From positions 1 through 41,376 of the IMG/VR virus record IMGVR_UViG_3300033067_001585: a stretch of 41,376 nucleotides of DNA; one strand, written 5' to 3'. Origin of the DNA: a virus (lineage: Duplodnaviria; Caudoviricetes). Shown here piece after piece: positions 1-41,376 of the stretch. Every line of letters starts with the position of its first letter. Position 1 is the stretch's first letter. A model generated the notes under the pieces. The model worked only from the letters and a program-made list of their open reading frames with translations. It made no database searches and was not told the DNA's origin. The position numbers and the translations under genes are program-made.

Positions 1-51
1 CTGACGCGCCGAGTGATTATCACCCCCAAAAATGGGATATATGCGCGGCGG

Positions 52-1089
52 CTACAACCAGACTGCCGCGCGACCTTTCCGATCTACCTCGGCGACGTCG
101 AGCAGGTCTTGTTCTTCATCGGTGGGGATGTGCCAGGCATCGGCGTCGGTGTTGGTTCCGCCGCTGGCCTCGTCGAATACGAGGGGGAAGTCGTCCGGGT
201 TGGATAGGATGTACTGCTGCCAGTACCGCGTGTGCCGGTCTGCCCAGGCTTGTTGGTTCAGGTGTGCAGCACCCGAAGCGGCAGCAGTAGGGCCGGTTCG
301 GTTGTATTGGTTCTGCTCGCCGAATTCCTCTACCACCACGATGCGCCCCGACTTGCTCTGCACCCAGTGCAGCGTCAGTGCTTCATCCAGTGCCCGGTGT
401 GCGATAGCCACGCGGATCCGCGTGCGTAGTACCTTCTCGGGCGCGCTTAGTGTGCCGCCCTCGTGCGCGGTGATGTATGCTTCCCAGAATGCAGCGGGCA
501 GCAGCGCCTGCACAGCGAACGACTCTACGCCCGCAATGATGGGGCGCAAGCAGTCGAATGTGTATCGGTCGCACTGTATGTGCATAGCCTTGCGGAAGTC
601 GGCTGCATAGTTGAGTAGGGGAGTGCGGTGCGCAGCGGCTTCCTCGGTACTTGCCCAGGTGGTATAGGTCGCTGCATTGTCGGACAAGAACTGCAAAAGC
701 GTTTCGATAGCGTCGTACCCCTTCTCCAGTGTGTACTCCATGTACTGTTTCTCCTGGTACCTGAATGCCGCCTTCTTATTGTCTGATTCATTGCGGTGGA
801 TACCTCCCTCGCTGAACTCGATACCGCCCACCTTTGCATACTCATGCAGGGTTAGCAGTGCCAACGGACGCCGCACAAACGGCAGTAGCGCCGTCTGTGC
901 GCTGCTCATGGTGTTCGCTGCATACGCGGCCACAAGCGCATCGTAAAAGGATTGCCCCAAGTATGGTACCAGGTGACGCCGCGCAGTGTCGGTGATGACC
1001 GGCGCGATGCTGGTTAGTTCAAGGGTCTGGCTGATCGCCCCGCCAACATGGGTCTTAATGTCGTTGAGCGTGCTGAACAGTTCCGCCAT
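52..1089 (-). CDS. Conserved Bacteroidota phage structural protein, probable head-tail connector (DUF6712-like)
   Basis: 345 aa ORF downstream of the portal with an internally duplicated helical unit; resembles the post-portal protein of Bacteroidota prophages (recall and synteny). Confidence 0.55.
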   Translation of the reverse strand: MAELFSTLNDIKTHVGGAISQTLELTSIAPVITDTARRHLVPYLGQSFYDALVAAYAANTMSSAQTALLPFVRRPLALLTLHEYAKVGGIEFSEGGIHRNESDNKKAAFRYQEKQYMEYTLEKGYDAIETLLQFLSDNAATYTTWASTEEAAAHRTPLLNYAADFRKAMHIQCDRYTFDCLRPIIAGVESFAVQALLPAAFWEAYITAHEGGTLSAPEKVLRTRIRVAIAHRALDEALTLHWVQSKSGRIVVVEEFGEQNQYNRTGPTAAASGAAHLNQQAWADRHTRYWQQYILSNPDDFPLVFDEASGGTNTDADAWHIPTDEEQDLLDVAEVDRKGRAAVWL

Positions 1090-1240
1090 ATTGCTTTTGT
1101 TTCCCTCCTCGGTATGGAGGGTGTGATTGTTTCAGGATGTGCTTCAGATCACGTTGTAGGTGATCGGCCCGGAGTTCTACCGACCGGATCGCCTGTTGTA
1201 GCGATCTGATCTTCTTTTGCAATTCTTCTATCGTGGTCAT
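1055..1240 (-). CDS. Small coiled-coil hypothetical protein
   Basis: 61 aa; start overlaps the upstream stop (ATGA); heptad pattern. Confidence 0.55.
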   Translation of the reverse strand: MTTIEELQKKIRSLQQAIRSVELRADHLQRDLKHILKQSHPPYRGGKQKQYGGTVQHAQRH

Positions 1241-1545
1241 GCGCTCATGTATCGTTTTATAGTGGCTGCGAGGTTTTGGTTTTCCTTGTCAAGCCGCTTG
1301 TTTTCCTCTATCAGAAAAAGCACCTGGGCTTTCAACTCTGCTTTCTCCTTTTCGATCTCTGCGATTTTATCGGACAGCTGGCTGATCTGCCTGGTAGCCC
1401 GATCTACGATCTCGCTCACCGCATTGAATTCCTCCTGCCGCAGCTTATTCCCCTCCCTGCGGTTGCGCAGGCGGAAGTTCAGCAGCCAGAACAAGCCCCC
1501 CCCGGCCATGAAAGGGCCGATGATTTGCATGATTATTTGTTCCAT
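1237..1545 (-). CDS. Membrane-anchored coiled-coil protein (possible lysis accessory or holin-like)
   Basis: N-terminal hydrophobic helix IIGPFMAGGGLFWLL, basic patch, then coiled coil. Confidence 0.55.
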   Translation of the reverse strand: MEQIIMQIIGPFMAGGGLFWLLNFRLRNRREGNKLRQEEFNAVSEIVDRATRQISQLSDKIAEIEKEKAELKAQVLFLIEENKRLDKENQNLAATIKRYMSA

Positions 1546-1572
1546 ATTTATTTTATGAGGGGGGTATGCGGA

Positions 1573-2967
1573 TTACTTATTTTGAGCCGGCACGACGGTC
1601 GTCGTAGCCGGGGATTTTACCAGTCCATCTTCTTTCTCGTTCGTGGTGGTGTGCATCGTGTGGTCCACCATGAAGGTCACGCCCCACTTGTTGTACTTGC
1701 TGATCCAGTTCATCGGCTCCAGTATGCGCCGCTGGTCCGGCGTGTTAAGCGTAACCAGCAGATTGTAACTCTCCCGCTTGTCGCTGCCGGACCCGGCGCC
1801 CATCTTGCCCGACTGGGGAGCCAACCCGATCTGCGAGGGGTCCATACCGAAGCCCTGCACGATCTGGCTATCTGCCGCGTACGAATCGGGAACCCACACG
1901 CCAGTTTTGGCCTTGTCATCCACCGCCACGATCTCTATTTTTCCGTATGCCTGGCCGGTTATCTCGTTTTCTTTGAACAGGTTGATGAGTGATTTCCCGG
2001 TGTTATCCACCCCGGATAGGTAGTCGTTGATATCCTTCACCTTCGCGTTGATGACCTCGGCCCGCTTGGTAGCGGTGTAGGTCGTCCAATCCGGGTGCCG
2101 GACAAGGAAATACGACTCCGGTATCAGAATGTGATACTTCAGCGCGATCTGGTTTTTCTGCATCGCAGATACGATGCGAGGTACCTGGCTGGATACATCC
2201 AGCCAGCCGTTCTCCTTGAAAAGCCCGATCCACCACGGGCGGGCGTAGTAGATGAGGCCAGGCGTCGGGAAACGCGTATGCCAGCCGATTTTTCTACCGG
2301 TAAGGCCCGCCATGAAGGCTTCGCGGTCGTACCACTTGTAGAGGGGGATTGCCACGCGGTTCAGGTCGGATTGTGCTGTTCCGAACGCAAAGTGCATCGA
2401 ATACACCAACCAATCTATTTGGTTTCGCGTATTCGCCTTGGCGAGGCGTGCGTGTTCGGCACTGATGTGATACAGTCCCGTGGCACGACGGCGGTCATTG
2501 CTCAATATGATTTCACTGAACGCATTGAACGGGAGCGAGTAGTCCGCGCATTGCGCCGGGAACCACTCCTCTTCGATGCGGTTTTCCGCGAGAAATTCTT
2601 CTACTTCCGGGATCAATACCCGCTCCACCTGTGCGCCCTTGGCAAGTTCTTCGGAGCGAAAGTACACCAGCCCGTTTCCTTCCAACATGGCGATTTTCTT
2701 CGCCATTACCGCTCCGGCAATCGGCACCGCAGCTACTTTCCGGCTCATTTCGGTGGGCAGCAGGTCATTATCCCCCCAATACGCCCACCGTACGCCGCCA
2801 TCCGTCCACGTGGGCACCGGTGGGGTAGTACGGTCCGCTTTTTGGGCCTTCGCGCCGCTTCCGCCGCTTATTTTCTGCCCTAACGTATAGAATTCATCGT
2901 GCGAAGCCAGCAGCGAGCCGCCCACGTCCACGACGTCAATAATTATCTTGTCATCTACTATGGACAT
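1573..2967 (-). CDS. Portal protein
   Basis: About 464 aa from the ATG at 2967; motifs WGDNDLLP, YYARPWW, G-DPSQIG and GSGSDKRE typical of Bacteroidota phage portals. Confidence 0.75.
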   Translation of the reverse strand: MSIVDDKIIIDVVDVGGSLLASHDEFYTLGQKISGGSGAKAQKADRTTPPVPTWTDGGVRWAYWGDNDLLPTEMSRKVAAVPIAGAVMAKKIAMLEGNGLVYFRSEELAKGAQVERVLIPEVEEFLAENRIEEEWFPAQCADYSLPFNAFSEIILSNDRRRATGLYHISAEHARLAKANTRNQIDWLVYSMHFAFGTAQSDLNRVAIPLYKWYDREAFMAGLTGRKIGWHTRFPTPGLIYYARPWWIGLFKENGWLDVSSQVPRIVSAMQKNQIALKYHILIPESYFLVRHPDWTTYTATKRAEVINAKVKDINDYLSGVDNTGKSLINLFKENEITGQAYGKIEIVAVDDKAKTGVWVPDSYAADSQIVQGFGMDPSQIGLAPQSGKMGAGSGSDKRESYNLLVTLNTPDQRRILEPMNWISKYNKWGVTFMVDHTMHTTTNEKEDGLVKSPATTTVVPAQNK

Positions 2968-3320
2968 GTCGTTTCTCCGTTGAATTCGATAATGAGCGGG
3001 GGGTGTATCTTCTTGATTGCTTCCGTCGGCAATCCCTGCTGATACAGCCGGATGTTGCGCGTGTACCACCCCTGGTGGTTTGGGTCGCGCTTATCCATGT
3101 CGTCCATGCCGGACAGTGACCGTTCCAGTGGGGTAGGGGGGCGCTCCGAGCGGCGCGGCTTGCTCCGATCATTGCCGCCATCGCCCCACACGAGCGAGGC
3201 TTCGGGGTATTCGATGATCTTGCCGCTCTTGTCCTTCCTGCGCCGGTCGTACGTCACCACCTTGAGGCTGAACACAGCCCCCGAGTGCATAACTTCCAGG
3301 CATTCGCGTATAGCAATCAT
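2958..3320 (-). CDS. Conserved hypothetical protein preceding the portal
   Basis: ATG at 3320 lies just downstream of a repeated promoter motif; C-terminal NH..TRN..HPPLIIEFNG motif. Confidence 0.65.
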   Translation of the reverse strand: MIAIRECLEVMHSGAVFSLKVVTYDRRRKDKSGKIIEYPEASLVWGDGGNDRSKPRRSERPPTPLERSLSGMDDMDKRDPNHQGWYTRNIRLYQQGLPTEAIKKIHPPLIIEFNGETTCP

Positions 3321-3325
3321 GCCGG

Positions 3326-3360
3326 CAAAAGTGCGCACACCACGCGCGCGCAAAAAGGAC
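3326..3360 (-). promoter_or_regulatory. Repeated phage promoter motif, copy 1
   Basis: GTCCTTT-N20-CACTTTTG on the minus strand, 5 nt before the ATG at 3320. Confidence 0.7.
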
Positions 3361-3430
3361 GCGCATGCGCACGCAGAAAACCCGGCAACCTTTGCGGCGC
3401 CGGGTCACAATCCATCAATCTTCCAATTCT

Positions 3431-4393
3431 CTAATTTTTCTTAAGCGCCCGCTCCTGTGCGCGGCGCTCATCTTCTTTCATGCTTAACCAGGTGAGGCCG
3501 TTACCGTATGCCTGATCGGCTATCGCTTCCAGGCCGACAGGCCCGCCGGCCATGGCCAGCAGTACGCCGCCCCAGCCATAGTTGGTGCCGCCTTCGTTGT
3601 CTCCGGCGCTGGCGAATACCTTCGGGTACTGCTCGATGATCTGTTGCCGGCACGATGCGAACCAGAACACGATGATCCGCCGCGTGAGTATCGGTATCGT
3701 TTCGACCTGTGCAGCGCGCGCGTCGAGCGTTTTTTCGTACTTGCGCAGCGGCATACGCCGGTCGCCGAACCACTCCGATTCGCGGTCTGCCTTCGTTTCC
3801 GGGCGGCTGGGTCGGTACAGCGCAGCTATCAGCTTATTTGCGAGCGCGTCGTCTTTCGTGGCGAGGTAGTTTTCGAACAGCGTGAATGTGAACGCCAGCT
3901 CATACAGCGTCACGTTTTCCAGCCCGTCATCAGGCGCATAAAGCCACGTGGTGTGCGGCTGTACTGCCTTCAATTGAGTCGGCGTAGTGTGCGTGAAATG
4001 CTTCCACGGGTTGCACGTCAGGTTCAGTTTGGGCGCGTAGGTCGTTTTCCCGTCGTCGTCCACTTCGATGTCGAAGAGGCCACCGATAGCCAGGTGCACC
4101 ACCTGCCGCAGTTCTTCCAGAAAAATCAGGTCGCCATGCTCCGGATCGTTGGCGAGGCAGTCGGCCTCCCATTGAGCGAGCGCGCCTGAGTCAAGTTTCA
4201 GCAGCGCCTGTGCCATGCTGATGATCTTCACCGTGGTGAACGCCGTATTCGTGTATGGCCCGCCGGGCTTGGTGAAAAGCGTGTGATAGAACAACATGAG
4301 CGTGCGCAGATCGAGGTCGTTCCAAGATTCCGGCGCTTGTAGTTCGCGCGTCATGTTGCCGATGTTGATTGCAATGTTTTTGATTTGACCCAT
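3431..4393 (-). CDS. Conserved phage protein, possibly tail-assembly chaperone-like
   Basis: 320 aa; PESWNDL and LYRP motifs; coupled to the upstream tail gene. Confidence 0.5.
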   Translation of the reverse strand: MGQIKNIAINIGNMTRELQAPESWNDLDLRTLMLFYHTLFTKPGGPYTNTAFTTVKIISMAQALLKLDSGALAQWEADCLANDPEHGDLIFLEELRQVVHLAIGGLFDIEVDDDGKTTYAPKLNLTCNPWKHFTHTTPTQLKAVQPHTTWLYAPDDGLENVTLYELAFTFTLFENYLATKDDALANKLIAALYRPSRPETKADRESEWFGDRRMPLRKYEKTLDARAAQVETIPILTRRIIVFWFASCRQQIIEQYPKVFASAGDNEGGTNYGWGGVLLAMAGGPVGLEAIADQAYGNGLTWLSMKEDERRAQERALKKN

Positions 4394-6213
4394 TATAGTT
4401 TCAGCATTTCGAGTTGAACGTTGTACAGGTCGCCGCTATCTACCGATGCGTCGAACTGTATATTTTTCACGATTGCCCGGGTTTCCCCGAGCTGGTGGTA
4501 AAACCGGATCACCGGCCGATCCCACCGAAGCATCCGCCGCACGGCCCCGATGGGCATTACGGCGCGCATTTCAAGCGGCTCCTTGTCTTGTAGTTCGGCC
4601 CAGCCTTTCCAGTACGTTTCGTACATGCCGGTTTCGCCTTCCCAGGCGAGCGTGAGCGCACCTATCGCCGTGTCGGCGATATCGGTATCATCGCTGCTGC
4701 TCATCTGGTATGGGTTTGCCTCATCATCATCCTGCTCGCCCCGGTCAAAAAATACCCGTGGCGCAGCATTGCTCGCAGCGTTACCGCTGGCCGGTCGGCC
4801 GGACAAGTCCTCGTACACGCACATTTTCCAGTAGTACAGGAATTTGTACCGCTTCGTTTCGGTCACGAGCGGCGCGAGTTCGGTTTCTACCCGCTTGCCG
4901 CCGCCACCAATCACGTAATTCGGCAGTCCTTCTTTCGCGTCGTTGTCGTCCGGCTGAAATGCCAGCGTGACGCCCGTTTCAGGGGTGCGCGTAACCTTGA
5001 AATCCGTCAGGATGTCATAGAACGGCTCCGTTACCCGCAGCTGATCCGTGCGCTTGCGCAGCCATAGCGTTTTGCCCTGTTGCTGCACGTACAGGTTGAA
5101 AAAACCGCACACGCGCTTCAGATAGTCCGCTGCGCTCCAGTCCGGCACACTGTTGCCGACCTTCCACTCGGTCACGAAAGCGTTCATCCACACTTCCTCG
5201 CCAGCCAGCGTAATCTGTTCCGGCTTGTCGAGCGTGTAGTTCGAAAAAAGCAGTGCCGCGCTGAAATCCGCATCCTCATACACATCGCCAGCCCATGCGA
5301 GGCCAAGCGTGTCGGCTATAGCCGTGAAAATATACTTCAGGCGGACATACGGCACGAATACCGCGTCCCACGATTTTTCCACGTCGGGCACGTTGAACAC
5401 GAAATTGCCATCGTGCCAAAAATTCACATACCCGTCGTAGGTCGGGTTCGCGTCGCCGTACAAGCCCTGGTGGTACACCGTGGGGAAGGCGAGCATATCG
5501 CCCGGCGTAGCGTATAGCGCTGCGATATAGTTGTGCAGGTTTTCCTGCCCGTTCAGGATCGCATTCAGCAGCGCCGCGTAGGCAGCGCCGGCCACGGTGG
5601 GCGCTTGGCCGGTATAGTTTTCCTCGATCAGAAAACCATGTATTTCGATGCCGAAAATCGTCGGCGTTTCGAATGTGTCGAACACCCATGTCGTCACGCC
5701 GCCCGAGTAGGTCGGGCCGGACATGAGCGATACCCCGGTGATGTCGTTCAGTTCGCCCGCCACATCGCCGGTCAGCGTGATCGTGATGGTGCCGCCGCTC
5801 CCGAAAACCGTCGGCGGCGCATACTCGGCCACCACGAAGCTATCGAGCGTCACCGTGGGCAGTATGTCCCGTATTTTCAGTTCCTGTAGCCGGTCCAGCA
5901 GTTCGCGGTCGCGGTTACCGAACACACATTCCAGCCTGGTAGCCGTAGCGCTCGATACGCGCAAGCGGCCCGGCTGAAACCCCGCTCCACCCAGCCACAT
6001 ATCTACGTCCACATCGGGGCTGCGGCGCGTAGCGTCCAGCCGGTTGGCGTGGCGCAGTAGCCGCAGGTTGCGCGGCGTGGCTGGTAGCGAAAACGGGAAC
6101 GAGAAAAACCGCGCCACCACGTCCGGGTCGAACGCGGGATTGCTCCCGGTTACGTCCAGGCTCGCGCCGTCGGGCAGGTCGAAATGTTCTTCAGATGTGC
6201 GCAGTGCGAGCAT
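4393..6213 (-). CDS. Tail tip / baseplate hub-like protein
   Basis: 606 aa; N-terminal NPAF..FSFPFSLPATPRN motif seen in siphophage tail proteins; position in tail block. Confidence 0.6.
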   Translation of the reverse strand: MLALRTSEEHFDLPDGASLDVTGSNPAFDPDVVARFFSFPFSLPATPRNLRLLRHANRLDATRRSPDVDVDMWLGGAGFQPGRLRVSSATATRLECVFGNRDRELLDRLQELKIRDILPTVTLDSFVVAEYAPPTVFGSGGTITITLTGDVAGELNDITGVSLMSGPTYSGGVTTWVFDTFETPTIFGIEIHGFLIEENYTGQAPTVAGAAYAALLNAILNGQENLHNYIAALYATPGDMLAFPTVYHQGLYGDANPTYDGYVNFWHDGNFVFNVPDVEKSWDAVFVPYVRLKYIFTAIADTLGLAWAGDVYEDADFSAALLFSNYTLDKPEQITLAGEEVWMNAFVTEWKVGNSVPDWSAADYLKRVCGFFNLYVQQQGKTLWLRKRTDQLRVTEPFYDILTDFKVTRTPETGVTLAFQPDDNDAKEGLPNYVIGGGGKRVETELAPLVTETKRYKFLYYWKMCVYEDLSGRPASGNAASNAAPRVFFDRGEQDDDEANPYQMSSSDDTDIADTAIGALTLAWEGETGMYETYWKGWAELQDKEPLEMRAVMPIGAVRRMLRWDRPVIRFYHQLGETRAIVKNIQFDASVDSGDLYNVQLEMLKL

Positions 6214-6728
6214 TATCCCCGGAAAAGCAAGGGTGAACTGTACAGGGTGTGGTAACCAAGCCCGAACGCTACGGCGCTAAGGCTCGCATCTACCAGGTAG
6301 TGCCACACGGGTTTCTTTTCGCCCAGCGTAATCGTAACGCCGGACAGGAACAATGTGCCCCGGTGCGCGGCGCCGAAAAGTGACTTCGCATCGGTGCTCC
6401 ACGCCAGCATGGTCGTAGAGCCGGGGAAGCGCGGTCCGTTGCGCGGATCCGCACCGGCATACTGGTTTCGCCACGATATCGAGGCGTCCCACCACTGCCG
6501 GTTCCAGCCGGCCGGGATCCGGTTCGGCGTGTGTACCACCGTCTCGTGGATGCCGTACAGCGCGCCGGATAGCAGCGCAAGCCCTACAGCCGGCACATTC
6601 GGCTCGTGTGTGGTGCGGGAGTGCGCCGCTGCCCCGGGTAGGCCCGTTTCGAGGACTACGCGGCGGCGGGTACAGGATTGGCCGAGGAGCAGGGCCAGTA
6701 TAAGCGCTAAAAGTGCGATTGCTTTCAT
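6213..6728 (-). CDS. Putative lipoprotein or membrane protein
   Basis: MKAIALLALILALLLGQSC signal ending in Cys, plus further hydrophobic segments. Confidence 0.55.
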   Translation of the reverse strand: MKAIALLALILALLLGQSCTRRRVVLETGLPGAAAHSRTTHEPNVPAVGLALLSGALYGIHETVVHTPNRIPAGWNRQWWDASISWRNQYAGADPRNGPRFPGSTTMLAWSTDAKSLFGAAHRGTLFLSGVTITLGEKKPVWHYLVDASLSAVAFGLGYHTLYSSPLLFRG

Positions 6729-6729
6729 C

Positions 6730-7728
6730 TTAGTAGTATTCTATGACGATGACGAGGCCTTGTGCGCCATTTCCGCCGGCGCCGCTGTTGCCGCCGTTAA
6801 GCGATGCTCCACCGCCGCCGCCAGCGCCGCCATAAAGCCCGCCGTTTCCACCATTTCCACCTGTTTGACCGGGGGTGTTTCCGCCGGCAGCGCCGCCAGC
6901 AGCAGATGTTCCAGCACCTTTTGTAAGAATTGCGGTACCCTTGAATTGCGATGCTAATTGCAGTGATACATTATCGCCACCATTAGCTCCATTTCCGCCA
7001 CTACTACTTGAATTGCCGCCGGGGCCTGATATTGCAGCGGAAAGTGCATCGGAAATAGTATAATTCCGTGATCCGCCCCCGCCGCTTCCTGTACTATTTG
7101 CTATGGGCTTCCCGCCGCCGCTTCCGGCGCCCTGCGTGGAAATCGTCCCTGAAAAGCCTGAACCTGCTTGTGTGGCGCCATTCGTCGCTCCACCGGCGCC
7201 GCCTCCACCACCTAATGTTGTTGTTAGAATGCTTCTGCCAGGAGTACAATTTGTTATTGCGGTAGCAACCCCCCCGTTTGTTATTGCGTTAAGCCCCCCA
7301 GTGCCGCCTCCAGAGCCGGGGACTATTGCGAACCGCCCAAAAGATGTAGTATCACCAGCATTACCATTCGCTCCATTCGTGTCATCCGTTGTCACAGCGG
7401 CGCCGCCTGACCCGCCGGCTCCAATTGTAACGGAAACAGTACTTGGCAAGCTGTCTTCTGTCATGAAAAGTCGCAAAAGCGTACCGGCGGCGCCGCCGCC
7501 GCCGCCATATCGCGCAGTGCCGGCCGCGCCGCGCCGCCCACTTCCACCCCCCCCCCCTGCACCTAAAACAATTATTTGTGCGGCGACTATGCCAGCCGGT
7601 TTTGTCCAGGTTGTTGATGAGGTGTACTCTCGTACAATATACCCCCCGCCACTCGCATCCACATGGTATATCTGCCCGAATACTAACGCGGGGCAGATCA
7701 ATAGAAGAAGTAAATGTATTAGTTTCAT
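6730..7728 (-). CDS. Glycine-rich tail-fibre-like protein with N-terminal signal peptide
   Basis: MKLIHLLLLLICPALVFG|Q; the TWTKPAG..VLGAGGGGGSG ... GAQGLVIVIEY glycine-rich domain is typical of phage fibres. Confidence 0.7.
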   Translation of the reverse strand: MKLIHLLLLLICPALVFGQIYHVDASGGGYIVREYTSSTTWTKPAGIVAAQIIVLGAGGGGGSGRRGAAGTARYGGGGGAAGTLLRLFMTEDSLPSTVSVTIGAGGSGGAAVTTDDTNGANGNAGDTTSFGRFAIVPGSGGGTGGLNAITNGGVATAITNCTPGRSILTTTLGGGGGAGGATNGATQAGSGFSGTISTQGAGSGGGKPIANSTGSGGGGSRNYTISDALSAAISGPGGNSSSSGGNGANGGDNVSLQLASQFKGTAILTKGAGTSAAGGAAGGNTPGQTGGNGGNGGLYGGAGGGGGASLNGGNSGAGGNGAQGLVIVIEYY

Positions 7729-7731
7729 GTG

Positions 7732-9036
7732 CTATCCTTTTGTAGCGACCCAGCCCGTCGTCGTGCCCATGTAGATGAACTCGACGTACCCACCGGCCAC
7801 GTTGATGATATAGTTTTGTTCTACCGAGTACAGCTTCTGGTTGGCTGTATCGAAATCTATTGTGATGTTGTTTGTAGCGGCCGTGGCCTCTGCATCCACC
7901 ACGGCAAAGCGGTCTCCGATGGCTGGGCTGCTTGGTGGCGTTACAGTCAGTGGCGCCGCACTACAGTCCACGAGGTTAATGCGTCGCATGGTGGCTGTGA
8001 AATTGCTCGCCTCTATCGTCTCGCTGCTGGCTGGCTGCGGTGCGGTAGTGGATACGGTAAGGTCGTTTGTGTTGTTCGTCACGGTGATGCCGACACCGGC
8101 TACGATTGTCTTGAATTCCAGATTAACTCCTGTTTTTTGCTTGTACCAGCCTGCGCCGGAGCCAACATTGCTGGCGGTATTGCTCTCTCCACTGCCACCA
8201 CCGCCAGCCCCTTGCCAGTCGGAGCCATCATAGTATTCCATATTGTTTACAGTAGTGTTGAGCCGCAGCGACCCCTCTACTGGTGTGGCCGGCCGCTGCG
8301 CTGTAGTCCCCGCCGGAATTTTTAGCGCGTTAGTCCCGTGCATATATAGCTGGTGGTCAGCGTTCACGGCCCCACCGATCCCCACATTCGTTCCGTTGAA
8401 TGTGAAGTTGGTGCTGCCCGTTACGGTTGTAGTACCGTTCCAATATGTCAGTTGCCCACTTGTACCGTTTCCGATTATGCCGGCAGTGTCCCACGTCAGT
8501 ACGCCACCGGTATTCCAGGTCAGTTGTTGCCCGTCTGTACCCGCAGCGGCTGGTAGCGTATAATAGATATCTGCGCTTTGCGCCTGCGCTCGAAACGATG
8601 TGAAATTAGCGCCAATCGGTTCCTCCATCCTTAATTCAACAGTATCATTGCCAACACCTGCCAGCAGCAATATCGGCGAATAGATAGAAACTAATGATGT
8701 GTCTAAGTTTATTTGGTGTGTATTATACTTAGATTGCCACGCTACCGCTCCATACTCGTCATCCACGATGAATGCGTTCGTAAAATTGCTGTAGCTAATG
8801 TCGAACGAACTGTTACTCGAAACTTTTGCGCTGGCTAAGGGGGCTATAGTCCCAGACCCGGAATATATTCCGTTGTTGTCCGTACCGCTATCCAAAAACG
8901 CACCAAGGCTGTCAAGCCTGCATAGCCACGTTACATCCCCCTTTTGCAGCTTCACGACCGTAGCCGTTGTGATGCTGGGCAACTGCGCAAACGCCGCCGC
9001 CGGGATAAAAAATAGAAGAAATAATAGTTTTCTCAT
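7732..9036 (-). CDS. Tail-fibre-like protein with signal peptide
   Basis: ATG at 9036 gives MRKLLFLLFFIPAAAFA|Q; fibre motifs YTLPAAAGTDGQQL, GTTAQRP and EYYDGSDW. Confidence 0.7.
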   Translation of the reverse strand: MRKLLFLLFFIPAAAFAQLPSITTATVVKLQKGDVTWLCRLDSLGAFLDSGTDNNGIYSGSGTIAPLASAKVSSNSSFDISYSNFTNAFIVDDEYGAVAWQSKYNTHQINLDTSLVSIYSPILLLAGVGNDTVELRMEEPIGANFTSFRAQAQSADIYYTLPAAAGTDGQQLTWNTGGVLTWDTAGIIGNGTSGQLTYWNGTTTVTGSTNFTFNGTNVGIGGAVNADHQLYMHGTNALKIPAGTTAQRPATPVEGSLRLNTTVNNMEYYDGSDWQGAGGGGSGESNTASNVGSGAGWYKQKTGVNLEFKTIVAGVGITVTNNTNDLTVSTTAPQPASSETIEASNFTATMRRINLVDCSAAPLTVTPPSSPAIGDRFAVVDAEATAATNNITIDFDTANQKLYSVEQNYIINVAGGYVEFIYMGTTTGWVATKG

Positions 9037-9043
9037 GTTCGTA

Positions 9044-10111
9044 TCACATTTGGGTGGAGTAGAACCAGGTACCCGTACTGCCGTTCCACTTGCACTTGCA
9101 GGTGGCGCCATTCCCCTGGCTATAGATTGTTTTCGTGGATGCGGTGTCGAAAAAAGTTTCCGATCCAGCCGGGTCTATCGTAACTCCGAAAGTATCAGAG
9201 CCGGTCTTCAGGAATTCGTATGTCCATCGGTTCGTGGTGGCATTGCAGGCCGGTAGCGTGATCGTGATTGCACCCGTAAGGGTGCCAATTTCAAGGAAAT
9301 TATCCGTGTGGTCTATAGTCGTATTAGCATTCTCTGTAGTCCAGCTGGATGCTTCTACCCCGTTGGCATTGAATGCCGCCGCCGATGCCGATGCCGTACT
9401 CGCAACCCCCGCGCTACCCGTCACCAGTGCGCTGAAAGTTTTCGCGCCGGCAAACGTCTGTGTGCTGGTGCTCACCGTGCCCCGGTTGCTCGCGTCGGCA
9501 TTTGGCAGGTTCAGCTCCAGGTTGGAGCCATTACGCGCGAAGGCGATTGCCGCCGCTGCAGTCGTGATCGTAGGCGACAGGTACACATTCGCAGTACCAT
9601 TGGAGGCCAGTACCGTGCCGTCACCGCCAACGGCCGTAACGCCGGTACCGCCGTTGCCGATGGGCAGCGTACCCGATACGTGTGTAGCAAGCCCTATTTT
9701 ACCCCAACTGGGGGCAGTAGAAACGCCGCCCGATATAAGCGCATTCCCCGTAGCAACGCCCGCAAGTTTCGAAAGCGCCGTGGCTCCGCTCGCAAACAAG
9801 ATATCGCCCGTGGTGTACGACGACTGCCCGGTACCGCCGTTGGCGGCTACGAGCGTGCCGGCCAGCGTGATCGTGCCGGTGGTGGTGACTGGTCCACCCG
9901 TGGTGCTTAGGCCCGTGGTGCCGCCCGATACATCCACGCTCGTCACAGTGCCGGATCCGGCATTCACGAAGGCTACGAGGGAGTCGAGGCGCTTGAGAAA
10001 GGTGTTGTTACCATCCTGAAACTTGATCTGGCTGGCGTTTGTCAGCGCCGGGATTTGTGCCATAGCGGCCATCGGCGCGAGCAAGGCGAGAAAAAGAAGT
10101 AGTTTTTTCAT
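9044..10111 (-). CDS. Tail-fibre-like protein with signal peptide
   Basis: MKKLLLFLALLAPMAAMA|Q; GTVTSV and L..ANGGTG fibre repeats; Cys-containing C-terminal domain. Confidence 0.72.
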   Translation of the reverse strand: MKKLLLFLALLAPMAAMAQIPALTNASQIKFQDGNNTFLKRLDSLVAFVNAGSGTVTSVDVSGGTTGLSTTGGPVTTTGTITLAGTLVAANGGTGQSSYTTGDILFASGATALSKLAGVATGNALISGGVSTAPSWGKIGLATHVSGTLPIGNGGTGVTAVGGDGTVLASNGTANVYLSPTITTAAAAIAFARNGSNLELNLPNADASNRGTVSTSTQTFAGAKTFSALVTGSAGVASTASASAAAFNANGVEASSWTTENANTTIDHTDNFLEIGTLTGAITITLPACNATTNRWTYEFLKTGSDTFGVTIDPAGSETFFDTASTKTIYSQGNGATCKCKWNGSTGTWFYSTQM

Positions 10112-10123
10112 GTCAGTAGATTG

Positions 10124-10840
10124 TTACATGCTGTTGTGTAGCCACCGCCCCGTGCTGCCATTCCACTGACAGGTGCAGGCGAGCGGTGTGCCTGGTGAAA
10201 AAATAGTTTTTGTAGATGCTCCGTCGGCGAATTTTTCGGATCCAGCCGGGTCTATCGTCACAGCGTAGTTGTCGGGGCCTACCTTGACGAATTCGAACCG
10301 CACGTTGTCGTTCGCCGCATTGCAGGGCGGCAGGTTGAGCGAGATGCCGGCCGATAGCGTATCCACGAACACCTGGTTGTATTCGATTCCGACGGTCATG
10401 CTCGTCGTGACTACATCGTACAGGTTAATTCCGTTCGGGAGCCACTGTGCGCCGGTCCACCGGAGCACCTGCCCCGTGGTCGCGCCAAGTTGGTTGAGCG
10501 TGCCGCTAATGGTTGTTGTGGTCGGGTCGTTCAGTACGGAGAAGCCGACGTCGCCGCTGCTGCTGAATACGAGCGTGTCGCGCTGGGCCACGGCGAGCGT
10601 GTCGTCTGCGATGACGTGTGCGCCCGCGCTATCCCGGAAAAAATCGTACACCGCCTTGGCCGTCGGCAAATGCCGGTGCGTGCTGCCTGCGGTGATCGCC
10701 ACCACGAAGCTATCCACCTGCGCCGTGCGCAACTGTAGCCGCTGCGTAGCGCGTAGCAGTTTTGCCACCACCTCGGCCGGTTGGGCCTGCCCTTGCAAGG
10801 CAGCGAATAGCAGGGCGGCGAGAATGAGTATCTTTTTCAT
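10124..10840 (-). CDS. Tail-fibre-like protein with signal peptide; C-terminal domain paralogous to 9044-10111
   Basis: ATG at 10840 gives MKKILILAALLFAALQGQA|Q; GQVLRWTGAQW motif; shared VTIDPAGSE..STKTI..CxCxWNGSTG. Confidence 0.7.
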   Translation of the reverse strand: MKKILILAALLFAALQGQAQPAEVVAKLLRATQRLQLRTAQVDSFVVAITAGSTHRHLPTAKAVYDFFRDSAGAHVIADDTLAVAQRDTLVFSSSGDVGFSVLNDPTTTTISGTLNQLGATTGQVLRWTGAQWLPNGINLYDVVTTSMTVGIEYNQVFVDTLSAGISLNLPPCNAANDNVRFEFVKVGPDNYAVTIDPAGSEKFADGASTKTIFSPGTPLACTCQWNGSTGRWLHNSM

Positions 10841-11253
10841 AGGATTAGGAGTGTGATCGTGACGGTGCCGGTGAGCGCCGAAAAGTGGATGGTCTTGCCC
10901 GTGGTGCCGCCGTACAACAGTGCACTGAACGTGCTCACGTCGCCGGCATCCACGATGCCCTCGTACACCAGTTCGTCGGTGCCGGATGACAGGCCAGCCT
11001 TGAATGCCTGCGCCGCGCTGCTCTGCACCGCTATGCCTACCAGCCATTTCCCGGCGGGCACGGTCATCGTGTGCGTAGCGGTGGCCACGGTAGCGGCCGT
11101 GTTGAATCCGATATTGGCCTTGATCCACGCCAACAGCGTCGCCAGCGTCACCTGGCTGGCAGCGGGAGCGCCCGAGTTCCCGGGGAATTGCAGCGGGAGG
11201 CGCGTATCGCTGTACACATTCGACAGCAGCGGAAATAGATGAACCTTCGCCAT
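10837..11253 (-). CDS. Small beta-rich structural protein
   Basis: About 138 aa from the ATG at 11253; stop overlaps the next start. Confidence 0.55.
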   Translation of the reverse strand: MAKVHLFPLLSNVYSDTRLPLQFPGNSGAPAASQVTLATLLAWIKANIGFNTAATVATATHTMTVPAGKWLVGIAVQSSAAQAFKAGLSSGTDELVYEGIVDAGDVSTFSALLYGGTTGKTIHFSALTGTVTITLLIL

Positions 11254-11258
11254 ATTCG

Positions 11259-12971
11259 TTAGGGCAGTTGCCACGCGATCTGAAGCGCATCAAACCAGAA
11301 ATCGCCGCTCGGCTCCTCCCAGGCGTCTGCGTCAGACCCCGATAGTTTTTTCGTGGAGAAATTTTTCATGTCGAGGCGCGGCCTGCACGCGAATTGATAG
11401 GCGTGCAGCGTCTCGTACGTATTGGTCACATCGAATCTGTTGTCGCTGATCTGGAGCGGTATGTACCCGTCGGCGCTCACATCGTATATCTCACCGGCGA
11501 GCAGCATTTCCTGCATCACTTCGGCGTCTGCCTTCCGGATGTAGCCGGTGCGGTACACCAGGCTTGGCACCGCCGACGCAGCGTACTGAAAACTATCGCT
11601 CGCCGTAGCGGCGTAGCCCGGCAGTAGCGGGCGGGTGGCCGTGGATCGTGCAACCTCCACGCGCTTGCCCCATTCGCCGGTGCAGCGGTGGGTTTCGGGC
11701 ACACCGAAACCGTTTAGGTATTGCACGTAGCGCGTGCTTTCGTAGTAGTCGCGGACGAGGTAGAACGTGCGCGGTTCGGACAGGTAATCGCCGCCGTCGC
11801 CCTCCCAGTCGCTGTTGTAATCAACCACGCGGATGGTGTACTTATACGCATCCGGGTTATCGGTGATGTTGATTTCGGAGATGATCCGGCGCAGGTTTGC
11901 AGGGACCACAGCCGCGTGTTTCGCCGGCACCACGAGTGGCGTAGTACCCACAAAAAACAGGGGCGTTTTCGCCGCGCCGCTATACACATCGTACATAATT
12001 ATCTCGATCAGTACCGTCTGCTCGGCCCCGGTGTGGTTGTACCAGGTGAGGTACTCCGGCGAATCCAGCGAAACACGGCGCCCGTCGGGCATCCACGTCA
12101 GGAAAGCATCGGTTTCGTCCAGCGTGCTTAAGTATCCGAAAAATCCGGCCTCCTTGTGTACCGCCTGGCTCACGCCGCCATCCATCGCCAACGCCACATC
12201 GGTGTATGTCCACGGCTGCACCACTGCGGGCGCACCGTACTCTTCGGTGAAGCGTATGTAGTAGTTCCGAAGGTTGTCGGCTACGTACGGGTCTTCGGTG
12301 CTCCACACAGGCACCAGCGGTTCCGTGCGGCTGGCTCGGCAATGTGCCGCGAGCACGCTGCTGATGTCGAAGTACATCAGGCCGTCGGCGGGATTTGGGT
12401 TGCCGGTCAGCTGTGCCACGCGGGTATAGTCGCCGCTGCCGTAGCCCGCCTCGAAGAATACCTCAACCAGCACCCGGTAATTTTCGGGCGTAGCGTCGTC
12501 CACGCCGTCGGTGTCTTGCGATACCGAGAAGCCGCCCGTGTTCGCTATTTCTACGGTCCACGTTACGTCCGTGTCGCGGGCCGTGAGGCGTATCGTCAGT
12601 TGGCCGAGTATAGTAACCGCTTCGCCGGTAAAAAATGGCGCAATGCGCGGGTGTCCACCCACGATTTCGGCCACACGCGCCCAGTAGGCTGCGCCGGTAC
12701 CGGCCCACGAGTTGTCCGGCAGTTCGTCCACCGCATCTGGCGATGCCACGGCCGTGAATTCGACCGATGTAGCGGATCCGTCCGGCTCCGTATAGTCCAC
12801 GGTCATGGTGCCGCCGGTCGAGAATCTGCCCGCTGTGGTCACGTCCATGCGGGCACTTACTCCCTGCGCTGCGTACAGGTCGCCGCCGGCCTGCGCTGCC
12901 TTCAGGCAGAGCACCACCGGATTGCGAGCGAGTACGATGTCCGCAGGTTGTTCGATTATCGTGAGCGCCAT
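11259..12971 (-). CDS. Distal tail / baseplate-region protein
   Basis: 570 aa; C-terminal YLNGFGVPET..G motif seen in Bacteroidota phage tail proteins. Confidence 0.6.
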   Translation of the reverse strand: MALTIIEQPADIVLARNPVVLCLKAAQAGGDLYAAQGVSARMDVTTAGRFSTGGTMTVDYTEPDGSATSVEFTAVASPDAVDELPDNSWAGTGAAYWARVAEIVGGHPRIAPFFTGEAVTILGQLTIRLTARDTDVTWTVEIANTGGFSVSQDTDGVDDATPENYRVLVEVFFEAGYGSGDYTRVAQLTGNPNPADGLMYFDISSVLAAHCRASRTEPLVPVWSTEDPYVADNLRNYYIRFTEEYGAPAVVQPWTYTDVALAMDGGVSQAVHKEAGFFGYLSTLDETDAFLTWMPDGRRVSLDSPEYLTWYNHTGAEQTVLIEIIMYDVYSGAAKTPLFFVGTTPLVVPAKHAAVVPANLRRIISEINITDNPDAYKYTIRVVDYNSDWEGDGGDYLSEPRTFYLVRDYYESTRYVQYLNGFGVPETHRCTGEWGKRVEVARSTATRPLLPGYAATASDSFQYAASAVPSLVYRTGYIRKADAEVMQEMLLAGEIYDVSADGYIPLQISDNRFDVTNTYETLHAYQFACRPRLDMKNFSTKKLSGSDADAWEEPSGDFWFDALQIAWQLP

Positions 12972-12977
12972 AGGTCG

Positions 12978-13538
12978 TTAGTCTGGATCGGGTATAGGTG
13001 TAAGGCCGTCGTCGCCCCACAACACGGGGTCGCAGGCGGTACTGATAATCTTTCGCCACAGGGTGAACTCGAACAGGAGCAACACGCCCGAGTAAGAACC
13101 ATCGAAGAGCGCGGGTAGCACCTCCATCGTTGGTTTCAGGTCGTCCACCTGATCCACAGAGGACCGGAATAGCGGATATCCATTGCGGCTATCGGACACG
13201 ATTCGTTCCAGGAACTCATCGGCCACGCGCTCGGCTTCGGCCATCGCGTCTATCACGTCGGTGTCGGTCGTCTCGCGGCGGCCGTGGTATTTCGCCACGA
13301 GCAGGCCGAGTTGATAGGATTTGCGGGCGTTGTTCGCCTCGCTGTGGTATTCGATACTGGGGAGTACCAGCCGCACCGCGAAGTCTTTCTCCTTCATGCC
13401 CGTGCGCAGCGCGCCGAAGGCATTATCCAGATCGCGCACCTCGAACACCCGCGCCCCCACCGTATCGGCATGCAGCAGCAAGGGGTGCTGCTCGCAGAGG
13501 TGTCGGAAGTAGGCCACAATGTCGTCGAGGTAGAACAT
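12978..13538 (-). CDS. Tail terminator / completion-like protein
   Basis: 186 aa acidic protein heading the tail block, directly after a promoter motif. Confidence 0.5.
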   Translation of the reverse strand: MFYLDDIVAYFRHLCEQHPLLLHADTVGARVFEVRDLDNAFGALRTGMKEKDFAVRLVLPSIEYHSEANNARKSYQLGLLVAKYHGRRETTDTDVIDAMAEAERVADEFLERIVSDSRNGYPLFRSSVDQVDDLKPTMEVLPALFDGSYSGVLLLFEFTLWRKIISTACDPVLWGDDGLTPIPDPD

Positions 13539-13543
13539 CGCTG

Positions 13544-13578
13544 CAAAAATGCGCGTGCCCGCCCCTTGTAGAAAGGAC
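13544..13578 (-). promoter_or_regulatory. Repeated phage promoter motif, copy 2
   Basis: GTCCTTT-N20-CATTTTTG, 5 nt before the ATG at 13538; embedded in a gcgcgtgcccg/cgggcacgcgc inverted repeat. Confidence 0.72.
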
Positions 13579-13610
13579 GGGCACGCGCCGTTTTTTGTAT
13601 GCTAAAAAGT

Positions 13611-14480
13611 CTAATTGCGGGGCGTCGTATTCAGGCCCGTGACGGTGAAATTCCACTTGTACGCAGTCGCATCGGATAACGCCGTGCCGGCTGCTTTCAG
13701 TGCGAAGGTCGTCGTGGTTAGTTGCTCCACGAATACCCGCGCCACGTGCGTAGCCGCGATGGTATTCCCGGGGGTAACGGTCACGAACATGGCATCGTAT
13801 GCGTGCGGTAGCGTCACCACGCACAGGTTGCCCGTCGTGGTGGCCGTGGTGCCGGTCGTCAGGGTGATAGCTCCGCTCGTAGGTCCGGCGGACATCGCTA
13901 CCGTCGGGCTGGCACCCGCTGCAGCGCCCGATGCAATCGTAGCTGCCGGGCCGATGATCTGTCCGGATCGAACGGCGTCGCGTTGCAGCACCGTGCGGAT
14001 CCAGATGAGCGCATTGCTCGCCGATACACTGTCCACCATGCTGGCCAGCGTGCCGCCCCAGATCGTGTTCTTACTTCGACCATGTACCACCTTCACGGTA
14101 GCGTCGGAGTTCTTGTACAGGAAGTTCACGCCCTTGCGCGGCAGGTAGTTCACCGGGTGTTGCAGCGTGTCGTACGGCACGCGGATGCAGTAGGCATCGA
14201 GCAAGGCGTGTTTCGCTGCCCAGCTGGATGCGCCGCTCATGGTTACCTCCGAGGTGTCGCCGCTGAACAGCGTTGTGCCGGATGCAGCATCGCGCACGGT
14301 GAAACCACCCGTGTAGGTGTTCTGGAAATACACGTCGTCGAGGGCGTAGAAGGTGCGCGTTTTCGCGCCGGCGGTGATGACTTCCACGCTGCTCGGTGTG
14401 ATCGTGAGGGTCTGTGCCTCGGCGGCAAATTGCCAGCCGAGCAGGACCAAAAGGAAAAGGGTTGTGAGGATACGGGTCAT
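13611..14480 (-). CDS. Secreted or virion-associated beta-rich protein with signal peptide
   Basis: MTRILTTLFLLVLLGWQFAAEA|Q; Thr/Ala-rich fibre-tip-like C-terminus. Confidence 0.65.
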   Translation of the reverse strand: MTRILTTLFLLVLLGWQFAAEAQTLTITPSSVEVITAGAKTRTFYALDDVYFQNTYTGGFTVRDAASGTTLFSGDTSEVTMSGASSWAAKHALLDAYCIRVPYDTLQHPVNYLPRKGVNFLYKNSDATVKVVHGRSKNTIWGGTLASMVDSVSASNALIWIRTVLQRDAVRSGQIIGPAATIASGAAAGASPTVAMSAGPTSGAITLTTGTTATTTGNLCVVTLPHAYDAMFVTVTPGNTIAATHVARVFVEQLTTTTFALKAAGTALSDATAYKWNFTVTGLNTTPRN

Positions 14481-14512
14481 TGTGACGAGTTTTTTTTGTT
14501 GAAAAATCGCCA

Positions 14513-14547
14513 CAAAAATGCCCGCGCACCCGCCCGGAACAAAGGAC
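14513..14547 (-). promoter_or_regulatory. Repeated phage promoter motif, copy 3
   Basis: GTCCTTT-N20-CATTTTTG upstream of the ATG at 14480. Confidence 0.7.
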
Positions 14548-14555
14548 GCGGGCGG

Positions 14556-14627
14556 CTACTGCGTGCGCAGTATCTGTGTCAATGCCCAGGCTAAAGCCAC
14601 GATGATGATGAAAACAAAAAAGTCCAT
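14556..14627 (-). CDS. 23-aa single-helix membrane peptide (MDFFVFIIIVALAWALTQILRTQ)
   Basis: Translated by hand; not in the ORF track; ATG lies 4 nt after a promoter motif copy. Confidence 0.55.
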   Translation of the reverse strand: MDFFVFIIIVALAWALTQILRTQ

Positions 14628-14631
14628 GCGG

Positions 14632-14666
14632 CGAAGGTGCGGCGCATGGACGTTGGTAAAAAGGAC
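14632..14666 (-). promoter_or_regulatory. Repeated phage promoter motif, copy 4
   Basis: GTCCTTT-N20-CACCTTCG. Confidence 0.6.
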
Positions 14667-14677
14667 GCGGGAAGTAT

Positions 14678-15037
14678 TCAATAATATCGTTTCGAAACCT
14701 CCGCCAACCCAGGCAGTACATTCATCAATGTAGCGACTGAACTATCACTACGATGCTGTTCAAGTGCTTTCATGATTGACTCCGCATTGAAATGCGGAGA
14801 GCCAAAAGCGTTGCAGACATCTTGCCCAAGATCATCACACCCTGGCGGGCGGTATCCTCGTTCACGCGCCCAGCGGTGCACCTTGTCGTAATTAATAACG
14901 GTCATACCTCTGGTTCCTGCAAGCCAGTGCCGAACCAATCGAGTGCCAATCCCGATATGCTGTTCCAGCCGGGCAATATTCAAGGTTTTCCCGAAGGCGA
15001 GAAGATACTCGCGTAGCGGATCATCATGCTGTATCAT
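14678..15037 (-). CDS. Helix-turn-helix DNA-binding protein (Cro/Aca-like)
   Basis: LNIARLEQHIGIGTRLVRHWLAG fits an HTH pattern; last gene of the moron operon. Confidence 0.55.
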   Translation of the reverse strand: MIQHDDPLREYLLAFGKTLNIARLEQHIGIGTRLVRHWLAGTRGMTVINYDKVHRWARERGYRPPGCDDLGQDVCNAFGSPHFNAESIMKALEQHRSDSSVATLMNVLPGLAEVSKRYY

Positions 15038-15558
15038 ACGCGAATGTGGTTATAAAGCGCAAGTATAGCTACGCGCGCTTCTTGTTTTTCGAAATCAAGC
15101 AATACTCCGTCACGCATGATCTTGCTGTATAGCGTGTTCGGGATCACCTTCGTGGGGTGCAGGCGCACATCTTTCAGCGCCGCGCTTAGGTTCTTATTCG
15201 TCGGCATATCTTTCGCAAGCCGAAGCTTGTTTCTGATTTCGGTCACTTCAGTCTTGAACGCGATGCGTTCGGCCTCTGTCATCCGATCTTTCCCGCGCTG
15301 CACATCGGCGCCTTTCTGGCCGAGCGTTCGAAATTTCGTAGAGGCTATTTCAGGCCGACCAAGTATTTCCCGGAAGCGCTGGTACTCTGGATCGCGGTCG
15401 TCAAGCCCTTCAGTATCGTCTCGGTCTTCACGAAGGTAATCACCTGGAATATGACCTCTATTTTTCCAGACTTTTTTCAAGCCTGCGGAGAGGCCGAACT
15501 CCGCGATGATTGCCGCTGCGAGTTCGTCTGTGTAAGGTATTTTTTCTTTTTTCTGCAT
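15034..15558 (-). CDS. Basic hypothetical protein, possible N-terminal HTH
   Basis: ATG at 15558; IIAEFGLSAGLKKVWKNRGHIP resembles an HTH. Confidence 0.55.
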   Translation of the reverse strand: MQKKEKIPYTDELAAAIIAEFGLSAGLKKVWKNRGHIPGDYLREDRDDTEGLDDRDPEYQRFREILGRPEIASTKFRTLGQKGADVQRGKDRMTEAERIAFKTEVTEIRNKLRLAKDMPTNKNLSAALKDVRLHPTKVIPNTLYSKIMRDGVLLDFEKQEARVAILALYNHIRV

Positions 15559-15625
15559 CTTTGCGGCGATCTTGAATTTTAGGTTTTTGATTGGGGTGCG
15601 GCCTGCCAGCCGCACCCCTGTTTTT

Positions 15626-15832
15626 TTACTTTGACATTCGACCCTTGTAGGCAATAAGGTCTGCGAGCCGCTCGCTATTTCGCTCAATCATTTTCGATGC
15701 GTCTGTAATAACTGCGGCAGTCAAGTCTTCATCCCACTTTCCTTGTTCGAATAATTTTTTTGCGCGGTCAATCGCGGCATGTTCAGCAGCTATACAGTCT
15801 TCGAGTAGTTTCTGCTTGTTCATCTTAGTCAA
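15626..15832 (-). CDS. Small helical hypothetical protein
   Basis: 68 aa, coupled to the upstream gene. Confidence 0.55.
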   Translation of the reverse strand: MTKMNKQKLLEDCIAAEHAAIDRAKKLFEQGKWDEDLTAAVITDASKMIERNSERLADLIAYKGRMSK

Positions 15833-16529
15833 GTGTGGGTTTAGCGAAAGACCAGAATGCAGCGCGGCGACCTACGACAACCTTGAATTTACCTGTCAGG
15901 TTTTGGATAGTCGGGTGAGTCCCTTGCAGGTGGATCATGTTGGGATTGATAGCATACAGGTCGCCGTTTTCGAGAATGCGATCTGCCATCAGGCGGTGCG
16001 ATTTTTCAAGAATAATTTCGGTGCCGCGCTCTTCGCCCTTTACGCTGCGAACAGGGATCATACACAGATCGCCCTGCCGAATCACCTTCGCGTAGTCAGT
16101 ACCGAAAATCCAATCTTGCACCGCCTTGACAACATCTTTACCGGCGCGAATAGCAGCGTGGATTTTAGATGCGCTTACCGGGTGTGCGAAATATGTAGCG
16201 TCTTCATTTTTCCCGATAAGGAAATACGACTTTCTAATTTCAGGGAACCGGTTCGCTTTGGCGCGATAGAATTCGCGCACCTGGATTACGCCGAGGAAAC
16301 CACCGTCGTGCAGATCGTAGCTCACGCCGTACCAGTCGTAGTTCATAGCTTGGAAGCGGCCTTTCTTATAGTTCGATTCAAGGATTCCGAATTCCCACCC
16401 GCCGTGCTCATCTACTTTCGCCGCGTTTTTTACGCCGGCCAAAAGCTCGGCGCATTTAAGCCGAATGTCTTCCGGCATTTTGGTGATCTCGTTGAAAGTT
16501 CCGCGGGATACTTCAATTGCGTTTGTCAT
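15825..16529 (-). CDS. Hypothetical phage protein with RQGD motif
   Basis: 234 aa, first gene after a sigma-A-type promoter; RQGD and conserved-looking His residues. Confidence 0.7.
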   Translation of the reverse strand: MTNAIEVSRGTFNEITKMPEDIRLKCAELLAGVKNAAKVDEHGGWEFGILESNYKKGRFQAMNYDWYGVSYDLHDGGFLGVIQVREFYRAKANRFPEIRKSYFLIGKNEDATYFAHPVSASKIHAAIRAGKDVVKAVQDWIFGTDYAKVIRQGDLCMIPVRSVKGEERGTEIILEKSHRLMADRILENGDLYAINPNMIHLQGTHPTIQNLTGKFKVVVGRRAAFWSFAKPTLD

Positions 16530-16600
16530 GATCTGAAAAAATTAGGTTGTGAATGTTATCCGGCTGCCACCGGAGCCATCGCTTCATCGCTTTGACCCCA

Positions 16601-16641
16601 CAAAGTTACACGGCTTTTTTTATTGGTCAATACATTGACCA
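16601..16641 (-). promoter_or_regulatory. Bacteroidota sigma-A -7 element with upstream palindromic operator
   Basis: TAACTTTG at 16608-16601; perfect inverted repeat TGGTCAAT-ac-ATTGACCA at 16624-16641. Confidence 0.65.
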
Positions 16642-16671
16642 TCTTTTTTTAAGATTTATTTTTTTACCAAC

Positions 16672-16706
16672 AAAAAAGCCCCGCCGTGGCCGAACCACTA
16701 CGGGGC
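16672..16706 (-). terminator. Intrinsic terminator
   Basis: gccccg..cggggc stem followed by a T-run on the minus strand. Confidence 0.65.
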
Positions 16707-16712
16707 AAGAAT

Positions 16713-16931
16713 CGCCGAAGCGAATAGCCTGCGGGACTACCGCAGGTGACAGTTATACTATGCCACCAGGCTTCGGATGGCTTGGAGTTATGAGCGACAA
16801 TAGACAGGGAGCATATATTACCTAGTCCGCTGGTATCCCCTTCGCTTTTCCCCATGCTAGGAATCCGGCCTTCGCATTGACTATTGTTGCTCATATCACC
16901 GCCGGAGCGAATAGCCTGCGGGACTACCGCA
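16713..16931. repeat. Two 32-bp direct repeats (16713-16744 and 16900-16931)
   Basis: cgccg(a/g)agcgaatagcctgcgggactaccgca, 31 of 32 identical. Confidence 0.9.
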
Positions 16932-17169
16932 ATTGACGTCGCGCAATATCCCGAAATCGAAAAGGATAAGTTTTCGAACCATCCCTTCCAATAATTACAT
17001 TTCTAAAATATCTAAGTGAAATAGATAGGTTTAGTGCGGATTTGCTAAGATCATCAAACCCATAGGCAGCGCGGTAAATATCAATTGGATGGAAGATAAC
17101 GCCTGTTTTTTGTGACAACTCCGAGGCAATTGGAGTTAATTTTTTAAGTTGCTCGCTAAACGTTTCCAT
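16924..17169 (-). CDS. Small hypothetical protein (AT-rich moron)
   Basis: 81 aa; stop codon lies inside the direct repeat. Confidence 0.55.
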   Translation of the reverse strand: METFSEQLKKLTPIASELSQKTGVIFHPIDIYRAAYGFDDLSKSALNLSISLRYFRNVIIGRDGSKTYPFRFRDIARRQLR

Positions 17170-17455
17170 GTTGTTGCGTTTTTTGACACATTGATATCAA
17201 TTCATTGTACGCATTTAAAGCGGCGTCGAATAATGACACCTCCTGAAAGTCAAATGTAACGCCCTTAAACGTATAGCGACACGACCAATAAAACTTCATT
17301 CCTATCGGCGGCGGGAACGGAACTTCAATTAACTGTATTGTCATTGGTTCCCTTGTCAAGGTTTCGATTTTACTTACCATCTCTTGGATTGCGATATCCA
17401 CTGGTATTTTTGAATCAAAACACGGATAATAGTTTGTTAAAGTAGATGACTGCAT
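17156..17455 (-). CDS. Small hypothetical protein (AT-rich moron)
   Basis: 99 aa from the ATG at 17455 (MQSSTLTNYY); the upstream part of the track ORF overlaps the endolysin and is likely spurious. Confidence 0.55.
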   Translation of the reverse strand: MQSSTLTNYYPCFDSKIPVDIAIQEMVSKIETLTREPMTIQLIEVPFPPPIGMKFYWSCRYTFKGVTFDFQEVSLFDAALNAYNELISMCQKTQQHGNV

Positions 17456-17469
17456 AGTTATCGTTTTTT

Positions 17470-18144
17470 TTACAAAGCTACGCCCATCGGCTGAAACCTC
17501 CAAACCTTCCCACCATCCAGCACCGCCGCCGAAAACAAAAAGGAGGGGTTCTGTACAAAGCGCGGGTCCGTTTTCAGCATGCCAATAAAATGCAGGTGGT
17601 CGTCCCAGTTTAGCCGCACGAGGCAGCCTTCGCTCCAGGTGCCTACGAGGCGGGCGATCATACCGGGCCGGGTGCCGTGCTGATTGATCCCGCTGGCTGG
17701 CATAAGCAAGTCGCCGGGGCGTTTCCCGTCGCGGTTGCGGTCGCGGTGTACCAGCATGGTGGCGCGTTGCACGAGCGCCGGGTGTGCCGGGTTGCTCTTG
17801 TGGAATCCCATCTGCCAGCACGATTTGTACTGCGTGAGCTGTACCCGCGCTACCCCGCCCAGCAGGCGGGCGCGCTGTGCCATCGTGGCGGCGTAGCCCG
17901 GCTCGGTGGTACACACCGCGCGGTGTACGATCTGCGGTTGACCTGCGTCATCGAACTCGATGAGCAAGCCCAGATCGTTGAAGCGGTCTGCCTCGTCCGC
18001 GTTCGGCGTGCCGTCGAGGTCGGCACCCTCCACATAGACGATATTCAATTCGTGCGGTCCACGGGCTATCTCGTAGCCCAGCGATTCCATGTATGCGATT
18101 ATTCGTTGTGCGTATGTCATAGGTTTATATTTATCATTCATCAT
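17470..18144 (-). CDS. Probable endolysin (L,D-transpeptidase-like Cys/His peptidase)
   Basis: NIVYVEG..N....FND, TTEPG and GINQHG...WSEGC, an HxxxSxGC-type catalytic motif. Confidence 0.65.
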   Translation of the reverse strand: MMNDKYKPMTYAQRIIAYMESLGYEIARGPHELNIVYVEGADLDGTPNADEADRFNDLGLLIEFDDAGQPQIVHRAVCTTEPGYAATMAQRARLLGGVARVQLTQYKSCWQMGFHKSNPAHPALVQRATMLVHRDRNRDGKRPGDLLMPASGINQHGTRPGMIARLVGTWSEGCLVRLNWDDHLHFIGMLKTDPRFVQNPSFLFSAAVLDGGKVWRFQPMGVAL

Positions 18145-18157
18145 TCCTCATTCATCA

Positions 18158-19786
18158 TTACCACCGTCCCCCACTCGCCTCCGGAAGCGGCTCCCCGAAT
18201 TGCTTGAGCATCTGGTTGAACATACCGAATACCGGCTGATCTATCGCGTCGCTCAAGTCCGTGGCGTGTTGCCGGTTCGGGTTGTCGTGGCGCTCGCCGC
18301 TCTTGTCTTTTTTCACTTCGCCCTGCTGGCCGTGCTTGGTTCGGGCGTTGCTCATGCTCACCCACAGTTCCTTGCAGTTCTGGCGGTTCACGCGGAAGCG
18401 CGGCAGGCGAGGGTGCTTCTCTTGCAGCAGCGCCTCCCACAGCTGGTACTTTTCGAAGTGGCGGGGGTTGGTGCCGGTGAGCGACATGCGGCGCACCGTC
18501 CAGCCGAGGCTAATCAGTTGCGTCTCGGCCTGCTGGGCGCGGGTGAGTTTCGTGTTGCCGGTGGAGGCGTTGCCAGTGGCATCGTACCACATCCACACCT
18601 CGCGGGTGGCGTGGTGGCGGTAGTAGTCGTTGAAGCGGCGGAACAGATCATCCTGTGTCTCGCCCGCGCTGCCGAGCGAAAAGAAGTTTTTCAGGGCGCG
18701 GAACTCACCCTGCAAGGACTGACACACTACGAGCGAGTTGATTGCTGACCCCCAGTCGGCACCGAGTATGAGCGGCAGCGAGGGCGTCAGGTCGTCGTCG
18801 CCACGGCAGTCGGCCACCGCGCCCACCTGGTTGCCGTAGTGCGCGTAGTTGAATCTGGTGTAGGCGTGCCGGTCTTCGTCGAGCAGGGCGTAGAATCCGT
18901 TCCGCACAAAGCGGGGGCGGATGTTCAGGTACTCGGCGTTGTAGGTGGTCACGTCTATGCACGAGCGGCGGGCCTCTGTAAGATAGTCGGGCTTGAGGTA
19001 GCCCAGCAGGATGTTCTGCATACAGTTGGCGCGGATGAACCGGTGCCGATCCGGCGCGAGCTGTGCCTGTTCTTCGCGCTGTATGAACCACGCACCGGCG
19101 GGGGTTAGGGCTGTGCTGCTGGCCATCATTCGAAAATCGAAAAAGCGCTTGTTTAGGAATGCCTTCGCGTTGCTGCCCCGGATACTCGGGCCGCTATCCT
19201 CGTCCAGTTTCTTTTTCGACAACATCACCGCCTCATCCGCGAAGCGGCCGTCGGTGCTTAGTCCGCGCCCGGCTCCGGGTACATCCTGCGACAACAGGTT
19301 GATCTGGAAGCCGGTCCAGAACGTTATCACGTTGTCGTACCGAAGCGGTGGTTTGTAGGGTTCCGGCCAGTTCCAGCGGGCAGGGGGACGCCGCCCGATG
19401 AAGTAGTGCAGGTCTTTATACAGGCCCTGCATTTCGAGGGCGTGTATGAATGCCGGTATGATCTCGGTTAAGAATTTCTGATACGTCGGCACCTCCCACT
19501 GGAACGCGCCGCGCGGAAGGTCTTGCGCAATAGCGCGGGCGAAGCGGGAAAACACGGTTGTTTTGCCGGTGCCGCGCCCCCACTCCAGATCCAGTTCTTT
19601 CACCTGGGGCGGTATGTGCCAGGCAAGCCACTGCGACAGGTTGTAGTTGATCTGTCTATACGAGGCGTCGGCCTGTTCTGCCAGGCGCTTCCAGTCCGCG
19701 CCGCCGCTACGGTGCAGGCGCTCGATCTCATTTCGGATCAGTTCCGGCGTCGTCGGGTAAGGCTTCGTATTCGACATACTCTTCAT
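18158..19786 (-). CDS. terL: Terminase large subunit
   Basis: Walker A GRGTGKT, Walker B FADEA, coupling motif ASST, nuclease acidic residues (GADWG, YDATG, DLSDAID). Confidence 0.88.
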   Translation of the reverse strand: MKSMSNTKPYPTTPELIRNEIERLHRSGGADWKRLAEQADASYRQINYNLSQWLAWHIPPQVKELDLEWGRGTGKTTVFSRFARAIAQDLPRGAFQWEVPTYQKFLTEIIPAFIHALEMQGLYKDLHYFIGRRPPARWNWPEPYKPPLRYDNVITFWTGFQINLLSQDVPGAGRGLSTDGRFADEAVMLSKKKLDEDSGPSIRGSNAKAFLNKRFFDFRMMASSTALTPAGAWFIQREEQAQLAPDRHRFIRANCMQNILLGYLKPDYLTEARRSCIDVTTYNAEYLNIRPRFVRNGFYALLDEDRHAYTRFNYAHYGNQVGAVADCRGDDDLTPSLPLILGADWGSAINSLVVCQSLQGEFRALKNFFSLGSAGETQDDLFRRFNDYYRHHATREVWMWYDATGNASTGNTKLTRAQQAETQLISLGWTVRRMSLTGTNPRHFEKYQLWEALLQEKHPRLPRFRVNRQNCKELWVSMSNARTKHGQQGEVKKDKSGERHDNPNRQHATDLSDAIDQPVFGMFNQMLKQFGEPLPEASGGRW

Positions 19787-20384
19787 TTTTGGCAGCGTAG
19801 ATTGTTTCGAATAGCTTGGCGGTATCCACCGAGCCGCCCGACTGGGCGAGGAAGTTGAGCAGCAGTTCCCGCAGTGCCGGGTCGAGCGCCTCTATGTAGG
19901 TGCGCTCCTTCATAATCTTTTCGAGGTCCACCGTATCGGGGTCGTCCTTATCTACCCCCGTGGCTGCCATGTAGGCCATCGTGGCCTTTGCCATGCCGGG
20001 CGCGTCGCCAGCTTCCTTCGCCACCGCGAAGGTTTCGAGGGCCATTTCTACGGCGCGGGCGCGGTGGGCTTCTTTCGGAACCCGTTCCAGGTCGCCGAAT
20101 AGTTTCATCGCGGCTGCGATGTCGTTGCGGGCGGTACTGATCGCCACGCCGAATTCATCGGCAATGGTGGTATAGACTTCGGTGTATGTCTTGCGGGCGA
20201 GAAACAGCGCCTTGGCCTGATCCATCCGGCGGCGCATATCTTCCTGCCGCTGGGTGAGTTTCCAGTGTTCGGCATCTTCGGCGCGGTACCAGGCGGCTAC
20301 TATGTCGCGGTCGTTCATGCCGCGCATGCGCTCCTGCCGGCGGAGTTCCGCCTGGTTGCGCACCACTATCTCGTTTTCTTTCAT
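19728..20384 (-). CDS. Probable terminase small subunit
   Basis: Helical protein with HTH-like IADEFGVAISTARNDI, directly upstream of terL. Confidence 0.6.
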   Translation of the reverse strand: MKENEIVVRNQAELRRQERMRGMNDRDIVAAWYRAEDAEHWKLTQRQEDMRRRMDQAKALFLARKTYTEVYTTIADEFGVAISTARNDIAAAMKLFGDLERVPKEAHRARAVEMALETFAVAKEAGDAPGMAKATMAYMAATGVDKDDPDTVDLEKIMKERTYIEALDPALRELLLNFLAQSGGSVDTAKLFETIYAAKNEEYVEYEALPDDAGTDPK

Positions 20385-21067
20385 GCGATCTGCTGTTCGA
20401 TTCTGTCTATCTGTGCCTGCTTTTCTTCCAGTTCGGTTTCGAGCTGTGCGCGGCGGGCTAAGGTTGGGGCGGATGGGATTAGGTGTTTCCGGATTTTAGA
20501 ACTGCGTGTGCGGAGGGATTGCAGCCGGCGGATCACGTCCACCCCGCCAACGGCGCCGCCGGTGATGGGGATGGGGTCGAAGTCCGGCGCGGCGGTGTCG
20601 GTAGTGTCCGGCTCGGAGCCTGCACGCATGGTATCGTAGTACGCATCGAGCGCTGGGATGATGCTGCTCATAATCATTTCGGCGTATTCGGCGCGCTGCG
20701 CATCCGTGGTGGCAGCGCACAGCAGCGCGTGGTAGTGCGCATGCTTCTTGTGCAGGAGCTTGGTTTCTGGGGCTATACCATGCAGCGGCGATAACAATGC
20801 GCTGGATACAGGTGGCACATCGAGGCGCATTTCGGCGGCTTCGGTTTGTTGCCGGGCGGTAGTGGCCGGCGGCGCGCTGTCTTCCATCGCGGCGCGTACT
20901 TTCCCCCACTCGTATTCTCCCGGTTCTTCGCCGGTGAGTACGAGCAGTTCGAGGCGCTGCATCATGCGCGGCGTGATGCTACCGGGCGCGTGTTGGCGCA
21001 GGGTGCGCACCGCATCAGTGAAGGTGTGCGACGTATGGAGCTGGAAGAAGTCGAGCAGGGTATTCAT
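20381..21067 (-). CDS. Hypothetical protein with coiled-coil C-terminus
   Basis: ATG at 21067 follows a promoter motif copy; coupled to the next gene. Confidence 0.6.
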   Translation of the reverse strand: MNTLLDFFQLHTSHTFTDAVRTLRQHAPGSITPRMMQRLELLVLTGEEPGEYEWGKVRAAMEDSAPPATTARQQTEAAEMRLDVPPVSSALLSPLHGIAPETKLLHKKHAHYHALLCAATTDAQRAEYAEMIMSSIIPALDAYYDTMRAGSEPDTTDTAAPDFDPIPITGGAVGGVDVIRRLQSLRTRSSKIRKHLIPSAPTLARRAQLETELEEKQAQIDRIEQQIA

Positions 21068-21076
21068 TTCGGGGTG

Positions 21077-21110
21077 CAAGTTGCGCGGCGATTGATTGTT
21101 CAGAAAGGAC
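21077..21110 (-). promoter_or_regulatory. Repeated phage promoter motif, copy 5 (1 nt shorter)
   Basis: GTCCTTT-N20-CAACTTG, just after a terminator. Confidence 0.55.
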
Positions 21111-21113
21111 GCG

Positions 21114-21144
21114 AAAAAAGCCCGTCCGGCTTACGTCGGCGGGC
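21114..21144 (-). terminator. Intrinsic terminator ending the head operon
   Basis: gcccg..cgggc stem with a T-run on the minus strand. Confidence 0.6.
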
Positions 21145-21241
21145 ATCTTTCATATGAAGCGAATTGAGTACGCGGGTCTGGGTGGTGTGCGGTGGCGGGC
21201 AGATGAGGCGCATCCTATCTGCACCGCCGAACGCACATCTG

Positions 21242-21559
21242 CTAACGTTTCTTGTCGTATCGGTTGCGGTATTCCGGGCGGATTTTCTCGAAAGAATCTT
21301 GCTCCGTTGTCGCCCGTTGTTCTATGTGTTCTTCTATCGCATCCTGCAATACTTCTATCGCTGGCGGTGCAGCTTGCACCCGGCAAATACCGGGCCAGCC
21401 TCTCGCCAAAAGGCGCTCTGCCTGCCGCTCTGTCAGTGCGGAGAAATCTATCTGAATGCGCCCGTACTGTGGGAACTCATACACCGGCCCGCCCTGTATC
21501 GGGCGTGTAAGTGCATAGCGATCCCGCAGCGCGGGCGGTAGCGTGTCGGTCGTTGTCAT
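21242..21559 (-). CDS. Small hypothetical protein
   Basis: 105 aa from the ATG at 21559, after the tail-tube gene. Confidence 0.55.
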   Translation of the reverse strand: MTTTDTLPPALRDRYALTRPIQGGPVYEFPQYGRIQIDFSALTERQAERLLARGWPGICRVQAAPPAIEVLQDAIEEHIEQRATTEQDSFEKIRPEYRNRYDKKR

Positions 21560-21563
21560 AGCC

Positions 21564-22109
21564 TTATGCGTTCGGCGTGACATCAATCAGCCCCTCGTAC
21601 AACATCGGGCGGGAAGTGTATCCGCTCACCGTCACGGTGATGATACGTTCCGATTCCGGGCCGTCGCCGGTGCTGCCTTCGGCGGTTTCTACATAGGCCG
21701 GGTCATCCTTGCGACCGATCACGTGGACCTTGCCCACCTTGTCGGTGCAGAGGAATACGCCGGGGATGTTCAGCATCCGCGTGACGAACTCCAGCTGCTG
21801 CGCATTCACCCCAGCCAGCACGAACGTGAAGGTTTCCTTCCAGCCCTTGGAGCCGATACCGCCTACAGCGGACAGCGCGTAGGAGTTCTTGTTGATGAGC
21901 ATTGGGAACGCCCGAAAGAATCCTTTCAGGGAGCCGGCGCCCGAGAAATCAAAGTCCTCCGTGGCCCGCACGTAGTCGCCTTCGGCGGCGAAGGTCATGT
22001 AGTCGGGCATGGCGGTCACCTCCGAAGAGGGCACCATGTAGCCGACTTGTTTGGTACCGGGCGTGTTATCGCCACACGGCACCGCAGTGAGTGCTGCTAT
22101 CGTACACAT
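21564..22109 (-). CDS. Probable major tail tube protein
   Basis: 181 aa beta-rich; C..N.PG N-terminus and IG..D.PA motif recalled from Bacteroidota siphophage tube proteins. Confidence 0.6.
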   Translation of the reverse strand: MCTIAALTAVPCGDNTPGTKQVGYMVPSSEVTAMPDYMTFAAEGDYVRATEDFDFSGAGSLKGFFRAFPMLINKNSYALSAVGGIGSKGWKETFTFVLAGVNAQQLEFVTRMLNIPGVFLCTDKVGKVHVIGRKDDPAYVETAEGSTGDGPESERIITVTVSGYTSRPMLYEGLIDVTPNA

Positions 22110-22426
22110 TATTTCTTCTTGTTTGCCGGGGCGGGGGCCTCCGTGGTGAAGTATGCGTATTTCATCTTGATTAACCGGTCGAGTACCTCTACGGCTGCGG
22201 CGTGCCCTTCGGCGGCGGGGTCGGCGGCAGCGGCAAGCAACATGGTTGTGTCGCAGAAATTGCCCGCTGCATCGCGCACACGCCGGTGCCCTGGTACGAA
22301 ACTGTGCCCCTTGTAGCTGCCGGGTATAGGCGCAGGGCCGCCGCTTTTCAGGGCGGCGCGGGCGGCTTCCAGTTCGGCGCGGGTGGCGTCGAGTTCGGCT
22401 TTCAGGTCGTTATTTTCTTGTGCCAT
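22109..22426 (-). CDS. Small hypothetical head-associated protein
   Basis: 105 aa directly after the capsid gene. Confidence 0.6.
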   Translation of the reverse strand: MAQENNDLKAELDATRAELEAARAALKSGGPAPIPGSYKGHSFVPGHRRVRDAAGNFCDTTMLLAAAADPAAEGHAAAVEVLDRLIKMKYAYFTTEAPAPANKKK

Positions 22427-22501
22427 TGTGATTGTGTAAGTTGGAATGAAGCCGGGCGACCGAAGCCGCCCGGTTCATTATGGTGGAAGTAATTGCCTTG
22501 G

Positions 22502-23470
22502 TTAGGCTTGGTCGTTCACAAAGAGGGTTCCGAAATGCTCGAAACCGAAAAAGCGATAGATGACAGCCTTCATGTGCAGGTTGTAGAGGTCGTGGTCGAA
22601 GATGAACTGCGGGTACGCCGGATAGCCCCGGCGCGTGCCCACTATCATGTTCTGTTGGCCGCTCGGCAGGAAGATCCAGCGGTTGCTGGAACCCATCGCC
22701 TTGACGCCGATGATGCGCACGGGGAAGCCGTCCACCGTGAGGCCGCCGTTTGCCTGCAAGTTGCTCCACGTGGCCGCGCTGAACTCGCTGCGGAAATCGT
22801 AGTAGTAGTTGCGGGCGTTGGTGTCGCTCATCAGGATTACGCCGCCACGGCCGCGCACGGCGGCAGGCATAGAGGTGAGCCATGCTTCCAGCTTGGCGCG
22901 GATGTCGGAGGAGGTGAAGGAACCGGATGCCACAGGAACCAGATCGCCCGCCGTGATGGCGTTGGCGATATTGATTTTGTAGCCGTCTACGGCATCCAGC
23001 ACATCGCCGGGGGTGCCGGGCGTGGGTGCGCTGTACTCGCCCAGCCATGCCAGGGAGTTCAGTTCTTCCTGCCACTTCGGCACGATGAGCTGGTCCACGA
23101 TGTAGCGCGGGTACGACCACTCCATCGGGTCTTTGCCGGCTTCGAACCAGTTGTTGCGCCATTTGTCGTAGAACTTCAAGAGTTGCTCTTCGGAGAACTT
23201 CAGATCAATCTTGATCGGGCGGAGCGTGTTGCTCACGCCGTCCCACGTTTCCGTGTTGTTCGGGGTGAATTGTGCCTGGTAGGGCTGAATGAGGTCGCTG
23301 ATCGAGGCGTTCTCGGCGGTGTACACCTCTTCGGCGCTTACCATGCCGATCTCTGGAATCGTCTCGAATTCGAGGCCGACCCGGAACGCTTGCTTGGTTT
23401 CCGAGGCCCAGGTGATGACGTGCTGGTTAAGCGCTTCCTGTGCCGCAGCGATAGTTATTGCGTGTGCCAT
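22502..23470 (-). CDS. Major capsid protein
   Basis: 322 aa directly downstream of protease-scaffold; size and position fit an HK97-fold capsid. Confidence 0.75.
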   Translation of the reverse strand: MAHAITIAAAQEALNQHVITWASETKQAFRVGLEFETIPEIGMVSAEEVYTAENASISDLIQPYQAQFTPNNTETWDGVSNTLRPIKIDLKFSEEQLLKFYDKWRNNWFEAGKDPMEWSYPRYIVDQLIVPKWQEELNSLAWLGEYSAPTPGTPGDVLDAVDGYKINIANAITAGDLVPVASGSFTSSDIRAKLEAWLTSMPAAVRGRGGVILMSDTNARNYYYDFRSEFSAATWSNLQANGGLTVDGFPVRIIGVKAMGSSNRWIFLPSGQQNMIVGTRRGYPAYPQFIFDHDLYNLHMKAVIYRFFGFEHFGTLFVNDQA

Positions 23471-23538
23471 GTTGTGTGTTGGCGGTTAGGTTGTGAGTGA
23501 TATAGTTTCTGACAGTAGGTGTGTCGGTCGTGGTCGGG

Positions 23539-24702
23539 TTACTGGATCGGGCGGAACGGCGTGGCGCCCTGCTTAGCAGCGTTGGCCATAGCCTCGTTGA
23601 AGGTGTGCAGGCGGTCCGGCACTGGGTCGGTAATGGGGGCGTCGGTGTCGGGCAGGCCGGGGCTTGCCTTTGCAGCGCCTGGCGCTTGTGCGTACTCGTC
23701 CAGGCGCTTGGTAGCTTCGGAAAGCGATGCTTTCAGCGTGGCGAGTTCTTTCAGTACAGCGTCCAGTTGATCGGCCGGGGCCGGTTCTGCCGTCGGGGCG
23801 GGTGGCTCGGCGGCGTCTTCGATCTCTGCGATGTGTGCCTTCACGGCTGCGAGGTCGAGTGTGTTGTCGTCGAGGCTCTTTCGGAATTCTTCCAGAGTCA
23901 TGTCTTTTTTTTGTGCTGGTGAAGGTGGAACCGGCGGTGTTTTGCCGGCGATTTTTTCTATACGTAGCTCGAATGCTTTCCGCAAGCGCGTCAGCATACC
24001 GGGAGCCTCGGGGGCATCCACTACATGCTTTTCGACGTGGGTAACCAACTGTTTGTAGGTCATCGTTTCAATACTTTTTTCGACCTCTGCCGCGTCGTAC
24101 TCTTCGGTGCTGGATACGAGCGCGTCGGCTACAGCGTCCTTGTACGTCAGCCAGTGGTCGGCGTAGTCCGCGTAGTAGCGGCTGCGCATTTCTTCCTCAT
24201 CAATGCCGAGGCTGGCAGCGGTGGCGATGATGGCCGCGTCGGTCATCTTGTCCATGATGTCGGCGCACTCCCGCATTTCCTTGGCGTTGCCAACTGCGTA
24301 CGACCACGTGGGGTGGATCATCAGCAGGGCGTTTTTCGCCATGTGCCGCACGGATCCGCACAGCCAAATGTCGGCTGCCATGCTGGCTGCTATGCCGTCG
24401 TTCCATGTGTGTACCTCGGCGCTGCTGCTGGCGATAGCAGTCATGATGGCATTGCCATGGCGGAAGTCGCCGCCGTAGCTGTTCAGGCGCAAGTGGATGC
24501 GCTTGTAGGATGCGGCTAACCGACTGAATTCCCGCACGAAGTCCAAGTCGGTCACGCCGTCCATTTTCCAGCCGCCGGCGTCGGTGTCCCAGGTGTAGGA
24601 CTCGCCGATGTAACCGTACAACAGGATCGTGGCCTCGTCGGAGGACTCGTCCGTGACGACCTTGAAAAACTGCTGTGTAGGTGGCTGTATGTTCTTGCTC
24701 AT
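23539..24702 (-). CDS. ClpP-like head maturation protease fused to a scaffold domain
   Basis: LNSYGGD, GIAASMAA (catalytic Ser), LMIHP (His); Pro/Ala-rich coiled C-terminus; ATG at 24702. Confidence 0.88.
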   Translation of the reverse strand: MSKNIQPPTQQFFKVVTDESSDEATILLYGYIGESYTWDTDAGGWKMDGVTDLDFVREFSRLAASYKRIHLRLNSYGGDFRHGNAIMTAIASSSAEVHTWNDGIAASMAADIWLCGSVRHMAKNALLMIHPTWSYAVGNAKEMRECADIMDKMTDAAIIATAASLGIDEEEMRSRYYADYADHWLTYKDAVADALVSSTEEYDAAEVEKSIETMTYKQLVTHVEKHVVDAPEAPGMLTRLRKAFELRIEKIAGKTPPVPPSPAQKKDMTLEEFRKSLDDNTLDLAAVKAHIAEIEDAAEPPAPTAEPAPADQLDAVLKELATLKASLSEATKRLDEYAQAPGAAKASPGLPDTDAPITDPVPDRLHTFNEAMANAAKQGATPFRPIQ

Positions 24703-24704
24703 AT

Positions 24705-25199
24705 TTACCAAGTAGGTGTATAGATGGGTGCTTTTTGGAGGGCTACGCCCTGAAACGTGCACTGGTGCCCGCGCTGATCGCCGCCCTGCGGGCCGGTGGA
24801 AAAGCGCGAATCGAAACGAAGGGGTTGCTCGGGTGTGCCGAGCAGTATAGGTGATCCGTCGCGGCCGACCATGCGTAGGAGGAAGCGGCGGTGCCGCATC
24901 TCGGACAGCTCGGCGCGCACGGCGGCACTGTCCCCGGGCAGGAACACCTGCACGGATTGCCGGTAGGTGCTGCCCTGTGTGGTGGCGGCATGGTCCTCGG
25001 TGAACGACCCGGTACCGACCACGAACGGCAGCGCGTGCCAGGTGGCGGACAGGGTACGGCGGAATACAAACTCCTGATCAACCGCAGGCTCGAAACTGGA
25101 CAGGTCCAGCGTGTCGAGCGCGGCATACTCCAACACCCCTACCCCGGGCGTACCGGCGGCGAGGGTACAGAAATCAATATCGAATCCTTGTAAGTCCAC
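24705..25199 (-). CDS. Tail-tube-like paralogue
   Basis: C-terminal half aligns by eye with 21564-22109; GTG start 4 nt after a promoter motif. Confidence 0.55.
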   Translation of the reverse strand: MDLQGFDIDFCTLAAGTPGVGVLEYAALDTLDLSSFEPAVDQEFVFRRTLSATWHALPFVVGTGSFTEDHAATTQGSTYRQSVQVFLPGDSAAVRAELSEMRHRRFLLRMVGRDGSPILLGTPEQPLRFDSRFSTGPQGGDQRGHQCTFQGVALQKAPIYTPTW

Positions 25200-25203
25200 G
25201 TCG

Positions 25204-25238
25204 CAAAAATGCAGGCGTGCGCGGGCGCGGGAAAGGAC
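25204..25238 (-). promoter_or_regulatory. Repeated phage promoter motif, copy 6 (head operon)
   Basis: GTCCTTT-N20-CATTTTTG. Confidence 0.72.
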
Positions 25239-25248
25239 GGGCGTAGGG

Positions 25249-25908
25249 CTACCAGCGTACGCGGGTGCGGTGTGCTACATCAACAGGCACGGCGCGTGGG
25301 CGCATGGTGTTGCCCCGAATGATGGGCGCGTTGTAGTGGCTGCGCCAACGCCATGCGTATTTTTTTGCCTGCTCGAACTCGATGAGGTCAGCAATTCCGA
25401 TCTGATCCAGAAACAGCAGGATAGATTCTGTCTCGGTGGCGCCGGTAGCTTTTTCGCGTAGGACGAACCGGGCAATGTCGTCGAACAAGAGTTGCTCGGC
25501 GAACCGGTTGAACCGGCGCGTGCCGGCATCGGTGATGAAGCGGCGCTCGCGCATAGCGGCGTAGTGCTCTTCGTCGTCGTCGGTGGCGGGGAACATAGAG
25601 AACTGCGCAGGCTTGCAGCACGGGCGCTTCACTTTCTCTTTTTCGGTGACGCGGAAATACAGGCGGGCGTGGAACTCATCCACACTTTCGCGGGGAGCCG
25701 AGCGGCGAAACTCGTGCATAGTGACGAGCAAGCTATCCAGCGCGGCGGCGACGGGACCAATACCAGGCAGCAACAATGGCGTGGAGAGATCGGTGAAACA
25801 TTCGCGCCAGGCGATGTACCGAAGGAGTGCCGGACGCATAGCCACGCAGGCAATACGGTCCGGGGTGTAGGCTTGTGGTGGGGATTGTACTTCTGATGTG
25901 TGCGGCAT
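25249..25908 (-). CDS. Hypothetical protein, candidate late-gene activator
   Basis: 219 aa; own TACATTTG element at 25963-25956; HTH-like basic C-terminus; sits just before the head operon. Confidence 0.45.
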   Translation of the reverse strand: MPHTSEVQSPPQAYTPDRIACVAMRPALLRYIAWRECFTDLSTPLLLPGIGPVAAALDSLLVTMHEFRRSAPRESVDEFHARLYFRVTEKEKVKRPCCKPAQFSMFPATDDDEEHYAAMRERRFITDAGTRRFNRFAEQLLFDDIARFVLREKATGATETESILLFLDQIGIADLIEFEQAKKYAWRWRSHYNAPIIRGNTMRPRAVPVDVAHRTRVRW

Positions 25909-26072
25909 CTGAACAATTTGTCGTGAAAAACATGCCGTACCAATTGCTTCGGTAGCAAATGTACAAAAACTGCGCCCAATACGGCGCTGTGGTTGAGTAT
26001 GCGGCGAAACAAAAAGCCCGTGCCTGCCTATCGGCGGACACGGACGCGGGTATCAAAACAAAACGATGCTTC

Positions 26073-26453
26073 TTATGCCGTCTCGTAATTCGAGGGGCCG
26101 GTAGCTTTCGGACTGGAGAAAATGTTCTTGAAAAACGAAGCGTACAGGCCCGACGTGATGAAGTACGTGAGGGCTATTTTCCAGATTCCGACCCCGCCGA
26201 ATAAATGGAAGCCAAGGCCCGCCGTGAGGCCGAACGCGACGGTGCGCAGAAACGGACTGAACCGCTTGACGCCCGGCAAGAAGCCGGACACGTAGCCGAA
26301 CAGCAGCACGAGGGCGGAGTACAGCGGATCCACAGCACTGGCGAACAGGTTTTCGGGGGTGAGGGTTTCGACCGGAGGGAAGTCCGGTACCTGCCCGGTG
26401 GCACTGCCGACAGCGATGAACAGGATGGCGAGTGCAAGGAGAAAGAGGCGCAT
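26073..26453 (-). CDS. Membrane protein, holin candidate
   Basis: Signal-like N-terminus (..SATG|Q), three further hydrophobic helices and a basic tail; downstream of a promoter motif copy. Confidence 0.55.
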   Translation of the reverse strand: MRLFLLALAILFIAVGSATGQVPDFPPVETLTPENLFASAVDPLYSALVLLFGYVSGFLPGVKRFSPFLRTVAFGLTAGLGFHLFGGVGIWKIALTYFITSGLYASFFKNIFSSPKATGPSNYETA

Positions 26454-26489
26454 GGTTGTTGTATTTCGTGAATAGTATAGAATGAGGTG

Positions 26490-26524
26490 CAAATGTGCCA
26501 CCCTACCCCGCCCCGAAAAAGGAC
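26490..26524 (-). promoter_or_regulatory. Repeated phage promoter motif, copy 7
   Basis: GTCCTTT-N20-CACATTTG. Confidence 0.68.
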
Positions 26525-26529
26525 GAAAT

Positions 26530-26594
26530 AAAAAAGCCTCCAGAGCTTACGCGCTGAAGGCTACCCCAAAAAACCAAATGAAAACTTCTATTGC
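26530..26594 (-). ncRNA. Putative small RNA of about 65 nt ending in an intrinsic terminator
   Basis: TACATTTG at 26607-26600, a U-rich non-coding stretch, then a GUAA-loop hairpin (26535-26562) and U-run. Confidence 0.4.
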
Positions 26595-26633
26595 CTGGAC
26601 AAATGTAACGTGTATTGATTGAATGTGCAATGG

Positions 26634-26852
26634 TTATGCAGTTGCTGCTTTTACTGCCCACATGGCAGCTTCTTCGTATGTCCTCTGTGCGATAATAACA
26701 AGCCTCTCGTCTTTCAGCTTCAGCGATTCAACCAGGTTGATAAGTTCTGCTGTTTTTTGCTTGATCTGGTCCACGGTAGAATCAGCAGACGGATTGAATG
26801 ACGTGCGCACGCGAGCTTCGCCGATGGTAAGTTCTTGTTCTGTGTTGTGCAT
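26634..26852 (-). CDS. Acb2/Tad1-like helical-hairpin protein (putative immune-signal sponge)
   Basis: 72 aa; FNPS..V..IK...A.LI...R....A....EEAAMWAVKAAT pattern resembles the Acb2/Tad1 hairpin family (recall). Confidence 0.6.
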   Translation of the reverse strand: MHNTEQELTIGEARVRTSFNPSADSTVDQIKQKTAELINLVESLKLKDERLVIIAQRTYEEAAMWAVKAATA

Positions 26853-26877
26853 ATTTTTGAATTTAATGTGTGAATGT

Positions 26878-26941
26878 GCCTAACTATCACCCACCGGAAA
26901 CCGCCGCAGTGGCGGCGGCTTCGGTGGGCTTTGAGTTAGCC
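26878..26941 (-). mobile_element. attC-like recombination site 1 (64 bp)
   Basis: Minus strand GGCTAAC...GTTAGGC enclosing an imperfect hairpin cccaccg(g)aa.ccgccgc / gcggcgg.ttcggtggg; methyltransferase stop lies inside TAAC. Confidence 0.75.
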
Positions 26942-27649
26942 GACAAGTGAAAGCGTTGCCACTCGATCCAGGTACTCGGAAAGGTAGCCACCAATAAATT
27001 TTGTGTAAGCCGGAGGAATTCCCTCCGAAATTTCAACATCCTTGAATTTGTATTGAATGGGAATTCCCATTGCAAAGTGCCATGTTTTGATCCCGCTACC
27101 CTGGTCAAACTTAGGCCGCCAATTTTTCGGCAGCCCTTTGTTTTTTCGGTAGCCTTGTTTCCCGATGATGGTGCAAAAGTCTCCTTCCTTAACCGACCCA
27201 ATCCGCTTGCTCACACCTGGTTGCATCATCCACCAATTCCCCAACTCAAAATGTCGTTTCCGCATCACATTAAGTCCGAACATCCAGCCATGAAGTACTA
27301 TGTCAGGCCGAACCGGTGCAGTTGGTACATTTTCAATTACATACGGTAGCCCAATCAATTCAAGTGCTTCGCGTGTAGGCTTAATCAAGTCAGCATAGAC
27401 CTTGCCTTGTGCGCGAAACATCGCCGTTGATTGGCTGTATTTCTGACATGGAGGGCTGGCGTGAATTGCATCAAATTGTCTGCAATAGGTTGTGTCGGCC
27501 AAAATTTCCAGCGCGTCAGCCTGTATCCAGGTATCACCAGCATAGCACGTTTTCTTCTCAATGTCAACGCCTGTGACATGGAAGCCGGATTGCTTGTAGC
27601 CAATTGCCGCAAGTCCTGCGCCGCTGTATACATCGAGGAGTTTTTTCAT
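26936..27649 (-). CDS. C5 DNA cytosine methyltransferase (orphan)
   Basis: Motif I DVYSGAG, catalytic SPPCQ, IENV, and R.R.F. Confidence 0.85.
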   Translation of the reverse strand: MKKLLDVYSGAGLAAIGYKQSGFHVTGVDIEKKTCYAGDTWIQADALEILADTTYCRQFDAIHASPPCQKYSQSTAMFRAQGKVYADLIKPTREALELIGLPYVIENVPTAPVRPDIVLHGWMFGLNVMRKRHFELGNWWMMQPGVSKRIGSVKEGDFCTIIGKQGYRKNKGLPKNWRPKFDQGSGIKTWHFAMGIPIQYKFKDVEISEGIPPAYTKFIGGYLSEYLDRVATLSLVG

Positions 27650-27662
27650 AATATTAGAATGC

Positions 27663-27728
27663 TGCTAACCCTGCATGGCTGTCAATACTTCCTAAGCGTC
27701 AGCACTTGCAGTCATGCGCCAGTTATGC
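27663..27728 (-). mobile_element. attC-like recombination site 2 (66 bp)
   Basis: Minus strand GCATAAC...GTTAGCA; imperfect hairpin gcatggctg/cagtcatgc; stop of the 68-aa ORF lies inside TAAC. Confidence 0.75.
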
Positions 27729-27929
27729 CGAATGAATATCAATGAAAATAAATACGTGGTAATCCCTGGAAATCAAATAGTTTTCAGCATCCTTTTTAGC
27801 CCACTCCTTCACGGTACTTTCGGGAATGTCGCGGTCTACATCATCATATCCTATTGGGATTAATTTTGTTTCAAATAGAGGGCCAAGGCCTCTACGCACC
27901 CGAAATTCGACATTGTATTGATAAGCCAT
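27723..27929 (-). CDS. 68-aa hypothetical cassette protein
   Basis: AT-rich ORF filling the space between two attC-like sites. Confidence 0.65.
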   Translation of the reverse strand: MAYQYNVEFRVRRGLGPLFETKLIPIGYDDVDRDIPESTVKEWAKKDAENYLISRDYHVFIFIDIHSA

Positions 27930-27957
27930 TGTGTTGAATTTAAAAGTAAAAAAATCA

Positions 27958-28022
27958 GCATAACCCTGCTTTCCCGCCGATGCTTCCTAAGCGAGCGCAC
28001 AGCGGGAAAGCCTCAGTTAGTA
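27958..28022 (-). mobile_element. attC-like recombination site 3 (65 bp)
   Basis: Minus strand TACTAAC...GTTATGC; stem gctttcccgc/gcgggaaagc; shares taaccctgc, cttcctaagcg and cagtta with site 2. Confidence 0.75.
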
Positions 28023-28112
28023 TTGAGTATAATCATCCATCGTCTTGATCCACCACGCCATGATGGCGATCAAGACGATGAATATTAGGAATAGGAAAAT
28101 ATCGGTAGTCAT
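28017..28112 (-). CDS. 31-aa membrane peptide (MTTDIFLFLIFIVLIAIMAWWIKTMDDYTQY)
   Basis: Translated by hand; ATGA coupling to the upstream gene; TAA inside attC-like site 3. Confidence 0.55.
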   Translation of the reverse strand: MTTDIFLFLIFIVLIAIMAWWIKTMDDYTQY

Positions 28113-28726
28113 GTGTCCAGCTTTTTGAAGGTGATGACCCAGACGAAGGGGTCGGAATCGAATGAGCCTTCGCCATTGATGTCATCCCACAACTCCGCGA
28201 ATGAATTCACCGCCGAAAACCCCGACTCCGCCCAGTCGGAAACAAAGCCCTCCTGCTCTGCATCGTATTCACTTATGTCTTTCAGGCGCTCGACACGCAC
28301 ATCCGTTACTTCAAGCATGAGGCGGCATGCGGTGCGGGGCATAAATATGGACGGGCGCCACTTGCATCCTGGTGGTACTTCTGACGAATCGAACCCATTG
28401 TCCCACCCGCCGGCATACTTCGCGCCGGGCTTGTCTGCACGATACTCATATCCGTGGTAAAGACATTCAAGCCCATCACAGCCTGTCTCGTTGTAGCATA
28501 TCTCCGCCCATGTTTCGCGCACCCACAGCCGGTCGCCGGGCATACCGTAAGGGGAAAGAAGACCGTATGTAGTCCCATCTAATTCGTAGAATCCAAGGCG
28601 GTCAACTTCCGACCGCTTAACTTGTCGGTCTGGGCCAAATTTAACGATCCGCCGCGTTTTATTTTTTCGGCCTTCGAGTATGGCGCGCACCATCGGTGCG
28701 ATGAATGAAATTGGACGCTCTTTCAT
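28109..28726 (-). CDS. ASCH/PUA-like conserved phage protein
   Basis: MKERPI.F..PMVRAILEGRK..TRR, GDRLWVRET, WRPSIFMPR, VRVERL.DISE.DA..EG, P.VWVI.F. Confidence 0.8.
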   Translation of the reverse strand: MKERPISFIAPMVRAILEGRKNKTRRIVKFGPDRQVKRSEVDRLGFYELDGTTYGLLSPYGMPGDRLWVRETWAEICYNETGCDGLECLYHGYEYRADKPGAKYAGGWDNGFDSSEVPPGCKWRPSIFMPRTACRLMLEVTDVRVERLKDISEYDAEQEGFVSDWAESGFSAVNSFAELWDDINGEGSFDSDPFVWVITFKKLDT

Positions 28727-29136
28727 ACCAGTTTAAGTTGTTCCGGCCGGGCGTGGTCGCGCCCGTACCGGCGGTTAGTGATGTGTTGAATGACGTCGTG
28801 CCGCAGGTGGCAGCGCTGGCACAGGGCGGCGAGGTTCTCGCGGTCGTTGTTGGCTGGGTTGCGGTCGAGGTGTGCCGTGGCGATGACTATACGGGTGAGG
28901 CTGAAGAACTGGAGCCGCTTGTAGGTCATGGTGCTGGTGGGTTCGATCTGGCCGCTCGCGTTGGTGACTGTATCAAAGCGCACCCAGTCTTTGCCGGACA
29001 GCTCGCGCTGTATGGCCCGGCGCTGGATAACGGTCTGGTGCTGGGCGCCGCACCACTCGCAACACCAGCCCGCGTCGGTTTTGATCTGGTGCGAGAGAGT
29101 CGCCCAGTCGGTCGGGTACTTTTCTTTTTGGATCAT
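28723..29136 (-). CDS. HNH endonuclease-like protein
   Basis: CEWC ... AHLDRNPANN...NL.ALCQRCH. Confidence 0.8.
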   Translation of the reverse strand: MIQKEKYPTDWATLSHQIKTDAGWCCEWCGAQHQTVIQRRAIQRELSGKDWVRFDTVTNASGQIEPTSTMTYKRLQFFSLTRIVIATAHLDRNPANNDRENLAALCQRCHLRHDVIQHITNRRYGRDHARPEQLKLV

Positions 29137-29138
29137 GG

Positions 29139-29495
29139 CTATACGATTGAGAGTTGTGTGGGTGTGGATTGGATCGGTTTCGTTTGCTCCATCCAGTCTG
29201 TGATGAGCGCGATGGTGCGCCCTATCTCGTGGTAGTTGGCTACCGTGGCGTCGCGCTGTAGCTCGATCATCCAGCGGCGCAACTCGGCATGAACCTGTTC
29301 GATGCTTTTGGTGATGGCCGGGCGCGTGGTTTTATCTTCGATGCTGGCGGCCATCTGGAGGCATAGGTAGCGGTGGTTGAGTTGCTCGCGGAGGGCGGTG
29401 GATTCGTCCGCCGGTACTACTGCAAGGTGCGCCTTGTATGATACCAGGCGGCGGGAGAGTTCCGCCTGGAAGATTTGCGAAATTGTGGTTTTCAT
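29139..29495 (-). CDS. Hypothetical protein
   Basis: 118 aa, tightly packed in the operon. Confidence 0.6.
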   Translation of the reverse strand: MKTTISQIFQAELSRRLVSYKAHLAVVPADESTALREQLNHRYLCLQMAASIEDKTTRPAITKSIEQVHAELRRWMIELQRDATVANYHEIGRTIALITDWMEQTKPIQSTPTQLSIV

Positions 29496-29497
29496 AA

Positions 29498-29953
29498 TCA
29501 GAAAGGAAGATCATCACCGGACACAGGTTCCGGCGTGGTGGTGAAGGTTGCGTGTTGCTTCGCGGGTGGTGGCGGCACGTTGCCCGGGTAGCCGGGTACG
29601 TTCGGGTTGGTTTCTTCTTCGCGTTTTTTCGAGCCTCCCAGCAGGCGGATTTCCTGCACGTTCAGGTCGAGCGATGCGGCAGGCTCGTTGCGGGCATCGA
29701 GGTGTGCGCGGGCACTGACTTTCCCGGTGACGCATACGAGGGCGCCTTTCATAAGGTACTGCGATACGGCGGGGTGATCGGCGGTGAAGTAGCTGCAATT
29801 CACCCAGGTGGTGCGCTCTTGTTTTTCGCCGCGCGAATCCTTCCAGGACTCGGTGTGCGCGACGGTGAATGATGTCACTACCCTACCACCTTGAAGGCTT
29901 CGGGTTTCGGCATCGCGGCCGATGTGGCCGATGAGAGTGGAGTAGAAGTGCAT
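29498..29953 (-). CDS. ssb: Single-stranded DNA-binding protein
   Basis: LIGHIGRDAE, FTVA..E.W, T.W..C, KGALVCV.G, acidic DDLPF tail. Confidence 0.92.
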   Translation of the reverse strand: MHFYSTLIGHIGRDAETRSLQGGRVVTSFTVAHTESWKDSRGEKQERTTWVNCSYFTADHPAVSQYLMKGALVCVTGKVSARAHLDARNEPAASLDLNVQEIRLLGGSKKREEETNPNVPGYPGNVPPPPAKQHATFTTTPEPVSGDDLPF

Positions 29954-30008
29954 GTGTAGTGTGGTTATGAATTTTTAAAAAATCAGGAACCCTTATGTTT
30001 TTCGCTCT

Positions 30009-30149
30009 TACATTTCCTACATTCCTACAATCACTACAGTTTCCTACATCTTCCTACAGAAATCAGGCATTTTGCAAGGGTGCAGGATTTTCAACTTTTT
30101 GATTTTCAGTTCTTTGTTTAGTATGTAGGATATGTAGGAAATGTAGGAA
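30009..30149. repeat. Iteron-like TTCCTACA repeats in two inverted clusters, probable replication origin
   Basis: TTCCTACA at 30014, 30022, 30041 and 30051; TGTAGGA at 30124, 30133 and 30142; T-rich spacer; directly after the helicase gene. Confidence 0.7.
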
Positions 30150-30172
30150 CTATAAATAAGGGGTCAGTAAAA

Positions 30173-32077
30173 TTAAAATGGATCGTCCGGGGCTTTATCT
30201 GGCGTAAATGGTTGGTTTGCTGCCTGTTGCGCGATTTCGTCAAAGTCCACCCCGTACATTTTGCGCAAATCGTGTTGTAGGAAAACCATTGCGTTTGTAG
30301 GATTTTGTAGGTCCGGAAATCGGTGAGAACCCTGTTTTGACTCCTTCGCGCAGTAGGCTTGGCTATTTTCGATGTAGTTTGTGAGCGTGCCACGGTCCAA
30401 AACCCGCAGTCCTTGCCGCCTCGAATACTCCCGGTACAGCGGGAAAATGGTGACTAACCGGAGCTTCACGATTCCGTTCTGGATGTGTAGGTCTTTGCCG
30501 TCTTTGATGAGGCCGTTGGATAGCAGGTAGGCCACCATTTCGAAGAACTGCTGCACCTCGTTGGCCGCGCCCATCATGCCTGTCTGGCGCTTGATGTATC
30601 GCTCGGCAATCTTCAAGAGTTCGATCCAGGTGAACGGCATTTTTAGGTGTGGCTCCAAGCACCGTACGCAGGCAATCAGGATACTGAAGTTGACTATTTG
30701 GCGCTCCACCACCGCTTCGCCCTGAAAGGCTGCCCGCAATGCGCTTGCGATCTCGGTGTACACCTGCATGAAGTTTTCCGCTACGGCATCCCGGTGTGTG
30801 AGGATTTCGAGGGTGGCATTGGTGATACCGGTTTCTTCGATTTTCCGCAGGAGGTTGAAGCGCTCTACTTCTTCCTGGCTGCGCTCTTTCTCGCGGAATT
30901 CCAACAGTATGGTGCGGCTGAACAGGGCCGGTTCTACGTTCGGGATTTCCTGACCCGAAATGATCGCGCTACTGGTGACCGGTGTGGACTGGGTGCGATT
31001 GCTGCTGTCCTTCACACCGCGCTCGTACCCTACTCTGTCCCAGATGTTTTTCAGGGATTCGATCTTCTTTTCCCCGATGTCGTTTTTGTATTCGTCAAGC
31101 CACACGATACCGTTATTGAACTGGCCGAGTTTCCGCATGAAGCCCACCACCGTACTGGCGCCACCGAGCATGAGCGGGTCTTGCGCATAGCCGAACATGG
31201 TGAGCAGCGAGTTGGCCATACTGCCCTTGCCCGATGAGCGCTGCCCGAAAAGGAATAGCATTGGGGCCGCTTTGGTCTTGTCGAAAATGATTTCGCTGCA
31301 CAGGCTGTACAGCAGGAACGCTATACCCACTTGACCGTTTTCGCCGTACACGTCGGAGAATGTTTTGGCCCATGTCTGAAACGTGATGTTGTTTTCGCGG
31401 TGCAGGAATTTGCGGTAGTTCCGAAGGTCTTCGTCGTCGTCGCTTTTTGTGCTGCCGAACACGGGTATGTAGTAGTGCTCGCCACCACAGGCCACCATGC
31501 CACGGTCGTCAATCGGGAGGAAGTTGTTGCCGTCGTAGATGCCGTTTGCCCAGGCGTAGAACCCGCGCTTGTGTTGGCCAAGCCGGCCGATTTCTACGGA
31601 GGGTTGCTCGTGGTTGTACAGTTTCGTTTTGATTCGGGTTAGGTCGGCAGGCTTGCCCTCGAAGATGTAGTTGCCGGCGCTTTCTACCCTGGCCTTGAAC
31701 TTGTCCAGACTGATAAGGTCTTCGATGGCCATATCGAGGCTGGTGCTTTTTCCGAATACGTTGGTGATCTCTACGATGCGCTTCGGGTTGGCCCCCACTA
31801 TAAGGTATAGTACCCGTAGGGTGAAGTTGGATATGGGATCGAACCGGGTATCGCCACCGGCGCGGCGTGCCCACCACCGGTTTTTGTATTCGTAGAATCC
31901 ATATTCCACGGCATCGCGCACATTAACGCCACGCGGGAGGGATGCTTTCAGCATCATGTAGTCGTCGTCCATAGTATCCAGCTCCTGCTGGACGGTATCG
32001 CCTTCAGGTGTGGGGCTTTGCGCCGCCGCCGGTATGGTGTTCAGGATGGTTGCTGCGGTGTCGGTTAGGCTGCTCAT
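30173..32077 (-). CDS. Replicative helicase-like P-loop NTPase (primase-associated)
   Basis: Walker A GQRSSGKGS, Walker B WLDEY, SGQE..ALFSR; no N-terminal TOPRIM visible. Confidence 0.75.
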   Translation of the reverse strand: MSSLTDTAATILNTIPAAAQSPTPEGDTVQQELDTMDDDYMMLKASLPRGVNVRDAVEYGFYEYKNRWWARRAGGDTRFDPISNFTLRVLYLIVGANPKRIVEITNVFGKSTSLDMAIEDLISLDKFKARVESAGNYIFEGKPADLTRIKTKLYNHEQPSVEIGRLGQHKRGFYAWANGIYDGNNFLPIDDRGMVACGGEHYYIPVFGSTKSDDDEDLRNYRKFLHRENNITFQTWAKTFSDVYGENGQVGIAFLLYSLCSEIIFDKTKAAPMLFLFGQRSSGKGSMANSLLTMFGYAQDPLMLGGASTVVGFMRKLGQFNNGIVWLDEYKNDIGEKKIESLKNIWDRVGYERGVKDSSNRTQSTPVTSSAIISGQEIPNVEPALFSRTILLEFREKERSQEEVERFNLLRKIEETGITNATLEILTHRDAVAENFMQVYTEIASALRAAFQGEAVVERQIVNFSILIACVRCLEPHLKMPFTWIELLKIAERYIKRQTGMMGAANEVQQFFEMVAYLLSNGLIKDGKDLHIQNGIVKLRLVTIFPLYREYSRRQGLRVLDRGTLTNYIENSQAYCAKESKQGSHRFPDLQNPTNAMVFLQHDLRKMYGVDFDEIAQQAANQPFTPDKAPDDPF

Positions 32078-32979
32078 TGTCGTACTCCATTTGTGTTGCA
32101 GATGGTGAAGAATGTTCCGATGTGGACGCGGCTCGTGTTGCGCACGAAGTCCGCGTATTTTTTGGCGGTTTCGGTGGGGTTGTATTTGGGGTGGAACTGG
32201 CTGATGCGCTGGAAGTAGTTCTCACCCATCGGGCCGAACTCGTTGGCGAGGGCCATGCCGGCGCGCATCCAGTCTTCGTAGTTGGTGGTGATGTCGAGGC
32301 TGCGGGCCTCGATGGCTTCGATGTATCCAAGTACTTTTTTCTCGGTGGTACTGCTGTGTGTGCCCGGGGCCTTGTTGATGATAACCGGGCGCGGGCGGCG
32401 TGCGGGTTCTTCAGTGGTGCGCATGGCAGGCAGCAGCGCGGCGGCGTCGAACGGTTTCGGTGTTGCGTTCCAGTACCCTTGCGGATCGTAGGATACGAAG
32501 CGTAGGCGGCACACGTCTTTGCAGGCGCGGTCGTAGTACAGATCGTAGGTGGCCATGACTGCGCCGAGCAGGTCCACCACCTGGGCGTGTGCATCGGGGT
32601 CGGTGTTGTTGGTGGCGATGATGGCGAACACGCCCTGCCCGGATACAGATAGCCCGGCGTAGGCTACCTCGTCGAATTCGCGGAGGATGTCGCGCATCTC
32701 TTCGGCGGTGCGGCCGGGGTTCTCTTTGGCATCGAAGTCGAGGCACACGAGGCCGTTGTACTGTTCCAGACCGGCAGCCGCCCGGCGGCTGAATACGCCG
32801 CTTATGGTGGCGGCTGGTAGTTCTTTTTTGGCTTCGTCGCGCGCCTTCTTGTCTTCGATGGTGCGCAGGGCCAGCACCTTGTCGCGCCAGCGCTTGCTGG
32901 CGAGGAAGGCACCGAGCCGGGATGTAACCGGCTCGGTGCTGCGTGCTGTGCGGAATACGGAGATGTCAGTGTCGAACAT
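32074..32979 (-). CDS. BT4734/VirE-N-like primase with PriCT-2 domain
   Basis: K.ELPA.T.SG.F, GLVCLDFD, SVSGQG, D.ACKDV.R.RF.SYD; C-terminal YEDW...GMALA..S..HPKY; ATG at 32979. Confidence 0.8.
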   Translation of the reverse strand: MFDTDISVFRTARSTEPVTSRLGAFLASKRWRDKVLALRTIEDKKARDEAKKELPAATISGVFSRRAAAGLEQYNGLVCLDFDAKENPGRTAEEMRDILREFDEVAYAGLSVSGQGVFAIIATNNTDPDAHAQVVDLLGAVMATYDLYYDRACKDVCRLRFVSYDPQGYWNATPKPFDAAALLPAMRTTEEPARRPRPVIINKAPGTHSSTTEKKVLGYIEAIEARSLDITTNYEDWMRAGMALANEFGPMGENYFQRISQFHPKYNPTETAKKYADFVRNTSRVHIGTFFTICNTNGVRQ

Positions 32980-32986
32980 GGGATGG

Positions 32987-33021
32987 CGAAAGTGGATTGA
33001 TTGTTCGTGTGGAAAAAGGAC
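32987..33021 (-). promoter_or_regulatory. Repeated phage promoter motif, copy 8 (replication genes)
   Basis: GTCCTTT-N20-CACTTTCG, 7 nt before the ATG at 32979. Confidence 0.6.
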
Positions 33022-33025
33022 GGCA

Positions 33026-33184
33026 CTATCTGGCTTCGATCTTGGAGGCGTTCCGTTTTTCGATGCGTACGAATTCATCCAGCGGAAGGCACACCATGCC
33101 CTCGTGTAATTCTGTGCGCTGCTGGTGGTATGCGAATAGTCGAAAATCTGGATCCGGGATATTTCGCATTGGGATAGGAGTCAT
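33026..33184 (-). CDS. Small hypothetical protein
   Basis: 52 aa from the ATG at 33184; start uncertain. Confidence 0.4.
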   Translation of the reverse strand: MTPIPMRNIPDPDFRLFAYHQQRTELHEGMVCLPLDEFVRIEKRNASKIEAR

Positions 33185-33297
33185 GCCGGCCGCTACGGCA
33201 TCTTCGGCATATTGGCGCGGCCGGTGGTGCTTCCGGGGATGCGCTCCCGGAAATACCACCCTGCCCTATCGGCAGTATCGGCGGCGGCGTAATGTGG

Positions 33298-33441
33298 TCA
33301 CTCGGGCGGCGCTGGTTTGCCTATGCTATCCAGCCGGTCGGCGCTTGCGATGAAGAAACACGCGATGAGTACGGCGGCGGCGGGTGCGGAATAGTGCATA
33401 CCGCCGATAATGGTGATGGCGATGAGTAGTACGCGGATCAT
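33298..33441 (-). CDS. 47-aa two-helix membrane peptide
   Basis: MIRVLLIAITIIGGMHYSAPAAAVLIACFFIASADRLDSIGKPAPPE; ATGA coupling with the upstream stop. Confidence 0.5.
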   Translation of the reverse strand: MIRVLLIAITIIGGMHYSAPAAAVLIACFFIASADRLDSIGKPAPPE

Positions 33442-33941
33442 ACTTCTACCGCCTCCACCGGTTTCCGTACGACTACGGAAATTTTATCTGGGCTGTTTGT
33501 TTCCGTTTCACCGAGGGCGGAGAGTATCTCGTGCATCCGTGCTACGGCGAAGTCGTCGAGTTGTGGCGGGCCTACGCGCTCAAACAGGATGTCGTTGTCT
33601 GCCACTGTTTCGCCTGTCAGGATTTTAGCGCCGTAGCCGAGCAGTTGCAGCACTTCGAGGTACAGGTTGCGCCGGTCGGCATTTCTGGATTTTGCCTCGG
33701 CTGTTTTGCATTCGGTGTTGTTTGCGTGGCTTCGGCGGTGGCACTGTCTCGCGCGATTGATGTACTTGTCTTTGTTACCAAGGATAAGCGCCAACTCTGT
33801 TTGGTGTGGGTGTCTGACACTGTCTGACACCGCGCTAACAGCAGGCTGTGTGGCGTTGGTGTGGGCGGTTTCTTGTGGTGGGGTGGGGTATTGCGCGGTA
33901 TTGGCCCCGGATGCTTGCGCTGTGGTCGCATCCGGGGTCAT
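33438..33941 (-). CDS. Hypothetical protein
   Basis: Likely start at the ATGA overlap (33941). Confidence 0.55.
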   Translation of the reverse strand: MTPDATTAQASGANTAQYPTPPQETAHTNATQPAVSAVSDSVRHPHQTELALILGNKDKYINRARQCHRRSHANNTECKTAEAKSRNADRRNLYLEVLQLLGYGAKILTGETVADNDILFERVGPPQLDDFAVARMHEILSALGETETNSPDKISVVVRKPVEAVEV

Positions 33942-35302
33942 GACTTTCCCGGCAGTAGCAGGTCTGGGTCGCTCCACGGTGCGTTTTTGTAGCTTCCGTT
34001 CATTGTCAGCGCTTTGTCCAGTTCCTGTTTCATCACCGGCATAGACGGGCTGTAGCCTGGTACTTGCTCGTTTATGGCAATGATCTTGTTGAACACCTTG
34101 GCGTATGCCTCGCTCATGGATTCACCTTCGGTCTTTGGGGCAGGGGTGTTGCGCTCGGTAATCACACCAGCCGGTGTATTGTAATTTCCGGGATTGGCCA
34201 CCACCGTACCGTCGAACGTGGTGATCGCTTCTTTCGGGGATAATGCCCCGTGAAACCACACAGCGAACTGAAGGCTGCGGCGGTTGAAGGCGTCGCCGAA
34301 TGCGGTGCCGAGACGTTCGAGAAAACTGCCGTGTGCATCCAGCACGGTGAAATTGCGCTGCGGCAGGATGCCGCTCATCACGTTGATTCGTACTCTGACA
34401 TACCCGAGCGCGGCAATGATTCCGAGCATGATGGCGCTGATTAACCAAGCGAGCGAACCGGCGCGGCCGTGTTCGGCTTCGTAGCGCTGCTGCTCTTCGG
34501 TGTTGCGGCCGATCACTTCTGTACGCTGTGCCTCGGTGACATCGTAAGCGCGCTGGCTGCGGGTGTTGTACTGTGCCAGCGCGTTGGCCAGTGCCGTAGA
34601 GCGCTCGGCAGCGATTGGTTCGAGCGCTTCGGCGCGTTGGCGCTTTATGGTTGCGATCTGGCCCGCGATGCTTTTGCGGGCGGATTCGCTGTCGGCCCGG
34701 CGGCGCTGAAGCGCGGCTATCTTGTTGTCGTAGGGTAGGGCAGTGGCGGCGGAGCGCTCAACGAAGATGGCAACTATCTCGGCTTTTCGGGCCGAGTACT
34801 CGCGCTCCAAACCGGTGGTGCTTTCCTTGTACCCGGTGTCAACCTTGGCCACTTCGATGGTTTCGGGTGGCTTCACCATGCCTTTAAGGAATTGGCTGGC
34901 ACCGTACACCTCGGTGAGGAACAGCGTGATGATGATGAGCGCTGGCAGGGCGATACCGGAATCGGTGTTTGGGTCGTCGTCGAGTTTGTCGTACCAATAC
35001 GTGGACCAGGTGACCCCGAACAATACGTGCATGGCAGCGAGTGCCACGATAGCGAGCGGGCCGGTAAGCCACTGCCACTGCGGCACGGCTTCGAATGCCC
35101 AGGCGAATATCGCCTGCCAAGCAGCGAAGGCGAGAAAGGCGTGCATTACCTGGAAAGCAATTTGCATAATCCCGAACACGCGCCGCTTGGGAGCGTGTTT
35201 GGAAAAGTACCTCGACTGTTCCGGTGTTGAAGGAGTTGACCACATTGTGGTGCTGTTTTGTGGGCTTTGGCCCGCGTCTTGTGAAAGTGGTACGTATGAC
35301 AT
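33938..35302 (-). CDS. Multi-pass membrane protein with long coiled coil
   Basis: Three N-terminal hydrophobic helices, about 150 aa coiled coil, then a fourth helix. Confidence 0.7.
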   Translation of the reverse strand: MSYVPLSQDAGQSPQNSTTMWSTPSTPEQSRYFSKHAPKRRVFGIMQIAFQVMHAFLAFAAWQAIFAWAFEAVPQWQWLTGPLAIVALAAMHVLFGVTWSTYWYDKLDDDPNTDSGIALPALIIITLFLTEVYGASQFLKGMVKPPETIEVAKVDTGYKESTTGLEREYSARKAEIVAIFVERSAATALPYDNKIAALQRRRADSESARKSIAGQIATIKRQRAEALEPIAAERSTALANALAQYNTRSQRAYDVTEAQRTEVIGRNTEEQQRYEAEHGRAGSLAWLISAIMLGIIAALGYVRVRINVMSGILPQRNFTVLDAHGSFLERLGTAFGDAFNRRSLQFAVWFHGALSPKEAITTFDGTVVANPGNYNTPAGVITERNTPAPKTEGESMSEAYAKVFNKIIAINEQVPGYSPSMPVMKQELDKALTMNGSYKNAPWSDPDLLLPGKS

Positions 35303-35565
35303 ACTTTTGTGCTTGGGTTACGGGAAACCGGGGGTGTTACCTGCTAAGTATTTCCCCGGCCCCGTGGTTATGAAATGCCTCCATCGCTTCGTGCGGTGGG
35401 GGTTTTTTGTTTTTGGAAAAAAGTGCCCCGGCTCATTTGCCGGGGCGGGGTGCTCATCCCAAGAGCGACTATGGTCGGGCGGCTGGCGCCGCTTGCATCC
35501 TTAGAAAAACCCCGCGCTCGTTTGCGCGGGGCGACTCCCGTCGAGAGGAATCTCATGAAAAGTAT

Positions 35566-35814
35566 CTATATCGTGTACCGCCGCATGTTTGCGAAGTGCT
35601 GAACGGTGCGGGCGATCATGCCGCTTGCAAATGTTTTTGCGATGTCGCTGTTTGCAGAATGGAAGCGGGCCATATCGGCAGCCAGCAGCGCCCGGCGGGC
35701 GAAGTGCGATGCCCTCAAGTGCAGGCCGTACATGGCGGCATATATGCACTTCTGGGTAAAGTACGCTTCGAGGCTGCGGCATTGCTCGGCGCGGTTCTGT
35801 GTGGTGGTTTTCAT
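35566..35814 (-). CDS. Small basic hypothetical protein
   Basis: 82 aa, coupled to the Cro-like gene. Confidence 0.5.
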   Translation of the reverse strand: MKTTTQNRAEQCRSLEAYFTQKCIYAAMYGLHLRASHFARRALLAADMARFHSANSDIAKTFASGMIARTVQHFANMRRYTI

Positions 35815-36044
35815 ACTGCGGCTGGTTGGGCGGTGAATGACTCGGCAATATGCTGCTCATGTTCTGCCACCAACGTGCGGGCTGTTTCTACGATGATCCG
35901 TTCGCGGGGGGAACGAGCGCGGGCAAATGCCGAGTAAATCGTAGAGCGAGCAACACCGCCAACCACAACCACCGAAAGGCGGTTTTCGAGCGCATCAAAT
36001 AGCCCGTATGCAGAGATGAGTTCCTGAATTTTTTTCGCGTCCAT
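35811..36044 (-). CDS. Cro-like regulator
   Basis: 77 aa, divergent from the repressor; VARSTIYSAF recognition-helix-like segment; TACATTTG at 36078-36071. Confidence 0.55.
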   Translation of the reverse strand: MDAKKIQELISAYGLFDALENRLSVVVVGGVARSTIYSAFARARSPRERIIVETARTLVAEHEQHIAESFTAQPAAV

Positions 36045-36147
36045 TTTATTGCTTTGCGTAAATTTCGGACAAATGTATAATACAAGTAAATAACACGCAA
36101 CAGTTTTGCCCAAAAAAATTTAACTATGCTAAAAAAAACTTTACAAC

Positions 36148-36528
36148 GTGAGTACTATGGAACGTCGCGGAATGCGATTAAAAGAGTTCGCCGAATCCAA
36201 TAAACTAAAACAAAAGGCTCTGGCTCAAAGACTTGACGTAAGTCCTGGATTTATTTCAAGGATCATGACAGGGCAGGAAGATTTTACTGGGAAACTGATA
36301 CTTAACCTTAGTGAAATGTTCCCTCTGCTAAACTTAAACTGGCTAATTCGGGGGGATGGGCCTATGCTGCTTTCGAGGCAAGAACAAATTTTGGCACAAG
36401 AACCAGAGGTGGTTTACCGGCCAATGCCCAAAACAGTGCAAGACTTTCGGCGGTATTTTGAAGCGTATGAGCGGCGCCTTCAAGAGTTAGAGGCGGAGGT
36501 TATTCAGTTGCGAAAAGTCACCAACTAA
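36148..36528 (+). CDS. CI-like XRE-family repressor
   Basis: LKQKALAQRLDVSPGFISRIMTG HTH and LNLNWLIRGDGPM; no C-terminal S24 peptidase domain. Confidence 0.85.
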   Translation: MSTMERRGMRLKEFAESNKLKQKALAQRLDVSPGFISRIMTGQEDFTGKLILNLSEMFPLLNLNWLIRGDGPMLLSRQEQILAQEPEVVYRPMPKTVQDFRRYFEAYERRLQELEAEVIQLRKVTN

Positions 36529-36538
36529 ATGAGGGTAT

Positions 36539-36904
36539 ATGAAAAAAGCATTTTTGATTTTATGCTTTTGGCTTGCCGGGTGGTCAGCGAGTGGGCAGGT
36601 GTTCGTTGACAACATCAACCTGAATGAGGTTGAGGGGCTGGAACACATTTTAATGATAGCGTTCCTTGATGGGATTTTCAACCAGAAGATTACCATTTGG
36701 ATTAACTACGGTCAGAAAAACAACAAAGACTCGGTAGTGCAAGAGGATGGAAAAGCAAAGCAGTTCTCCAGCAACATAGCTGCGCTGAATTATTTCTACG
36801 AAAATGGATGGGACTTGAATGAGACGTTTTTAATCGAACGATTTAATCCAATCACAAAAATGGATGAGTTTGTTTTTTACCACTTCATGCGGAGGAAGAA
36901 ATAA
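36539..36904 (+). CDS. Secreted or periplasmic protein co-transcribed with the repressor
   Basis: MKKAFLILCFWLAGWSASG|Q; ALNYFYENGWDL motif; AT-rich. Confidence 0.7.
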   Translation: MKKAFLILCFWLAGWSASGQVFVDNINLNEVEGLEHILMIAFLDGIFNQKITIWINYGQKNNKDSVVQEDGKAKQFSSNIAALNYFYENGWDLNETFLIERFNPITKMDEFVFYHFMRRKK

Positions 36905-36936
36905 ATAGTATTCACAATCAATAGGTTAAGTCTGTC

Positions 36937-36964
36937 GCCTTCTCTGCCGGGAAGGCTTTTTTTT
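36937..36964 (+). terminator. Intrinsic terminator of the lysogeny operon
   Basis: gccttc..gaaggc followed by T8. Confidence 0.75.
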
Positions 36965-37052
36965 GGCATTACTGCTGCGCATGGCAGATGTAACAGGTAC
37001 GTAACTGCCTGTGAATGTGGGGAGTTATGTAGGGTAGGGTGGGGGTGTGGGT

Positions 37053-37069
37053 ATCCGGCCTCCGCCACA
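37053..37069 (+). mobile_element. Candidate attP core resembling a tRNA(fMet) 3' end
   Basis: ATCCGGCCTCCGCCACA about 100 bp upstream of the integrase, with no tRNA 5' half. Confidence 0.45.
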
Positions 37070-37170
37070 ACTCACCTAACTAAGCAACTGAATAACAGTA
37101 GGTTGCTTTTCTTCCAGCGCGCAGGTCTGCCACGTCAATTCGGCAGACCTGCGACCGCTGAAAGAAAAAA

Positions 37171-38331
37171 ATGCGTTCCAAAACAGAACTTTACACGCCG
37201 CGAATTGTCAAGGGCCTTGTCTGGGCAGTCGAGTATTACATCGAACTCCAGGGCCAACGCAAGCGCATCCGCCGCAGCCGCACCGCCGATGGTGTGGAAC
37301 TCAACACCATCACCGACCTCGTTGAGCGCGAAGCCGCCGCCAAAAAAATGGCGCGGGAAATACACCTGAAACTATGCCCGCCGGTGACCCGGCCCGATCA
37401 GACCAACTTCATCGAAGCCCTGAAAATGGCGGTGGAGCTGAAGCACAGCAACAAGGCAAAAACAAACAAGACATTCGGGGAGGTGGCGCGCTGGGTGTCG
37501 GAGTTCTTCTGGGCGCGCGGCTGGCAGAACCTGCGCTGCGGGCACGTGGAGTTCGAACACGTGCAGGCGTATTTCGACTACATCATTATTAAGTTGAAAG
37601 TGCGCAACACCACGCACAACACCCGTAAGAATAACCTGCGCAGCTTGTTCGGCGAACTGGTGCAGCGGGGCTACCTGAAAGAAAACTTTGTGAAGCGCAT
37701 CACCGACCGGCCGGTGGGTGACCCGTTGCGCCGGGCGTTTTCGGAGCCGGAGCGGGCAGCGGTTGCCGCGCATCTGATGCAGCACGACCGCCCGATGTGG
37801 CTGGCCTTCCTGCTGCTGGGCTACCTTGCGATACGGCCCGGCGAAATCCGCGACCTGCGGATCCGGAACATTGACCTGCGCCGGGGCATGATCGTGTTCC
37901 CTGGTGAGCAGAGCAAGAACCGCCGCAATGCGGCCGTGACGATACCGGAACAGATCATACCTATAATAGAGTCGTACAACTTGTCGGAATACCCGGAGAA
38001 CTACTACGTGTTTGGGCGGGCGAAGGGGAGGCACAATTCGGAATTCAAGCCAGGCCCCGAACGCATCGGCATGAATACTATGTACAGCCGGTTCCGAACC
38101 GTGCTGCTACTGCTGCACAAGCGCAGGGTGTTGCAGGACATTCGGGGCTTGTCGTTCTACTCCCTCAAGGACAGCCTTGCGGTGTACCTGCTGGAACAGG
38201 GGGTGGACCTCGAAAGCGCCATGCGGCATTTTCGGCACAGCAGCCTCGAAATGTTCCAACGGTACGTGAAAAGGTTGGGCGTGGTGAATGAAAAAATACG
38301 AGGGTTGCCGGTGGATTTGCCGGTGAAATAA
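37171..38331 (+). CDS. int: Tyrosine integrase
   Basis: SAM-like domain, IRPGEIRDL (Arg), SKN (Lys), FYSLKDS, RHSS..FQRY (His, Tyr). Confidence 0.9.
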   Translation: MRSKTELYTPRIVKGLVWAVEYYIELQGQRKRIRRSRTADGVELNTITDLVEREAAAKKMAREIHLKLCPPVTRPDQTNFIEALKMAVELKHSNKAKTNKTFGEVARWVSEFFWARGWQNLRCGHVEFEHVQAYFDYIIIKLKVRNTTHNTRKNNLRSLFGELVQRGYLKENFVKRITDRPVGDPLRRAFSEPERAAVAAHLMQHDRPMWLAFLLLGYLAIRPGEIRDLRIRNIDLRRGMIVFPGEQSKNRRNAAVTIPEQIIPIIESYNLSEYPENYYVFGRAKGRHNSEFKPGPERIGMNTMYSRFRTVLLLLHKRRVLQDIRGLSFYSLKDSLAVYLLEQGVDLESAMRHFRHSSLEMFQRYVKRLGVVNEKIRGLPVDLPVK

Positions 38332-38349
38332 TTCACCTATAAGTGAACC

Positions 38350-38384
38350 GCCCCGCGACGTGTACCGTCGCGGGGCTTTTTTTT
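38350..38384 (+). terminator. Terminator between the convergent integrase and tape-measure genes
   Basis: gccccgcgacg/cgtcgcggggc stem followed by a T-run. Confidence 0.8.
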
Positions 38385-41280
38385 AGGTGAAAAATCCACC
38401 GCTGCCGGTGTTGATTTCCTTGAAACGCTCGCTGATATCGGTGATGGTACGGTCTGGCACCACCGCAATGATGCCGCGCGCAAGCAGGGCGTTGAGGGTG
38501 TTGACGGCGCTCACCAGTTCGCGCACCGATCCGGCATCGAATGGCTGGGGTGGGTTGGTGGCGGTGGCTCCGCCGCCGGGTGGGTTGGTACCGCCTTCGG
38601 CAAATTGCTGGATACCTGCCTGCCCGCCGTGCGTGATGTTGTCTACCATGCGCACCAGGTTGGCCACTTGCGGGTTGCGCAGGTGGTGCGCCGCGACGAA
38701 GTATTCTGCACCGCGCTCGCTGGCCAGTACGGGCGCGCCGGTGGCCGCGCTCTGGAACAGTACCGGGAAGCCTGGGAGCATGCCGGTATTTGGCGCGGTG
38801 ATGGGTAGCGCCCGGTATTGCCTGCCGTCGCTTTCGCCGGTGACGGACAAGAAACCGCCCTCGGCTTTTTGCTTGACAGCTGGGGCGGAGAAAAGGACTT
38901 TTTTGGCTTGGGCAACACTGCTTAATATCTGTGCAAGCCCGGCAATGTATTGTGCTAATCCGGCACCGCCGGCGGTAACTGCATTAAGGGGGTTGCCAGC
39001 CGATGCAGCGGTCAACGATGAAATAGCGGCAGCTGTATCGAATGCAATCTTTGCCAGGGTAACCACCTTTTGAAACTCGGCTGATTTTTCACTTTCAACC
39101 CCGAGTAAATCCAGCGACGTTAGAATAATATCGCCAAGCGAAGAGTATAGCGCTTGAGTAGCTTTTAAGCGACTTTGTAAATCATCTTGCTCGTCCTTCG
39201 CTGTTTTCTCGCGCCACTTTGTTTCAATGTCAGCCTTGCCTTTTTCGTAGCCCTGCTTTAGCCTGGTCACATCAATGCCGTACTGTTCTGCAAGCAGGAG
39301 CATTTCTTCGTAATGCGTTTGAAGTCCTTGCAGTTCAAGTTCGCGTTCGGTAAGAAGCAACTCATCAGCAGCGGTTTTAATCTCAAGTTCATTCGCGGCT
39401 TTCTCCTCGGCGAACCGATCGTTCACCTCCTGTATCCGATCCTTGTATTCCTGCTCAATTTCTACTTCGCGCTCAATCTGTGCGAATCGTTGTTCTTCCC
39501 GGAGTAGTGCGAGTTCTTCTTCTTTCTGCAATTCCAGCGCAGAGACGGCATCCTTGACCGCTTGCGTGTCGGCGAACTTAGCCTGCACTTGTTCGATCTC
39601 CTTGTCGTACTTGAGGCGTACGCGCTCCAGCTCGCGCTCATCGGCGCTTAGTGCTTCGAGAGCTGCGGCTTCGGCGTTTTTCCGCACGATGTCCTGCACG
39701 CGGGCAAGGTGGTCGGCGAGTTCTTTTGCTTCCTGCTCGCGCTTTTTCTGGCGCTCTTTAGCGGCGGCTTCGGCGGCTTTTTTCTCGGCTTCGGTGGGGC
39801 CGGTGGGTGGGGGTGGGGTAGTGGCCGATGTGGCCGATGCGCCCGGGACGTCGGGGTTCGATCCTTCGAGGCGGGCGAGTTCTGCCTCCAGACCTTTCAG
39901 GCGCGCACCCCATTCGCTTATCGCTTTTGCTCGGCGCTCGATGTCGCCTATGCCGCTTTTCCGAAGCGCTTCTTCGCGCTGGATCAGTACTTCGAGTTCT
40001 TTCTGCTCGCTCTTCAGGGATGCAATCAGTTCGGCGTTGACGAACTTCAGGCGGGCGCGTTCCGTCTCGATGAACTCGCGGGCCTTATCGGTATTGATGC
40101 CGATGGCGTTGCCATACTTGTCGAACTCGGTCACCGCCGACGGGATGGCGCCGGCAAGGGTTGAAATGATTTTCGAAAGCTCTGCCTGCTCGGTGGCGTT
40201 GAGTGTGGCTTTGCCTTGTAGTTCGTCGTAGCGGTCGAGCAGCGGGAGCATGTTTGCTTCCAGATCGGCCACCTTGTTTATCTGTGCGCCGAGTGCTTTG
40301 GTGCCGCTTTCCACGGGCCTTACCAATTCACTGATGGAATCTACCACAAAACCCACCGCATCGGCAGCGCCGCCTGCGATGGATACAAGCCGCTCGAAAA
40401 CAGGCAGCAGGATGGTGGATAGCTTCTCTGTTGTCTCGGTGATGCGGGCGGACATTTCCGCCTGCCGGCGCGCCATGCTGTCGGCGCCATCGGCGAACGC
40501 GGCCTGGGCGTCGGTGCTCTTGCGCAGGATCAGGTCGAGGGTAACGGTGGCCTCGGCTTGTTTCTTCGCTTCGCCGGTCAGGTTGGCCATACCGCGTGCG
40601 AGTAGCTCGGCATCTACCTCGGCCTGTTTGATGTCAATGCCAAGGCTGTTGAGCGCATCGCGCTCGCCGAGCAGCGACTTTGCGAGAATGTCGGATACTT
40701 CGCTGGCTGTCTTGGTGCCGCCGCTCCACTCTGCCAGTGCGCCGGACAAGTCCACCAAGCTGGTACTAATGTCCGCGGCTTCCTTACGTTGGAAGCCCAT
40801 CGGCACGAGCAGGTCTTGAATGTTCGCGGCGGCTGCGATGTACTCGGAGTTTGTGAGGCCCATCGCGCGGGCGTTCTCTTCGGCGGCGGCGGTTACCTGT
40901 GGAAGGGTTTCGGCGAAAACGACCCGGGCTTTCTTTTCGAGTAGTTCGAGGTTGGTGGCTGTTCCGAGCAATTGTTTCCCATACCCGAGTATGGCGTCCA
41001 CGGTGAACGCCCCGGCAGCCACGCCGATGAATGACGCCATTCCGCCCTTCGCAACATTCCATCCTTGCTCCACGCCGCGCACGGCGTCGCGGTGTTGTTT
41101 CAGTACGCCGTCGAGTTTTCGAACTTCGGCCAGCTTGTTAAGGTATTCGTCGGAGCCGATAACCAGCTTGGCCATCTGGTTCGATACTTCCTTATATGCT
41201 GCGCCAATGGCTTTGGCAGAGGCTTCCACCTCTTTGCCGTTGACGAATATGGATACCTGACGTTTCGGGTTCGTGGCCAT
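38383..41280 (-). CDS. Tape measure protein
   Basis: 965 aa Ala-rich helical protein; LLGERDALNSLGI motif, long coiled coil, C-terminal AEGG and E.G.EY motifs. Confidence 0.85.
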   Translation of the reverse strand: MATNPKRQVSIFVNGKEVEASAKAIGAAYKEVSNQMAKLVIGSDEYLNKLAEVRKLDGVLKQHRDAVRGVEQGWNVAKGGMASFIGVAAGAFTVDAILGYGKQLLGTATNLELLEKKARVVFAETLPQVTAAAEENARAMGLTNSEYIAAAANIQDLLVPMGFQRKEAADISTSLVDLSGALAEWSGGTKTASEVSDILAKSLLGERDALNSLGIDIKQAEVDAELLARGMANLTGEAKKQAEATVTLDLILRKSTDAQAAFADGADSMARRQAEMSARITETTEKLSTILLPVFERLVSIAGGAADAVGFVVDSISELVRPVESGTKALGAQINKVADLEANMLPLLDRYDELQGKATLNATEQAELSKIISTLAGAIPSAVTEFDKYGNAIGINTDKAREFIETERARLKFVNAELIASLKSEQKELEVLIQREEALRKSGIGDIERRAKAISEWGARLKGLEAELARLEGSNPDVPGASATSATTPPPPTGPTEAEKKAAEAAAKERQKKREQEAKELADHLARVQDIVRKNAEAAALEALSADERELERVRLKYDKEIEQVQAKFADTQAVKDAVSALELQKEEELALLREEQRFAQIEREVEIEQEYKDRIQEVNDRFAEEKAANELEIKTAADELLLTERELELQGLQTHYEEMLLLAEQYGIDVTRLKQGYEKGKADIETKWREKTAKDEQDDLQSRLKATQALYSSLGDIILTSLDLLGVESEKSAEFQKVVTLAKIAFDTAAAISSLTAASAGNPLNAVTAGGAGLAQYIAGLAQILSSVAQAKKVLFSAPAVKQKAEGGFLSVTGESDGRQYRALPITAPNTGMLPGFPVLFQSAATGAPVLASERGAEYFVAAHHLRNPQVANLVRMVDNITHGGQAGIQQFAEGGTNPPGGGATATNPPQPFDAGSVRELVSAVNTLNALLARGIIAVVPDRTITDISERFKEINTGSGGFFT

Positions 41281-41286
41281 GTGGCG

Positions 41287-41376
41287 TTATTTTGTTTCTG
41301 CGATCTTCACCCGCTTGGCGATGATCCCAGGGATTGTAAGTTTGATCTCGCCCGATAGAATGTCGGCATACTTCTC
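41287..41376 (-). CDS. 3' end of a gene truncated by the window edge
   Basis: Open frame ...EKYADILSGEIKLTIPGIIAKRVKIAETK* ending 6 nt before the tape-measure ATG. Confidence 0.5.
   Translation of the reverse strand, partial: EKYADILSGEIKLTIPGIIAKRVKIAETK

Follow-up and report, generated by a model that had tools for sequence, protein, structure and literature searches.

The phage genome and the setting of the array

The window analysed here, the whole 41,376-base viral record, represents the genome of a temperate tailed phage and is estimated to be complete, with genes for terminase, a Clp-type protease, tape measure, repressor, integrase, and a primase whose BT4734-like domain points to a host among the Bacteroidota. 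At the end of its minus-strand early operon, between an HNH/205-aa gene pair on one side and a 142-aa gene preceding the phage head genes on the other, lies a series of small genes separated by three hairpins. Read in coding direction on the minus strand, the series begins with a 31-aa hydrophobic ORF (28017–28112), which is ATGA-coupled to the 205-aa gene and whose TAA stop makes up the upstream half of the outermost joint (28016/28017). It is followed by hairpin C (27958–28022), a gene for a 68-aa protein (27723–27929), hairpin B (27663–27728), a gene for a 237-aa methyltransferase (26936–27649), hairpin A (26878–26941), and a gene for a 72-aa protein with an Acb2/Tad1-hairpin domain (26634–26852; PF24729, 41.7 bits against a cut-off of 27). 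As had been predicted, the genes are AT-richer, with a GC content of 0.40 (68-aa gene), 0.48 (methyltransferase) and 0.48 (Acb2-like gene) against 0.57 for the genome. Since all ORFs are co-oriented, we infer that the array is transcribed from the early operon; a sigma-70 promoter scan, which does not cover Bacteroidota promoters, returned 2 sites where 3.9 were expected.

Two further repeats were noted nearby. The 31-aa ORF contains, just upstream of the outermost joint, a strong hairpin (28028–28093) whose inverted repeat is perfect over 12 bp. The second region, 29998–30156, follows the primase gene and is probably a replication origin, with a 25-bp inverted repeat accompanied by short direct repeats of the motif TTCCTACA, an arrangement also found in loci L042 and L058.

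Searches with the flanking genes returned no relatives among viral contigs, a single irrelevant match in a scan of genome contigs, and 6 loci in metagenomes, of which one (L034) is syntenic (HNH, 70-aa gene and 142-aa gene) but distant and without an array. Neither the array nor its sites gave a DNA match among cultured phages and plasmids.

Three hairpins with a common layout

The original prediction described three elements of 64, 66 and 65 bp (hairpins A, B and C, respectively), each reading nnnTAAC, imperfect hairpin, GTTAnnn on the coding strand, with the stop codon of the upstream gene inside the TAAC. Positions, lengths and layout were all confirmed, and each upstream ORF ends at the TAA, this being the 31-aa ORF in the case of the first site. 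When a fixed rule was applied (coding strand, 40–74 nt from TAAC to GTTA, dG per nucleotide below -0.11), 3 matches were obtained in 26500–28200 and 0 in the remaining genome, and among 2000 dinucleotide shuffles of the region none reached 3 sites (1888 had 0, 110 had 1 and 2 had 2). The weakest folder is hairpin B, which is outranked in energy per base by a 142-nt branched stretch at 28639–28780. Our own covariance models, R1 and R2, detect all three sites of the window, though they were trained on them; site C, a member of the training set, scores 71.5 bits with R1. A pattern built from the internal motif common to B and C matched 33 loci, mostly by chance. No hairpin was found downstream of the Acb2-like gene, and the TAAC...GTTA spacer after its stop (26606–26639, minus strand), considered as a family site or attI, was rejected, having no hairpin and no match to R1 or R2.

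Complementarity between the ends of each gene had also been claimed. The ends of the 68-aa cassette, GTTATGCTGA and TCGGCATAAC, do pair at 9 of 10 positions. For the methyltransferase, the quoted core is complementary at 6/6, but only 7/10 positions pair across ten bases, and the ends of the Acb2-like gene pair at 7/8 as claimed and at 7/10 over the longer stretch.

Each mobile unit is a hairpin with the gene downstream of it

The elements had been interpreted as borders of gene cassettes joined at G/TT, with exchangeable units at 27669–27963 (295 bp) and 26884–27668 (785 bp). Boundaries of a recombination type are borne out by offset complementarity throughout the family and by gain and loss of whole units in relatives, but the coding-strand cut at G/TT is not: the joint is TAA|C, and the two proposed units are not what moves in comparisons. 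Joints at this position mean that each hairpin belongs to the gene downstream of it, and because the upstream hairpin travels with the gene, the units of the window (both on the minus strand) are 26936–27722 (787 bp), comprising head hairpin B and the methyltransferase gene, and 27723–28016 (294 bp), comprising head hairpin C and the 68-aa gene.

A search for the methyltransferase returned 4 viral loci. The match to L042 runs from 27731 to 26934 at 88% nucleotide identity, includes hairpin B, whose counterpart ahead of the gene in L042 is 96% identical, and stops at the TAAC of site A. The L045 copy is 85% identical in nucleotides, and the hairpin that follows the methyltransferase after TAA|C is a different one in each of the window, L042 and L045. 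An 81% relative in L043 and L044 is an ordinary gene without sites. The array that carries the methyltransferase in L045 also contains a two-gene unit (165–1487; 83 aa plus an HTH/IrrE-like protein of 353 aa), a cassette with non-TAAC cores.

The same arrangement holds among other phages. We compared 22 pairs of shared cassette bodies, of which 8 were identical on both sides and 14 were informative; the upstream hairpin was more alike in 12 of the informative pairs and the downstream hairpin in 2 (0.63, 0.79). In half of them (7/14), upstream identity was at least 0.91 with downstream identity at most 0.60, and the reverse was seen in none. Identical cassettes in L156, L158 and L165, and likewise in L150 and L152, change neighbours at TAA|C. 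Over longer times the head is not permanently tied to its gene, the methyltransferase having been seen with three different heads.

A close relative of the phage provided the sharpest comparison. Whereas run X1 contains the whole stretch, the array flanks in run X8 are covered by contigs with about 4–6% other letters. One of these (record 20, depth 91) matches 26566–26938 and resumes at 28017, with 241 other letters between. Judging by this alignment, a single different unit has taken the place of the two cassettes, including hairpins B and C, and site A and the Acb2-like gene are retained. The swap points lie within 1–3 nt of the cassette joints, and the outermost joint is preserved. Although small, the window is thus a well-resolved example, since the joints that flank its cassettes enclose another one in a close relative. 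In a second contig (record 21, depth 11.5), 26640 is joined to 28019 with three letters between, and array, site A and Acb2-like gene are absent; this joint is not a clean crossover. Runs X2 and X5 have loose ends at 26934 and 27724.

Complementarity across the family was measured in the six bases beyond GTTA. It averaged 4.15/6 across the gene and 2.38 within the cassette's own site (n = 48 cassettes, a few false sites included), with shuffled pairs giving 2.64 ± 0.16 and a maximum of 3.25 in 5000. Such offset complementarity across the gene suggests circular intermediates.

A third exchangeable cassette, carrying the Acb2-like gene, had been proposed as well. This is probably not the case, as the gene lies beyond the terminal site (see below) and its homologues are bracketed like a cassette in just 1 of the best 80 of 228 loci. 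A 74% homologue in L058, a related phage with a 64% identical primase, is an ordinary early gene. The gene is probably a resident gene or an old founding unit instead of an exchangeable cassette. Since X8 record 21 lacks it along with site A, and since it is low in GC and has a TAAC end, we allow about one chance in three that it entered with site A as the founding unit.

Two site subtypes and a fixed terminal site

A pattern search with site A yielded 45 loci (3 duplicates dropped) and 101 sites of 56–70 nt, 88 of them distinct. Two subtypes were recognized, which differ in spacers and in the start of the stem: 'G' sites (alignment A3, 47 sequences), to which window sites B and C belong, and 'T' sites (alignment A2, 40 sequences), to which site A belongs. 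The stem of the G sites covaries: 98.5% of alignment cells are paired, with 76 changes affecting both sides of a pair. None of 500 shuffles paired as highly, a test that is inflated by related sequences, and slid controls paired at about 38%.

The two subtypes occupy different positions. With the R1/R2 covariance models, every one of the 29 mixed arrays ended in a T site, including all 27 with at least 1 kb downstream; the arrays represent 24 independent clusters. A 9/10 complementary partner was present downstream of 35 of 57 G sites (shuffled, 23%) versus 0 of 46 T sites. The three sites of the window are thus not the equivalent attC sites that had been proposed, since site A is of the distinct terminal subtype that is always last and never heads a cassette. 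From these two properties it is likely that site A (joint 26935/26936) serves as a docking site in the attI position, where it may be the primary insertion point.

We also scanned 76 of the 114 loci obtained with a G pattern, many of which were chance matches, and found 17 further contigs. Eight of nine mixed arrays among them end in T; 5 contigs lack a T site although over 5 kb of downstream sequence is available, and the remaining contigs are cut off. Deviating site orders are GGTGG in L243, TGT in L240 and TT in L163, and L222 ends in a T-like variant. In filled arrays, complementarity between the outermost left box and the T right box was not above chance (p = 0.36, n = 23), which counts against a simple model of an empty site split by insertions, since that model predicts complementarity. 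Lone T sites did show left box/T right box complementarity above chance (p = 0.004, n = 12, not independent).

Several unusual arrangements were seen in the course of these searches. A chimeric site in L240 (5080–5143), with a G-type 5' half and a T-type 3' half, suggests occasional homologous exchange inside the hairpins. L058 (G003) has no G site but a row of four T-type sites, two of them intact and two degenerate (5293–6482). More than one array (two or three) was found in each of L150, L154, L165, L170, L224 and L248, with a separate T site for every array. L289 contains eleven long-type and short TAAC...GTTA heads within 5.6 kb (5721–11340), and many of its ORFs apparently start inside the hairpin.

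Cargo of the cassettes

The 237-aa protein resembles orphan C5-cytosine methyltransferases (phrog_363, E 1e-25; PF00145 just below cut-off) and also matches models of type II/orphan methylases. For the 68-aa protein, two homologues only were found (81% and 65%), profile searches gave no family match, and the best ESM Atlas score, 0.82, provided no lead. The Acb2-like protein has no solved relative by sequence. Among 94 cargo ORFs from other phages there were 6 DNA methylases, 2 PAPS-reductase-like proteins and 1 IrrE/HTH protein, and 80 were without a Pfam match. The suggestion that the array is loaded with counter-defence genes accordingly finds support only in the methylases, and most of the cargo (80/94) cannot be assigned by Pfam.

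Strand geometry of the sites

The imperfect hairpins are flanked by the inverse core RYYYAAC and the core GTTRRRY, with TAAC and GTTA invariant; the outer three bases do not strictly follow RYY/RRY. The 5' spacer on the coding strand is one base longer than the 3' spacer (4/3 in 45 of 50 G sites, 5/4 in 39 of 39 T sites), and extra bases lie on the coding-strand 3' arm in 44 sites versus the other arm in 6, with 39 ties. The bottom strand of aadA7 has the same asymmetry of spacers and extra bases (Table S3 in the available part of PMC9892861), suggesting that the coding strand corresponds to the bottom strand of attC. The observed joints agree with a coding-strand cut at AA|C. The polarity of G.T versus A.C wobble pairs is weak (19 vs 11). 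The extrahelical base that aadA7 carries three pairs into the L box (same source) is absent in these sites, in which the first 6–8 stem pairs are unbroken and the extra bases lie deeper in the stem than the canonical first extrahelical base.

Proposed mechanism and alternatives

We consider it fairly likely that the two cassettes form an array that works as a mirror-image integron, with a tyrosine recombinase from outside and a fixed terminal hairpin. In each unit a hairpin head would precede the gene and a short complementary tail would follow it; neighbouring units would be joined at TAA|C and stacked against site A. The coding strand would fold while single-stranded and be cut at AA|C by a recombinase encoded outside the phage genome, and circular cassettes would enter or leave at the terminal site. 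A broader proposal, to which we give somewhat less than an even chance, is that Bacteroidota phages share a pool of head-first cassettes derived from their own early genes, which dock at a dedicated hairpin, itself a folded single strand, and that an IntI-like enzyme without the IntI insertion mobilizes them in trans; this would amount to a second integron system, in mirror image, serving phage adaptation.

An alternative is that a canonical host IntI moves the units, which would then be ordinary attC cassettes with antisense ORFs, making the array a phage CALIN in which site A is one more attC. The R-box cores, the 1-nt spacer asymmetry and the single crossover point match attC geometry; moreover, according to the available portions of the sources, 5 of 6 phage attC sites recombined with IntI1 (PMC9892861), and IntI inserts cassettes at genomic attG sites (bioRxiv 2022.09.11.507474). 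Nevertheless, we regard this as unlikely, since the sites lack the aadA7-like extra base and have an unbroken initial stem, the T site is fixed in position, and in those same portions the sole published site in mirror orientation, P12002L_attC1, failed with IntI1 (PMC9892861). Complete integrons are also described as very rare in Bacteroidetes in the part of PMC9024848 available.

The hairpins could instead be conserved RNA leaders or processing sites, with the modules swapped by homologous or microhomology recombination and no site-specific enzyme. They sit 20–35 nt ahead of start codons and fold on the transcribed strand, the methyltransferase has swapped heads, one site is chimeric, and no recombinase has been linked to the G/T arrays. 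This explanation is quite unlikely, as the joints fall at one base position, TAA|C, beyond the shared hairpin body, the complementarity spans the gene and not the site, for which an RNA hairpin has no need, and the fixed terminal subtype is left unexplained. In addition, terminator prediction called none of the three sites, and Rfam gave no family match (nothing below E 0.18). Lastly, it is very improbable that the cassettes are shuffled by the phage's own 386-aa integrase, for although this is the sole tyrosine recombinase in the genome and G001, G003 and L165 likewise combine arrays or T sites with an integrase of 400–440 aa, a PF00589 match is present in only 3 of 33 records (4 of the 33 are not confirmed array carriers) and is missing from the array-bearing G009 and G033, both estimated to be 100% complete.

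Candidates for the recombinase

That the phage lacks an IntI was correctly predicted: the only PF00589 match in the genome is the tyrosine integrase just mentioned (37171–38331, plus strand), 10 kb from the array, which was rejected as an IntI with a score of 32 bits on TIGR02249 against a cut-off of 265. The same score leaves unsupported the proposal that this protein works the cassettes, and it is probably not the cassette enzyme. In the mirror-image array favoured here the enzyme is likely supplied in trans, because G009 and G033 carry arrays and are without any tyrosine recombinase match. No Xer- or IntI-like gene was found near the G/T arrays of loci L129–L284, save an ordinary phage integrase in L165; the gene for this 402-aa protein is convergent with the array, and its stop codon supplies the distal TAAC of a T site (4442–5709). 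The pattern match in L272, which lies inside an Xer-like gene, was discarded as a chance one.

Arrays with a longer type of head offer a lead. Long-type heads share arrays with G/T sites in L042, L045, L181 and L307, and 1 of 21 long-type head records (L299) encodes a 276-aa recombinase that starts about 50 bases past the last TAA|C. Against TIGR02249 (cut-off 265) this protein reaches 185 bits; its alignment with IntI4 (2a3v) covers 14–175 and 198–272, with 22 residues where IntI4 has 65, so that the protein is without about 43 residues of the IntI insertion region, a region called essential for integron function in the available text of PMC8138268. It has at least 297 relatives, some named Flavobacterium, Panacibacter and Paludibacteraceae. 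The cultured Polaribacter phage Leef_1 has the same order of heads, small genes, last TAA|C and short integrase. No G/T array was seen beside a recombinase of the 276-aa type, which makes its link to the G/T sites an indirect one, and for three Bacteroidota plasmid relatives of the short recombinase (37–42% identity) the annotation shows no small-gene array. In a Flagellimonas plasmid (L313, 4029–5804), an annotated erm(F) lies directly upstream of a 42% identical relative of the short recombinase. By analogy with the related arrays in Bacteroidota phages that it directly follows, the cassette enzyme is most likely an IntI-like recombinase of roughly 276 aa without the IntI insertion, although this is the least certain part of the proposal.

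If the proposal is correct, phages own a cassette-shuffling platform that standard integron models, given its different polarity, bulges and enzyme, probably overlook or misinterpret. Such a platform would account in precise terms for the mosaic structure of early regions, and methylases, which could counter host restriction, would be among the genes exchanged rapidly. The need for the IntI insertion in folded single-strand recombination would become testable, as would the origin of cassettes, since the methylase has an 81% identical non-cassette relative (L043/L044).

Comparison with known systems

In the available part of Qi et al. 2023 (PMC9892861), 17 phage CALINs with methylases are reported, and these resemble the window in having attC-like TAAC...GTTA hairpins between small genes, no IntI, and an orphan methyltransferase as cargo. 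The Bacteroidota phage P12002L described there has a window-like layout, with the 'attC1 bottom strand' on the coding strand ahead of the methylase gp35 and with 'attC2' as the repeat ending both arrays, as the terminal site does in the window. In the P12002L sequence (L285; 29175–29250 and 37201–37275), each of the two methylase arrays ends in the attC2 repeat, placed exactly at its last TAA|C. From sequence comparison, attC2 looks like the terminal docking site and attC1 like a head in mirror polarity; the available part of the paper treats the sites as canonical attC and mentions only 'divergent directions'. That part contains no description of head-first cassettes, a terminal docking site, inter-phage exchange or a non-IntI enzyme. 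Nor were phage head-first cassettes, the terminal hairpin or this enzyme described in the available portions of the literature searched (including PMC8618304 and PMC11602168), which takes in little of the subscription journals. As far as these portions go, phage CALINs with methylases are already published, and the head-first polarity and the terminal site are not described.

Insertion at attG sites by IntI (bioRxiv 2022.09.11.507474, available part) could explain G-headed single cassettes without a terminal site (L183, L197) and the founding of arrays. However, attG sites are described there as unstructured double-stranded targets, whereas site A is a conserved, covarying hairpin common to many phages.

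The array shares with integrons a single crossover within the AAC/GTT core, at which units move as a whole both in other phages and in the close relative, cassette ends that are complementary across the gene, and ordered cassettes anchored at one special site. The recombinase genes of L299 and Leef_1 start beyond the anchor and point outwards from the array, which is also how intI is oriented with respect to att polarity. A distinct site occupies the attI position in 29/29 arrays and heads no cassette, yet it is itself a hairpin, and its use for insertion would be by analogy with attI. In contrast to integrons, in which the gene lies upstream of its own attC, the longest ORF is co-oriented in the opposite arrangement in 88 of 90 cassettes, antisense to att polarity with the hairpin ahead of the gene. 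There is no intI and no Pc, the ORFs reading towards the terminal site and not away from it, and the cargo consists of phage early-type genes. The array thus probably works like an integron but stands outside that class in three respects, namely intI, polarity and the first extrahelical base.
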